Notes under the pieces: generated by a model
Databases searched by the model: none
Seen by the model: the letters and a program-made list of their open reading frames with translations, nothing else
What the model was told of the DNA's origin: nothing
Program-made: the position numbers and the translations under genes
Shown: positions 1-64,000 of the stretch, one piece after another
Layout: every line of letters starts with the position of its first letter
Numbering within the stretch: the first letter of the stretch is position 1
Origin: Escherichia coli
GTDB lineage: Bacteria; Pseudomonadota; Gammaproteobacteria; Enterobacterales; Enterobacteriaceae
Length of the DNA stretch: 64,000 nucleotides
Strand: one strand, 5' to 3'
Assembly (NCBI RefSeq): GCF_024502345.1
Contig: NZ_JALDNN010000001.1

Positions 1-61
1 GTTCAACAACGCCATTCTGGCGAGTGAAATTGCCAAAGAATACCAGCATCTCGCGGGTTAA
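1..61 (+). CDS. psuG: 3' end of pseudouridine-5'-phosphate glycosidase gene (partial, runs off window start)
   Basis: Open frame from nt 2 ending ...FNNAILASEIAKEYQHLAG then TAA at 59-61. Sits directly upstream of psuT as in the K-12 psuK-psuG-psuT operon. Only 19 codons are visible, so identity rests mostly on synteny. Confidence 0.5.
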   Translation, partial: FNNAILASEIAKEYQHLAG

Positions 62-90
62 TTTCTGACGGGCAGAAAGCCGTCGCCCGT
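61..90 (+). promoter_or_regulatory. Conserved leader block with alternative hairpins upstream of psuT
   Basis: 28-nt block atttctgacgggcagaaagccgtcgccc (61-88) recurs 27/28 upstream of nupX (3292-3319) while flanking intergenic DNA diverges. Helix ACGGGC(68-73)/GCCCGT(85-90); alternative helix GACGG(67-71)/CCGTC(80-84). Confidence 0.35.
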
Positions 91-154
91 ACTCATCAAG
101 CATACCAAAACCTGGCGCTGACGCCGGGTTTACTGGCATGAAGGGAAAATCATT

Positions 155-1405
155 ATGGATATAATGAGAAGTGTTGTGGGGATGGTGGTGTTACTGGCAA
201 TAGCATTTCTGTTGTCAGTGAATAAAAAGAGCATCAGTTTGCGCACGGTTGGAGCCGCACTGCTGCTGCAAATCGCTATTGGTGGCATCATGCTCTACTT
301 CCCACCGGGAAAGTGGGCAGTAGAACAGGCGGCATTAGGCGTTCATAAAGTGATGTCTTACAGTGATGCCGGTAGCGCCTTCATTTTTGGTTCGCTGGTT
401 GGGCCGAAAATGGATGTCCTGTTTGACGGTGCGGGTTTTATCTTCGCCTTTCGCGTACTTCCGGCGATTATTTTCGTTACTGCGCTCATCAGTCTGCTGT
501 ACTACATTGGCGTGATGGGGCTGCTGATTCGCATCCTTGGCAGCATTTTCCAGAAAGCTCTTAACATCAGCAAAATCGAATCTTTTGTCGCAGTCACAAC
601 TATTTTCCTCGGGCAAAATGAGATCCCGGCGATCGTTAAACCGTTTATCGATCGCATGAATCGCAACGAGTTGTTTACCGCAATTTGTAGCGGGATGGCG
701 TCCATTGCTGGTTCGATGATGATTGGTTATGCTGGAATGGGCGTACCAATTGACTACCTGTTAGCGGCATCGCTGATGGCGATCCCAGGTGGTATTTTGT
801 TTGCACGTATTCTTAGCCCGGCCACCGAGCCTTCGCAGGTCACATTTGAAAATCTGTCGTTCAGCGAAACGCCGCCAAAAAGCTTTATCGAAGCGGCGGC
901 GAGCGGTGCGATGACCGGGCTGAAAATCGCCGCTGGTGTAGCGACGGTGGTAATGGCGTTTGTCGCAATTATTGCGCTGATCAACGGCATTATCGGCGGA
1001 ATTGGTGGCTGGTTTGGTTTCGCCAATGCCTCTCTGGAAAGTATTTTTGGCTATGTGCTGGCACCGCTGGCGTGGATCATGGGTGTGGACTGGAGTGATG
1101 CCAATCTTGCGGGTAGCCTGATTGGGCAGAAACTGGCGATTAACGAATTCGTCGCTTACCTGAGTTTCTCCCCATACCTGCAAACGGGCGGCACGCTGGA
1201 AGTGAAAACCATTGCGATTATCTCCTTTGCGCTTTGTGGTTTTGCTAACTTTGGTTCTATCGGTGTTGTCGTTGGCGCATTTTCGGCTATTTCGCCAAAA
1301 CGTGCTCCAGAAATCGCCCAGCTTGGTTTACGGGCGCTGGCAGCAGCAACGCTTTCCAACCTGATGAGTGCGACTATTGCCGGGTTCTTTATTGGTCTGG
1401 CGTAA
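155..1405 (+). CDS. psuT: NupC/CNT-family nucleoside (putative pseudouridine) transporter
   Basis: 416-aa polytopic membrane ORF. Very similar (roughly 85-90% by eye, not computed) to the ORF at 3345-4595. Position between psuG and yeiL matches K-12 psuT (yeiM), remembered as 416 aa. Confidence 0.9.
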   Translation: MDIMRSVVGMVVLLAIAFLLSVNKKSISLRTVGAALLLQIAIGGIMLYFPPGKWAVEQAALGVHKVMSYSDAGSAFIFGSLVGPKMDVLFDGAGFIFAFRVLPAIIFVTALISLLYYIGVMGLLIRILGSIFQKALNISKIESFVAVTTIFLGQNEIPAIVKPFIDRMNRNELFTAICSGMASIAGSMMIGYAGMGVPIDYLLAASLMAIPGGILFARILSPATEPSQVTFENLSFSETPPKSFIEAAASGAMTGLKIAAGVATVVMAFVAIIALINGIIGGIGGWFGFANASLESIFGYVLAPLAWIMGVDWSDANLAGSLIGQKLAINEFVAYLSFSPYLQTGGTLEVKTIAIISFALCGFANFGSIGVVVGAFSAISPKRAPEIAQLGLRALAAATLSNLMSATIAGFFIGLA

Positions 1406-1414
1406 TGCTCGATT

Positions 1415-1454
1415 TGTAGACCGGATAAAACGTATTAAGCGTTGCATCCGGCAA
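1415..1454. repeat. REP (repetitive extragenic palindrome) element
   Basis: tgtagaccggataaaacg...gcgttgcatccggca, the typical REP dyad immediately after the psuT stop. Confidence 0.8.
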
Positions 1455-1475
1455 TCGCGCTATTGCAAATAATTT

Positions 1476-2135
1476 TTACTGCATCATCCCGGAGAATTTA
1501 TTCTCCGGGTCCATCTCCAGCGCCAGTCCTGACAACTGCTTTCTGTTTTTAATGAGATACCCTTTCTTGCTTTTAGTTAATAAACCGTCGTGAATGAATT
1601 GCGCGAGAACATATAAAAGATGTCGATAAGAAACGCCTAAATACTCTGCCGCTTGCGTATGCTTTTCGTGATAAAGATCACCTTCCTGCGAGAGTAATAT
1701 AAAAGCTGCCAGGCGATTAACTAACGGAAATGATTGATTCTGAGTTAAAGAAACAATATTACGATAATTTTTATGACTTAAGGTGACGCAGAGTTTTCGT
1801 AAAAATAGCGTGTCGTTTAATAACAGCGGGCGGTAATGTTTCATAGAGAGCGCAAGGCACCAACACTCTTCAATAGCCTGCACCGCACGCGGTTCATGGT
1901 CTTTGTCGATTAACTCAATCTCACCAATAAAACAGGGGGCGGCAAAGAAATCGATCAGCGACACGCGACCATTAGCAAGCGTGGCGTAAAGCCTGGCGCG
2001 GCCTCGCGTCAGATAAAACAGCCAGGACGGCTGTTGCCCTTCCTGCACAATGTAGTCACGCGCTAAAAAATGAAACAGCCGCGTATCGGCTGAAACATCC
2101 GTTAAAAAGCAATCCTTAAACGCGGATTCACTCAT
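1476..2135 (-). CDS. yeiL: Crp/Fnr-family transcriptional regulator YeiL
   Basis: ORF track 1476..2174. Trimmed to the internal Met [13 protein letters not shown], giving 219 aa, the K-12 YeiL length as remembered. C-terminal HTH ([16 protein letters not shown]). Confidence 0.85.
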
Positions 2136-2187
2136 CAATTGCAGCTTAAGATCATTATTGTGGATTTCTTTCACGATGTTTATCCGC

Positions 2188-2203
2188 TGTGAGATTTCTC
2201 ATA
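2188..2203. promoter_or_regulatory. CRP/FNR-like dyad in the yeiL-rihB divergent region
   Basis: TGTGA-gatttc-TCATA, 9/10 match to the TGTGA-N6-TCACA core. Lies 53 nt upstream of the yeiL start. Confidence 0.3.
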
Positions 2204-2303
2204 TTTAGCATACGTACGCTGTTGTTAAGATTCAATCATCGGCCCGGTCGAATTTTCTTTGCTGTAGAAAAAATAACGCAACTGGAAACAGAGGAAATAA
2301 ACA

Positions 2304-3245
2304 ATGGAAAAGAGAAAAATTATTCTGGATTGTGATCCGGGTCATGATGATGCTATTGCAATGATGATGGCAGCGAAACATCCGGCGATTGATTTATTAG
2401 GCATCACTATTGTAGCGGGTAATCAGACGCTTGATAAAACATTAATTAATGGCCTGAATGTTTGCCAGAAACTGGAGATTAATGTTCCGGTTTATGCGGG
2501 GATGCCGCAACCCATTATGCGTCAACAAATCGTTGCCGATAATATTCACGGTGAAACCGGACTGGATGGCCCGGTATTCGAGCCGCTGACCCGCCAGGCA
2601 GAAAGTACCCACGCGGTGAAATACATCATTGATACCCTGATGGCAAGCGATGGCGATATCACTCTGGTGCCGGTTGGTCCGCTTTCAAATATCGCGGTGG
2701 CAATGCGTATGCAACCCGCGATCCTGCCCAAAATCCGTGAAATTGTGCTAATGGGCGGCGCTTACGGTACAGGCAACTTCACGCCATCTGCCGAGTTCAA
2801 CATCTTTGCTGACCCGGAAGCCGCACGCGTGGTGTTCACCTCCGGCGTTCCATTAGTGATGATGGGCCTCGATCTTACCAACCAGACCGTTTGCACCCCG
2901 GACGTAATTGCTCGGATGGAAAGGGCAGGCGGCCCTGCCGGAGAGCTGTTCAGCGACATCATGAACTTCACTCTCAAAACGCAGTTCGAAAACTACGGCC
3001 TGGCTGGCGGCCCGGTGCACGACGCCACCTGCATCGGTTATCTGATTAACCCTGATGGCATTAAAACCCAGGAGATGTACGTCGAAGTGGACGTCAACAG
3101 TGGCCCTTGCTATGGGCGTACCGTCTGCGACGAGCTGGGCGTTCTTGGCAAGCCCGCTAATACCAAAGTCGGCATCACTATTGATACCGACTGGTTCTGG
3201 GGCTTAGTCGAAGAGTGCGTGCGCGGCTACATCAAAACCCATTAA
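2304..3245 (+). CDS. rihB: Pyrimidine-specific ribonucleoside hydrolase
   Basis: 313-aa ORF with the N-terminal DCDPGHDDA nucleoside-hydrolase aspartate motif. Synteny with K-12 rihB (yeiK). Confidence 0.92.
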
Positions 3246-3258
3246 GTGTTGATAACAA

Positions 3259-3297
3259 GCCGGGTCAGTATCGCAAGATCCAAGCCCGGCTATTTCT
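3259..3297 (+). terminator. Putative rihB terminator hairpin
   Basis: GCCGGG(3259-3264)...CCCGGC(3285-3290) followed by tatttct. Confidence 0.45.
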
Positions 3298-3321
3298 GAT
3301 GGGCAGAAAGCCGTCGCCCAA
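3292..3321 (+). promoter_or_regulatory. Second copy of the conserved leader block/hairpin, upstream of nupX
   Basis: atttctgatgggcagaaagccgtcgccc (3292-3319). The helix is kept by a paired change relative to copy 1 (C:G becomes T:A). Confidence 0.35.
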
Positions 3322-3344
3322 TATGACATGAAGAGATAATAACT

Positions 3345-4595
3345 ATGGATGTCATGAGAAGTGTTCTGGGAATGGTGGTATTGCTGACGATTGCGTTTTT
3401 ACTGTCAGTAAACAAGAAGAAGATCAGCCTGCGTACCGTTGGCGCGGCGTTAGTGTTACAGGTCGTGATTGGCGGGATTATGCTTTGGTTACCGCCAGGG
3501 TGTTGGGTCGCTGAAAAAGTCGCTTTTGGCGTGCATAAAGTGATGGCGTACAGCGACGCGGGTAGCGCATTTATCTTCGGTTCGCTGGTCGGGCCGAAAA
3601 TGGACACGCTGTTTGATGGCGCAGGATTTATCTTTGGTTTCAGAGTGTTACCGGCAATTATCTTCGTCACCGCGCTGGTGAGTATTCTCTATTACATCGG
3701 TGTGATGGGGATCTTAATTCGCATTCTCGGCGGTATATTCCAGAAAGCATTAAATATCAGCAAGATCGAGTCATTCGTCGCGGTCACTACCATTTTCCTC
3801 GGGCAAAACGAAATTCCGGCAATCGTCAAACCCTTTATCGATCGTCTGAATCGCAATGAATTATTTACAGCGATTTGTAGTGGCATGGCCTCGATTGCTG
3901 GTTCGACAATGATTGGTTACGCCGCACTGGGCGTACCTGTGGAATATTTGCTGGCGGCATCGTTAATGGCGATCCCAGGCGGAATCTTGTTTGCCCGCCT
4001 GTTAAGCCCGGCTACGGAATCTTCGCAGGTTTCTTTTAATAACCTCTCTTTCACCGAAACACCGCCAAAAAGCATTATTGAAGCCGCCGCGACAGGGGCA
4101 ATGACCGGGCTGAAAATCGCCGCAGGTGTGGCGACAGTAGTGATGGCATTTGTCGCCATCATTGCGTTAATTAACGGTATTATCGGCGGCGTTGGCGGCT
4201 GGTTTGGTTTTGAACATGCCTCGCTGGAGTCCATTTTAGGTTATCTGCTGGCCCCACTGGCGTGGGTAATGGGTGTTGACTGGAGTGATGCGAATCTTGC
4301 CGGGAGTTTGATTGGACAGAAACTGGCAATAAATGAATTTGTCGCTTATCTCAATTTCTCACCCTATCTGCAAACGGCTGGCACTCTGGATGCTAAAACC
4401 GTGGCGATTATTTCCTTCGCGTTGTGCGGTTTCGCTAACTTTGGTTCTATCGGGGTGGTGGTGGGGGCGTTTTCTGCGGTTGCACCACACCGTGCGCCGG
4501 AAATCGCCCAGCTTGGTTTACGCGCGCTGGCGGCGGCGACACTTTCTAACCTGATGAGTGCCACCATTGCCGGGTTCTTTATTGGTTTAGCGTAG
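3345..4595 (+). CDS. nupX: NupC/CNT-family nucleoside transporter
   Basis: 416-aa ORF paralogous to psuT. Position between rihB and yeiI matches K-12 nupX (yeiJ). Confidence 0.9.
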   Translation: MDVMRSVLGMVVLLTIAFLLSVNKKKISLRTVGAALVLQVVIGGIMLWLPPGCWVAEKVAFGVHKVMAYSDAGSAFIFGSLVGPKMDTLFDGAGFIFGFRVLPAIIFVTALVSILYYIGVMGILIRILGGIFQKALNISKIESFVAVTTIFLGQNEIPAIVKPFIDRLNRNELFTAICSGMASIAGSTMIGYAALGVPVEYLLAASLMAIPGGILFARLLSPATESSQVSFNNLSFTETPPKSIIEAAATGAMTGLKIAAGVATVVMAFVAIIALINGIIGGVGGWFGFEHASLESILGYLLAPLAWVMGVDWSDANLAGSLIGQKLAINEFVAYLNFSPYLQTAGTLDAKTVAIISFALCGFANFGSIGVVVGAFSAVAPHRAPEIAQLGLRALAAATLSNLMSATIAGFFIGLA

Positions 4596-4605
4596 TGTGC
4601 GATTT

Positions 4606-4645
4606 ATGAGCCGGATAAGATGCGGTCAAGCGTCGAATCCGGCAA
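4606..4645. repeat. REP element
   Basis: atgagccggataagatgcg...cgtcgaatccggca directly after the nupX stop. Equivalent to the REP after psuT. Confidence 0.75.
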
Positions 4646-4650
4646 CATTG

Positions 4651-5739
4651 TTACACCATTGGCACTAATGAAAGCGCGTTATCGGCAGACAGGGTAGGGT
4701 TGTTTAAGCTGCCGCTGGCGCGTGAAATTGCCGCGCAGGCTACCGCAAAACGGGCGCTGTCGCGGAAACTGTATCCTTCAAGAAAGCTATATACCAGGCC
4801 CGCCATAAAACCATCGTCAGCACCAAAACTGTCTACTGTCGTATGCGCTGGCGCGGTCAGCAAAAATTGTTCTCCATCCTTTTCGCTGCAATAAACTGAC
4901 TCATCGGGCAAATAAACAAACAGTTGCTGAACACCTTGCTGATGCAACGCATTCACTGCAGCATTACGGTCAGCATCGCTGGTGATCGCCTGTCCCCATA
5001 AAATTTCCAGCTCCGGTAAAGTGGGTTTCAGGGTGTGAATATGCGCCAGCCAGTGTTTGATTTTGCCCGCTTTGAATTCTGAAACGGTATCGACAAACAC
5101 CGGGATCTCATCAGCGAGGGTAAAGACCCATTCCAGCGCCTCGGCTGTCAGGTTGCAATCAGCCAGTACCACGCCCGCATGACGAAGTAAATCGCGCGAC
5201 CCGTTCAGTAGTTGCGGTGTCAACTGTTCCAGCAGATGGGTATCGTTAATCGCCAGCACGGTTTGATCGTCTCGATTGGCAATTGCCAGATACGTCGATG
5301 TGCTTTGACCATGCAAACGAACGCAGCCGGAGACATTCACGCCGGCGCGGCGCGTTTCTTCCAGGAGCATTTCGCCATAAAAGTCATCGCCAATCACTGA
5401 AAGCAAATGGACGTCACGGCCTAACAGCGCCAGATTGTGGGCGATATTGCGTCCAACGCCGCCTGCCGAGCAATGAATTGTACCGGGATGAGAAGCCGCT
5501 TGCGGGTAATGGATATCCGCCATCCCGCGAATATCCATATTGATTGTCCCCACCACTACGCAGTATTCCTGCTCGGTGAGAATGTAACCTTTGCCTTTAA
5601 TCCGGCCTTTGCGCATTAAATCCATAATATGCGCCGCAACGCGCGAACGACTGATTTGCAGCATGTTCGCAATTTCGTTCTGCTGAATCAGCGGGTTACG
5701 CCGTAAAATTGCAAGGATCTCCTTTTCCCGGTTATTCAT
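4651..5739 (-). CDS. yeiI: PfkB-family sugar/nucleoside kinase with N-terminal HTH
   Basis: 362-aa ORF. N-terminal winged-helix (EILAILRRNPLIQQNEIANMLQISRSRV) followed by a ribokinase-like core (GGVGRNIA; C-terminal DSFGADDGF). Synteny with K-12 yeiI. Confidence 0.88.
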   Translation of the reverse strand: MNNREKEILAILRRNPLIQQNEIANMLQISRSRVAAHIMDLMRKGRIKGKGYILTEQEYCVVVGTINMDIRGMADIHYPQAASHPGTIHCSAGGVGRNIAHNLALLGRDVHLLSVIGDDFYGEMLLEETRRAGVNVSGCVRLHGQSTSTYLAIANRDDQTVLAINDTHLLEQLTPQLLNGSRDLLRHAGVVLADCNLTAEALEWVFTLADEIPVFVDTVSEFKAGKIKHWLAHIHTLKPTLPELEILWGQAITSDADRNAAVNALHQQGVQQLFVYLPDESVYCSEKDGEQFLLTAPAHTTVDSFGADDGFMAGLVYSFLEGYSFRDSARFAVACAAISRASGSLNNPTLSADNALSLVPMV

Positions 5740-5741
5740 CT

Positions 5742-6599
5742 TCAGGCTACCGCTTTTTCAGTTTGTTGCGCTTTCAGCCAGGCGATCTCTTCTGCCCAGA
5801 TATCCGGGTTGATGGTTTCAAGGATCAGCGGAATGCCGTCGAAACGGTCGTCCTGCATGATCCAGCGGAACGCATCATGACCGATATTGCCTTCACCGAG
5901 GCTATGATGGCGGTCAACGCGGCTGCCAAAGGTGCTTTTCGCATCGTTAAGGTGCATCCCGCGCAGATACTTAAAGCCGACAATACGGGCAAAATCAGCG
6001 AACGTTTTCTCGCATTCGGCTGGAGTACGCAAATCATACCCGGCAGCGAAAGCATGGCAGGTATCAATGCAGACGCCGACGCGGGATTTATCTTCCACGC
6101 CGTCGATAATCGCCGCGAGATGTTCGAATTTAAACCCTAAGTTACTGCCCTGACCGGCGGTGTTTTCAATCACCGCGGTCACACCTTGAGTTTTATCCAG
6201 CGCAATGTTGATGGATTCGGCAATACGCGCAAGGCAATCCTCTTCTGAAATCTGCATCAGATGGCTGCCAGGGTGGAAGTTGAGCAAAGAAAGCCCCAGC
6301 TGTTCGCAACGCTGCATTTCATCTATAAAGGCATCGCGCGATTTTTCCAGAGCTTCAGTGACCGGATGTCCGAGGTTAATCAGATAACTGTCGTGGGGAA
6401 GAATTTGCGCCGATGTGTAGTGATATTTTTCACAGGCGGCTTTGAATTCATCGATGGTTTGCGTCGTGAGCGGTGCGGCACGCCACTGACGTTGGTTTTT
6501 GGTGAACAAGGCAAACGCGGTTGCGTCGATTTCGGCGGCGCGAATTGCGGCATTTGCCAGACCGCCAGCAGCACTAACGTGCGCTCCAATGTATTTCAT
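5742..6599 (-). CDS. nfo: Endonuclease IV
   Basis: 285-aa [42 protein letters not shown], recognised as E. coli Nfo. The stop lies 2 nt before the yeiI start. Confidence 0.97.
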
Positions 6600-6606
6600 G
6601 CGAGGA

Positions 6607-6658
6607 CTCCTGTTAAACCCGCTGGAGGAAAACGGTAATGATAGCGGGTTAACAGGAG
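6607..6658 (-). promoter_or_regulatory. 16-bp hairpin between yeiH stop and nfo start that contains the nfo Shine-Dalgarno
   Basis: Arms 6607-6623 (ctcctgttaaacccgct) and 6643-6658 (agcgggttaacaggag) pair over 16 bp with one bulged A. On the minus-strand RNA the AGGAG located 7 nt upstream of the nfo AUG is part of the 3' arm. Confidence 0.5.
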
Positions 6659-6672
6659 CAAGATGTAGTGGT

Positions 6673-7722
6673 TTATGCGATGACGCTTTGAATCACATAG
6701 TTAATCGCACCACCACCAACAATCAGCCAGGCAAACAGAACCAGTGCCATCAGCAGAGGTTTCGCCCCGGCTTTTTTCAGCGCGCTGACGTGAGTGGTCA
6801 GACCCAGCGCCGCCATCGCCATTGCCAGCAGGAAGGTATCCAGCGTTACCAGCATGTTCACCACGCTCTGCGGTAACAGGTGGAACGAGTTAAAGATGGC
6901 AACTACGATGAACAAGATGGCAAACCACGGAATAGTGATTTTGCTTTTCTCGCCGCTGTTCGCCCCAGACAGCTGTTTAACACGCGCCGCCAGCAGGATG
7001 AGGAACGGAGCCAGCATCATCACGCGCAGCATTTTGGAAATAACTGCTGCGTTTTCCGCATCCGGGCTGATGGCATGACCTGCCGCCACCACCTGCGCCA
7101 CTTCGTGCACAGTAGAACCAATGTAGATACCGAAAGTTTCCGGACTAAACCATTGAGACATCAGCGGATATATCGCCGGGTAGAGGAAAATCGCGATGGT
7201 CCCGAAGATAACAACGGTTGCAACAGCCACGGTTACTTTACTGGCTTCCGCTTTCACTACCGGCTCAGTCGCCAGTACCGCGGCAGCACCACAGATACTG
7301 CTACCGGCACCGATCAACCAGCTGGTGTGCTTATCCAGACCAAACACTTTCTGCCCCAGGAAGCAAGCCAGCAGGAAGGTACTGGACAGCGTCAACACGT
7401 CAATGATGATCCCACTGATACCGACATCGGCAATTTGCGAGAACGTCAGACGGAAGCCATAAAGAATGATACCCAGACGTAATAAATATTGCTTGGCAAA
7501 CAGCACACCACCGTCACAGCTTTTCCAGATGTGCGGATAGATGGTGTTGCCTAAAACCATCCCCAACAAGATTGCGAGGGTGAGGGCACTAAACCCGGCA
7601 CCCGCAACCGCGGGAATGGAACCACCCCACAGGGCGACCCCGGTGATAACTGCACTCAGGGCTAACCCCGGAATAAAATGCCACAGTGTACGATGTTGTT
7701 TCTGTAAGGTGATATTCGTCAT
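6673..7722 (-). CDS. yeiH: UPF0324-family inner membrane protein
   Basis: 349-aa polytopic ORF, divergent from the LysR gene yeiE as in K-12. Confidence 0.88.
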
Positions 7723-7788
7723 AACCCTCTCCTTTAACCGGGCATAAGGTTACGACTAACTGGTTTAAAAATAAAATTGATTATATAT

Positions 7789-7807
7789 TTATAATTAATC
7801 TTTATAA
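7789..7807. promoter_or_regulatory. LysR-type dyad (TTATA-N9-TATAA), candidate YeiE site
   Basis: Perfect 5-bp inverted arms spaced by 9 nt (T-N11-A type) in the yeiH-yeiE divergent region, 14 nt upstream of the yeiE ATG. Confidence 0.3.
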
Positions 7808-7820
7808 GTGGTAAGCGACT

Positions 7821-8702
7821 ATGCACATCACCCTCCGGCAGTTGGAAGTTTTTGCAGAAGTATTGAAAAGTGGATCAACCACCCAGGCGTCGGTGATGCT
7901 GGCGTTGTCGCAATCAGCAGTGAGCGCAGCCTTGACCGACCTGGAAGGGCAGCTTGGCGTGCAACTGTTTGATCGCGTGGGGAAAAGACTGGTTGTTAAT
8001 GAACACGGGCGGCTGCTCTATCCGCGTGCGTTGGCATTGCTTGAACAGGCGGTTGAAATCGAACAACTGTTTCGCGAAGACAACGGCGCGATTCGTATCT
8101 ATGCCAGTAGTACCATCGGTAACTACATTCTGCCTGCAGTTATCGCCCGTTATCGCCATGATTATCCGCAGTTGCCGATTGAACTTAGCGTTGGGAACAG
8201 CCAGGACGTGATGCAAGCGGTGCTGGATTTCCGCGTTGATATTGGCTTTATTGAAGGACCGTGCCACAGCACTGAAATCATTTCTGAACCGTGGCTGGAA
8301 GACGAGCTGGTGGTTTTCGCCGCGCCGACTTCGCCGTTGGCTCGTGGTCCGGTCACCTTAGAACAGCTGGCCGCTGCGCCGTGGATCCTGCGTGAACGCG
8401 GTTCCGGCACGCGGGAGATTGTCGATTATCTATTGCTGTCACATTTACCGAAGTTTGAGATGGCGATGGAATTAGGTAACTCCGAGGCAATCAAACATGC
8501 GGTGCGTCATGGGTTGGGAATTAGTTGCCTGTCGCGACGGGTGATTGAAGATCAATTGCAGGCAGGCACATTAAGTGAAGTTGCGGTCCCTCTGCCGCGC
8601 CTGATGCGTACGTTGTGGCGTATACATCATCGGCAAAAACACCTTTCCAACGCGCTACGGCGCTTTCTGGACTATTGCGATCCCGCGAATGTACCGCGTT
8701 AA
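7821..8702 (+). CDS. yeiE: LysR-family transcriptional regulator
   Basis: 293-aa ORF with an N-terminal LysR HTH ([38 protein letters not shown]). Confidence 0.9.
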
Positions 8703-8906
8703 GTTGCTGTACAAGAACATGCTGGTGCTGTGTCGATTTCGTGACGCAGCGCCCTCAGCATGCATTCGCCAGAAAAGAGATTGGCTGCTTTACTTATAAT
8801 CCCTGGGCGATCATGAAGGTGTCTTATAACCGTGTATTTCTGCCGGAAGGATTGCCAATCGTCTGCTACAATCGCGCCTCATTTTTAAGATGGATAGCAT
8901 TTTTGT

Positions 8907-10376
8907 ATGGTTTCCGAAACTAAAACCACAGAAGCGCCGGGCTTACGCCGTGAATTAAAGGCGCGTCACCTGACGATGATTGCCATTGGCGGTTCCATCG
9001 GTACAGGTCTTTTTGTTGCCTCTGGCGCAACGATTTCTCAGGCAGGTCCGGGCGGGGCATTGCTCTCGTATATGCTGATTGGCCTGATGGTTTACTTCCT
9101 GATGACCAGTCTCGGTGAACTGGCTGCATATATGCCGGTTTCCGGTTCGTTTGCCACTTACGGTCAGAACTATGTTGAAGAAGGCTTTGGCTTCGCGCTG
9201 GGCTGGAACTACTGGTACAACTGGGCGGTGACTATTGCCGTTGACCTGGTTGCAGCTCAGCTGGTCATGAGCTGGTGGTTCCCGGATACACCGGGCTGGA
9301 TCTGGAGTGCGTTGTTCCTCGGCGTTATCTTCCTGCTGAACTACATCTCTGTTCGCGGCTTTGGTGAAGCGGAATACTGGTTCTCACTGATCAAAGTCAC
9401 GACAGTTATTGTCTTTATCATCGTTGGCGTGCTGATGATTATCGGTATCTTCAAAGGCGCGCAGCCTGCGGGCTGGAGCAACTGGACAATCGGCGAAGCG
9501 CCGTTTGCTGGTGGTTTTGCGGCGATGATCGGCGTAGCTATGATTGTCGGCTTCTCTTTCCAGGGAACCGAGCTGATCGGTATTGCTGCAGGCGAGTCCG
9601 AAGATCCGGGGAAAAACATTCCACGCGCGGTACGTCAGGTGTTCTGGCGAATCCTGTTGTTCTATGTGTTCGCGATTCTGATTATCAGCCTGATTATTCC
9701 GTATACCGATCCGAGCCTGCTGCGTAACGATGTTAAAGACATCAGCGTCAGTCCGTTCACCCTGGTGTTCCAGCACGCGGGTCTGCTCTCTGCGGCGGCG
9801 GTGATGAACGCAGTTATTCTGACGGCGGTGCTGTCAGCAGGTAACTCCGGTATGTATGCGTCTACTCGTATGCTGTACACCCTGGCGTGTGACGGTAAAG
9901 CGCCGCGCATTTTCGCTAAATTGTCGCGTGGTGGCGTGCCGCGTAATGCGCTGTATGCGACGACGGTGATTGCCGGTTTGTGCTTCCTGACCTCCATGTT
10001 TGGCAACCAGACGGTATACCTGTGGCTGCTGAACACCTCCGGGATGACGGGTTTTATCGCCTGGCTGGGGATTGCCATTAGCCACTATCGCTTCCGTCGC
10101 GGTTACGTATTGCAGGGACACGACATTAACGATCTGCCGTACCGTTCAGGTTTCTTCCCACTGGGGCCGATCTTCGCATTCATTCTGTGTCTGATTATCA
10201 CTTTGGGCCAGAACTACGAAGCGTTCCTGAAAGATACCATTGACTGGGGCGGCGTAGCGGCAACGTATATTGGTATCCCGCTGTTCCTGATTATTTGGTT
10301 CGGCTACAAGCTGATTAAAGGAACTCACTTCGTACGCTACAGCGAAATGAAGTTCCCGCAGAACGATAAGAAATAA
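8907..10376 (+). CDS. lysP: Lysine-specific permease (APC family)
   Basis: 489-aa ORF beginning MVSETKTTEAPGLRRELKARHLTMIAIGG, recognised as LysP. Confidence 0.96.
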   Translation: MVSETKTTEAPGLRRELKARHLTMIAIGGSIGTGLFVASGATISQAGPGGALLSYMLIGLMVYFLMTSLGELAAYMPVSGSFATYGQNYVEEGFGFALGWNYWYNWAVTIAVDLVAAQLVMSWWFPDTPGWIWSALFLGVIFLLNYISVRGFGEAEYWFSLIKVTTVIVFIIVGVLMIIGIFKGAQPAGWSNWTIGEAPFAGGFAAMIGVAMIVGFSFQGTELIGIAAGESEDPGKNIPRAVRQVFWRILLFYVFAILIISLIIPYTDPSLLRNDVKDISVSPFTLVFQHAGLLSAAAVMNAVILTAVLSAGNSGMYASTRMLYTLACDGKAPRIFAKLSRGGVPRNALYATTVIAGLCFLTSMFGNQTVYLWLLNTSGMTGFIAWLGIAISHYRFRRGYVLQGHDINDLPYRSGFFPLGPIFAFILCLIITLGQNYEAFLKDTIDWGGVAATYIGIPLFLIIWFGYKLIKGTHFVRYSEMKFPQNDKK

Positions 10377-10396
10377 GTTTCCTCCCTTCCTTGCTA

Positions 10397-10422
10397 AGCC
10401 CTCTCAACCGAGAGGGCTTTTT
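10397..10422 (+). terminator. lysP rho-independent terminator
   Basis: agccctctc-aacc-gagagggct followed by a T-run (ttttt). Confidence 0.8.
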
Positions 10423-10474
10423 CAATTCCATTTCCCTGACAAATCATGCGGATATAAAATTTAACATTTGGATT

Positions 10475-10493
10475 GATAATTGTTATCGTTTGC
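10475..10493. promoter_or_regulatory. Fur box in the cirA promoter
   Basis: gataattgttatcgtttgc resembles the Fur consensus GATAATGATAATCATTATC. It lies about 180 bp upstream of the cirA start. cirA is a known Fur-regulated gene. Confidence 0.7.
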
Positions 10494-10669
10494 ATTATCG
10501 TTACGCCGCAATCAAAAAAGGCTGACAAATCAGGGGCTGTTCCGGCTTTCTGGGATGATCACCTGCATAAAAAATAAGTCCACCGCGATGCTGCCGTACG
10601 CAAGGGGACGTGAAGAAGATGTGAGCGATAACCCATTTTATTTTCGTAGTTACCTCATGGAGATATGGA

Positions 10670-12649
10670 ATGTTTAGGTTGAACCCTTTCGTACGGGTCG
10701 GGCTGTGTTTGTCCGCTATTTCTTGTGCATGGCCTGTGTTAGCGGTCGATGATGATGGCGAAACGATGGTTGTCACTGCATCTTCCGTTGAACAAAACCT
10801 TAAAGATGCACCCGCCAGTATCAGCGTCATTACCCAGGAAGACCTGCAGCGAAAACCGGTACAGAATCTGAAGGATGTCCTCAAAGAAGTGCCTGGCGTA
10901 CAACTGACGAACGAAGGGGATAACCGTAAGGGCGTTAGTATTCGTGGTCTGGACAGCAGCTACACCCTGATTCTTGTCGACGGTAAACGCGTTAACTCCC
11001 GCAATGCCGTCTTCCGCCACAATGATTTCGATCTGAACTGGATCCCGGTCGATTCCATCGAACGTATTGAAGTGGTCCGTGGCCCGATGTCGTCGCTGTA
11101 CGGTTCCGATGCGCTCGGCGGTGTAGTGAATATCATCACCAAAAAAATCGGTCAGAAATGGTCGGGTACCGTTACCGTCGATACCACCATTCAGGAACAT
11201 CGCGATCGCGGTGATACCTATAACGGTCAGTTCTTTACCAGCGGACCATTAATTGACGGTGTGCTAGGAATGAAAGCTTACGGCAGCCTGGCAAAACGTG
11301 AAAAGGATGACCCGCAAAACTCAACGACCACCGATACTGGAGAAACGCCGCGTATTGAAGGATTCTCCAGCCGCGACGGCAATGTCGAATTTGCCTGGAC
11401 ACCGAATCAAAATCACGATTTTACTGCCGGATACGGTTTCGACCGTCAGGATCGTGATTCCGACTCGCTGGACAAAAACCGCCTGGAACGCCAGAACTAC
11501 TCCGTCAGCCATAATGGGCGTTGGGATTACGGCACCAGCGAACTGAAATACTACGGTGAGAAAGTCGAGAACAAAAACCCTGGCAACAGCAGCCCGATAA
11601 CTTCCGAAAGCAATACGGTCGACGGCAAATACACGTTGCCGCTGACGGCGATTAATCAGTTTCTCACGGTTGGCGGTGAATGGCGTCACGACAAACTTAG
11701 CGATGCGGTGAACCTGACCGGGGGAACCAGCTCCAAAACGTCTGCCAGCCAGTACGCGCTGTTTGTGGAAGATGAATGGCGGATCTTCGAGCCGCTGGCG
11801 CTGACGACCGGCGTGCGTATGGACGATCACGAAACCTACGGTGAACACTGGAGTCCGCGTGCCTACCTGGTTTATAACGCCACCGACACCGTAACGGTGA
11901 AAGGGGGCTGGGCGACGGCATTTAAAGCACCTTCTCTGTTGCAACTTAGCCCTGACTGGACGAGCAATTCCTGCCGTGGCGCATGTAAGATTGTGGGTAG
12001 CCCGGATCTGAAACCAGAAACCAGCGAAAGTTGGGAGCTGGGGCTTTACTACATGGGTGAAGAAGGCTGGCTGGAAGGGGTTGAATCCAGCGTTACCGTT
12101 TTCCGTAACGATGTGAAAGATCGTATCAGCATCAGCCGTACGTCTGACGTCAATGCTGCACCGGGCTACCAAAACTTTGTTGGTTTTACAGCGAACGGTG
12201 TGCCGGTATTTAGCTACTACAACGTTAACAAAGCACGTATTCAGGGCGTGGAAACCGAGCTGAAAATTCCGTTCAACGATGAATGGAAACTGTCACTCAA
12301 CTACACCTACAACGATGGTCGTGATGTCAGCAACGGCGAAAACAAACCGCTATCCGATCTGCCGTTCCATACCGCTAACGGTACGCTGGACTGGAAACCG
12401 CTGGCGCTGGAAGACTGGTCATTCTATGTTTCTGGTCACTATACCGGGCAGAAACGAGCCGACAGCGCGACGGCTAAAACACCGGGCGGTTATACCATCT
12501 GGAATACCGGCGCGGCCTGGCAGGTGACTAAAGACGTCAAACTGCGCGCAGGCGTGCTGAACCTTGGCGACAAGGATCTCAGTCGTGACGACTACAGCTA
12601 TAACGAAGACGGACGTCGTTACTTTATGGCAGTGGATTATCGCTTCTGA
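10670..12649 (+). CDS. cirA: TonB-dependent catecholate siderophore / colicin Ia-Ib receptor
   Basis: 659-aa ORF with a signal peptide (…SCAWPVLA), TonB box (ETMVVTA) and terminal aromatic ...AVDYRF. Recognised as CirA. Confidence 0.95.
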
Positions 12650-12658
12650 TAAGAAGAT

Positions 12659-12674
12659 GCCCGGCGAACCGGGC
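12659..12674. terminator. Bidirectional hairpin between convergent cirA and yeiG
   Basis: GCCCGG-cgaa-CCGGGC between the two stop codons. Confidence 0.5.
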
Positions 12675-12680
12675 GGACTT

Positions 12681-13550
<870 letters not shown>

Positions 13551-13774
13551 TCATCATACCGTTTATTCAGTGTGCTGTGAGTAACTTTCACTTCCGTATT
13601 TGCATAACGATGTTTTAACATCTGCTGATGAAAGGCAGCGGCAATTACAATAATTATCGCTGTGAATACTGGATTATGTGCGCCGCCTCACGCACAATAA
13701 TCAGGCTGTAAATCAGCTTAATAACTTTGCCCCCACGCAGGGCGGAGGCGTCACACCTGCAGGAGAAATCATAA

Positions 13775-14443
13775 ATGCCATCACTCAGTAAAGAAGCGGC
13801 CCTGGTTCATGAAGCGTTAGTTGCGCGAGGACTGGAAACACCGCTGCGCCCGCCCGTGCATGAAATGGATAACGAAACGCGCAAAAGCCTTATTGCTGGT
13901 CATATGACCGAAATCATGCAGCTGCTGAATCTCGACCTGGCTGATGACAGTTTGATGGAAACACCGCATCGCATCGCTAAAATGTATGTCGATGAAATTT
14001 TCTCCGGTCTGGATTACGCCAACTTCCCGAAAATCACCCTCATTGAAAACAAAATGAAGGTCGATGAAATGGTCACCGTGCGCGATATCACTCTGACCAG
14101 TACCTGTGAACACCATTTTGTTACCATCGATGGCAAAGCGACGGTGGCTTATATCCCGAAAGATTCGGTGATCGGTCTGTCAAAAATTAACCGTATTGTG
14201 CAGTTCTTTGCCCAGCGTCCGCAGGTGCAGGAACGTCTGACGCAGCAAATTCTCATTGCGCTACAAACGCTGCTGGGCACCAATAACGTGGCTGTCTCTA
14301 TCGACGCGGTGCATTACTGCGTGAAGGCGCGAGGCATCCGCGATGCAACCAGTGCCACGACAACGACCTCTCTTGGTGGATTGTTCAAATCCAGTCAGAA
14401 TACGCGCCACGAGTTTCTGCGCGCTGTGCGTCATCACAACTGA
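13775..14443 (+). CDS. folE: GTP cyclohydrolase I
   Basis: 222-aa [27 protein letters not shown]..., recognised as FolE. Contains the CEHH zinc-site motif (STCEHHF). Confidence 0.97.
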
Positions 14444-14459
14444 TTAAAAGGCAGGAACC

Positions 14460-15617
14460 ATGGAGCGCAACGTCACGCTCGATTTTGTTCGCGGCGTCGC
14501 CATTCTGGGGATCCTGCTATTAAACATCAGCGCCTTTGGGCTACCAAAGGCGGCTTATCTTAATCCCGCCTGGTACGGCGCTATTACGCCGCAGGATGCA
14601 TGGACCTGGGCATTTCTCGATCTCATCGGCCAGGTGAAATTCCTCACGCTTTTTGCGCTGCTGTTTGGTGCTGGCCTGCAAATGTTGCTGCCCCGTGGCA
14701 GACGCTGGATCCAGTCGCGGTTAACGCTGTTAGTCTTGCTGGGCTTTATTCACGGTTTATTGTTCTGGGACGGCGATATTCTGCTGGCTTACGGGCTGGT
14801 GGGCTTAATCTGCTGGCGGCTGGTGCGCGATGCGCCATCGGTAAAAAGCCTGTTTAATACCGGCGTCATGCTTTATCTGGTGGGGCTTGGCGTTTTGCTG
14901 TTATTGGGGTTGATTTCCGATAGCCAGACCAGCCGCGCCTGGACGCCGGATGCATCGGCTATTTTGTATGAAAAATACTGGAAGCTTCACGGCGGCGTTG
15001 AAGCGATCAGTAATCGTGCCGATGGTGTTGGCAACAGTTTACTGGCACTGGGCGCACAGTATGGCTGGCAACTGGCAGGGATGATGCTCATTGGTGCGGC
15101 GCTGATGCGCAGCGGCTGGCTGAAAGGGCAGTTCAGCTTACGTCACTATCGTCGTACTGGTTTTGTGCTGGCGGCGATTGGGGTGACCATTAACCTTCCT
15201 GCCATCGCCCTGCAATGGCAGCTGGACTGGGCGTATCGCTGGTGTGCCTTCTTACTTCAAATGCCGCGGGAACTGAGTGCGCCGTTTCAGGCGATTGGCT
15301 ATGCGTCGCTTTTTTATGGTTTCTGGCCGCAATTGAGCCGCTTTAAGCTGGTGCTTGCGATCGCCTGCGTCGGACGGATGGCGCTGACCAACTATCTATT
15401 GCAAACGCTGATTTGTACCACGCTTTTTTACCACCTCGGTTTGTTTATGCATTTTGACCGCCTGGAGCTGCTGGCGTTTGTTATTCCGGTATGGCTGGCG
15501 AATATCCTCTTCTCTGTTATCTGGCTGCGTTACTTCCGCCAGGGGCCGGTGGAATGGCTCTGGCGTCAGTTAACTTTGCGTGCTGCCGGACCGGCAATAT
15601 CTAAAACATCAAGATAA
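14460..15617 (+). CDS. yeiB: DUF418-family inner membrane protein
   Basis: 385-aa polytopic ORF 16 nt downstream of folE, as in K-12. Confidence 0.88.
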   Translation: MERNVTLDFVRGVAILGILLLNISAFGLPKAAYLNPAWYGAITPQDAWTWAFLDLIGQVKFLTLFALLFGAGLQMLLPRGRRWIQSRLTLLVLLGFIHGLLFWDGDILLAYGLVGLICWRLVRDAPSVKSLFNTGVMLYLVGLGVLLLLGLISDSQTSRAWTPDASAILYEKYWKLHGGVEAISNRADGVGNSLLALGAQYGWQLAGMMLIGAALMRSGWLKGQFSLRHYRRTGFVLAAIGVTINLPAIALQWQLDWAYRWCAFLLQMPRELSAPFQAIGYASLFYGFWPQLSRFKLVLAIACVGRMALTNYLLQTLICTTLFYHLGLFMHFDRLELLAFVIPVWLANILFSVIWLRYFRQGPVEWLWRQLTLRAAGPAISKTSR

Positions 15618-15640
15618 CGATCTGGATCACATTCGTTAAC

Positions 15641-15682
15641 AAAACGGCTGTAACCGTTTCCATTGCTGTGACTCGATTCACG
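15641..15682. promoter_or_regulatory. galS control region: GalR/GalS-type operator-like dyad plus CRP core
   Basis: AAACGGctgtaaCCGTTT / TGTAACCGTTTCCA (15649-15662), followed by TGTGA-ctcgat-TCACG (15667-15682). Confidence 0.5.
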
Positions 15683-15758
15683 AAGTCCTGTATTCAGTGC
15701 TGACAAAATAGCCGGCAGCAAGCAGTCATTTACTGCAATCTCATAACAGGTAGTGAAT

Positions 15759-16799
15759 ATGATCACCATTCGTGATGTAGCGCGTCAGGCTGGCGTCTCT
15801 GTGGCAACGGTTTCCCGGGTGCTCAATAACAGCACGCTGGTCAGTGCCGACACGCGTGAAGCAGTAATGAAAGCCGTGAGTGAGCTGGATTATCGGCCAA
15901 ACGCCAATGCCCAGGCGCTGGCAACTCAGGTTAGCGACACCATTGGCGTGGTGGTGATGGACGTTTCTGATGCGTTTTTCGGCGCGCTGATAAAAGCGGT
16001 GGATCTGGTCGCTCAGCAGCATCAGAAATACGTGCTAATCGGCAATAGCTATCATGAAGCGGAAAAAGAGCGTCACGCCATTGAGGTGTTAATTCGCCAG
16101 CGTTGTAATGCGTTGATTGTTCACTCAAAAGCATTGAGTGACGATGAACTGGCGCAATTTATGGATAACATTCCCGGTATGGTGTTAATCAACCGCGTTG
16201 TGCCGGGGTTCGCCCATCGTTGCGTTTGCCTGGATAATCTCAGCGGTGCCCGAATGGCGACGCGCATGTTGCTGAATAACGGTCATCAACGTATTGGTTA
16301 TCTTTCTTCCAGTCACGGCATTGAAGATGACGCCATGCGTAAAGCAGGCTGGATGAGTGCGTTGAAAGAGCAGGATATTATTCCGCCGGAAAGCTGGATT
16401 GGCACTGGCACGCCGGACATGCCGGGCGGTGAGGCGGCGATGGTTGAACTGCTGGGGCGCAATCTACAACTTACCGCTGTATTTGCTTATAACGACAATA
16501 TGGCTGCTGGCGCACTGACAGCATTAAAAGATAATGGCATTGCGATTCCGTTACATCTCTCAATCATCGGTTTCGATGATATTCCCATCGCCCGTTACAC
16601 CGACCCGCAATTAACGACCGTGCGTTATCCCATTGCTTCAATGGCTAAATTAGCCACCGAACTGGCCTTGCAGGGGGCAGCAGGCAATATTGATCCTCGT
16701 GCCAGCCACTGTTTTATGCCGACGTTAGTGCGTCGCCATTCTGTCGCAACGCGCCAGAATGCGGCGGCGATCACTAACTCAACAAATCAGGCGATGTAA
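15759..16799 (+). CDS. galS: GalR/LacI-family galactose isorepressor
   Basis: ORF track starts 6 nt earlier. Trimmed to [24 protein letters not shown], giving 346 aa as remembered for GalS. Confidence 0.93.
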
Positions 16800-16827
16800 C
16801 CGCTTTCAATCTGTGAGTGATTTCACA
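16795..16827. promoter_or_regulatory. mglBAC control region: operator-like TGTAACCGCTTTCA plus perfect CRP core
   Basis: TGTAACCGCTTTCA (16795-16808) overlaps the galS stop codon. TGTGA-gtgatt-TCACA (16812-16827) matches the CRP core 10/10. Confidence 0.6.
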
Positions 16828-17078
16828 GTATCTTAACAATGTGATAGCTATGATTGCACCGTTTTAACGTTGTAACCCGTATGTAACAGTGAATAATCAC
16901 TTTCACCGAGGTAATAGCGTCATAACAACAATTAAAGCCGTTTTCTGGAGCGTTACCGGGCATGGAAGAACGAATTTTAAAAAGTGAGCTTCGGCGTTCA
17001 GTAACACTTCATTAACTCTACTGCCCCGCCGAGCATTTATCTCAAGCACTACCCTGCATAAGAAAAACCGGAGATACC

Positions 17079-18077
17079 ATGAATAAGAAGGTGTTAACCC
17101 TGTCTGCTGTGATGGCCAGCATGTTATTCGGTGCCGCTGCACACGCTGCTGATACTCGCATTGGTGTAACAATCTATAAGTACGACGATAACTTTATGTC
17201 TGTAGTGCGCAAGGCTATTGAGCAAGATGCGAAAGCCGCGCCAGATGTTCAGCTGCTGATGAATGATTCTCAGAATGACCAGTCCAAGCAGAACGATCAG
17301 ATCGACGTATTGCTGGCGAAAGGGGTGAAGGCACTGGCAATCAACCTGGTTGACCCGGCAGCTGCGGGTACGGTGATTGAGAAAGCGCGTGGGCAAAACG
17401 TGCCGGTGGTTTTCTTCAACAAAGAACCGTCTCGTAAGGCGCTGGATAGCTACGACAAAGCCTACTACGTTGGCACTGACTCCAAAGAGTCCGGCATTAT
17501 TCAGGGCGATTTGATTGCTAAACACTGGGCGGCGAATCAGGGTTGGGATCTGAACAAAGACGGTCAGATTCAGTTCGTACTGCTGAAAGGTGAACCGGGC
17601 CATCCGGATGCAGAAGCACGTACCACTTACGTGATTAAAGAATTGAACGATAAAGGCATCAAAACTGAACAGTTACAGTTAGATACCGCAATGTGGGACA
17701 CCGCTCAGGCGAAAGATAAGATGGACGCCTGGCTGTCTGGCCCGAACGCCAACAAAATCGAAGTGGTTATCGCCAACAACGATGCGATGGCAATGGGCGC
17801 GGTAGAAGCACTGAAAGCACACAACAAGTCCAGCATTCCGGTGTTTGGCGTCGATGCGCTGCCAGAAGCGCTGGCGCTGGTGAAATCCGGTGCACTGGCG
17901 GGCACAGTACTGAACGATGCTAACAACCAGGCGAAAGCGACCTTTGATCTGGCGAAAAACCTGGCCGATGGCAAAGGTGCGGCTGATGGCACCAACTGGA
18001 AAATCGACAACAAAGTGGTCCGCGTACCTTATGTTGGCGTAGATAAAGACAACCTGGCTGAATTCAGCAAGAAATAA
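17079..18077 (+). CDS. mglB: Periplasmic D-galactose/D-glucose-binding protein
   Basis: 332-aa [40 protein letters not shown], recognised as MglB. Confidence 0.97.
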
Positions 18078-18085
18078 GACTGATT

Positions 18086-18108
18086 GGGCGCAGTCGTTTA
18101 CTGCGCCC
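18086..18108 (+). terminator. Intercistronic mglB-mglA hairpin (attenuator/stabiliser)
   Basis: gggcgcagt-cgttt-actgcgccc followed by ttatt. Confidence 0.5.
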
Positions 18109-18137
18109 TTATTGTATGGCCAACAAGGTAAAATTAT

Positions 18138-19658
18138 ATGGTCAGCTCAACGACTCCGTCTTCCGGGGAATACTTGTTGGAAATGAGCGGTATCAACAAG
18201 TCCTTTCCTGGTGTTAAGGCACTTGATAACGTTAATTTAAAAGTCCGGCCACATTCTATCCATGCATTAATGGGGGAAAACGGTGCAGGAAAATCGACAT
18301 TATTAAAATGCCTGTTTGGTATTTATCAAAAAGACTCCGGCACCATTTTATTCCAGGGTAAAGAGATCGATTTCCATTCCGCCAAAGAGGCACTGGAAAA
18401 TGGTATTTCGATGGTACACCAGGAGTTAAACCTGGTATTACAACGTTCGGTGATGGATAACATGTGGCTGGGGCGATATCCCACCAAAGGCATGTTTGTC
18501 GATCAGGACAAAATGTACCGCGAAACCAAAGCGATTTTTGATGAACTGGATATTGATATCGATCCGCGTGCGCGCGTCGGCACATTATCCGTTTCGCAAA
18601 TGCAGATGATCGAAATCGCAAAAGCGTTTTCCTATAACGCGAAAATTGTGATTATGGATGAACCGACTTCTTCGTTAACCGAAAAAGAGGTCAATCATCT
18701 GTTCACTATTATTCGTAAATTAAAAGAGCGCGGCTGCGGTATTGTTTATATCTCGCATAAAATGGAAGAAATCTTCCAGTTATGTGATGAAGTTACCGTA
18801 TTGCGCGACGGTCAGTGGATCGCCACCGAACCGCTGGCAGGACTGACGATGGACAAGATCATCGCCATGATGGTTGGGCGTTCTCTTAACCAGCGTTTCC
18901 CTGACAAAGAAAACAAGCCGGGCGAAGTCATCCTCGAGGTGCGTAACCTGACGTCACTGCGCCAGCCGTCGATCCGTGATGTCTCGTTTGATCTGCATAA
19001 AGGGGAGATCCTCGGTATTGCCGGTCTGGTGGGGGCGAAACGTACCGATATTGTTGAGACGTTATTTGGTATTCGCGAGAAATCGGCTGGCACCATTACG
19101 TTGCACGGCAAAAAGATCAATAACCATAATGCCAACGAAGCCATAAACCACGGATTTGCACTGGTAACTGAGGAGCGCCGCTCAACGGGGATTTATGCCT
19201 ATCTGGATATTGGTTTTAACTCGTTAATTTCCAATATTCGCAACTACAAAAATAAAGTTGGTTTACTGGATAACTCGCGGATGAAAAGCGATACCCAGTG
19301 GGTGATTGATTCGATGCGGGTAAAAACACCGGGGCATCGGACGCAAATTGGTTCGCTCTCCGGTGGTAATCAGCAAAAGGTGATTATTGGGCGCTGGCTA
19401 CTAACGCAACCGGAAATATTAATGCTCGATGAACCGACGCGCGGTATTGATGTCGGGGCGAAGTTTGAGATCTATCAGTTAATTGCCGAACTGGCGAAGA
19501 AAGGCAAGGGGATTATTATTATCTCCTCTGAAATGCCTGAGTTGTTAGGGATAACAGACCGTATTCTGGTCATGAGCAATGGTCTCGTTTCCGGAATTGT
19601 CGATACAAAAACAACAACGCAAAACGAAATTCTGCGTCTTGCGTCTTTGCACCTTTAA
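18138..19658 (+). CDS. mglA: Galactose/methyl-galactoside ABC transporter ATP-binding protein
   Basis: 506-aa ORF with duplicated ABC domains (GENGAGKST; LSGGNQQK). Confidence 0.96.
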
Positions 19659-19673
19659 GATTAGGGGCTTCCC

Positions 19674-20684
19674 ATGAGTGCGTTAAATAAGAAAAGTTTT
19701 CTTACTTACCTGAAAGAGGGCGGTATTTACGTCGTTCTTTTAGTTTTGCTGGCGATTATTATTTTCCAGGACCCAACATTTTTAAGTCTGTTGAACTTAA
19801 GTAATATTCTCACCCAGTCATCGGTGCGTATTATTATCGCGCTCGGCGTGGCAGGGTTAATTGTCACCCAGGGGACCGACCTTTCTGCGGGGCGTCAGGT
19901 AGGGCTGGCGGCAGTGGTGGCAGCGACATTATTGCAGTCCATGGATAACGCCAACAAAGTGTTCCCGGAAATGGCGACGATGCCGATTGCGCTGGTTATT
20001 CTGATTGTCTGTGCCATTGGTGCGGTGATCGGTTTGATCAACGGTCTGATTATCGCTTATCTCAACGTGACGCCGTTCATTACCACGCTCGGCACGATGA
20101 TCATCGTCTATGGCATCAACTCGCTCTATTACGACTTTGTCGGGGCGTCGCCAATTTCTGGATTTGACAGTGGCTTCTCTACCTTTGCTCAGGGCTTTGT
20201 CGCGCTGGGGAGTTTCCGTCTCTCTTACATCACCTTCTACGCGTTGATTGCGGTGGCGTTCGTCTGGGTGTTGTGGAACAAAACCCGCTTCGGTAAGAAC
20301 ATTTTTGCTATTGGCGGTAACCCGGAAGCGGCAAAAGTATCTGGTGTCAATGTCGGCCTGAACCTGCTGATGATCTACGCGTTGTCTGGTGTGTTCTATG
20401 CCTTCGGCGGGATGTTAGAAGCCGGACGTATCGGCTCTGCCACCAACAACCTCGGCTTTATGTATGAACTGGATGCTATCGCGGCGTGCGTGGTAGGCGG
20501 TGTATCGTTCAGCGGCGGTGTGGGGACGGTGATTGGCGTGGTGACCGGGGTAATTATTTTTACCGTCATCAACTATGGCCTGACGTATATCGGCGTAAAC
20601 CCATACTGGCAGTACATCATCAAAGGGGCGATTATTATCTTCGCCGTAGCGCTGGATTCACTGAAATACGCGCGTAAGAAGTGA
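19674..20684 (+). CDS. mglC: Galactose/methyl-galactoside ABC transporter permease
   Basis: 336-aa polytopic ORF completing the mglBAC operon. Confidence 0.95.
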   Translation: MSALNKKSFLTYLKEGGIYVVLLVLLAIIIFQDPTFLSLLNLSNILTQSSVRIIIALGVAGLIVTQGTDLSAGRQVGLAAVVAATLLQSMDNANKVFPEMATMPIALVILIVCAIGAVIGLINGLIIAYLNVTPFITTLGTMIIVYGINSLYYDFVGASPISGFDSGFSTFAQGFVALGSFRLSYITFYALIAVAFVWVLWNKTRFGKNIFAIGGNPEAAKVSGVNVGLNLLMIYALSGVFYAFGGMLEAGRIGSATNNLGFMYELDAIAACVVGGVSFSGGVGTVIGVVTGVIIFTVINYGLTYIGVNPYWQYIIKGAIIIFAVALDSLKYARKK

Positions 20685-20742
20685 TGTGATTGTGGTCCGC
20701 ATTCGGTCATAAACGCACATAACATCATGATCTGTGTGGTTT

Positions 20743-20920
20743 TGTAGGCCGGATAAGGCGTTCACGCCGCATCCGGCGACAGGAGCCAAATGCCGGATGC
20801 AACGCTGGCGCGTTTTATCCGGCCTACAATGAGTTCAACATACTGATTTGTATGGTTTTGTAGGCCGGATAAGGCGTTCAAGCCGCATCCGGCGACAGGA
20901 ACTAAATGCCGGATGCGTCT
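20743..20920. repeat. BIME: cluster of about four REP units in alternating orientation
   Basis: tgtaggccggataaggcgttcacgccgcatccggcgacagg occurs twice (20743-, 20858-), with inverted partners gccggatgcaacgctggcgcgttttatccggcctaca and atgccggatgcg. The whole unit of about 115 bp is tandemly duplicated. Confidence 0.85.
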
Positions 20921-20926
20921 CTGGTT

Positions 20927-22162
20927 TTACAACGTTACCGGGTGTTCTTTCTCGCCTTTCTTAAACTTCACTTCCCCGAGCTCAATACAACCCACCGGGC
21001 AGACGTGACCACAAAGCAGACAACCCACACATTTCTCGGTATTACAATGCGGTGTGCGGGTTTTCTCGCTCCATTCCATCGCCTGGTGACCGCCGTCGTA
21101 ACAGGAAATATAACAGCGTCCACAGCCAACACATTTATCAAGATTGATACGGGGATAGACAATATAACTGCGGTCTAAATCTTCCGCCGGGACAATATTG
21201 TTATTCGCCAGACCTACCATCTCCTGCAACGAATCAAATCCCTGATCGGCGAGATAATGCGATAACCCGCTCGCCATATCTTCTACGATGCGATAGCCGT
21301 ACTGCATAATGCCGGTGGTGACCTGTAACGTTGCTGCGCCGAGCAATAAAAACTCCGCCGCATCCTCCCAGGTTTCAATGCCGCCGATACCGCTGATTGG
21401 GAAATCGCGCAGTTCTGGATGGGTGCGCATTTGCTGAATGAAGCGCAGGGCGATCGGTTTTACCGCTTTACCGGAATATCCGGAAATACTCGATTTTCCG
21501 TTAACGATCGGCATACCGATTTTCTGATTAAGATCGATATTGGTGATGGATTTAACGGTGTTAATCGCCGCAATGCCATCTGCGCCGCCGCGCTTCGCCG
21601 CCAGCGCCACTTCGCACATATCACCGATATTCGGCGTCATCTTCGCCAGCATTGGCAGCGTGGAACCCCGTTTCACTGCCCGACAATATTTTTCTACCAG
21701 CTCCGGGCTTTGCCCGACATCGCTACCCATCGCATGAGAAGTCATTTGCGGACAGGAGAAGTTACACTCGATCATATCCGCGCCAGCTTCTTGCACCAGG
21801 CGCGCCAGCTCCTCCCATTGCTGCTCATTTTCCCCCATGATCGAAGCGATCAATACTTTGTCCGGGTAATCTTCCTTCAGCCGACGCAGGGCGGCCAGAT
21901 TCTCTTCCAACGGATGTTCAGCAATCTGCTCCATATTTTTGAAGCCGATAAAACCGGTATCTTCTTTCACCAGATGATCAAAACGCGGCGAGACTTCGTT
22001 GGCGATAAAAAAGCCGATCGTTTTAAACACCACACCGCCCCAACCTGTGTCGTAGGCTTTGGCACACATCTCATAGCAGTTGCCTACCGGCGAAGAAGAG
22101 AGGCAGAACGGGTTGGGAAACTTCACGCCGCAAAAAGTAATCGAAAGATCTTTCGTTAACAT
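20927..22162 (-). CDS. preA: NAD-dependent dihydropyrimidine dehydrogenase subunit PreA
   Basis: ORF track 413 aa. Trimmed to [19 protein letters not shown], giving 411 aa. DHOD-like TIM barrel plus C-terminal 2x[4Fe-4S] ferredoxin motifs (CVGCGRC, CVGCLLC). Confidence 0.93.
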
Positions 22163-23394
22163 GAGCAAGCTCCCTCTAAATAGTGATGAATCGCCTCGGC
22201 GGCTTCTTTCCCGGTTTTCACGGCATAGACCACGGTTTTGTCACCCTCAACAATATCGCCCGCAGCAAAGACTTGCGGATCGCGGGTCTGATAATTTTGT
22301 GTATTGATAGTGTTACGCTGCGGCTCTAACTCCGCAAAGGCATCCAGTCTGGCATGCTGACCGACGGCGAGAATAATTTTATCTGCCGCCATCGTCAGTT
22401 CGCCCGGTAACCGTACATGCTTAAACGTGACTTTATTGCCTTCCACGACTACTGGCGTGAATCCATCGATGATCGAAACGCCCAGCTCTTGGGCGCTGGT
22501 AAACTCTTTTTCGCTTGCCGGAAACTCATCTAACTCTTCACGCGCTACGCAAGTTACCGCCTGACAGCCGAGAACTTTCAGCGTGCTGGCTACGTCCATC
22601 GCGACATCACCGCCGCCGATAATTAATGCGCTTTGTGGAATGCTGATATCGCCTTGCGCCTGTCGTACACGTTGCAGGCAGTCGACGGCAATCTCAACGT
22701 CACTATGCTCAAACAGCGGTAGCCCGGAACCGCTTGATAACCCCACGGTGACCAGTACCGCGCGGTTTTCTGCTTTCAGCTGCTCAAGGGTGAGTGTGTT
22801 ACCGACTTCGTTGTTGCACTTAATGGTCACGCCCATTTTTTCAATACGGGCGATCTCTGCATCCAGCACTGATTGCGGTAACCGGAATTGCGGAATACCG
22901 TTACGCAACCAGCCACCGGGGTGCGCTTCTTTCTCATAAATCGTGACGTCATAACCCTGGTTTGTCAGTGTTACACTGGCCTGCAATCCGGCAGGACCTG
23001 CGCCAATAATCGCGACTTTGCCGAGCGTTTTAGTACCGGGCTGATAAATTTCCATCCCAGTTTGTTGTTCAAAATCAGTAACAAAACGCTGTAAGCGACC
23101 GATATCAATGGGAGTATCAACACCGGCACGGGTACAACCGCTTTGACATAATTTCTCCGTCGGGCACACTCTGGCACAAACGGCACCGAGGGCATTATTT
23201 TCGCGAATTGTCTCGGCAGCGCCTTTAAAATTACGAAAGTAGATTGAGCGAATAAATTTCCCCGGATCGGTCTGTGCCGGGCAAGCCTGACTACAGGGAG
23301 CGTCATGACATAATAAACAGCGAGAGGCTTCTTTAATCGCCAGTAAAGGCGTAAAAGCCGGAGTGAGTTCATCCAGATAATTTTGTTGCGGCAT
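22156..23394 (-). CDS. preT: NAD-dependent dihydropyrimidine dehydrogenase subunit PreT
   Basis: 412-aa ORF with N-terminal Cys clusters and a GAGPAG dinucleotide fold. Overlaps the preA start. Confidence 0.93.
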
Positions 23395-23436
23395 GTGATC
23401 TTCCTTAATGCTATGAGTAATTAAGGCGAACGCTAA

Positions 23437-23564
23437 ATATACTCGTCATACTTCAAGTTGCATGTGCTGCGTCTGCGTTCGCTCACCCCAGTCACTTACT
23501 TATGTAAGCTCCTGGGGACTCACTCACTTGTCGCCTTCCTGCAACTCGAATTATTTAGAGTATA
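23437..23564. repeat. ERIC (IRU) element, full length
   Basis: 128 bp with inverted termini tatactc...gagtata. Its core contains the classic ERIC primer sequences (cgctcaccccagtcacttactt = reverse complement of ERIC2; atgtaagctcctggggactcac resembles ERIC1R). Confidence 0.9.
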
Positions 23565-23611
23565 AATATTGCGTGCTGATATTAAGGCTATGCGCGTGGG
23601 GAAATTTATAC

Positions 23612-23627
23612 TGTGAAAGGATTCACA
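23612..23627. promoter_or_regulatory. Perfect CRP core upstream of preT
   Basis: TGTGA-aaggat-TCACA, 10/10. Lies 218 bp upstream of the preT ATG, with the ERIC element in between. Confidence 0.5.
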
Positions 23628-23630
23628 AAT

Positions 23631-23661
23631 AGCTGCGGTTCAGAATGTTATATCCGCAGCT
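23631..23661 (-). terminator. Putative sanA-yeiS terminator hairpin
   Basis: agctgcgg...ccgcagct (8-bp arms), followed on the minus strand by AUUUGUG. Confidence 0.4.
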
Positions 23662-23712
23662 TATTGAGTGAAGTAATAATTATTCTCAATAATTAACAGA
23701 AAAGAGAAAATA

Positions 23713-25708
<1,996 letters not shown>

Positions 25709-25767
25709 GGCGTTGCCTCATAATCATGTAATGGGATAACAGTTTACGAACCCGTTATGGCTTTATA

Positions 25768-25783
25768 TGTGATCTGAATCTCA
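25768..25783. promoter_or_regulatory. CRP-like site in the cdd promoter region
   Basis: TGTGA-tctgaa-TCTCA (9/10), about 60-75 bp upstream of the cdd ATG. cdd is a known CRP/CytR-controlled gene. Confidence 0.5.
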
Positions 25784-25837
25784 TTAATTATGCAACACGT
25801 GAAACTTACATCAAAAATGCGCGACGTATCGCAAATT

Positions 25838-26964
<1,127 letters not shown>

Positions 26965-27069
26965 TTAATTCGTAAAACGTGCTACCGATCACATTAAGAA
27001 ATCAGCGCTTATTTTTTCGCTCCCCGGCATTACGCAATGCGCAACGAACTCAGGCATACATCAAGCATA

Positions 27070-27099
27070 GAGAGGGATTGCAGTTTGCAGCAATCCCTC
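27070..27099 (+). other. 11-bp perfect hairpin in the yohJ-dusC divergent region
   Basis: agagggattgc-agtttgca-gcaatccctct followed by tttg. Confidence 0.4.
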
Positions 27100-27126
27100 T
27101 TTGTAGACCTTTAATCCGCTGACCAT

Positions 27127-27154
27127 AGGCGCTAACATAGCGCCTCATTATTTT
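27127..27154 (+). terminator. Terminator-like hairpin plus U-run 12 nt upstream of the dusC ATG
   Basis: aggcgct-aacat-agcgcct followed by cattatttt. Confidence 0.35.
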
Positions 27155-27166
27155 GCGGGTGATGAT

Positions 27167-28117
27167 ATGCGTGTGTTACTGGCACCGATGGAGGGAGTGC
27201 TTGACTCTCTGGTGCGTGAATTGCTGACCGAAGTTAACGACTACGATCTGTGCATCACCGAGTTTGTCCGCGTGGTGGATCAACTGCTGCCGGTAAAAGT
27301 CTTTCATCGCATTTGCCCTGAGCTACAAAACGCCAGCCGGACACCATCTGGTACGCTGGTGCGCGTGCAGTTGTTAGGTCAGTTCCCACAATGGCTGGCA
27401 GAGAACGCCGCCCGTGCGGTGGAGTTAGGTTCCTGGGGCGTGGATCTCAATTGCGGCTGCCCGTCGACAACGGTTAACGGTAGCGGCGGCGGGGCGACGT
27501 TACTCAAAGATCCTGAACTCATCTACCAGGGGGCAAAAGCGATGCGTGAAGCTGTACCGGCGCATTTGCCTGTCAGCGTGAAAGTGCGTCTGGGCTGGGA
27601 CAGCGGTGAGAAGAAATTTGAAATCGCCGATGCGGTTCAACAGGCTGGCGCTACGGAGCTGGTGGTGCATGGGCGGACGAAAGAGCAGGGTTACCGCGCG
27701 GAGCATATTGACTGGCAGGCGATTGGCGAGATTCGCCAGCGGCTGAATATTCCGGTGATTGCCAACGGTGAAATCTGGGACTGGCAGAGCGCGCAACAAT
27801 GCATGGCGATCAGCGGCTGCGACGCAGTGATGATTGGTCGCGGGGCGCTCAATATTCCCAACCTGAGCCGGGTGGTAAAATATAACGAACCGCGAATGCC
27901 GTGGCCGGAGGTGGTTGCTTTGCTGCAAAAATATACCCGTCTGGAAAAGCAGGGCGATACCGGGTTATATCACGTAGCGCGGATTAAACAGTGGTTGAGT
28001 TATTTGCGTAAAGAATACGATGAAGCAACAGAATTATTTCAGCATGTTCGGGTGTTGAATAATTCCCATGATATTGCAAGGGCTATTCAGGCAATTGATA
28101 TCGATAAGCTGCGATAA
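27167..28117 (+). CDS. dusC: tRNA-dihydrouridine(16) synthase
   Basis: 316-aa [36 protein letters not shown], recognised as DusC (YohI). Confidence 0.95.
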
Positions 28118-28137
28118 TAGTGGAATCGCAGCTTATC
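28103..28137 (+). terminator. 12-bp hairpin spanning the dusC stop codon
   Basis: gataagctgcga-(11 nt)-tcgcagcttatc. No U-run follows. Confidence 0.4.
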
Positions 28138-28229
28138 AGAGACAATGAATCGCTTATTCAGCTTCATCATCTTGTTGCGCTCCTTTCATGAACTAAGCCA
28201 CATATTGCCACTGGCGCAAGGTGCGCGCA

Positions 28230-28425
28230 GAGGGAGGACAATCGCCTCCTCCCCCTGCACCCCCGGGCTCTGGCGAACAAAATCGCCGCTGCGCGGTACC
28301 TTCAGCTTATCCCCTTCGGCTACCGGGTCGGGCGCGAGGTAACGTCCTTGTAAGACGCGCCCTCAGCCCACATCCATGTGGGCTGCCCCGGCCTTCGGGG
28401 AACGCTTCAGCGATTTTGACGCCAC
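28230..28425. other. GC-rich multi-hairpin non-coding island (unassigned)
   Basis: Local hairpins at 28232-28250, 28330-28362 (GGGCGCG/CGCGCCC), 28366-28383 (GCCCACAT/ATGTGGGC) and 28386-28400 (CCCCG/CGGGG). They are enclosed by long-range pairing of 28272-28286 with 28410-28423 (4 + 9 bp). Flanking DNA is AT-rich. Confidence 0.4.
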
Positions 28426-28504
28426 CAACACCGGAGCTGTTTGCAAATCAAGTACAAAAAATATCTAGTTCCTGACCTGACAACTTATATGCCATATCTG
28501 ATTT

Positions 28505-28590
28505 TTAAAATATCATCTTAAATACGCCAGTCACCACCAGTAGCCCAATCAGGAAAATAATCAATACAGCCCAGAGTATAATTTTCATTG
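28505..28590 (-). pseudogene. yohP: yohP-like small membrane protein gene, apparently frameshifted
   Basis: ATG at 28590 reads MKIILWAVLI. After 2 extra nt (GATTTTATTTTCC here versus GATTATTTTCC needed) the downstream frame reads IFLIGLLVVTGVFKMIF-TAA (stop 28505-28507). Start to stop is 86 nt, not a multiple of 3. The 27-aa YohP sequence is quoted from memory. Confidence 0.45.
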
Positions 28591-28736
28591 GCGTTCCTTT
28601 ATTTGTGAGTGCTGAATAAGTATAGGAAAAAACGAAGCCCTTCGCTGTCATTTATAAGTGATTAAGATAAATCGGAGAATATCATTCACTTAGTCTATAT
28701 TTTTCTGGGTATGTCGTTTTATTGCTACTGATGTAT

Positions 28737-28745
28737 TGCCACGCG
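28737..28745. repeat. IS1 target-site duplication, left copy
   Basis: TGCCACGCG directly abuts the IS1 left end. An identical 9-mer sits at 29514-29522. Confidence 0.9.
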
Positions 28746-28800
28746 GGTGATGCTGCCAACTTACTGATTTAGTGTATGATGGTGTTTTTGAGGTGCTCCA

Positions 28801-29076
28801 GTGGCTTCTGTTTCTATCAGCTGTCCCTCCTGTTCAGCTACTGACGGGGTGGTGCGTAACGGCAAAAGCACCGCCGGACATCAGCGCTATCTCTGCTCTC
28901 ACTGCCGTAAAACATGGCAACTGCAGTTCACTTACACCGCTTCTCAACCCGGTACGCACCAGAAAATCATTGATATGGCCATGAATGGCGTTGGATGCCG
29001 GGCAACCGCCCGCATTATGGGCGTTGGCCTCAACACGATTTTCCGCCATTTAAAAAACTCAGGCCGCAGTCGGTAA
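28801..29076 (+). CDS. insA: IS1 InsA
   Basis: 91-aa [46 protein letters not shown], recognised as IS1 InsA. Confidence 0.95.
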
Positions 29077-29498
29077 CCTCGCGCATACAGCCGGGCAGTG
29101 ACGTCATCGTCTGCGCGGAAATGGACGAACAGTGGGGATACGTCGGGGCTAAATCGCGCCAGCGCTGGCTGTTTTACGCGTATGACAGGCTCCGGAAGAC
29201 GGTTGTTGCGCACGTATTCGGTGAACGCACTATGGCGACGCTGGGGCGTCTTATGAGCCTGCTGTCACCCTTTGACGTGGTGATATGGATGACGGATGGC
29301 TGGCCGCTGTATGAATCCCGCCTGAAGGGAAAGCTGCACGTAATCAGCAAGCGATATACGCAGCGAATTGAGCGGCATAACCTGAATCTGAGGCAGCACC
29401 TGGCACGGCTGGGACGGAAGTCGCTGTCGTTCTCAAAATCGGTGGAGCTGCATGACAAAGTCATCGGGCATTATCTGAACATAAAACACTATCAATAA
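29052..29498 (+). CDS. insB: IS1 InsB' frame (expressed as the InsAB' transposase by -1 frameshift at the A6C site)
   Basis: ORF-track frame 28995..29498 contains ...[21 protein letters not shown]...[25 protein letters not shown]. The slippery site ttaaaaaactc lies at 29050-29060. Confidence 0.9.
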
Positions 29499-29513
29499 GT
29501 TGGAGTCATTACC

Positions 29514-29522
29514 TGCCACGCG
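29514..29522. repeat. IS1 target-site duplication, right copy
   Basis: TGCCACGCG directly abuts the IS1 right end. Confidence 0.9.
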
Positions 29523-29588
29523 AAACTAAAAAATATATCGCAACACACGGTAATCTCCGCGCACCGTTTCTTACCTGATTATTCCCCC

Positions 29589-31025
29589 ATGAATCGTGAT
29601 TCCTTTTATCCAGCCATCGCCTGTTTTCCGCTGTTACTGATGCTGGCCGGGTGTGCGCCTATGCATGAAACCCGCCAGGCGTTAAGCCAGCAAACGCCCG
29701 CTGCACAAGTTGACACCGCATTACCCACGGCGCTGAAAAATGGTTGGCCAGACAGCCAATGGTGGCTGGAGTATCACGATAATCAGCTCACTTCATTAAT
29801 TAACAATGCACTACAGAACGCACCGGATATGCAGGTGGCTGAACAGCGCATTCAGCTAGCTGAAGCCCAGGCGAAGGCAGTTGCCACTCAGGATGGTCCG
29901 CAGATCGACTTTTCGGCGGATATGGAGCGGCAAAAAATGTCGGCAGAAGGGCTAATGGGGCCGTTTGCTCTGAACGATCCGGCCGCAGGTACGACCGGTC
30001 CGTGGTACACCAACGGAACTTTTGGCTTAACGGCGGGCTGGCATCTCGATATCTGGGGAAAGAATCGGGCGGAGGTTACTGCCCGCCTGGGTACGGTTAA
30101 AGCACGGGCGGCGGAACGCGAGCAAACCCGCCAATTGCTGGCTGGCAGCGTAGCCCGCCTGTACTGGGAGTGGCAAACCCAGGCGGCGTTAAACACGGTC
30201 TTGCAGCAAATAGAAAAAGAGCAGAACACCATTATCGCGACCGATCGCCAGCTATATCAGAACGGGATTACTTCTTCAGTTGACGGTGTGGAAACCGATA
30301 TTAATGCCAGCAAAACCCGGCAGCAGCTCAACGATGTCGCGGGGAAAATGAAAATTATTGAGGCACGGTTAAGCGCACTTACAAATCACCAGACAAAGTC
30401 ATTGAAGCTTAAACCGGTCGCGTTGCCGAAAGTGGCAAGCCAGCTTCCTGATGAACTGGGGTACTCCTTACTGGCCCGGCGGGCAGATTTGCAGGCGGCG
30501 CACTGGTACGTTGAGTCATCGCTAAGCACCATTGATGCGGCAAAAGCGGCATTTTATCCTGACATCAACCTGATGGCCTTCCTGCAACAGGATGCGTTGC
30601 ACTTAAGCGATCTGTTCCGTCATTCCGCGCAGCAAATGGGCGTTACGGCAGGCCTGACGCTACCTATTTTCGATAGTGGTCGTCTTAACGCCAATCTCGA
30701 TATCGCAAAAGCCGAAAGCAACTTGTCTATCGCCAGCTACAACAAAGCGGTGGTTGAAGCGGTGAATGACGTGGCGCGGGCAGCCAGTCAGGTTCAGACA
30801 CTTGCGGAGAAAAACCAGCATCAGGCGCAAATTGAGCGCGATGCCTTGCGTGTGGTAGGTCTTGCGCAGGCGCGCTTTAACGCGGGCATCATTGCTGGTT
30901 CCCGCGTCAGCGAAGCCAGAATCCCCGCGCTGCGTGAGCGGGCCAATGGCCTGTTATTGCAAGGGCAGTGGCTGGATGCTTCCATTCAACTCACTGGTGC
31001 GTTGGGCGGGGGTTACAAACGCTGA
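29589..31025 (+). CDS. mdtQ: Outer-membrane efflux lipoprotein (NodT/OMF family), apparently intact
   Basis: 478-aa uninterrupted ORF with a lipobox (LLLMLAGC). Synteny with the K-12 mdtQ (yohG/yohH) locus, which I remember as a pseudogene in K-12. Confidence 0.88.
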   Translation: MNRDSFYPAIACFPLLLMLAGCAPMHETRQALSQQTPAAQVDTALPTALKNGWPDSQWWLEYHDNQLTSLINNALQNAPDMQVAEQRIQLAEAQAKAVATQDGPQIDFSADMERQKMSAEGLMGPFALNDPAAGTTGPWYTNGTFGLTAGWHLDIWGKNRAEVTARLGTVKARAAEREQTRQLLAGSVARLYWEWQTQAALNTVLQQIEKEQNTIIATDRQLYQNGITSSVDGVETDINASKTRQQLNDVAGKMKIIEARLSALTNHQTKSLKLKPVALPKVASQLPDELGYSLLARRADLQAAHWYVESSLSTIDAAKAAFYPDINLMAFLQQDALHLSDLFRHSAQQMGVTAGLTLPIFDSGRLNANLDIAKAESNLSIASYNKAVVEAVNDVARAASQVQTLAEKNQHQAQIERDALRVVGLAQARFNAGIIAGSRVSEARIPALRERANGLLLQGQWLDASIQLTGALGGGYKR

Positions 31026-31077
31026 TGATATGCGCCTTCTATACTTAACGTTTATTCAGCGTTAAGTGGAGAACTCG

Positions 31078-31839
31078 ATGGCACAGGTTGCGATTATTAC
31101 CGCCTCCGATTCGGGGATCGGCAAAGAGTGCGCGTTATTACTGGCGCAGCAGGGGTTTGATATTGGTATTACCTGGCACTCAGATGAAGAAGGGGCAAAA
31201 GATACTGCGCGTGAGGTAGTTAGCCACGGCGTACGTGCGGAGATGGTGCAGCTGGATCTCGGTAAACTGCCAGAAGGTGCGCAGGCGCTGGAGAAACTCA
31301 TTCAACGGCTGGGGCGTATTGATGTGCTGGTGAATAATGCGGGCGCAATGACCAAAGCGCCGTTTCTTGATATGGCTTTCGATGAGTGGCGCAAGATTTT
31401 TACCGTTGATGTCGATGGTGCATTTTTATGCTCACAAATTGCGGCCCGCCAGATGGTGAAACAAGGGCAGGGCGGTCGCATCATCAACATTACGTCGGTA
31501 CATGAACATACGCCGCTGCCGGATGCCAGCGCCTACACAGCCGCTAAACATGCGTTCGGTGGGTTAACCAAAGCGATGGCGCTGGAGCTGGTCAGGCATA
31601 AGATTTTGGTGAACGCAGTCGCGCCTGGGGCGATCGCCACGCCAATGAATGGCATGGATGACAGCGACGTGAAGCCCGACGCGGAGCCTTCGATTCCTCT
31701 GCGGCGTTTTGGCGCAACGCATGAGATTGCCAGCCTGGTAGCGTGGCTGTGCTCAGAGGGCGCAAATTACACCACCGGGCAGTCGTTGATAGTGGATGGC
31801 GGCTTTATGTTGGCGAATCCGCAGTTCAACCCAGAATAG
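31078..31839 (+). CDS. yohF: Short-chain dehydrogenase/reductase
   Basis: ORF track 257 aa. Trimmed to MAQVAIITASDSGIGKE (253 aa) with ggaga 6 nt upstream. TGxxxGIG cofactor motif and YxxxK (YTAAK). Confidence 0.9.
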   Translation: MAQVAIITASDSGIGKECALLLAQQGFDIGITWHSDEEGAKDTAREVVSHGVRAEMVQLDLGKLPEGAQALEKLIQRLGRIDVLVNNAGAMTKAPFLDMAFDEWRKIFTVDVDGAFLCSQIAARQMVKQGQGGRIINITSVHEHTPLPDASAYTAAKHAFGGLTKAMALELVRHKILVNAVAPGAIATPMNGMDDSDVKPDAEPSIPLRRFGATHEIASLVAWLCSEGANYTTGQSLIVDGGFMLANPQFNPE

Positions 31840-31878
31840 CGCAGTGAGGTGCGTGGTTATTTCAATGGGTAAAATTTT

Positions 31879-31957
31879 GGTAGGCATGATAAGACGCACA
31901 AGCGTCGCATCAGGCATGGTGCACCGGATGTCGGATGCGGCGCGAACGCCTTACCCA
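31879..31957. repeat. REP pair (BIME-like)
   Basis: ggtaggcatgataagacgcacaagcgtcgcatcaggca, followed by ccggatgtcggatgcggcgcgaacgccttaccc. Confidence 0.7.
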
Positions 31958-31968
31958 GGGCAATGGTT

Positions 31969-32547
31969 TTACGCCTGATGATCCGGCTTTTTCTTCCCGC
32001 GCCGTTTCAGCCACCAGCGCACGCCCACCACCAGAACCACGACCAGAATCAACCAGACCCAGTGCTTCAAATGCTGGTCGAGATTGTGCAACCACGGCGC
32101 AATCACCTGACCACCAGCGTAACCAATAGTGGTAAAAATCAACGCCCAGGCAAATGCGCCGAGAATATTCAGCGGCAGAAAGATTTTCGGCGGCAGCTGG
32201 CTGGCACCAATCAGCGTCGGGCCAATCACCCGAAAGCCATACATAAAGCGCGTACCAATGACAAACAGATACGGATGGCGTTGGATAAGTTTCTGCGCCC
32301 GCTCAATTTTATCCTGATGTTTCGAGAAACGGCGTAACAGCTTGCCGCCAAACCGCCGCCCGCACAGATAAAGCACCTGGTCGCCAATCATGCCGCCAAG
32401 CGCCACAGAAAGTACCACCAGCGGGAACTTTAATAGCCCCTGATGTGCCGCAACGCCTCCCAGCAAAGTCACGGTTTCACCTTCCGCCAGGCTACCGATC
32501 ACCAGCGCGGCATAACCATATTGTGAGATGAGTGTATTGAGATCCAT
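31969..32547 (-). CDS. yohD: DedA-family inner membrane protein
   Basis: ORF track 204 aa. Trimmed to MDLNTLISQYGYAALVIGSLAEGE, giving 192 aa. Confidence 0.88.
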   Translation of the reverse strand: MDLNTLISQYGYAALVIGSLAEGETVTLLGGVAAHQGLLKFPLVVLSVALGGMIGDQVLYLCGRRFGGKLLRRFSKHQDKIERAQKLIQRHPYLFVIGTRFMYGFRVIGPTLIGASQLPPKIFLPLNILGAFAWALIFTTIGYAGGQVIAPWLHNLDQHLKHWVWLILVVVLVVGVRWWLKRRGKKKPDHQA

Positions 32548-32716
32548 AGGCCAGTCTGTCTCCCTTTGGTTGCCTGTAAGCATACACCCTGGAAATCATT
32601 CACGCTGAAAAAGGACATACATCAGACGGTGCAAATTACATGGATGAACAAAAAATAATCACAAGCTGACTTATACTTGAACTGTCAGGTTCATGAACTC
32701 ACAACAAGGGGGCGGT

Positions 32717-33304
32717 ATGAGCCATGTCTGGGGACTGTTTTCCCATCCCGATCGTGAAATGCAGGTGATTAATCGCGAAAACGAAACGATTTCTCACCAT
32801 TACACCCACCACGTTTTGCTGATGGCGGCGATTCCGGTGATTTGCGCCTTCATTGGCACTACACAGATTGGCTGGAATTTTGGCGATGGCACTATCCTGA
32901 AGTTATCCTGGTTTACCGGACTGGCGCTGGCTGTCCTGTTTTATGGCGTTATGCTGGCTGGGGTTGCGGTAATGGGGCGGGTCATCTGGTGGATGGCGCG
33001 TAATTATCCGCAGCGTCCGTCACTTGCGCACTGCATGGTCTTCGCGGGCTACGTTGCAACTCCGCTGTTTTTAAGCGGTCTGGTGGCGCTTTATCCGCTG
33101 GTCTGGTTGTGTGCGCTGGTCGGCACGGTGGCGCTGTTTTACACCGGCTACCTGCTTTACCTTGGTATTCCGAGCTTCCTGAATATCAACAAAGAGGAAG
33201 GCCTTAGCTTCTCTAGTTCGACGCTGGCGATTGGCGTGCTGGTACTGGAAGTGCTGCTCGCCCTAACCGTTATACTATGGGGCTACGGTTATCGTTTGTT
33301 CTAG
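32717..33304 (+). CDS. yohC: Yip1-family inner membrane protein
   Basis: ORF track 203 aa. Trimmed to MSHVWGLFSHPDREMQ, giving 195 aa. Confidence 0.88.
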   Translation: MSHVWGLFSHPDREMQVINRENETISHHYTHHVLLMAAIPVICAFIGTTQIGWNFGDGTILKLSWFTGLALAVLFYGVMLAGVAVMGRVIWWMARNYPQRPSLAHCMVFAGYVATPLFLSGLVALYPLVWLCALVGTVALFYTGYLLYLGIPSFLNINKEEGLSFSSSTLAIGVLVLEVLLALTVILWGYGYRLF

Positions 33305-33477
33305 AAAGTTCTTTGACGTTGCATTGCTGGCGTAAATGTCAGCAATGCAGCATTTCCTCACGATTCTCCTTTGACGATCGCACTTTTTGCTCGTTATGAT
33401 GGCGTCGCTAGCCTCAGTAAATCCTTACTCCGGCGGTGCGCAACCCGTGCGCGTGAACCACTATCTGAATGCTCATC

Positions 33478-34410
33478 ATGCCGAAATTTCGAGTTTCTTT
33501 ATTTAGCCTGGCCCTGATGCTGGCTGTGCCTTTGGCACCGCAGGCCGTTGCGAAAACGGCAGCCGCTACCACCGCTTCACAACCGGAAATTGCCTCCGGT
33601 AGCGCGATGATTGTTGATCTGAATACCAACAAAGTGATCTATTCGAACCACCCGGATCTGGTGCGTCCGATTGCGTCTATCAGCAAATTAATGACCGCGA
33701 TGGTTGTGCTGGATGCACGACTGCCGCTGGATGAAAAACTAAAAGTGGATATCAGCCAGACGCCGGAGATGAAAGGGGTCTATTCGCGCGTACGACTGAA
33801 TAGCGAAATCAGCCGTAAAGATATGCTGTTGCTGGCGCTGATGTCTTCAGAAAACCGCGCGGCGGCAAGCCTTGCGCACCATTATCCCGGTGGTTACAAA
33901 GCCTTTATTAAGGCAATGAATGCGAAAGCGAAATCGCTCGGAATGAACAACACGCGCTTTGTTGAACCTACCGGATTGTCGGTGCATAACGTTTCAACTG
34001 CCCGTGACTTAACCAAACTGCTCATTGCCAGCAAACAATATCCGTTGATCGGGCAGTTAAGTACTACCCGGGAAGATATGGCAACCTTCTCTAACCCGAC
34101 GTATACGCTGCCGTTCCGCAATACTAATCATCTGGTGTATCGCGATAACTGGAATATTCAGTTAACCAAAACCGGCTTTACCAATGCGGCGGGCCATTGT
34201 CTGGTGATGCGTACGGTTATCAATAATAAACCGGTGGCGCTGGTAGTGATGGACGCGTTTGGCAAATATACCCATTTTGCCGATGCCAGCCGCCTGCGTA
34301 CCTGGATTGAAACCGGTAAAGTGATGCCTGTGCCGGCAGCAGCGTTGAGCTATAAAAAACAAAAAGCCGCCCAAATGGCGGCGGCGGGGCAGACGGCACA
34401 GAACGATTAA
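33478..34410 (+). CDS. pbpG: D-alanyl-D-alanine endopeptidase PBP7
   Basis: ORF track 313 aa. Trimmed to [18 protein letters not shown], giving 310 aa. SxxK active site (SISK) and SEN motif. Confidence 0.94.
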
Positions 34411-34417
34411 GTGAATT

Positions 34418-34450
34418 CGGATGGCGATACTCTGCCATCCGTAATTTTTA
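34418..34450. terminator. Bidirectional terminator between convergent pbpG and dld
   Basis: cggatggc-gatactct-gccatccg followed by taattttta. The T-run overlaps the dld stop codon. Confidence 0.7.
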
Positions 34451-36163
34451 CTCCACTTCCTGCCAGTTTTTCCGTTTACTGGTTTTACCGATCCCCGGAT
34501 TCATGCTGTTGGTCGGATCGTTCTCGCGATAGAACTTCTGCAACGTCTCCGGTGCTTTATACAAATGACCGACGTTATGCTCGGCAGGGTACTGCGCGCC
34601 GCGCTGCTGTAGCAGTTCCAGCATCTGTTCTTTTAACGCATGCACATCCACGCCTTTTTTCACTATGTAATCCTGATGGAAGACATAGCACATAAAATGG
34701 CCGTAATAGAGCTTGTGCACCAGCTGGCTGTCGATCTCCGGCGGTAAATGCTCATACCACTCGGTGTCGTTACGCCGCAGAGCGATATCCAACGCCAGAA
34801 TGTCTTCGACTTCATCGGAATGCACCGCCTGATAACGAATTGCTGCGCCCGCAGCGGCGAAACGGTGTAAAAACGCTTTGCTGCCTTCCTCCGGCGTACA
34901 GACAAAGAAATCGCCTTCGGCCTGTTTGAAATAATCTACCAGCCACGATTTGGCTTCACCGACGCCATCGCCCGCCATTTTTAACAGCAGATGATGCTCG
35001 TATTTATCGCGCCAGTTTTTCATGCGCGGCGGTAAATGGCTGGGGAACAGGTGACCGAATTTTTGCATCGCACGGTCAGTAAAATGCGGACGGAAGAATT
35101 TCACTTTCTCCAGCATCGCATCGGTGCGTCCCTTGAGATTAAAGAAGAACGGCATCTTGTCGGTGCCTAACTTATCAATCATCAGGAAGGTGTCTTTGCC
35201 GTATTTTTCCGCAATATCGTAGATATCCCGGTGCATATATTCCCCGGCAACCGGCAGATTTTCGAAGTTAGCCAGAATATGACGGCGGATTTCGGTCAGC
35301 ACTTCCGGCTGGTTGGTGCCGATATAAAACACCTGCTGATTTTTTTCCGCCTCGAAGGTATCAAGACGTACTGCAAAGACGGCCAGCTTCCCGGCGCAAC
35401 CAGAAGATTCAAATAACCGATCCGGATCGGCGTTATAACGTGCGGGCGTGTCGGCTTCAATATCACGAACGCGGTGGACATAGTCATAATCGTGGGCGTG
35501 ACGACCATCGTGACGCACATCGTCATCTTTGATGCGATCATCATCCAGCTTGCTAAGGATCTGCTCCGGCGTTTCGCCCAGATCAATCCCCAGATGGTTC
35601 ACCAGCGTCAGTTTGCCGTCTTCATTTATACGCGCGAATAACGACATTTCGGTATACGCCGGGCCACGTTGCACCAGCGAGCCGCCGGAGTTGTTACAAA
35701 TACCACCGATGACCGATGCGCCTATACACGATGATCCAATCACTGAGTGCGGTTCGCGTCCCAGCGGTTTGAGGGCTTTTTCCAGCGAATAGAGCGTGGT
35801 GCCCGGATAGGCCAGCACCTGTTCGCCCTTGCCGAGAACGTGCAGCTTGTCGAGACGCAGGGTGCTGATGATCACGATATCGCGATCATAGTCGTTACCG
35901 TTTGGCGTCGATCCTTCGGTCAGGCCTGTATTGGCAGCCTGCATCAGAATAATTTTGTCGGCGGTGACGCAGGCTTTCAGCACCCGCCACAATTCCAGTA
36001 GTGAGCCAGGGAAAACGACAGCCAGCGCGTCGCCCTGACCAGAACGGAAGCCCTTGCGATAGCGAGCCGTTTTTGCGGGATCGGTGAGCAGGTGTGAATG
36101 ACCGACCAGACGGGCAAGTTCATTCAAAAAGGCTTTATTATCAGTTGTTGTCATGGAAGACAT
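34448..36163 (-). CDS. dld: FAD-dependent D-lactate dehydrogenase
   Basis: ORF track 582 aa. Trimmed to MSSMTTTDNKAFLNELARLVG, giving 571 aa. Recognised as Dld. Confidence 0.95.
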   Translation of the reverse strand: MSSMTTTDNKAFLNELARLVGHSHLLTDPAKTARYRKGFRSGQGDALAVVFPGSLLELWRVLKACVTADKIILMQAANTGLTEGSTPNGNDYDRDIVIISTLRLDKLHVLGKGEQVLAYPGTTLYSLEKALKPLGREPHSVIGSSCIGASVIGGICNNSGGSLVQRGPAYTEMSLFARINEDGKLTLVNHLGIDLGETPEQILSKLDDDRIKDDDVRHDGRHAHDYDYVHRVRDIEADTPARYNADPDRLFESSGCAGKLAVFAVRLDTFEAEKNQQVFYIGTNQPEVLTEIRRHILANFENLPVAGEYMHRDIYDIAEKYGKDTFLMIDKLGTDKMPFFFNLKGRTDAMLEKVKFFRPHFTDRAMQKFGHLFPSHLPPRMKNWRDKYEHHLLLKMAGDGVGEAKSWLVDYFKQAEGDFFVCTPEEGSKAFLHRFAAAGAAIRYQAVHSDEVEDILALDIALRRNDTEWYEHLPPEIDSQLVHKLYYGHFMCYVFHQDYIVKKGVDVHALKEQMLELLQQRGAQYPAEHNVGHLYKAPETLQKFYRENDPTNSMNPGIGKTSKRKNWQEVE

Positions 36164-36358
36164 TTTCCACTCCTTGTGGTGGCGAAAAAATATCACAAAC
36201 TAGAATAGCGCCTTGTATGACAATTCAGCGAGTGAATATTTTGAAAATTCAGACAATAAACTGAGCATTCTTTTTCTCTCTCCATCATGCTTATGGCAAA
36301 CTACGGTTTTTGCACCATTTTCGCTGCCTCGTCGGGCAACAGAGGAAGAAAAATCCAT

Positions 36359-38656
36359 ATGAAATGGCTATGTTCAGTAGGAATCGCGGTGAGTCTGGCC
36401 CTGCAGCCAGCACTGGCGGATGATTTATTCGGCAACCATCCATTAACGCCCGAAGCGCGGGATGCGTTCGTCACCGAACTGCTTAAGAAAATGACAGTTG
36501 ATGAGAAAATTGGTCAGCTGCGCTTAATCAGCGTCGGCCCGGATAACCCGAAAGAGGCGATCCGCGAGATGATCAAAGACGGTCAGGTTGGGGCGATTTT
36601 CAACACCGTAACCCGTCAGGATATCCGCGCCATGCAGGATCAGGTGATGGAATTAAGCCGCCTGAAAATTCCTCTTTTCTTTGCTTACGACGTGCTGCAC
36701 GGTCAGCGCACGGTGTTCCCGATTAGCCTCGGTCTGGCCTCGTCTTTTAACCTCGATGCAGTGAAAACGGTCGGACGTGTCTCTGCTTATGAAGCGGCAG
36801 ATGATGGCCTGAATATGACCTGGGCACCGATGGTCGATGTCTCGCGCGATCCGCGCTGGGGACGTGCTTCCGAAGGTTTTGGCGAAGATACGTATCTCAC
36901 CTCAACAATGGGTAAAACCATGGTGGAAGCGATGCAGGGTAAAAGCCCGGCAGATCGCTACTCGGTGATGACCAGCGTCAAACACTTTGCCGCATACGGC
37001 GCGGTAGAAGGCGGTAAAGAGTACAACACCGTCGATATGAGTCCGCAGCGCCTGTTTAATGATTATATGCCGCCGTACAAAGCGGGGCTGGACGCAGGCA
37101 GCGGCGCGGTGATGGTGGCGCTGAACTCGCTGAACGGCACGCCAGCCACCTCCGATTCCTGGCTGCTGAAAGATGTTCTGCGCGACCAGTGGGGCTTTAA
37201 AGGCATCACCGTTTCCGATCACGGTGCAATCAAAGAGCTGATTAAACATGGCACGGCGGCAGACCCGGAAGATGCGGTGCGCGTGGCGCTGAAATCCGGA
37301 ATCAACATGAGTATGAGCGACGAGTACTACTCGAAGTATCTGCCTGGGTTGATTAAATCCGGTAAAGTGACGATGGCAGAGCTGGACGATGCTGCCCGCC
37401 ATGTACTGAACGTTAAATATGATATGGGGTTGTTTAACGACCCATACAGCCATCTCGGTCCGAAAGAGTCTGACCCGGTGGATACCAATGCCGAAAGCCG
37501 CTTGCACCGCAAAGAAGCGCGTGAAGTGGCGCGTGAAAGCCTGGTGTTGCTGAAAAACCGTCTCGAAACGTTACCGCTGAAAAAATCCGCAACCATTGCG
37601 GTGGTTGGCCCGCTGGCAGACAGCAAGCGTGACGTGATGGGAAGCTGGTCGGCGGCAGGTGTTGCAGATCAATCCGTGACCGTGCTGACCGGGATTAAAA
37701 ATGCCGTCGGTGAAAACGGTAAAGTGCTGTATGCCAAAGGGGCGAACGTTACCAGTGACAAAGGCATTATCGATTTCCTGAATCAGTATGAAGAAGCGGT
37801 CAAAGTCGATCCGCGTTCGCCGCAAGAGATGATTGATGAAGCGGTGCAGACGGCGAAACAATCTGATGTGGTGGTGGCTGTAGTCGGTGAAGCACAGGGG
37901 ATGGCGCACGAGGCCTCCAGCCGTACCGATATTACTATTCCGCAAAGCCAACGTGACTTGATTGCGGCGCTGAAAGCCACCGGTAAACCGCTGGTGCTGG
38001 TGCTGATGAACGGGCGTCCGCTGGCGCTGGTGAAAGAAGATCAGCAGGCTGATGCGATTCTGGAAACCTGGTTTGCGGGGACTGAAGGCGGTAATGCAAT
38101 TGCCGATGTGTTGTTTGGCGATTACAACCCGTCCGGCAAGCTGCCGATGTCCTTCCCGCGTTCTGTCGGGCAGATCCCGGTGTACTACAGCCATCTGAAC
38201 ACCGGTCGTCCGTATAATGCCGACAAGCCGAACAAATACACTTCGCGTTATTTTGATGAAGCTAACGGGGCGCTTTATCCGTTCGGCTATGGTCTGAGCT
38301 ATACCACTTTCACCGTCTCTGATGTGAAACTTTCTGCGCCGACCATGAAGCGTGACGGCAAAGTGACGGCCAGCGTGCAGGTGACGAACACCGGTAAACG
38401 CGAAGGGGCCACGGTAGTGCAGATGTACTTGCAGGATGTGACGGCTTCCATGAGTCGTCCGGTGAAACAGCTGAAAGGCTTTGAGAAAATCACCCTGAAA
38501 CCGGGCGAAACTCAGACCGTTAGCTTCCCGATTGATATCGAGGCGCTGAAGTTCTGGAATCAACAGATGAGATATGACGCCGAGCCTGGCAAGTTCAATG
38601 TCTTTATCGGCACTGATTCCGCACGCGTTAAGAAAGGCGAGTTTGAGTTGCTGTAA
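36359..38656 (+). CDS. bglX: Periplasmic beta-glucosidase (GH3)
   Basis: ORF track 789 aa. Trimmed to MKWLCSVGIAVSLALQPALA (signal peptide), giving 765 aa. Confidence 0.95.
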   Translation: MKWLCSVGIAVSLALQPALADDLFGNHPLTPEARDAFVTELLKKMTVDEKIGQLRLISVGPDNPKEAIREMIKDGQVGAIFNTVTRQDIRAMQDQVMELSRLKIPLFFAYDVLHGQRTVFPISLGLASSFNLDAVKTVGRVSAYEAADDGLNMTWAPMVDVSRDPRWGRASEGFGEDTYLTSTMGKTMVEAMQGKSPADRYSVMTSVKHFAAYGAVEGGKEYNTVDMSPQRLFNDYMPPYKAGLDAGSGAVMVALNSLNGTPATSDSWLLKDVLRDQWGFKGITVSDHGAIKELIKHGTAADPEDAVRVALKSGINMSMSDEYYSKYLPGLIKSGKVTMAELDDAARHVLNVKYDMGLFNDPYSHLGPKESDPVDTNAESRLHRKEAREVARESLVLLKNRLETLPLKKSATIAVVGPLADSKRDVMGSWSAAGVADQSVTVLTGIKNAVGENGKVLYAKGANVTSDKGIIDFLNQYEEAVKVDPRSPQEMIDEAVQTAKQSDVVVAVVGEAQGMAHEASSRTDITIPQSQRDLIAALKATGKPLVLVLMNGRPLALVKEDQQADAILETWFAGTEGGNAIADVLFGDYNPSGKLPMSFPRSVGQIPVYYSHLNTGRPYNADKPNKYTSRYFDEANGALYPFGYGLSYTTFTVSDVKLSAPTMKRDGKVTASVQVTNTGKREGATVVQMYLQDVTASMSRPVKQLKGFEKITLKPGETQTVSFPIDIEALKFWNQQMRYDAEPGKFNVFIGTDSARVKKGEFELL

Positions 38657-38729
38657 TGCTTTAGTAAGGGCGTGACATTTGCGCCCTTTGCCTGATGTTC
38701 ATATCTTAACTTGCTGAATTTTCGCCCTT

Positions 38730-38767
38730 TGTAGGCCGGATAAGGCGCTCGCGCCGCATCCGGCAGG
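38730..38767. repeat. REP element
   Basis: tgtaggccggataaggcgctcgcgccgcatccggcagg. Confidence 0.8.
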
Positions 38768-38907
38768 AAACGCCGGACCGAATATGCCTCTTAAGTATTT
38801 ATCTGATTCTGCAACTGAATCCGTCCGCTCAGGCTAATCCCGCCATTATCAACTATGCTTTTCTCTTAATTCGCTGAAAACAACAGTAAAAGAATGAGGA
38901 AAGCATC

Positions 38908-39825
38908 ATGCCACTCTCAAAGGTCTGGGCAGGTTCACTGGTTTTGTTGGCAGCCGTGAGCCTGCCGCTGCACGCGGCTTCCCCCGTTAAAGTCGGTTCA
39001 AAAATCGATACTGAAGGCGCGCTGCTCGGCAATATCATTTTGCAGGTACTGGAAAGCCACGGCGTACCGACGGTCAATAAAGTGCAACTCGGAACGACTC
39101 CTGTGGTGCGCGGGGCGATTACTTCCGGTGAACTGGATATCTATCCGGAATATACCGGCAATGGCGCGTTTTTCTTTAAAGATGAAAACGATGCAGCGTG
39201 GAAAAACGCGCAGCAAGGTTACGAGAAAGTCAAAAAACTTGATGCAGAGCAAAACAAGTTAATCTGGCTGACGCCCGCACCTGCAAATAACACCTGGACC
39301 ATCGCCGTGCGTCAGGATGTGGCAGAGAAAAACAAACTCACTTCGCTTGCTGACCTGAGTCGTTATCTGAAAGAGGGCGGCACCTTCAAACTGGCAGCCT
39401 CGGCAGAGTTTATCGAACGCGCCGATGCCTTACCCGCGTTTGAAAAAGCCTATGGCTTTAAGCTCGGTCAGGATCAGTTGCTGTCACTGGCTGGTGGCGA
39501 CACGGCGGTGACGATTAAAGCCGCTGCCCAGCAAACTTCTGGCGTTAATGCCGCAATGGCTTACGGCACTGACGGTCCGGTCGCGGCGCTGGGGCTGCAA
39601 ACCTTAAGCGATCCGCAAGGCGTGCAACCTATCTACGCGCCTGCACCAGTGGTGCGTGAGTCAGTGCTGAAAGAGTATCCGCAAATGGCACAGTGGCTAC
39701 AGCCAGTCTTCGCCAGCCTCGATGCAAAAACATTGCAGCAACTGAATGCCAGCATTGCAGTGGAAGGACTGGATGCCAAAAAAGTGGCTGCCGACTACCT
39801 GAAACAAAAAGGGTGGGCGAAGTAA
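38908..39825 (+). CDS. osmF: Glycine betaine ABC transporter periplasmic binding protein
   Basis: 305-aa ORF with a signal peptide. First gene of osmF-yehYXW. Confidence 0.92.
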   Translation: MPLSKVWAGSLVLLAAVSLPLHAASPVKVGSKIDTEGALLGNIILQVLESHGVPTVNKVQLGTTPVVRGAITSGELDIYPEYTGNGAFFFKDENDAAWKNAQQGYEKVKKLDAEQNKLIWLTPAPANNTWTIAVRQDVAEKNKLTSLADLSRYLKEGGTFKLAASAEFIERADALPAFEKAYGFKLGQDQLLSLAGGDTAVTIKAAAQQTSGVNAAMAYGTDGPVAALGLQTLSDPQGVQPIYAPAPVVRESVLKEYPQMAQWLQPVFASLDAKTLQQLNASIAVEGLDAKKVAADYLKQKGWAK

Positions 39826-39831
39826 TTTCCC

Positions 39832-40989
39832 GTGACTTATCTACGTATTAATCCTGTTCTGGCGCTGCTGCTGTTGCTGACGGCAATCGCAGCAGCGCTG
39901 CCGTTTATCAGCTACGCGCCTAATCGTTTAGTCTCGGGTGAAGGGCGTCATCTCTGGCAACTGTGGCCGCAAACGATCTGGATGCTGGTGGGCGTTGGTT
40001 GCGCCTGGCTGACAGCCTGTTTTATTCCCGCTAAAAAAGGCAGCATTTTTGCACTCATTCTGGCGCAATTCGTCTTCGTATTGCTGGTGTGGGGAGCTGG
40101 AAAGGCGGCGACCCAACTGGCGCAAAATGGCAGTGCGCTGGCGCGTACCAGCCTCGGCAGTGGTTTCTGGCTGGCTGCGGCGCTGGCATTGCTGGCCTGT
40201 AGCGATGCCATCCGCCGAATCTCCACGCATCCGCTGTGGCGCTGGTTGTTGCATATGCAGATTGCCATTATTCCGCTGTGGTTGCTTTACTCCGGCACGC
40301 TTAACGATCTCTCGCTAATGAAAGAATACGCCAACCGTCAGGATGTGTTTGACGACGCGCTGGCTCAACATCTGACGTTGCTGTTTGGTGCGGTGCTGCC
40401 TGCGTTAGTGATTGGTGTGCCATTGGGCATCTGGTGCTACTTTTCCACCGCGCGGCAGGGGGCGATTTTTTCTCTGCTCAATGTCATTCAGACCGTGCCT
40501 TCGGTGGCGCTCTTTGGCCTGTTGATTGCGTCGCTTGCCGCGCTGGTGACGGCCTTTCCGTGGCTGGGGAAGCTCGGCATAGCAGGAACCGGAATGACAC
40601 CCGCACTGATTGCGCTGGTGCTCTATGCCTTGCTGCCGCTGGTGCGCGGCGTGGTAGTAGGCTTGAACCAGATCCCGCGCGATGTGCTGGAGAGCGCCAG
40701 AGCGATGGGGATGAGCGGGGCGCAGCGATTCCTGCATGTTCAGTTACCGCTGGCGTTACCGGTATTTCTGCGCAGCCTGCGGGTGGTGATGGTGCAAACT
40801 GTAGGCATGGCGGTGATTGCGGCGTTAATCGGCGCAGGCGGTTTTGGTGCGCTGGTTTTCCAGGGGCTGCTAAGCAGCGCCATTGATTTAGTGTTGCTGG
40901 GGGTGATCCCGGTAATTGTTCTGGCGGTGCTGATCGATGCGCTGTTCGATTTACTTATCGCACTGTTGAAGGTGAAACGTAATGATTGA
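39832..40989 (+). CDS. yehY: Glycine betaine ABC transporter permease
   Basis: 385-aa polytopic ORF with a GTG start (gtgacttat). Confidence 0.9.
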
Positions 40990-41908
40990 ATTTAGCCATG
41001 TCAGCAAACTGTTTGGCGCACAAAAAGCCGTTAACGATCTCAATCTCAATTTTCAGGAAGGGAGTTTTTCGGTGCTGATTGGCACATCTGGCTCCGGCAA
41101 ATCCACCACCCTGAAAATGATTAACCGCCTGGTGGAACATGACAGCGGAGAGATCCGCTTTGCCGGAGAAGAAATTCGCTCGCTGCCAGTACTGGAGTTG
41201 CGCCGCCGTATGGGCTATGCCATTCAATCTATTGGCCTGTTTCCCCACTGGAGCGTGGCACAAAACATTGCCACCGTGCCGCAATTACAAAAATGGTCGC
41301 GGGCGAGGATTGACGATCGTATCGACGAATTAATGGCGCTACTGGGGCTGGAGTCAAATTTACGTGAGCGTTATCCGCATCAGCTTTCCGGTGGTCAGCA
41401 GCAACGTGTGGGAGTAGCGCGCGCACTGGCTGCCGATCCGCAAGTCTTACTGATGGATGAACCTTTTGGCGCACTGGACCCGGTAACGCGCGGCGCGTTG
41501 CAACAAGAGATGACGCGCATTCACCGTTTGCTGGGGCGTACCATTGTGCTGGTCACTCATGATATTGATGAGGCGCTACGGCTGGCAGAACATCTGGTAT
41601 TGATGGATCACGGTGAAGTGGTGCAGCAGGGGAATCCGCTGACGATGCTGACTCGTCCGGCGAATGATTTTGTCCGCCAGTTTTTTGGACGTAGTGAACT
41701 GGGTGTGCGCCTGCTTTCGTTACGTAGTGTGGCGGATTACGTGCGTCGCGAAGAACGGGCAGAAGGTGAGGCACTGGCAGAAGAGATGACGCTGCGCGAT
41801 GCGCTCTCCCTGTTTGTCGCGCGGGGATGCGAGGTGCTGCCGGTGGTGAACACGCAGGGCCAGCCTAGCGGCACGCTGCATTTTCAGGATCTGCTGGAGG
41901 AGGCGTAA
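40982..41908 (+). CDS. yehX: Glycine betaine ABC transporter ATP-binding protein
   Basis: 308-aa ORF with Walker [10 protein letters not shown], signature LSGGQQQRV and a C-terminal CBS-like tail. Overlaps yehY by 8 nt. Confidence 0.93.
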
Positions 41909-41912
41909 GCGT

Positions 41913-42644
41913 ATGAAGATGTTGCGCGATCCGCTGTTCTGGCTCATTGCTTTGTTTGTGGCACTGATTTTCTGGCTGCCTTACAGCCAGCCGCTGTTTG
42001 CTGCCTTGTTCCCACAACTGCCACGACCCGTTTATCAGCAAGAAAGTTTTGCCGCTCTGGCACTGGCTCATTTCTGGCTGGTGGGAATTTCGAGTTTGTT
42101 TGCGGTGATCATTGGTACTGGTGCCGGAATTGCTGTCACTCGCCCGTGGGGCGCGGAATTTCGCCCACTGGTGGAAACTATTGCCGCCGTTGGACAGACT
42201 TTTCCGCCCGTCGCAGTGCTGGCGATCGCCGTTCCGGTGATCGGGTTTGGTCTGCAACCAGCGATTATCGCCTTGATCCTTTACGGTGTGCTGCCCGTCC
42301 TGCAGGCGACACTTGCCGGGCTGGGAGCGATTGATGCCAGCGTGACAGAAGTTGCGAAAGGTATGGGAATGAGTCGTGGTCAGCGACTGCGTAAGGTCGA
42401 GCTACCGCTGGCGGCTCCGGTGATTCTGGCGGGCGTGCGAACTTCGGTGATTATCAACATTGGTACGGCGACGATCGCCTCAACGGTAGGGGCCAGCACG
42501 CTGGGTACGCCCATCATCATCGGGCTTAGCGGATTTAATACCGCGTATGTGATCCAGGGGGCGTTACTGGTGGCACTGGCGGCGATCATCGCAGACCGCC
42601 TGTTTGAAAGGCTGGTGCAGGCGCTTAGCCAGCACGCAAAATAA
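41913..42644 (+). CDS. yehW: Glycine betaine ABC transporter permease
   Basis: 243-aa polytopic ORF. Confidence 0.9.
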
Positions 42645-42732
42645 AGGTATAACCTGCGAGCATGACGCCACCAATTCCGCCTAACGCCATAAACAGGAAC
42701 AGGGCGATGACCCCAATTTTAGCTATGCGCAT
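42625..42732 (-). CDS. yohO: Small membrane protein YohO (35 aa)
   Basis: Hand translation of the minus strand gives [38 protein letters not shown], which matches YohO as remembered (UPF0387). Below the ORF-track length cutoff. The 3' end overlaps yehW convergently by 20 nt. Confidence 0.8.
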
Positions 42733-42791
42733 AATGCACTCCTTATGTTAACGAAAGGATTGTACAGTAAAGCGCATTTGTTAACGAATCA

Positions 42792-43523
42792 TTAAATGCC
42801 GAGTGGGAAAATATCATAGCCTTGTTCTTGCCAACTGGTGAGTTGCTGTTGTTGGGCGGAGGTTCGATTTTCACCGCACCACACCAGCAATGTACGGCCT
42901 TCGAACAGTTCAGGGCGTAGTTGATTGAGCGAGTGGGCGAGGACATCAATGCGCCATCCTTGTTGACTGGCAATCCAGCCCTCCAGCCACAGACGGGTGG
43001 TATCGTGAATATTCCAGCCAACCACCAGCGCATCTTTACCCTGTTTTTTACGTGCCGAAGCCAGACAGATGGCGATGTAGTTGATCAGTACGCCGTCGAG
43101 GATCGCCAGCAGCGCCTGGAGAGTCGGTTGTTGGCACTGAAGCCGTCGACGCAGAGGAATAAACAAATGCGTGGTGAGCGTCTGGGCGGGGTAATCCTGA
43201 CCGCGCTCTTTGATCCACGTTCGCAGGCTATGCAGATTGCCGCTTTGCAAGTAAGTCAGTAATGTTTCTTGCTGATCGCGCCAGCCGTTCTGCACATCAA
43301 CATTTTCATTACTGAGCAGCATTTTAACTTTGCTGACCTGCACGCCGTTGTCGATCCAGCGTTTGATCTCGCGGATCCGGTCAATATCGGCATCGTTGAA
43401 CAGCCGATGACCGCCGTCTGTCCGTTGCGGTTTCAGCAATCCGTAACGCCTCTGCCACGCGCGTAACGTGACAGGGTTAATATCACAAAGCAACGCCACT
43501 TCACCAATTGTGTAAAGCGCCAT
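42792..43523 (-). CDS. mlrA: MerR-family regulator of csgD/curli
   Basis: 243-aa ORF MALYTIGEVALLCDINPVTLRAWQRRYGLLKPQRTDGGHRLF (MerR HTH). Confidence 0.94.
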   Translation of the reverse strand: MALYTIGEVALLCDINPVTLRAWQRRYGLLKPQRTDGGHRLFNDADIDRIREIKRWIDNGVQVSKVKMLLSNENVDVQNGWRDQQETLLTYLQSGNLHSLRTWIKERGQDYPAQTLTTHLFIPLRRRLQCQQPTLQALLAILDGVLINYIAICLASARKKQGKDALVVGWNIHDTTRLWLEGWIASQQGWRIDVLAHSLNQLRPELFEGRTLLVWCGENRTSAQQQQLTSWQEQGYDIFPLGI

Positions 43524-43744
43524 CGTCTCACCCTTGCTCGCGAGGTCCCGGTTTAACTTTAGACGCAGTTTTGCGAACCAGGTAGTTTTGCCCGTTTTTT
43601 GTGCATTTATAGGGTGATTTTATTTTTGCCAGGCGATTTTGAGTGATCGTACTCACGAATTCTCATTTTTCTGCAAGAGTTCAAAGAAAGTTAAACGCAG
43701 GCAATGTATGTTACGCGTTTTAAAGGGAAGTGTGGTTTGCGGGT

Positions 43745-45430
43745 ATGTACGATTTTAATCTAGTGTTGCTGCTGCTTCAGCAGATGTGCGTTTTTTTAGT
43801 CATTGCATGGTTAATGAGTAAAACGCCATTATTCATACCGTTAATGCAGGTCACGGTTCGTCTGCCGCATAAATTTCTCTGCTACATCGTCTTTTCCATC
43901 TTCTGCATCATGGGCACCTGGTTTGGGTTGCACATTGACGATTCTATTGCCAATACCCGTGCGATAGGCGCGGTAATGGGCGGCTTACTCGGCGGTCCGG
44001 TCGTCGGTGGGCTGGTTGGCCTGACCGGCGGGTTACATCGATATTCGATGGGGGGCATGACCGCGCTAAGTTGCATGATCTCGACCATCGTTGAAGGATT
44101 GCTCGGCGGCCTGGTACACAGCATCCTGATCCGTCGCGGGCGCACTGATAAAGTCTTTAACCCCATTACCGCCGGTGCCGTCACGTTCGTCGCTGAAATG
44201 GTGCAAATGTTGATCATCCTGGCGATCGCCCGACCTTATGAAGATGCGGTGCGTCTGGTGAGTAATATTGCTGCGCCAATGATGGTCACCAATACCGTCG
44301 GCGCGGCGCTGTTTATGCGTATATTGCTCGATAAACGCGCGATGTTTGAAAAATACACTTCGGCTTTTTCTGCCACTGCGCTGAAAGTGGCTGCCTCGAC
44401 GGAAGGCATTTTGCGCCAGGGGTTTAACGAAGTGAACAGCATGAAAGTGGCACAGGTGCTGTATCAGGAGCTGGATATTGGTGCAGTCGCGATTACCGAT
44501 CGAGAGAAATTGCTGGCCTTTACCGGAATTGGTGACGACCACCATTTACCCGGCAAACCGATATCTTCGACTTACACCTTAAAAGCGATTGAAACCGGTG
44601 AAGTGGTCTACGCTGATGGCAACGAAGTACCTTATCGTTGCTCTTTGCATCCGCAATGCAAACTGGGGTCGACGCTGGTAATTCCGTTGCGTGGTGAAAA
44701 TCAGCGGGTGATGGGCACCATCAAATTGTATGAAGCCAAAAACCGTTTATTCAGTTCAATCAACCGCACGCTGGGCGAGGGGATTGCGCAACTGCTTTCG
44801 GCGCAGATCCTCGCCGGGCAATATGAGCGGCAAAAAGCGATGCTCACCCAGTCAGAGATCAAACTGCTTCACGCCCAGGTGAACCCCCATTTTTTGTTTA
44901 ATGCGCTTAACACCATTAAAGCGGTGATCCGTCGCGACAGCGAACAGGCCAGCCAGCTGGTGCAGTATCTTTCCACTTTTTTCCGCAAAAACTTAAAGCG
45001 GCCTTCGGAGTTTGTTACTCTCGCCGACGAAATTGAACATGTGAACGCTTATCTGCAAATTGAAAAGGCGCGCTTCCAGTCGCGGTTGCAGGTCAACATT
45101 GCTATTCCGCAAGAATTATCCCAGCAGCAATTGCCCGCGTTTACCCTGCAACCGATAGTGGAAAACGCCATTAAACATGGGACATCACAACTGCTGGATA
45201 CAGGGCGAGTGGCAATCAGCGCCCGACGTGAGGGGCAACATTTGATGCTGGAGATCGAAGACAATGCCGGTTTGTATCAACCGGTAACCAATGCCAGTGG
45301 GCTGGGGATGAATCTGGTGGATAAGCGTTTACGTGAACGGTTTGGCGATGACTATGGGATAAGCGTCGCCTGTGAGCCTGATAGTTACACCCGAATAACC
45401 TTACGACTACCATGGAGGGACGAGGCATGA
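43745..45430 (+). CDS. btsS: LytS-type sensor histidine kinase (pyruvate sensing)
   Basis: ORF track 566 aa. Trimmed to [17 protein letters not shown], giving 561 aa. 5TM-LytS region, GAF and His_kinase/HATPase regions. Confidence 0.93.
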
Positions 45431-46146
45431 TTAAAGTCTTAATTGTCGATGATGAACCGTTAGCACGGGAGAACCTGCGCGTATTTTTGCAGGAGCAGAG
45501 CGATATTGAAATCGTTGGTGAGTGTTCAAACACCGTGGAAGGGATCGGCGCGGTGCATAAACTGCGCCCGGATGTGCTGTTTCTCGATATCCAGATGCCG
45601 CGCATCAGTGGTCTGGAAATGGTGGGGATGCTCGACCCGGAACATCGTCCGTATATTGTTTTTCTCACCGCGTTTGACGAATACGCCATTAAAGCCTTTG
45701 AAGAACACGCCTTTGATTATCTGCTGAAGCCAATTGATGAAGCGCGACTGGAGAAAACGCTGGCGCGTTTGCGGCAGGAACGCAGCAAGCAGGATGTTTC
45801 GCTGTTACCAGAAAATCAACAGGCGCTGAAATTTATCCCTTGTACTGGGCATAGTCGGATTTATTTGCTGCAAATGAAAGATGTGGCATTTGTCAGCAGT
45901 CGGATGAGCGGTGTCTACGTTACCAGCCACGAAGGGAAAGAGGGCTTTACCGAATTGACATTACGTACCCTGGAAAGTCGTACACCACTACTGCGCTGCC
46001 ATCGTCAGTATCTGGTTAACCTCGCGCATTTACAGGAGATTCGTCTGGAAGATAACGGCCAGGCCGAGTTGATTTTGCGTAATGGCTTAACCGTGCCGGT
46101 CAGCCGCCGTTATCTGAAAAGCTTAAAAGAGGCGATTGGCCTGTAA
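45427..46146 (+). CDS. btsR: LytTR-family response regulator
   Basis: ORF track 244 aa. Trimmed to [16 protein letters not shown], giving 239 aa. ATGA overlap with the btsS stop. Confidence 0.94.
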
Positions 46147-46192
46147 AAGACTGCTAAAATGGCTTTTTGCCTCATCAACACCTGAAGGCCTC

Positions 46193-46663
46193 ATGCTAAG
46201 TAACGATATTCTGCGCAGCGTGCGCTACATTTTGAAAGCCAATAATAATGACCTGGTGCGTATTCTGGCGCTGGGTAATGTCGAAGCCACCGCGGAACAG
46301 ATCGCCGTCTGGCTACGTAAAGAAGACGAAGAGGGTTTTCAGCGTTGTCCGGACATTGTTTTGTCGTCATTCCTCAATGGCCTGATTTATGAAAAACGCG
46401 GCAAGGATGAGTCTGCTCCGGCACTGGAGCCGGAACGTCGCATTAATAACAACATCGTGCTAAAAAAATTACGCATCGCGTTTTCGCTGAAAACCGATGA
46501 CATTCTGGCGATCCTCACCGAACAGCAGTTCCGCGTTTCGATGCCGGAAATTACGGCGATGATGCGTGCACCGGATCATAAAAACTTCCGCGAATGCGGC
46601 GATCAATTTTTACGTTATTTTCTGCGTGGACTGGCAGCGCGCCAGCATGTGAAGAAAAGCTAA
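46193..46663 (+). CDS. yehS: DUF1456-family protein
   Basis: ORF track 175 aa. Trimmed to MLSNDILRSVRYILKANNND, giving 156 aa. Confidence 0.85.
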   Translation: MLSNDILRSVRYILKANNNDLVRILALGNVEATAEQIAVWLRKEDEEGFQRCPDIVLSSFLNGLIYEKRGKDESAPALEPERRINNNIVLKKLRIAFSLKTDDILAILTEQQFRVSMPEITAMMRAPDHKNFRECGDQFLRYFLRGLAARQHVKKS

Positions 46664-46672
46664 GACGGGTAT

Positions 46673-46697
46673 GGCGGCCATGCGAAACATGGCCGCC
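46673..46697. terminator. Bidirectional hairpin between convergent yehS and yehR
   Basis: ggcggccatg-cgaaa-catggccgcc (10-bp GC-rich stem). Confidence 0.65.
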
Positions 46698-46703
46698 GAC
46701 AGA

Positions 46704-47165
46704 TTATTTCACTTCTTTAAAACCAGCGGCTTTCATCACCAGTTCCATTTGCGCCATAGTGATACCTTTTTTGGCATCTTCAGCAGAAACGTTGATTCCT
46801 GAAATACCCTGCAGGGCTTTAAAATCCACTTTTTCCATATCGATAGTCACGTTTTCCTGCGCGTAGGTATCGGTATAGGTTAATTTTTCTTCAACACCCG
46901 CGATGTTTTTGTATTTGGCGCTTAACGGCTCAAGTGTCTTGGCAGCGTCTTCTTTGGTGGTTGCACCAATAGAGGCAAATTGAATTTTGGTTTCTGAAGA
47001 TTGCTTAAGCACCTTGTCACCTTTGTAGACATAGGTAATGGCAATTTCAGTGCCGTTCAGATTGGCGCTGAATTTCTTCGATTCTTCTTTGTCACCGCAG
47101 CCAGCAAGAGAGAAAACCAGAACAGATGCAACAACAAGGGAAAACAGCTTATTGAAAGCCTTCAT
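46704..47165 (-). CDS. yehR: DUF1307-family lipoprotein
   Basis: ORF track 157 aa. Trimmed to MKAFNKLFSLVVASVLVFSLAGC (lipobox), giving 153 aa. Confidence 0.88.
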   Translation of the reverse strand: MKAFNKLFSLVVASVLVFSLAGCGDKEESKKFSANLNGTEIAITYVYKGDKVLKQSSETKIQFASIGATTKEDAAKTLEPLSAKYKNIAGVEEKLTYTDTYAQENVTIDMEKVDFKALQGISGINVSAEDAKKGITMAQMELVMKAAGFKEVK

Positions 47166-47289
47166 GTAAAACTCCATTTTATTTAATCAAGGAACTGGTG
47201 ACTCTCACCAGGGGCTATATAGGATATGCCTAATACCGTGGTGTGAGCAGTCCGGAACTGGAGTAGAACTCTTAGTAAAAAGCACTATT

Positions 47290-49293
47290 TCATCCTTGTT
47301 GCTGAAGCATGGGGAATAATTGTTCGCACAGCAAAACGCAGTTATTCATTGCTTCTACCCGTGCCTCGCTTTCTGTATTACGAAATTGTCCCAATACATG
47401 TGCCAGCCGATAAAAAACCACCGCGGTGAGGTCATTCGCCAGCAACTCTGCCTGACCAATAGCACTCTGTTCCTGATAGCGCCAGCCGTTATGGAGCAGT
47501 TGAATAAGTAATGCCTGGCAGCGCATCAGCAACTGATGAGCAGTAGACGGCACAGGCAGAACGCTGACAGAAGGTAGTGATGCCACCACAGGCGCAGTTT
47601 CTGCGTCCAGCGCCCAGGCACGAGTCTTTGTCATCATTACCTGTGGTTCCAGTGTCAATTGCCCATCAACAAAACTGACAAAGCCAGAAACCAGACACAC
47701 GGGGTCGTCTGTTTGTTGCAAAAGCGCCGCCATGCGTTCAATGGCATAAGGCGCGCTGGCTGAGGCTGGCAGTGATAACGTCAGCAGATTATCTTCACCT
47801 TCGCCGCTGATTACCTGCGCATCCAGCGTCTGGCGGCTGCTATCCCAACCGAGCGAAATACACTCAGCGACCGGCAGAATAAATAAGTTATCGACCTGAT
47901 TAAGAGGCCGTATGCAGGAGGGGGGACGCTGGCGTAAATATTCCCGCAAAGCCACAATGCCCGGCTGGCGTAACGGCGCGCTCAACATTTGCCAGGCATC
48001 AGGCGACAGCGGCACAACGCTGCTTAAGCGGTTGCGGGTAGCTAACAGCAGCTCGCCATCGGCACTGCGTTTTGCTGCTTGTGAAACAATTTGCCCACCC
48101 GCCAGTGCGCCAGCCTGAAAACTAAACAGCCGACGCGTAGCTGCCGGTGAGTTTTCCTGTTCACTTCGCGGCCAACTGCGCGAAAGGTGCAAAATACTGC
48201 CGGTGTCGGGATCGGTAAACCAGATGCGTAAACCATAATGCTCAATATCCTGCCAGCAACGCATACCTAAAGACACCAGCCGCAGATGATCAAGCTTTGC
48301 TTCTCCGGCAATGCCAGAGCCAACGACCGTGCGCCACGGCACAGGAGGAACTTCACCAACACTGTCGCGCCGCGCCATCTCTTGTGCGCAATTTAATCGA
48401 CTGTTTAATGCCGCAAGCTGACGTAAGCATTCTCCGGCATGATAGTGGCTGGCGCGGGCGTGGAAGGCATCAACGCTGGCGCGCAGTTGCCGTAGCGATT
48501 CACTCACCCATCGCCAGTTGCAGCGTTCCGCTGCTTGCTGCGCGCGGCTGAAAGCGGCCTCGTAGTGAATAAGCGGCTGGCTGATGCCGCCCAGCCATAA
48601 TGCCTGGCTTAGTTGCTGAACATATTGACGACACGTTTTGCCTTCTTCGCTGGCAAACAGATCGTCAGATGATGTGACGTGTTCGCTGCGCATCTGCCAG
48701 ATTAAATGAGTCAATTCCGGTTGCTGCGCTTTTGCCTGGACAAAGGCCTGTACTGCCAGTACGACATGTTCGCAAAGTGTGCCTTCAATACAATCACAAC
48801 GGGCGAAACGAATGCTGCTACGGGAATAAAAACGCACATCGCTCATCGGTAAGCGGGCAGAGGGAATTTCGCCCGGCGTACAGAACAACTCAATGGTGAT
48901 GCCTTTAGCGACCAGCGCCTGCGCGCGTTTGCGGGTGGCATCGGGCAGGGTAGCCAGTTCTTCCAGCCAGATTGCCGGATCCCACTCTTCTTCTTTTTCT
49001 GTGGGCTGGACGGTGGCACAAAGTCGTTGATAACTTAACACCAGCATCACGCGATGACGGCACATGCCGCTGGCCCCGCAGCTGCACTGAGCCTCTTTCA
49101 GTGCCTGGCCGTTCGCCAGCTGGGTACGGACACCGTCACTGAAGGTGGCGATTAAAGCGCCGTTCTCATGGCTGATCTCCGGGACGTTGCCATTTTCCAG
49201 TTCCTTAAGACTGCGCTTAACAAAACCGGCATTGCTTAACGCTGTCAGGGCCTGCGGTGTCAGTTCTAATAATTCCGGACGTAGTGAATTCAT
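47290..49293 (-). CDS. yehQ: SWIM zinc-finger protein of the yeh cassette
   Basis: Start set at MNSLRPELLELTP, whose ATG overlaps the yehP stop (ATGA); this gives 667 aa. Two CxCx5CxH motifs (CSCGASGMCRH; CDCIEGTLCEH). Confidence 0.8.
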   Translation of the reverse strand: MNSLRPELLELTPQALTALSNAGFVKRSLKELENGNVPEISHENGALIATFSDGVRTQLANGQALKEAQCSCGASGMCRHRVMLVLSYQRLCATVQPTEKEEEWDPAIWLEELATLPDATRKRAQALVAKGITIELFCTPGEIPSARLPMSDVRFYSRSSIRFARCDCIEGTLCEHVVLAVQAFVQAKAQQPELTHLIWQMRSEHVTSSDDLFASEEGKTCRQYVQQLSQALWLGGISQPLIHYEAAFSRAQQAAERCNWRWVSESLRQLRASVDAFHARASHYHAGECLRQLAALNSRLNCAQEMARRDSVGEVPPVPWRTVVGSGIAGEAKLDHLRLVSLGMRCWQDIEHYGLRIWFTDPDTGSILHLSRSWPRSEQENSPAATRRLFSFQAGALAGGQIVSQAAKRSADGELLLATRNRLSSVVPLSPDAWQMLSAPLRQPGIVALREYLRQRPPSCIRPLNQVDNLFILPVAECISLGWDSSRQTLDAQVISGEGEDNLLTLSLPASASAPYAIERMAALLQQTDDPVCLVSGFVSFVDGQLTLEPQVMMTKTRAWALDAETAPVVASLPSVSVLPVPSTAHQLLMRCQALLIQLLHNGWRYQEQSAIGQAELLANDLTAVVFYRLAHVLGQFRNTESEARVEAMNNCVLLCEQLFPMLQQQG

Positions 49294-50426
49294 GACTGAA
49301 GATTCTCCGCAAGCCATGATGCCAGTTCGCCCGGTGTCATGGCGGCTATTTGTGCGCCGACATTAACCAGCGCCTGGGCCGTATCGCGGTCATAGCAAGG
49401 CGTTGCTGTGCTATCGAGCGCCGCCAGTCCCAGCACTTTGATGCCGCTCTGGACACACTTTTTCACCTGATGCGTCAGCAATGATGATGAACCCCCTTCG
49501 TAAAAATCGCTCACGAGGATAATGACGCTTTTTGCTGGTTGTTCAATAAGTTGCCGACCATATTCCACGGCACTGGCGATATTGGTCCCGCCGCCCAACT
49601 GTACTTTCATTAATAACTCTACCGGATCGGCAACGTCTGCCGTGAGATCAACGACGCTTGTGTCAAACGCCACCAGATGGGTACGAATGCCGGGTAACTG
49701 CCACAAACAGGCCGCCATCACCGCAGAGTGGATCACCGAGTCCACCATCGATCCGCTTTGATCAACCAGTAAGACCAGTTGCCATTGTTCACTGTGGCGT
49801 TTAATGCGGCTGTTAAAGCGGGGGGATTCGATATACAACTTGCCGTGTTGCGGGTGCCAGTGTTGCAGGTTGGCGCGCAGAGTACTTTTGAAATCAAAGT
49901 TTCGCGCCAGTGGAATAAATGAGCGGCGACGGCGATCGCGGACACCAGAAAAAGCCTGACGAACTTCCTTTGCCAGTCGAGCCATAATTTCTTCAACAAC
50001 CTGGCGCACTATCCGGCGGGCGGCAGCCAGTACTTCGGGGTTCATCAGATGTTTGGTGTGCAAAACGGCGCGTAGCAGACTTTCAGAAGGCTGCATACGT
50101 TCCAGCACGTCGAGATTCGTCACCACATCTTCAATGCCGTAGCGCAGTACGGCATCGCTTTCCAGCCGCTCAATCACCTGTTGCGGAAACAGCGTGTGAA
50201 TACTGTTGATCCACTCAGGGGTGGTGAGATTTGAGCTACCTAATCCACCGGAACGTTCACCACGCTGGAGCCGTTCAGGATCGCGCCCATACAGCCACTC
50301 CAGCGCGTGGTCTATCTGCCGGGCGTTGTCATCCAGCCCACAAAGCGTCGTTTCTGCCGCTTCGCCAAGAATTAATCGCCAGCGTTGTAGCTCACGGGTG
50401 GTCAGAAGATCGTTCAGTTCAGACAT
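49290..50426 (-). CDS. yehP: VWA-domain protein of the yeh cassette
   Basis: ORF track extends to 50654. Trimmed to MSELNDLLTTRELQRW, giving 378 aa. MIDAS motif LLVDQSGSM. The start overlaps the yehM stop by 8 nt. Confidence 0.88.
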   Translation of the reverse strand: MSELNDLLTTRELQRWRLILGEAAETTLCGLDDNARQIDHALEWLYGRDPERLQRGERSGGLGSSNLTTPEWINSIHTLFPQQVIERLESDAVLRYGIEDVVTNLDVLERMQPSESLLRAVLHTKHLMNPEVLAAARRIVRQVVEEIMARLAKEVRQAFSGVRDRRRRSFIPLARNFDFKSTLRANLQHWHPQHGKLYIESPRFNSRIKRHSEQWQLVLLVDQSGSMVDSVIHSAVMAACLWQLPGIRTHLVAFDTSVVDLTADVADPVELLMKVQLGGGTNIASAVEYGRQLIEQPAKSVIILVSDFYEGGSSSLLTHQVKKCVQSGIKVLGLAALDSTATPCYDRDTAQALVNVGAQIAAMTPGELASWLAENLQS

Positions 50427-52698
50427 GGAAAACTCCCCAGTTTTGCAGCGATGCCAGTGCCTGCTGTTCGAGTTGTTGATGATGTGCAATGGCTTGTGGT
50501 GGACAATGCAACGGCATTTGCAGCGCCGAAACGGGAAGTTGCGCCAGTTGATAATGCTCAAGCACCTGATGCGCCAGCGTCCCGCGTTCTCGTGGTGGTA
50601 GCCAGGCCATCGCCGCGCGTAAATCGGGCAGGGCATTGATAAAATTGGCATCACTCAGTTGATTTAAATGACTGCTGAAACCGGCGATAAATGCCGGCTG
50701 ACAGGCCAGTTGATGGCGGGCCAGCGCCAGCAAACCGTGCAGCGCTTCGCCGGATTGTGCCGGGGATAACTGCGCCAGCATCGTCAGCGCCGCTTCGGCA
50801 CTAGCGTTGGGATGTTCCAGACGCATCAGTGCGCCAAGAGCCGCGCCGCGATCCAGCGCCGGGGCATGGATTGCCTGACTGCGTCGCTCCAGTAAGGCTA
50901 CCGCCGCAGAAAGAGAAACGCCGGGTAAATTAACGCCGCTATATAGATCGCGCAGGATATGGCAAAGCGCCTGCCAGCTATGCATGTGAGCGTGAAACTC
51001 CTTTTCATCTGGTCTGCCGTTAGATTCACACAGCCACAGCGTGCGATCGATAGCCGCGCATAACGTCGTTTGTAATATCTGCGCGCCTTGCATACCGCTA
51101 ATTTCATCCAGCCGCCATAAGGCATATAGCACTTCCAGCGCCTGGCCCATTTCGGCAAATTGATTTTCCTGGGCGATTAATAATGTGAGTTGCTCCAGTA
51201 ATTGTTGACTGAAGGACGCCAGACCCGCTAACGCCGCCTGGCTAAGACATGTGGTGATACTGCCGATTCCACCCGCGTCCAGCATATCGGTTTCTAATTT
51301 ATGGCGTGCGGCTTCCTGGAGTGTGGCACCAAAGCAGGCGGCCTCAATCAATGCCGCATGCTGGCTAAGCGGGCGGGTTAATTTCCAGCGTTCTTCACCG
51401 TTGCCTGCAAGTGTCAGTGTGCTTCCCTGCTGGCGTACAATCCCTGGGATCTCCAGTATTGCCAGCCGATGTAACACCTGACTTTGCGCTAGTCCATTGG
51501 GGTTAAAGCGATTTAAGGTAAGCTCCGCCGGAAGAGAGATTGCGGTACGTTCCAGTTCGCAGGTGACATCTTTTGGCAGAGGCGGTTGTGGCGTAGAAGG
51601 GGCAAGTTTACCGAATCCGTCACCCGCTAATGTGTCTATCAACGTTAGCAGAATCGGATCGGTATCGGGATGAATAACGCCGCGATAGCTCCATGGCAAC
51701 GGCGCATTCAGGGATTCTTTAATCAGCGAGCCTGCTAAGGCATCCAGCCAGTCAGTGCGTAACGGTAGTGTATGACCGCGCAACTGTGCCAGCGCCATCG
51801 CATGCAGATGAGCGGCAGCCATATCCGCGGTCGAAGCAGGCAAGTGGTGTTGGCGCAAACGGGTAAGAACCGTTTTTAGCAGTTGTTCTCCCGCCTGCTG
51901 TAAGCCCCACTGCCAGCACCAGCTTTGCCAGACCGGGGCAGGCATTCCTGAAAGGTATCCTGCCAGCACATCAAGGCGCTTTTCACTGTAGGGTGTGAGA
52001 TAACAACCTGTAACGGCATCTGCCAGCGAGGGCAATTCTGGCTTGTTAATGTCCTGCGGACATTCGCGCCACATTTTTGCCAGTGCCGGAGCGTGCCAGC
52101 CACCGCAGACGACTAACACGTCGCCATTGTTTTGCTGCATCGCCCATGCAATCCAGCGGGCCATGAAGGCTTCGCGCTGACGATTGAGAGCATCTCCGGG
52201 GGAATCGCCCCGCAGTTGTGCAAAATAGTGCGCCAGCGCAGAGGGTAATGCAGTTTGCTGGCTTTCATCTTCGAATAAGTGATCCCACAGGGTATCGCTG
52301 TTATCCATGCGGGTGGCACGCAGCAGTAAGGTCTGGCTTTCATCTTGCGTATCAGGCGAATCGTTCTCTTCTTCACTCTGCGCCCAGCAAGGCAAATCGA
52401 TGAAGTAAGTTTATGCCTGAATACGACGTGCGGCTTGTAGCGCCTGCCACTCCGGCGAAAATTCAGCAAATGGCGTCCAGGCACCACGCCCGGGGGCCGC
52501 ACCGTCCTGATACTGGCAATAACTGTAAATAGCTACCGGAAGCTGGTGGGCTAAAAACAGTTCGTCTACCCGGTCATTAAAATCAGCCGGGCCTTCAATC
52601 AACACGTATCGTGGCCGCTGGCTTTCGATTAATGATTTGACCAGCCGGGCGCAGGCCGGGCTATGATGCCGGATGCCGACAATTAACGGCTCGCTCAT
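50419..52698 (-). pseudogene. yehM: yehM interrupted by an in-frame TAA at codon 96
   Basis: A single frame runs from the ATG at 52698 (MSEPLIVGIRHHSPACARL) to the TGA at 50419, 760 codons, matching the remembered 759-aa YehM. The codon at 52411-52413 (plus tta, minus TAA) is a stop: ...AARRIQA*TYFIDLPCWAQSEEE. The ORF track splits it into 52411..52866 and 50419..52395. Confidence 0.8.
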
Positions 52699-52708
52699 GC
52701 ATCTTTCC

Positions 52709-53797
52709 TCACGGCAGGCGGTGGCGGGCTTGATAATAAGCCTGCCAGTGAGCTTCTTTATGTGTGGCGACACGCTGTTCGAAGTAACGGCGCAGACGAG
52801 CGCGATCTTCTTCGTTATCTTTGACGATGGTTCCGGCAATACAGTCCACCAGATCGGCTGGCTCACCTGCGCGATTCGCTAAAAACCAGGCGCGGACGCC
52901 CACAGCGTGGGCCACGTTCACGGCTTCAGCGGTGGACATAATCGCTGTTAGTGTATCCATTGACGTTTTCTTTTCGCCGTTGGCACGCAGATCGCGGAAG
53001 GTGCGGACCAGTAACTCCAGTACCGCGTCAGGCACTTTATGCGGAATACCGCTATGGGCCAGCAAACGCGCCGAAGCACTGGCGACAAGCTCCAGCTCCT
53101 GGGCGAAATCCATAATCGGAAAGACAGTTTCAAAATCGAAGCGACGCTTTAGCGCAGCACTCATTTCATTGACGCCGCGATCGCGGGTATTGGCAGTGGC
53201 AATAATATTAAAGCCTTCTCGCGCATAGAGCTGACTGGCTTCACCAGTGAGTTCCGGCACCGTCATCACCCTGTCAGAAAGCATACCTAACAGACAGTCT
53301 TGCACTTCCAGCGGTGTACGCGTTATCTCTTCAAAACGGACGATTTTGCCGTCGCGCATTCCCTGGTAAAGCGGGGCAGGGACCAGCGCTTCCGTTGATG
53401 GACCATGATTGATAAGCAGGGCGTAGTTCCAGCCGTACTTGATTTGATCTTCGGTAGTAGATGCGCCGCCCTGGATGGTTAACCCGGCATCGCCGCTAAT
53501 AGAGGTTGCCAGTAATTCAGACAGGAGAGATTTTGCGGTGCCAGGTTCCCCCACCAACATCAAACCGCGTCCGGTGGCAAGAGTGACTAACATACGTTCG
53601 ACAGCGGAGGGACTAATCACCACTTTACGGCTAATATTTTGCGCGCTATCGCCAAGGATAAAAGCACGGGCCGCAGGCAAACTTAACTGCCAACCGGGCG
53701 GGCAAGGTGCGTTATCATTTTGTTTTAATTTTGCCAGTTCATCGGCGTATAACACAGCAGCAGGCGGACGCTGCAGATGATTATTCTGCGGTGACAT
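52709..53797 (-). CDS. yehL: MoxR-like AAA+ ATPase of the yeh cassette
   Basis: ORF track 384 aa. Trimmed to MSPQNNHLQRPPAAVLYADEL, giving 362 aa, with aggga as SD. Walker A GEPGTAKS. IIATANTRDRGVNEMSAALKRRF is typical of MoxR/AAA_5. Confidence 0.9.
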   Translation of the reverse strand: MSPQNNHLQRPPAAVLYADELAKLKQNDNAPCPPGWQLSLPAARAFILGDSAQNISRKVVISPSAVERMLVTLATGRGLMLVGEPGTAKSLLSELLATSISGDAGLTIQGGASTTEDQIKYGWNYALLINHGPSTEALVPAPLYQGMRDGKIVRFEEITRTPLEVQDCLLGMLSDRVMTVPELTGEASQLYAREGFNIIATANTRDRGVNEMSAALKRRFDFETVFPIMDFAQELELVASASARLLAHSGIPHKVPDAVLELLVRTFRDLRANGEKKTSMDTLTAIMSTAEAVNVAHAVGVRAWFLANRAGEPADLVDCIAGTIVKDNEEDRARLRRYFEQRVATHKEAHWQAYYQARHRLP

Positions 53798-53905
53798 ATA
53801 TTCATCCCTGAAATGTATTAATGAAATAAACGATATTTTACGCGCAATAAATGTTTGGCGCATTAGTTGTTTGAGCGAAAAATATCTGGAAAGCAGATCA
53901 CAGTA

Positions 53906-53991
53906 AATAAAAAAACCTGCTGGTGAGGCAGGTTCTTTTATTTACTATTTTCAGGCCTAACACCACAGCCTGTGCAACATCGTGTTCCAAC
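53906..53991 (-). ncRNA. orzP: Orz-type antitoxin sRNA (orzP-like), predicted
   Basis: Minus-strand promoter TTGCAA(54021-54026)-17 nt-TATAAT(53998-54003). The predicted 5' end coincides with an 18-nt seed (53974-53991) complementary to the zor leader at 54140-54157. Terminator hairpin 53914-53934 followed by a U-run. Length about 86 nt. Confidence 0.6.
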
Positions 53992-53997
53992 GAACGA

Positions 53998-54048
53998 ATT
54001 ATAACCACGGCTGGACCCCGTTGCAATTAAGATAATGAGATTTATAAT
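53998..54048. promoter_or_regulatory. Divergent orz/zor promoters sharing a palindromic -35 (copy 1)
   Basis: TTGCAA (54021-54026) is its own reverse complement. TATAAT lies 16 nt to the right on the plus strand (54043-54048) and 17 nt to the left on the minus strand (53998-54003). Confidence 0.6.
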
Positions 54049-54229
54049 CCTGACTGTTGGGACGTTGCGCCGGATCGAACCTATTTCAAGTCCTGGCTAC
54101 CGGACGGGGGGTGCTGCAGGTAGTGCCCTGATCCGGAGTGCAACATCGTGGTCCAACATACGTAAACCAGTATCGACAGGCAGTGTAAGGGTAAGGTGCT
54201 GGTGTTGCGCTCCTTAATAAGGAGAGCGG

Positions 54230-54319
54230 ATGGACTCGCTGACACAAAAGTTAACCGTGCTCATTGCTGTACTGGAGCTATTAGTGGCTCTGTTACGGTT
54301 GATTGATTTGTTGAAGTAA
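54230..54319 (+). CDS. zorP: Type I toxin, ZorO/ZorP family (29 aa)
   Basis: Hand translation gives MDSLTQKLTVLIAVLELLVALLRLIDLLK-TAA, with SD aaggag 7 nt upstream. One residue differs from copy 2. Hydrophobic helix typical of type I toxins. Predicted leader about 175 nt. Confidence 0.8.
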   Translation: MDSLTQKLTVLIAVLELLVALLRLIDLLK

Positions 54320-54340
54320 CGGGCAAATTGAAACGCATCT

Positions 54341-54370
54341 AAGGGGGAAAACCGCTTCCCCCTTTAATAA
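54341..54370 (+). terminator. zor copy 1 terminator-like hairpin
   Basis: aaggggga-aaaccgct-tccccctt followed by taataaaat. Confidence 0.4.
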
Positions 54371-54515
54371 AATGATTACTGTTTTTATTAATTCATCATA
54401 TAACTCATTTTTATTTATAAATTCATCGATTTTATATTCAACGCACCATTTGACCGGGATGTGAATATTTATGTTGGGCTATTGGCAAAAAATATCTGGA
54501 AAGTAGATCGCAGAA

Positions 54516-54599
54516 AATAAAAAAACCTGCTGGTGAGGCAGGTTCTTTTATTTACTACAGTGACGCTAACTTGCTGATTGTGCAACATTTCGTACCAAC
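54516..54599 (-). ncRNA. orzO: Orz-type antitoxin sRNA (orzO-like), predicted
   Basis: Minus-strand promoter TTGCAA(54629-54634)-17 nt-TATAAT(54606-54611). 18-nt seed 54582-54599 is complementary (17 Watson-Crick pairs plus 1 G.U) to the zor leader at 54748-54765. Terminator hairpin 54524-54544 followed by a U-run. Confidence 0.6.
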
Positions 54600-54605
54600 G
54601 AATAA

Positions 54606-54656
54606 ATTATATCCATATCCACACTCCATTGCAATTCAGTGAGTGAGATTTATAAT
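54606..54656. promoter_or_regulatory. Divergent orz/zor promoters sharing a palindromic -35 (copy 2)
   Basis: TTGCAA 54629-54634. Plus-strand TATAAT at 54651-54656 (16-nt spacer). Minus-strand TATAAT at 54606-54611 (17-nt spacer). Confidence 0.6.
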
Positions 54657-54837
54657 CCTGCCCGTTGGGAGGTTGTGCCGGATCGGACCAATTTTAAGTC
54701 CTGGCTGCCGGACGGGTGGTGCCGCAGGCGGTGCCCTGATCCGGAGAGCAACGTTTCGTACCAACATACGTAAACCAGTATCAACAGGCAGTGTAAGGGT
54801 AAGGTGCTGGTGTTGCGCTCCTTAATAAGGAGAGCGG

Positions 54838-54927
54838 ATGGACACGCTGACACAAAAGTTAACCGTGCTCATTGCCGTACTGGAGTTATTAGTGGCTCTG
54901 TTACGGTTGATTGATTTGTTGAAGTAA
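54838..54927 (+). CDS. zorO: Type I toxin ZorO-like (29 aa)
   Basis: Hand translation gives MDTLTQKLTVLIAVLELLVALLRLIDLLK-TAA, with SD aaggag. Matches the ZorO peptide of E. coli O157:H7 as I remember it. Confidence 0.8.
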   Translation: MDTLTQKLTVLIAVLELLVALLRLIDLLK

Positions 54928-54948
54928 CGGGCAAATTGAAACGCATCT

Positions 54949-54975
54949 AAGGGGGAATACCGTTTCCCCCTTTAA
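54949..54975 (+). terminator. zor copy 2 terminator-like hairpin
   Basis: aaggggga-ataccgtt-tccccctt followed by taa. Confidence 0.4.
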
Positions 54976-54981
54976 GAAAGC

Positions 54982-55036
54982 TATACTCGTCATACTTCAA
55001 GTTGCATGTGCTGCGACTTTAATTATCTAGAGTATA
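54982..55036. repeat. Mini-ERIC (ERIC termini without the core)
   Basis: tatactcgtcatacttcaagttgcatgtgctgcg + actttaattatctagagtata. The left 34 nt are identical to the left end of the full ERIC at 23437. Abuts the yehK stop codon (55037). Confidence 0.75.
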
Positions 55037-55354
55037 TTATTCTATTTCTTGGTTGAATATATTCTGTAGTTCACGATTAAAAATTGCTATTACAGTTTCA
55101 GGTGATTCACCTCGTAATTTCCGCTCATCAATACACTCATCTCTTATATAAATCAACGCATCATTTATTAGCGGGTCAGCATCTTCTCGATCACGTTGAT
55201 GAAATGTTGGATGTAGCCGGAATCGCTCCAGTCGATAGACGGAACCTGTAAATAATTCAGAGCATTTATGGATCTCAAGTCTGAAGGAAAACGGATCTTC
55301 AGGTACAGGGACCTCATAATCGTAAATAGCAACTAGCTCTTTTTGCACGATCAT
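55037..55354 (-). CDS. yehK: Small uncharacterised protein of the yeh cassette
   Basis: 105-aa ORF with no motif I recognise. AT-rich (about 37-38% GC in two sampled 60-nt lines). Confidence 0.75.
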   Translation of the reverse strand: MIVQKELVAIYDYEVPVPEDPFSFRLEIHKCSELFTGSVYRLERFRLHPTFHQRDREDADPLINDALIYIRDECIDERKLRGESPETVIAIFNRELQNIFNQEIE

Positions 55355-55414
55355 CGCTTTCCCCGCTGGTAAGTCGTGTAGATAACGGGCAGTCGCATCA
55401 CTGCCCGCTGTGTT

Positions 55415-57622
55415 TTAATGGAAAATGACGTCAGGTGCGCTTAACGCCTCACTCAAATCAAACACATCAAGTTCGGCAAAAGTGACGGATTTATTGTCAC
55501 GGTACACTCGAAGAGAACGGAAGCTCATTAGCGCTTTGCTATCAACATTGTAGTGGTTAAAACCGGGTGAAAACTTAAGGACCAGCCGGTACTCGCCCAG
55601 GTCATAGACAAATGCATCCTCATAGCCTGACTCCCAGCCTTTGTATCGCATTCCCATAAGCTGCCCAACGGTAGCGGATTTACCTTCCCAGCGAGTCAGG
55701 CTGTTACTGGTTGACTCGTCAGGTGTGAGCAGCACCGTGCACCGCGCCAACTGGCGAAAAGGCGGCATAATTTCGTAATCGGCAAAAAGCTGTGCAAATT
55801 CACTGCGCATTTCTACTGTCATTTCTAACGGGTGGGCAATGCCAATCAGAGCGTCCGCAGGCAGGTCAATTGGCTCATCTTGCGCATTGCAGAACTCCCC
55901 CTCTGCGGCCACACGAAAGGCGTTGAGTAAACAACGCGGTTCATTTGCCGGATAAGCCCCCCATATTAATCGCTGGGTAACCAGACGGGTAAAGGGATGA
56001 TTAACAAACAGAGAATGAAAATCTGCCAGCGACCAGCGTCGGGTGGTACGTAGGGCCGTTTCAAGACGCGGGAGCAGGTTTTTGCTCACCTGAGTGGCAT
56101 CTTTTTTTAGCCCTTTTAGTCGGGCCAGTGCCTCGGGCGCTTTCAGTTGATCGTCATCGGCGCGCAACCGGGGAACGCTTTTCTGGCGAACGTTTTGCTG
56201 ATCAAAGATAACCGGGTTGAGGTTTTCATCGAAGCGAACGGTAAACTGCCGGGGACCAAAATCAAAACTCAACGCCTGCGGATCATCAAGGCCCAGGGTT
56301 GGGACTAATCTGTCCGCTAGCTCTTCCTGGCTTAGCCCGCGATTTTCTGCGACCACCTGAAGAAATTCCGCCGCGTTATCACGTAAGGGGCGGGATTTCG
56401 CCCGTTGCGATATATGATGCAGCTGTATCAGCGCCATATCATTATTCATCAGGGTAAGGATGTTCAGGCCACTGACAGCACGGGCAGATTTGCCTTCTTG
56501 TGGCCAGCCGAGGATCTGTGTCGTTAGATCCCGTGCCGTGCTTTCGTCACCAAAGAGACTTAACGCCAGAAATGCCCAGTTGTCTTTTACGGGGGCACCA
56601 GCTTGTTGCCACGCAGTGAAGAGATCCCAGGCAAAAGCTGCCAGCGTTTGTGGCTGGCAGAACGTTTTCAGTTGTTCCAGCCCGCTATAAAAACGTCCCC
56701 CCTGGGTAAAGCGCAGCATTTCGCCGATAATTTCCAGAGCGTCATCGGTAACAGGTTGATTATTAGTGATAAGGCGCGGCCTGGACCACATTTGCGGATG
56801 CCAGAAATCAGGGGCTTTTGGAATGCGTGCCGGGTAAATCTCTATTGGACTCTGTTTAAGTAATTGTTCCAGGGCAGGCCATAGATCTGTACGCTGCCAA
56901 CGATTGGCTACAGTTTGTAGCAATTCGCCATGCCCATGTTCGTAAAGTAAACGCAGGGCAAGTAATGCAGCTTCGCTTTTATCGCTAGATTTGGTGAAGA
57001 CAAGAGGGATAAGTGCAGTAGCCGTATGTTCCGGCCATTGTAAAATCCACTGGCGAGCCAGATTACGCTGGCCCGCAAAACGCTGCCAGCAGCTTTCCTC
57101 TGCCAGAGAGAGATGCTTACGCAGTCGGAGATCGAATTCGTTATAGGTTTCTGAGCGATAACCATAGCCATAATCCTCGTCCTGATACTGCAATGTCACT
57201 ACCAGAGGATCACTCTCATAACACCGCGCAATAAACTGGCGTGCAATCACCACCTCAGTCGCATATTCCAGCCCCTCTTGTTGGACGATTTCGTCGAGCA
57301 ACTGTTGGCTGTCATTTTGCGCGATACAGGCTAGCGCCGCCATTGTCCGGGGCGGGATTGAGGGTTTGTGTTCGCCGATCAAGTTGATGGCCTGCGTGAT
57401 GGCGGACTGCCACTCCAGTGAAAAATTTTCATAACGCCAGACAATGTTTTTTTTCTTCTCAGCTTTTTGTAGCAATTCATCACCCAGTGTCTGAATGATG
57501 CTTTCAGTGATAACAGGCACTGGTTCGCCCGGCCAATTGCGATGGCTGAGTGGTGTTTTACCATTTTTATATTTCAGTTCCAGTTGGGCGTTATCAGCCA
57601 GCCACGGTAATTCCTTGTCCAT
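55415..57622 (-). CDS. yehI: DUF4132-like protein, paralog of YehH/MolR with the central region missing
   Basis: 735-aa ORF. N-terminal 180 aa and C-terminal about 550 aa align with YehH residues about 110-295 and about 697-1264. The YehH 296-696 equivalent is absent (junction ...SLAEESCWQRFAGQRNLARQWILQWPEH). I remember K-12 YehI as 1210 aa. Confidence 0.8.
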   Translation of the reverse strand: MDKELPWLADNAQLELKYKNGKTPLSHRNWPGEPVPVITESIIQTLGDELLQKAEKKKNIVWRYENFSLEWQSAITQAINLIGEHKPSIPPRTMAALACIAQNDSQQLLDEIVQQEGLEYATEVVIARQFIARCYESDPLVVTLQYQDEDYGYGYRSETYNEFDLRLRKHLSLAEESCWQRFAGQRNLARQWILQWPEHTATALIPLVFTKSSDKSEAALLALRLLYEHGHGELLQTVANRWQRTDLWPALEQLLKQSPIEIYPARIPKAPDFWHPQMWSRPRLITNNQPVTDDALEIIGEMLRFTQGGRFYSGLEQLKTFCQPQTLAAFAWDLFTAWQQAGAPVKDNWAFLALSLFGDESTARDLTTQILGWPQEGKSARAVSGLNILTLMNNDMALIQLHHISQRAKSRPLRDNAAEFLQVVAENRGLSQEELADRLVPTLGLDDPQALSFDFGPRQFTVRFDENLNPVIFDQQNVRQKSVPRLRADDDQLKAPEALARLKGLKKDATQVSKNLLPRLETALRTTRRWSLADFHSLFVNHPFTRLVTQRLIWGAYPANEPRCLLNAFRVAAEGEFCNAQDEPIDLPADALIGIAHPLEMTVEMRSEFAQLFADYEIMPPFRQLARCTVLLTPDESTSNSLTRWEGKSATVGQLMGMRYKGWESGYEDAFVYDLGEYRLVLKFSPGFNHYNVDSKALMSFRSLRVYRDNKSVTFAELDVFDLSEALSAPDVIFH

Positions 57623-57631
57623 GCTCTTTCC

Positions 57632-60600
57632 TTATTCAAACAGGGCTTCAATATCGTTAATTAGCTCGCTGGCGGTGATGGCATCGAGTACGGAGAGCTG
57701 CGCTTCCTGTGTTGAATTACTCCCCCAGCCATAGCTTTCCGCTTTGCCTTCCCATAGCCACAGCTTGCTTAAGAGCTGCTCAGCGCTAAGTTCGGCTGGT
57801 GACATACCCACTGCAAAGCCTTCATCGATTTCCATGATTAACGACCAGCGGCCCAGAGGTTTGATCATCCAGCCGATCCAGCCTCCATCCTGTGGTTCGC
57901 CCTTTATCCAGCCTTTATTCGCCAGCCCCATTACCCGACCGCTCGGGCATTTTCTGCTTGCCCAGCGGGTCAGTTCGCTGGCATTGCGCTCGGTTTCTGT
58001 CAGGGCGTAACTGTTACGGTCGAGCTGGCGGAACGGCGGTAGCAGTTCGTAGTCGGCAAAAAGCTGCCCAAATGCGGCGGCATCCGTCGGTGATATTTCC
58101 AGAACGTGAGGAATACCAACAGAGATATCGCCTTCCGGCAGGGTGAAAAGATCATCGTCAGCGGTGCTGTAGCTGTTATCTTCCGCTACGCGAAAGCAAG
58201 CCAGTAGCTGGTTTTCGGCGCTATAAACACCCCAAATCAGACGGCGGGTTAAGTGGCGAACCAACGGATGCTCAACCAGGAAGAGCTGGAAGTTTTCCGG
58301 CGACCAGCGGCGGCGCAGGCACATGGCGGATTCCAGCCTTGCTACCTGCTGGGCGGCGACGGTACGCGCATCTTTTTTCAGCAATTTGTAGCGGTTAACC
58401 GCATCGTTCGCCTGTGATTCATCATCGCTTTTATTGGGTTTAGGTAAGTCTTTCAGGCGGCTGCCGGAAACATCACGCACAAACGGTTTTAAGGTTTCAT
58501 CAAAGCTGACGGTGAACTGGCGTGGGCCAAAATCCAGCAGCAACGAACCGTTATCATCCAGACCGAGATCCGGTGCTAACCGATCTTCAAGCTCCGCCAC
58601 TGTCAGTTCGCGACTTTCGGCAATGTCGGCAATTTTCTCTTTCGCCCGCTCCTGTAATGCTTTGAATTTCAGTTTCTGGGCAATGCCGTTAAGCTGCATC
58701 AGGGCGATATCACTACCGATAGCGGCGAGAATATCCAACCCAACGGTGGCGCGTTTATGCTGAGATTCGCCAGGCCAGGCGCGGATTAATGGCGTCAGTT
58801 TGCGGGCGGTGTCATCGTTGCCGAGAACACCTAACGCAATGAACGCCCAGCTTTCTTTCGATGGCGCGCCCGCAGTCAGCCAGGCGGTAAACAGATCCCA
58901 GGCAAATTCAGCCAGTGAGTCGGCGGTACAGGCATCTTTCACCTGCAATAATCCCGGATACAGAGCCTCTTCCTGAGGGAAGCGGAGCATTTCACCGAGG
59001 TGCTGGAGTGCGCTATCGGGCAGTGATTGGGCGTTTGCTTTTAATACCGGGCGCGTCCAGAGCGATGGCTGATAAAAGGCCGGAAGAGTGGGGATTTTTG
59101 TCGGGTGATTATCTAAGGGATCGAGCGCAAGCAGAGCGTTCACCGCGTCTGTTACTTCCGGCTGGTTATAACGCCGGGCGATTTCTTGCAGTAATGGCTG
59201 ATGACCATTTTCGGTAAGCATACGCAAGGCAGCGCGGGCGTTATCCTGTGCTTCACCGGCTTTGCCGAGCGCCGCAGGCAGCAGGCCGGTAAGGGCATGT
59301 TCCGGGTATTTCAGCAGCCAGGTGCGGGCGTCTTGTCGTAGGGTTTTGAGTTTGTTGAAGGCGCGGGCGACGGCAGGAGCTAGCTCACTCGCTGCGAAGT
59401 AATTCGTGATGGGCAAGGCTTCCTGCGGATAGCGTGTAATTGAGTTAACTAAACCAGGTAAACCTTTGAGTCCAAAATGTAACATGGCGTATTCGGTATC
59501 GGTATGTGGAGATAGAGTAAGGGCATTCCATGCTTTTACTGCTTTCTCCAGCGGCAATGTTGTCAAAATCCCCAAATGCCAATAATGCCCGGTAGGTGAA
59601 TGAAACACCTTAAATTCACTTATTAAGGTTGAATAATCTTCATTTAGCCATGCCTCAACTACCGCTTCGGGAGCTTTAATATATGTACCAGCGATCCGTC
59701 GTTGAAAACCCATCCTTGCCAACAGGTTGGTAGTACTTTCTTCATGGCTAACCGTGATGTGTTGTGAATACCAGATATATTTCGCCAAAAGTTGATTACT
59801 GATTTCTTCTGTCATATAACAGATTGGCTCAATGCCTAATGGCGCTAAATCCAGCACCGGAATCGGCGATTTTTTCTTTTTCGAAAGCCATGGTGGGGAG
59901 ACTACTATGGCAGGCAGTAGATCGGCGCAGGCATGGTTTGAGGGCTGTGTCAGTTGTTGCTGGCATGATTTCAGTACGGCAACTGCGGGTGTCGAGAGCC
60001 AGGGAAGGACCTGTTCTGCCAGTGCTGGTTGTGAGATAAGCATTGTCATTAGCATAATGCGCCAACTGTTCTCTTCTTTTTGCCCAAGAAGTTCCGTCAG
60101 TGCCGCCATTGCTGCATGTGGGAACGCAGCAATGGCTTTCGTCATCCGATCGTGACAGCGTTTAGTTTGCCCGGCTACACGTATAAGCAGTGTCAATGCG
60201 ACCGGATGATTGATATGACGCAACACATCGGCGCAGTAGTCACTTGCGGCATAGGGAGCAAATCGGGGCAGGGCTGCAACACCTTGCTCCTGTAATACGG
60301 TGGCTGACCATATCGCACCACAATAGTAATCATCAAAAATGGCATATGGCTCGTGATATTTTTCTAATGAGGCAAGAATGTGCTCATCAGTCGCCACTAT
60401 TTTTAACCACTCAAGCGAGGGTAATTTTTTTTGCCCCAGTAGACGCTGGGCAATTTCATGTGCAATTTCTGGTTTTTCGGGTAATAACAAAGCAATTAAT
60501 GGTTGCCGCCATTCTGGAATATGTGGAATTGCGGCAATAAGTTTTTGTGCACATTTTTGCCAGAGAGACTCTTCCGCCAGTGATAAATGTTTACGTAGGC

Positions 60601-61426
60601 GTAATTCAAATCTGGAATATTGCTCCAAGTAGTTAGGTGCAATGCCAGACGGCAGAATAATAATGACATTATTCGCATAATCCCATTCAATATCAATCTG
60701 TTGAAGGTGTATTATTACATCAGTAGCATATGCCAGACCGCCTTCCTGGACGATCTGATCCATAACATCCTCACGCACTTTATATCTTGTGCATTTCATT
60801 TCAAGTGCCGTGAGTACAGCCATTACTGGTGATGGTAACTGTGTTGTTTTCAGGCCGTCGATCTGACTGATCGCCTGGGCGACGGTGTTTTGCCATTCTA
60901 AAGAACAGGCGCTGAAGTCAAATGTGGCTGTTTTATTATCCCGTTGCGACACACTACAGGCTAAGCGACGTAAGTGGGTCAATTTGTCTGCTTGCTGAAC
61001 AGGAACTTCGGGAAAGCGGCGATGGCTTAACGTGGTGTGTACAACTTCGGGCGGAAAAACGACAGCAATATCTTTCGCCAGCCACGGTAAAACAGCATCT
61101 GTATTTTTGTCAGCCGCACGGGTTTCTGCTACGAAAGAGGGTTGTTCCTGAATAATGGTGGATAAGTCCGCTACCTTGAGAGAGCCCGTTACCGTTTGGG
61201 AAGGTTGCAAAGAATTATCCTTCGCTTGCTCCATATATCCCTTCTTCACCTTCTCCGCAATCAGCTTCAGTTCCGCTTTTGCCGCCGCTGCAGCATCTGC
61301 AAAGCTTTTTACCTGACTTTGCCCGTTAGTGCCGACTTTACCCCAGTTGATATGCAGCTCGTTGTCTTGCTGCTCCACCGCCCAGAATTTATGTGATTTT
61401 TCGTCCTGATAGATATAACTCTTCAT
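57632..61426 (-). CDS. molR: WGR-domain + DUF4132-like giant protein (MolR), apparently intact
   Basis: 1264-aa uninterrupted ORF. N-terminal WGR-like module MKSYIYQDEKSHKFWAVEQQDNELHINWGKVGTNGQSQVKSF...KVKKGY. Synteny with K-12 yehH/molR, which I remember as a fragmented pseudogene in K-12. Confidence 0.85.
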   Translation of the reverse strand: MKSYIYQDEKSHKFWAVEQQDNELHINWGKVGTNGQSQVKSFADAAAAAKAELKLIAEKVKKGYMEQAKDNSLQPSQTVTGSLKVADLSTIIQEQPSFVAETRAADKNTDAVLPWLAKDIAVVFPPEVVHTTLSHRRFPEVPVQQADKLTHLRRLACSVSQRDNKTATFDFSACSLEWQNTVAQAISQIDGLKTTQLPSPVMAVLTALEMKCTRYKVREDVMDQIVQEGGLAYATDVIIHLQQIDIEWDYANNVIIILPSGIAPNYLEQYSRFELRLRKHLSLAEESLWQKCAQKLIAAIPHIPEWRQPLIALLLPEKPEIAHEIAQRLLGQKKLPSLEWLKIVATDEHILASLEKYHEPYAIFDDYYCGAIWSATVLQEQGVAALPRFAPYAASDYCADVLRHINHPVALTLLIRVAGQTKRCHDRMTKAIAAFPHAAMAALTELLGQKEENSWRIMLMTMLISQPALAEQVLPWLSTPAVAVLKSCQQQLTQPSNHACADLLPAIVVSPPWLSKKKKSPIPVLDLAPLGIEPICYMTEEISNQLLAKYIWYSQHITVSHEESTTNLLARMGFQRRIAGTYIKAPEAVVEAWLNEDYSTLISEFKVFHSPTGHYWHLGILTTLPLEKAVKAWNALTLSPHTDTEYAMLHFGLKGLPGLVNSITRYPQEALPITNYFAASELAPAVARAFNKLKTLRQDARTWLLKYPEHALTGLLPAALGKAGEAQDNARAALRMLTENGHQPLLQEIARRYNQPEVTDAVNALLALDPLDNHPTKIPTLPAFYQPSLWTRPVLKANAQSLPDSALQHLGEMLRFPQEEALYPGLLQVKDACTADSLAEFAWDLFTAWLTAGAPSKESWAFIALGVLGNDDTARKLTPLIRAWPGESQHKRATVGLDILAAIGSDIALMQLNGIAQKLKFKALQERAKEKIADIAESRELTVAELEDRLAPDLGLDDNGSLLLDFGPRQFTVSFDETLKPFVRDVSGSRLKDLPKPNKSDDESQANDAVNRYKLLKKDARTVAAQQVARLESAMCLRRRWSPENFQLFLVEHPLVRHLTRRLIWGVYSAENQLLACFRVAEDNSYSTADDDLFTLPEGDISVGIPHVLEISPTDAAAFGQLFADYELLPPFRQLDRNSYALTETERNASELTRWASRKCPSGRVMGLANKGWIKGEPQDGGWIGWMIKPLGRWSLIMEIDEGFAVGMSPAELSAEQLLSKLWLWEGKAESYGWGSNSTQEAQLSVLDAITASELINDIEALFE

Positions 61427-61521
61427 CCGCGTTTCCTGTATTTATATCCAGTTATAAGCGGATGCTAGCAGTTAATGAAAAAAATTAAGAGCGTTGAACA
61501 AACAAGAAAACAACTTTAGGA

Positions 61522-61557
61522 ATTTATAAAGAAAAGGCGCTGTCGATGCAGCGCCTT
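61522..61557 (-). terminator. metG rho-independent terminator
   Basis: On the minus strand: AAGGCGCTG-catcga-CAGCGCCTT followed by TTCTTTAT. Confidence 0.8.
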
Positions 61558-61566
61558 GAAGGGGGA

Positions 61567-63600
61567 TTATTTCACCTGATGACCCGGTTTAGCACCAGCA
61601 TCCGGGCTTAGCAGGAAAATATCTTTCCCGCCAGGACCGGCAGCCATCACCATGCCTTCGGAGATACCGAAGCGCATTTTACGTGGTGCCAGGTTAGCCA
61701 CCATAATGGTGTGACGACCAATCAGTGCCTGCGGATCCGGGTAAGCAGAACGAATGCCGGAGAAGACATTACGCTTTTCGCCGCCGAGATCCAGCGTCAG
61801 GCGTAGCAGTTTGTCAGAACCTTCAACAAACTCTGCGTTTTCAATCAGCGCCACGCGCAGGTCAACTTTGGCGAAGTCGTCAAAGGTGATGGTTTCCTGA
61901 ATCGGATCATCTGCCAGCGGGCCAGTTACCGGCGCGGCAGCTGCTTTCACTTCTTCTTTAGACGCTTCCACCAGTGCTTCAACCTGCTTCATATCTATGC
62001 GGTTATACAGCGCCTTGAACGGATTCACTTTATGGCCCAGCAGCGGTTGCTGGATACCATCCCAGGTCAGTTCCGTATTAAGGAATGCTTCTGCGCGCTC
62101 GGTCAGTTTCGGCAGTACCGGCTTCAGGTAAGTCATCAGCACGCGGAACAGGTTTATGCCCATTGAGCAAATTGCCTGCAGGTCGGCATCGCGGCCTTCC
62201 TGTTTCGCTACCACCCACGGAGCCTGTTCATCGACATAGCGGTTAGCCAGATCAGCCAGCGCCATGATTTCGCGCACTGCTTTACCAAATTCGCGGCTTT
62301 CCCACGCTTCACCAATCACTTCAGCGGCATCAGTGAAGGTTCTGTACAACTGCGGGTCAGCCAGTTCGCTTGCCAGCACGCCGTCAAAACGCTTGTTGAT
62401 AAAGCCCGCGTTGCGGGAGGCCAGGTTAACCACTTTGTTCACGATATCGGCATTCACGCGCTGAACGAAATCTTCCAGGTTGAGATCGATATCATCAATG
62501 CGCGAAGAGAGTTTCGCAGTGTAGTAGTAACGCAGGCTGTCGGCGTCAAAATGATTCAGCCAGGTGCTGGCTTTAATAAAGGTACCGCGAGACTTAGACA
62601 TCTTCGCGCCGTTCACCGTCACATAGCCATGAACAAACAGGTTGGTCGGCTTGCGGAAGTTGCTGCCTTCCAGCATTGCTGGCCAGAACAGACTGTGGAA
62701 GTAAACAATATCTTTACCGATGAAGTGGTACAGCTCGGCGGTGGAGTCTTTCTTCCAGTATTCATCGAAGCTTACGCTGTCGCCGCGCTTGTCGCACAGA
62801 TTCTTGAAAGAACCCATATAGCCAATCGGCGCATCTAGCCAGACGTAGAAATATTTACCCGGCGCGTTCGGAATTTCAAAACCGAAGTACGGCGCGTCGC
62901 GGGAGATATCCCACTGTTGCAGGCCAGATTCAAACCACTCCTGCATTTTATTTGCCACCTGCTCCTGCAACGCACCGCTGCGGGTCCATGCCTGCAACAT
63001 TTCGCTGAAAGAGGGCAGATCAAAGAAGAAGTGTTCAGAATCACGCATTACCGGCGTAGCGCCAGAAACCACCGATTTCGGCTCGATCAATTCAGTCGGG
63101 CTGTAGGTCGCGCCGCAGACTTCGCAGTTATCGCCGTATTGATCCGGGGATTTACATTTCGGGCAGGTGCCTTTTACAAAACGGTCCGGCAGGAACATGC
63201 CTTTTTCCGGATCGTACAGCTGAGAGATGGTGCGGTTTTTAATAAAACCGTTTTCTTTCAGGCGAGAGTAGATAAGTTCTGACAACTGGCGGTTCTCTTC
63301 GCTGTGCGTCGAGTGATAGTTGTCATAGCTGATGTTAAAGCCTGCGAAATCAGTCTGATGCTCCTGACTCATTTCGCCAATCATCTGCTCCGGGGTGATA
63401 CCAAGCTGCTGAGCTTTCAGCATGATCGGTGTACCGTGGGCATCGTCGGCGCAGATGAAGTTGACCTCGTGGCCGCGCATTCGCTGGTAACGGACCCAGA
63501 CATCAGCCTGGATGTGCTCCAGCATATGGCCGAGGTGGATTGAGCCGTTAGCGTACGGCAGTGCGCACGTCACCAGAATTTTCTTCGCGACTTGAGTCAT
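61567..63600 (-). CDS. metG: Methionyl-tRNA synthetase
   Basis: ORF track 680 aa. Trimmed to [29 protein letters not shown] (HIGH motif), giving 677 aa. KMSKS present. Confidence 0.97.
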
Positions 63601-63731
63601 AGTAGGCATTACTTCTTAATAGTGAAAAGGGGTTAGATAGTACCAAATGGGAAAATGTTAAGTAAGTACTTCTCTATATTCTTCAGGTAAACTATCAGCT
63701 GATGGTTTATCTATACAAAAAAGGAGTCGGG

Positions 63732-64000
63732 ATGAACGAACAATCCCAGGCCAAATCACCAGAAGCCTTGCGCGCAATGGTCGCCGGGACACTGGCCAAT
63801 TTTCAGCACCCAACCCTGAAGCATAACCTCACCACGCTGAAAGCGTTGCACCATGTCGCCTGGATGGACGACACGTTGCATGTGGAACTGGTTATGCCAT
63901 TCGTCTGGCATAGCGCGTTTGAAGAGTTAAAAGAGCAATGTAGCGCCGAACTGCTGCGTATCACCGGGGCGAAAGCTATCGACTGGAAACTGTCGCACAA
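63732..64000 (+). CDS. apbC: Fe-S cluster carrier ATPase Mrp/ApbC, 5' part (runs off window end)
   Basis: Hand translation from the ATG at 63732 (SD aaggag) gives MNEQSQAKSPEALRAMVAGTLANFQHPTLKHNLTTLKALHHVAWMDDTLHVELVMPF..., recognised as the Mrp N-terminus, divergent from metG. Confidence 0.9.
   Translation, partial: MNEQSQAKSPEALRAMVAGTLANFQHPTLKHNLTTLKALHHVAWMDDTLHVELVMPFVWHSAFEELKEQCSAELLRITGAKAIDWKLSH

Follow-up and report, generated by a model that had tools for sequence, protein, structure and literature searches.

Among the closest described counterparts of the deletion reported here are the lacI deletions of Albertini et al. 1982, which are reportedly spontaneous E. coli deletions between short direct repeats, and the RecA-independent deletions by slipped misalignment that Lovett and colleagues are said to have described in E. 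coli. With the present case they share repeats at the endpoints in the parental sequence, one repeat copy left behind, a seamless junction and a kilobase scale. Unlike in those cases, the repeat found here is imperfect, with 10 of 11 positions matching, and the perfect homology at the inferred crossover amounts to 4 bp.

The affected gene, yehI, is one of the tandem DUF4132 genes near metG, of which there are two copies in K-12 and in the strain described here, and a third paralog in ST131. K-12 YehI (b2118, WP_000356817.1) is a protein of 1210 amino acids encoded by 3633 bp, a length that the initial annotation of this DNA had given correctly, and it is the ortholog of the protein described here, with the same synteny of metG, a DUF4132 paralog, yehI, yehK, yehL, yehM, yehP and yehQ. 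At the collinear loci of NCTC9064 and K-12 BW2952, RefSeq names the second tandem gene yehI and the first "DUF4132 domain-containing protein", and at the BW2952 locus this first, yehH/molR-type gene is annotated as a pseudogene. We take the K-12 pseudogene at this position to be the one known as molR/yehH. A literature search on DUF4132, the yeh genes and the WGR, MoxR, vWA and SWIM domains found no functional study, a PDB sequence search gave 0 matches for the yeh proteins, NCBIfam gave no specific match for them, and the PADLOC-DB anti-phage models gave no match at E ≤1e-3 for YehH, YehI, YehK, YehL, YehM, YehP or YehQ.

Results

Layout of the locus

The window, by which we mean the whole stretch of 64,000 nucleotides of E. 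coli DNA that was analysed, contains the following features.

61567-63609, minus strand: metG, upstream of the open reading frame of the 1264-amino acid paralog
57632-61426, minus strand: yehH/molR-type tandem paralog, upstream of yehI; intact, 1264 amino acids, WGR N-terminal and DUF4132 C-terminal
55415-57622, minus strand: yehI deletion allele; uninterrupted open reading frame of 735 amino acids (WP_060659351.1), K-12 YehI residues 1-181 and 657-1210 kept
57079-57089, minus strand: deletion junction in yehI; single remaining copy, CTGGCAGCGTT, of an 11-bp imperfect direct repeat
55037-55354, minus strand: yehK; 105 amino acids, intact, directly downstream of yehI
50419-52698, minus strand: yehM (DUF5682); premature stop at codon 96, CAA to TAA, window 52411-52413

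The yehI open reading frame starts 9 bp downstream of the 1264-amino acid yehH open reading frame and is followed by yehK, and then by yehL, yehM, yehP and yehQ, of which yehL, yehP and yehQ are open in this lineage. The gene occupies the orthologous position, between the metG-adjoining WGR-DUF4132 paralog and yehK-yehL, and is collinear with K-12 and NCTC9064. The deletion, which is in frame, places no frameshift or premature stop upstream of yehK. In Pfam searches the 1264-amino acid protein matches WGR and DUF4132, and the 735-amino acid protein matches DUF4132 only (PF13569, residues 479-663, 158.7 bits against a gathering cut-off of 27). The 735-amino acid form departs from the canonical YehI architecture of approximately 1,200 residues, which consists of an N-terminal domain, a central helical region and a conserved C-terminal module.

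Comparison with the paralog and with K-12 YehI

The initial annotation had claimed that YehI aligns with YehH in two blocks that skip approximately 400 YehH residues, and BLASTP of the two window proteins reproduced both blocks: YehI 2-206 aligns with YehH 110-316 (33% identity, E 3e-22) and YehI 171-688 with YehH 682-1204 (43% identity, E 2e-137), leaving YehH ~291-696, approximately 400 residues, without a counterpart in the window YehI. K-12 YehI, on the other hand, can be aligned end to end with the window YehH, residues 2-1163 with 110-1204 at 37% identity, and the central region is longer in YehI than in YehH. The proposed loss of approximately 400 codons is thus correct relative to the paralog, but relative to its own ortholog yehI has lost 475 codons (1,425 bp). 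Over the kept residues, 1-181 and 657-1210, the window protein is ~95% identical to K-12 YehI and has the same DUF4132 Pfam match; the 475 residues 182-656 are present in K-12 YehI and absent from the window YehI. The central region lost from yehI is still present in the window yehH.

Deletion endpoints and direct repeat

Compared with both NCTC9064 (L001) and K-12 (L002), the deletion is exactly 1,425 bp, i.e., 475 codons of three nucleotides, and is in frame, removing the residues from C182 to R656 of K-12 YehI. Nucleotides 1-544 of the window gene correspond to nucleotides 1-544 of the full-length gene of either strain, and nucleotides 534-2208 to nucleotides 1959-3633, so that the two BLAST pieces share 11 nt on the query, and these 11 nt are the direct repeat. 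In NCTC9064, which carries the nearest full-length allele, the endpoints are formed by a 10/11 direct repeat, CTGGCA(G/C)CGTT, with its two copies 1,425 bp apart; this agrees with the suggestion that short direct repeats be sought at the endpoints of a full-length allele. The left copy in NCTC9064 is CTGGCAGCGTT, followed by GCGCC, and the right copy is CTGGCACCGTT, followed by TTGCGG. The window has a lone CTGGCAGCGTT followed by TTGCGG, at 57079-57089 (gene nucleotides 534-544). The interval 57059-57082 originally given for the junction overlaps this position, but covers codons 181-188 and so runs into the right flank. Since the base retained in the window copy is G, the crossover is placed in the last 4 bp of the repeat, CGTT. 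Both repeat copies encode W-(Q/H)-R, and the window junction reads W179-Q180-R181, followed by F182.

Relative to NCTC9064 the junction is seamless, with no foreign or inserted DNA. The pieces flanking the deletion are 99.6% and 99.9% identical in nucleotide sequence to NCTC9064 yehI, both flanks are collinear with it, and outside the deletion the two alleles differ by 2 substitutions in 2,208 nt and one homopolymer indel. This indel, a G6 to G7 difference, makes NCTC9064 yehI appear frameshifted, which we considered as a sign of decay and set aside, as it may be a sequencing error. The full-length yehI contains 119 pairs of 11-bp windows that match at 10 or more of 11 positions, compared with 36-72 in shuffled sequence. 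Because repeats of this quality are common in yehI, the 10/11 repeat is compatible with slippage but is no proof of it.

The lost segment was also considered as an AT-rich cassette or foreign insert, a candidate that was rejected: its GC content is 49.9%, against 50.5% for the whole full-length yehI. The corresponding part of yehH had been described as AT-rich, a description with weak support: its GC content is 46% (amino acids 291-696), against 55% in the C-terminal third, but the N-terminal part, at 45-47%, is equally low.

Ancestral state, rarity and clonality

Searched against 5,426 complete E. coli genomes, the kept parts of yehI give two BLAST pieces spanning ~3,633 bp in more than 5,200, and 5,260 of the 5,426 cover at least 80% of the deleted 1,425-bp segment; ~97% of these genomes thus have the long form. 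Orthologs of 1,195-1,215 amino acids are found in E. fergusonii, E. marmotae, E. albertii, Klebsiella (oxytoca group) and Serratia fonticola. That YehH has a homologous central region indicates that this region predates the paralog duplication. The long, ~1,200-amino acid YehI is ancestral, and the direction of change is loss. The strain-specific in-frame deletion put forward in the initial annotation is thereby upheld; the short form is neither the common nor the ancestral one.

A 201-bp probe centred on the junction was contiguous in 0 of the 5,426 complete E. coli genomes, and the junction 40-mer had no match among GTDB species representatives. The exact 735-amino acid protein, WP_060659351.1, which is a singleton when clustered at 90% identity, was found on four contigs only: those of GCA_050022275.1, GCA_001484085.1 and SRR24000611, and a 4.7-Mb contig. 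These are separate assemblies or runs, and SRR24000611 is a Logan assembly of raw reads. The three contigs that were returned as loci have 0-2 mismatches to the window (99.99-100% identical), the comparison covering 14.2 kb in each of the two NCBI assemblies and 8.6 kb in SRR24000611. Such near-identity points to a single clone. The yehI deletion is real, rare, clonal and lineage-specific and, judging from the few differences to NCTC9064 outside the deleted segment, it is recent.

What the deletion removed

A full-length protein, the 1198-amino acid Klebsiella ortholog P0040, was modelled with AlphaFold2 (AF2) from a 30-sequence alignment (mean pLDDT 71, pTM 0.38). The AF2 models here rest on shallow alignments of 30-31 sequences (pLDDT 66-71, pTM 0.38), and AF2 is no measure of stability. 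The model has an N-terminal α/β domain (~40-150), an unbroken all-helical stretch with low-confidence linkers (~165-900), and an α/β C-terminus that holds DUF4132. The left breakpoint, at 184/185 of P0040, is within the predicted helix 179-195, and the right one, at 643/644, is at the end of helix 634-643, beside a low-confidence loop (644-647). For the 735-amino acid form, the AF2 model has a pLDDT of 65.6, falling below 50 for the junction residues 172-186.

With the 735-amino acid protein as the query, HMMER found 5,584 relatives among all 1.84 billion representatives, and 147 of the representatives listed were re-aligned to full-length K-12 YehI. The module conserved across the family is ~585-1150 of K-12 YehI. 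Its median start among 142 distant representatives is K-12 residue 583 (interquartile range 569-615), and 96% of them have alignments that start upstream of K-12 residue 657. The N-terminal domain and most of the 165-545 region are common only to closer relatives, and between E. coli alleles the centre of yehI is the most divergent part (74-88% nucleotide identity, compared with 95-98% in the C-terminal part). The near-invariant alignment columns 594-643, which directly precede the right breakpoint, were lost. The deletion has taken the whole variable, helical (HEAT/ARM-like) middle of the protein and, beyond it, the initial 40-110 residues of the conserved C-terminal module. It has kept the N-terminal α/β domain and the C-terminal 554 residues, including DUF4132.

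The likeness to known folds is loose. HEAT/ARM α-solenoids (importins, PP2A-A, CAND1, β-catenin) are the sole class of PDB match found by Foldseek for the mostly deleted helical region, but the matches are non-significant (E ≥1e-3, TM ~0.1) and represent a resemblance only. It had been asked whether a discrete domain or a repeat array was excised, and by AF2, hhalign and the family alignment it was neither. Clean excision of a domain was rejected, as the left breakpoint is in a predicted helix and the right one is within the family-conserved module. A deletion in repeat register, with breakpoints at equivalent helical repeats (LSLAEESCWQR and LALPVARVWRR), was likewise rejected: when hhalign compared the region around the left breakpoint with each 100-residue window along the family alignment, no probability reached 1% except where the region overlapped itself, BLASTP self-comparison of YehI found no internal sequence repeat, and the shared W-x-R looks like chance microhomology.

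Other lesions in the metG-proximal DUF4132/yeh locus

With the yehM nonsense codon (Q96*, CAA to TAA), this lineage carries two lesions in one gene cluster. Other rare in-frame deletions in yehI were found in public assemblies, of 435 bp (P0003), 291 bp (P0018), ~2,028 bp (P0102) and 37 amino acids (P0010), in a search that sees only long open reading frames and is therefore biased towards in-frame events. DNA was fetched for three of them, P0003, P0018 and P0102, and their endpoint homologies are 1, 10 (9/10) and 6 bp, respectively. Like the deletion in the window they are independent in-frame internal losses, each on few contigs, but their breakpoints differ and none has the window junction. 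Elsewhere, yehH-yehI hybrids encode a WGR/YehH N-terminus joined to a YehI C-terminus (P0019, P0021, P0026, P0033 and P0070); these were formed between paralogs, unlike the window deletion, which lies within yehI. In K-12, both molR and yehQ are pseudogenes, and in 184 ST131 isolates a transposon disrupts the DUF4132 region (PMC9334617).

Discussion

How might 475 codons have been removed from yehI with the reading frame left intact? The best account, to which we would assign a probability of approximately 0.8, is that short homology led to a deletion in a dispensable locus prone to decay; the product is probably impaired, and neutral decay is the most likely reading. Several features by which such deletions are recognized are present: collinear flanks, no insert, a repeat at both endpoints in the parental sequence, and one copy left. 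The parent would have been a full-length allele like that of NCTC9064, carrying the two imperfect 11-bp copies, which would have mispaired by replication slippage or by another form of short-homology illegitimate recombination, and the outcome would be a gene with one repeat copy and a seamless junction. Slippage is a mechanism that we infer from sequence. The dispensability of the metG-proximal DUF4132/yeh locus and its tendency to decay would explain why loss within yehI is tolerated, and the 735-amino acid protein is most likely impaired or inactive.

Could the 735-amino acid protein instead be a functional, possibly adaptive, short form of YehI from which a dispensable variable helical spacer or sensor has been trimmed? 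The open reading frame is uninterrupted and in frame, the start codon is kept and yehK is unaffected, the W-x-R motif is restored at the junction, the central region is the part that varies most between E. coli alleles, and there are family members of 635-790 amino acids that have only 5-200 residues before the conserved module. We nevertheless consider this unlikely, as the cut enters the conserved module by 40-110 residues and takes away a strongly conserved stretch, the left breakpoint falls within a predicted helix and the junction is predicted at low confidence, and the allele is confined to one near-clonal lineage that also carries yehM Q96* and has had too little time for a signature of selection. 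In a wider version of the idea, the tandem DUF4132 genes would be the fast-diversifying, modular part of a cluster with YehL (AAA+/MoxR-like), YehM, YehP (vWA) and YehQ (SWIM), and the deletions and hybrids would be functional variants that reset specificity, for example that of a sensor or adaptor solenoid, rather than signs of decay. This we regard as decidedly improbable; if it were true, the 735-amino acid "mini-YehI" would show that the central 475 residues are dispensable for the core activity.

The remaining explanations concern the origin of the allele rather than its function. An assembly or sequencing artefact in a strain with a truly full-length yehI has a single argument in its favour, the absence of the junction from all 5,426 complete RefSeq genomes, and is very improbable: at least four contigs, each assembled separately and including the Logan assembly, share exactly this junction and protein, and such sharing among independent assemblies rules an artefact out in practice; moreover, an 11-bp repeat is far too short for assembly collapse, and both flanks keep the order of the full-length allele. 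Unequal recombination or gene conversion between yehH and yehI has a precedent in the hybrids of other strains, but there is next to no chance that it produced this allele, because both sides of the junction are of yehI type (~95% amino acid identity to K-12 YehI, 99.6-99.9% nucleotide identity to NCTC9064), the upstream yehH is intact and of full length, and the paralogs are just 33-43% identical as proteins. An unequal crossover is also at odds with a 735-amino acid protein that has no WGR domain and with a locus that has lost no paralog copy. Equally hard to credit is an ancestral 735-amino acid architecture with a 1.4-kb insertion gained by the other E. coli and by yehH, given that the long form occurs in ~97% of the complete genomes of E. 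coli and also in other Escherichia, in Klebsiella and in Serratia, and that YehH has a homologous central region.

The preferred reading, a short-homology deletion followed by most likely neutral persistence in one clone, makes this a rare but ordinary deletion allele, in a known gene and from a known kind of event. A well-known mutational route can yield such an allele and, taken alone, it matters little. The junction at 57079-57089 together with yehM Q96* is a precise marker of this E. coli lineage, and for the study of YehI and DUF4132 the allele is a natural truncation that lacks the variable helical middle together with the beginning of the conserved module. Seen alongside the other deletions, the hybrids, the copy-number variation and the pseudogenes, it shows the metG-proximal DUF4132/yeh locus of E. 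coli to be structurally unstable and dispensable.

Divergence and rearrangement of yehI

The central part of yehI is far more divergent between E. coli alleles than its C-terminal third, where nucleotide identity is 95-98%. Across nucleotides ~1200-1800 of the full-length alleles, taken from the NCTC9064, K-12 and ST131 loci (L001, L002 and L006), ST131 is only 74-88% identical to K-12 and NCTC9064. Identity over the segment deleted from the window allele falls to 80-90% in 903 complete genomes, every one of which keeps identity of 90% or more over the retained parts of the gene. This pattern suggests mosaic or diversifying alleles. In NCTC9064, the closest complete genome, yehI carries a RefSeq frameshift flag (L001, ~9085) that corresponds to a homopolymer difference, G6 to G7, possibly an error of long-read sequencing and not a true lesion.

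Independent in-frame internal deletions of yehI are found in other strains (proteins P0003, P0010, P0018 and P0102; loci L007-L009), and three of them, defined at the DNA level, remove 435, 291 and ~2,028 bp, with endpoint homologies of 1, 10 and 6 bp, respectively. Several yehH-yehI hybrid genes are also present in other strains (P0019, P0021, P0026, P0033 and P0070), and in P0026 the crossover between yehH and yehI lies at a homologous FAWDLFTAW motif. The apparent short family members, listed below, comprise little beyond the conserved C-terminal module and start at approximately K-12 YehI residues 545-585; they may be genuine short architectures or truncated ORFs.

Apparent short members of the YehI/YehH family
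P0104: Klebsiella aerogenes, 784 aa, 40 member sequences
P0139, P0144, P0159, P0161 and P0232: representatives, 635-691 aa

Other differences in the yeh region

The yehK-yehL intergenic region of the window (53871-54979) contains ~0.9 kb of sequence additional to that of K-12 and NCTC9064, and includes two tandem copies of a unit, 87% identical and repeating every ~608 bp. Both copies carry one 29-aa ORF on the plus strand and one OrzO-P RNA on the minus strand.

Features of the yehK-yehL duplication
54230-54319, plus strand: 29-aa ORF of one unit, MDSLTQKLTVLIAVLELLVALLRLIDLLK
54838-54927, plus strand: 29-aa ORF of the other unit, beginning MDTLTQ
53909-53984, minus strand: OrzO-P antitoxin RNA of one unit (Rfam, 99.9 bits)
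54519-54592, minus strand: OrzO-P antitoxin RNA of the other unit (Rfam, 88.8 bits)

The duplication corresponds to z3289/z3290, a type I toxin-antitoxin locus also known as zorO-orzO/zorP-orzP. K-12 lacks this locus, which was described in Fozo et al. 2010 (PMC2887945).

Compared with NCTC9064 and K-12, codon 96 of yehM (DUF5682; 50419-52698, minus strand) is changed from CAA to TAA, a premature stop (52411-52413, minus strand). In L003, the sister contig that shares the yehI deletion, yehM is called as two pieces of 95 and 658 aa, divided at this position.

Elsewhere in the window, Rfam matches at gathering score identify naRNA4, a REP-derived nucleoid-associated RNA (20747-20824, plus strand, 85.8 bits), and a Peptidase-S11 cis-regulatory RNA motif (33393-33473, plus strand, 72.8 bits); neither is related to the yehI deletion.

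Copy number of the DUF4132 array

Upstream of yehK, the ST131 locus (L006 1-10089, NZ_CP157672.1) possesses a tandem array of three DUF4132 genes, namely yehI and two WGR/YehH-like copies that are 48-75% identical to the window YehH, whereas K-12 and the window each possess two. The copy number of the array therefore differs among lineages.
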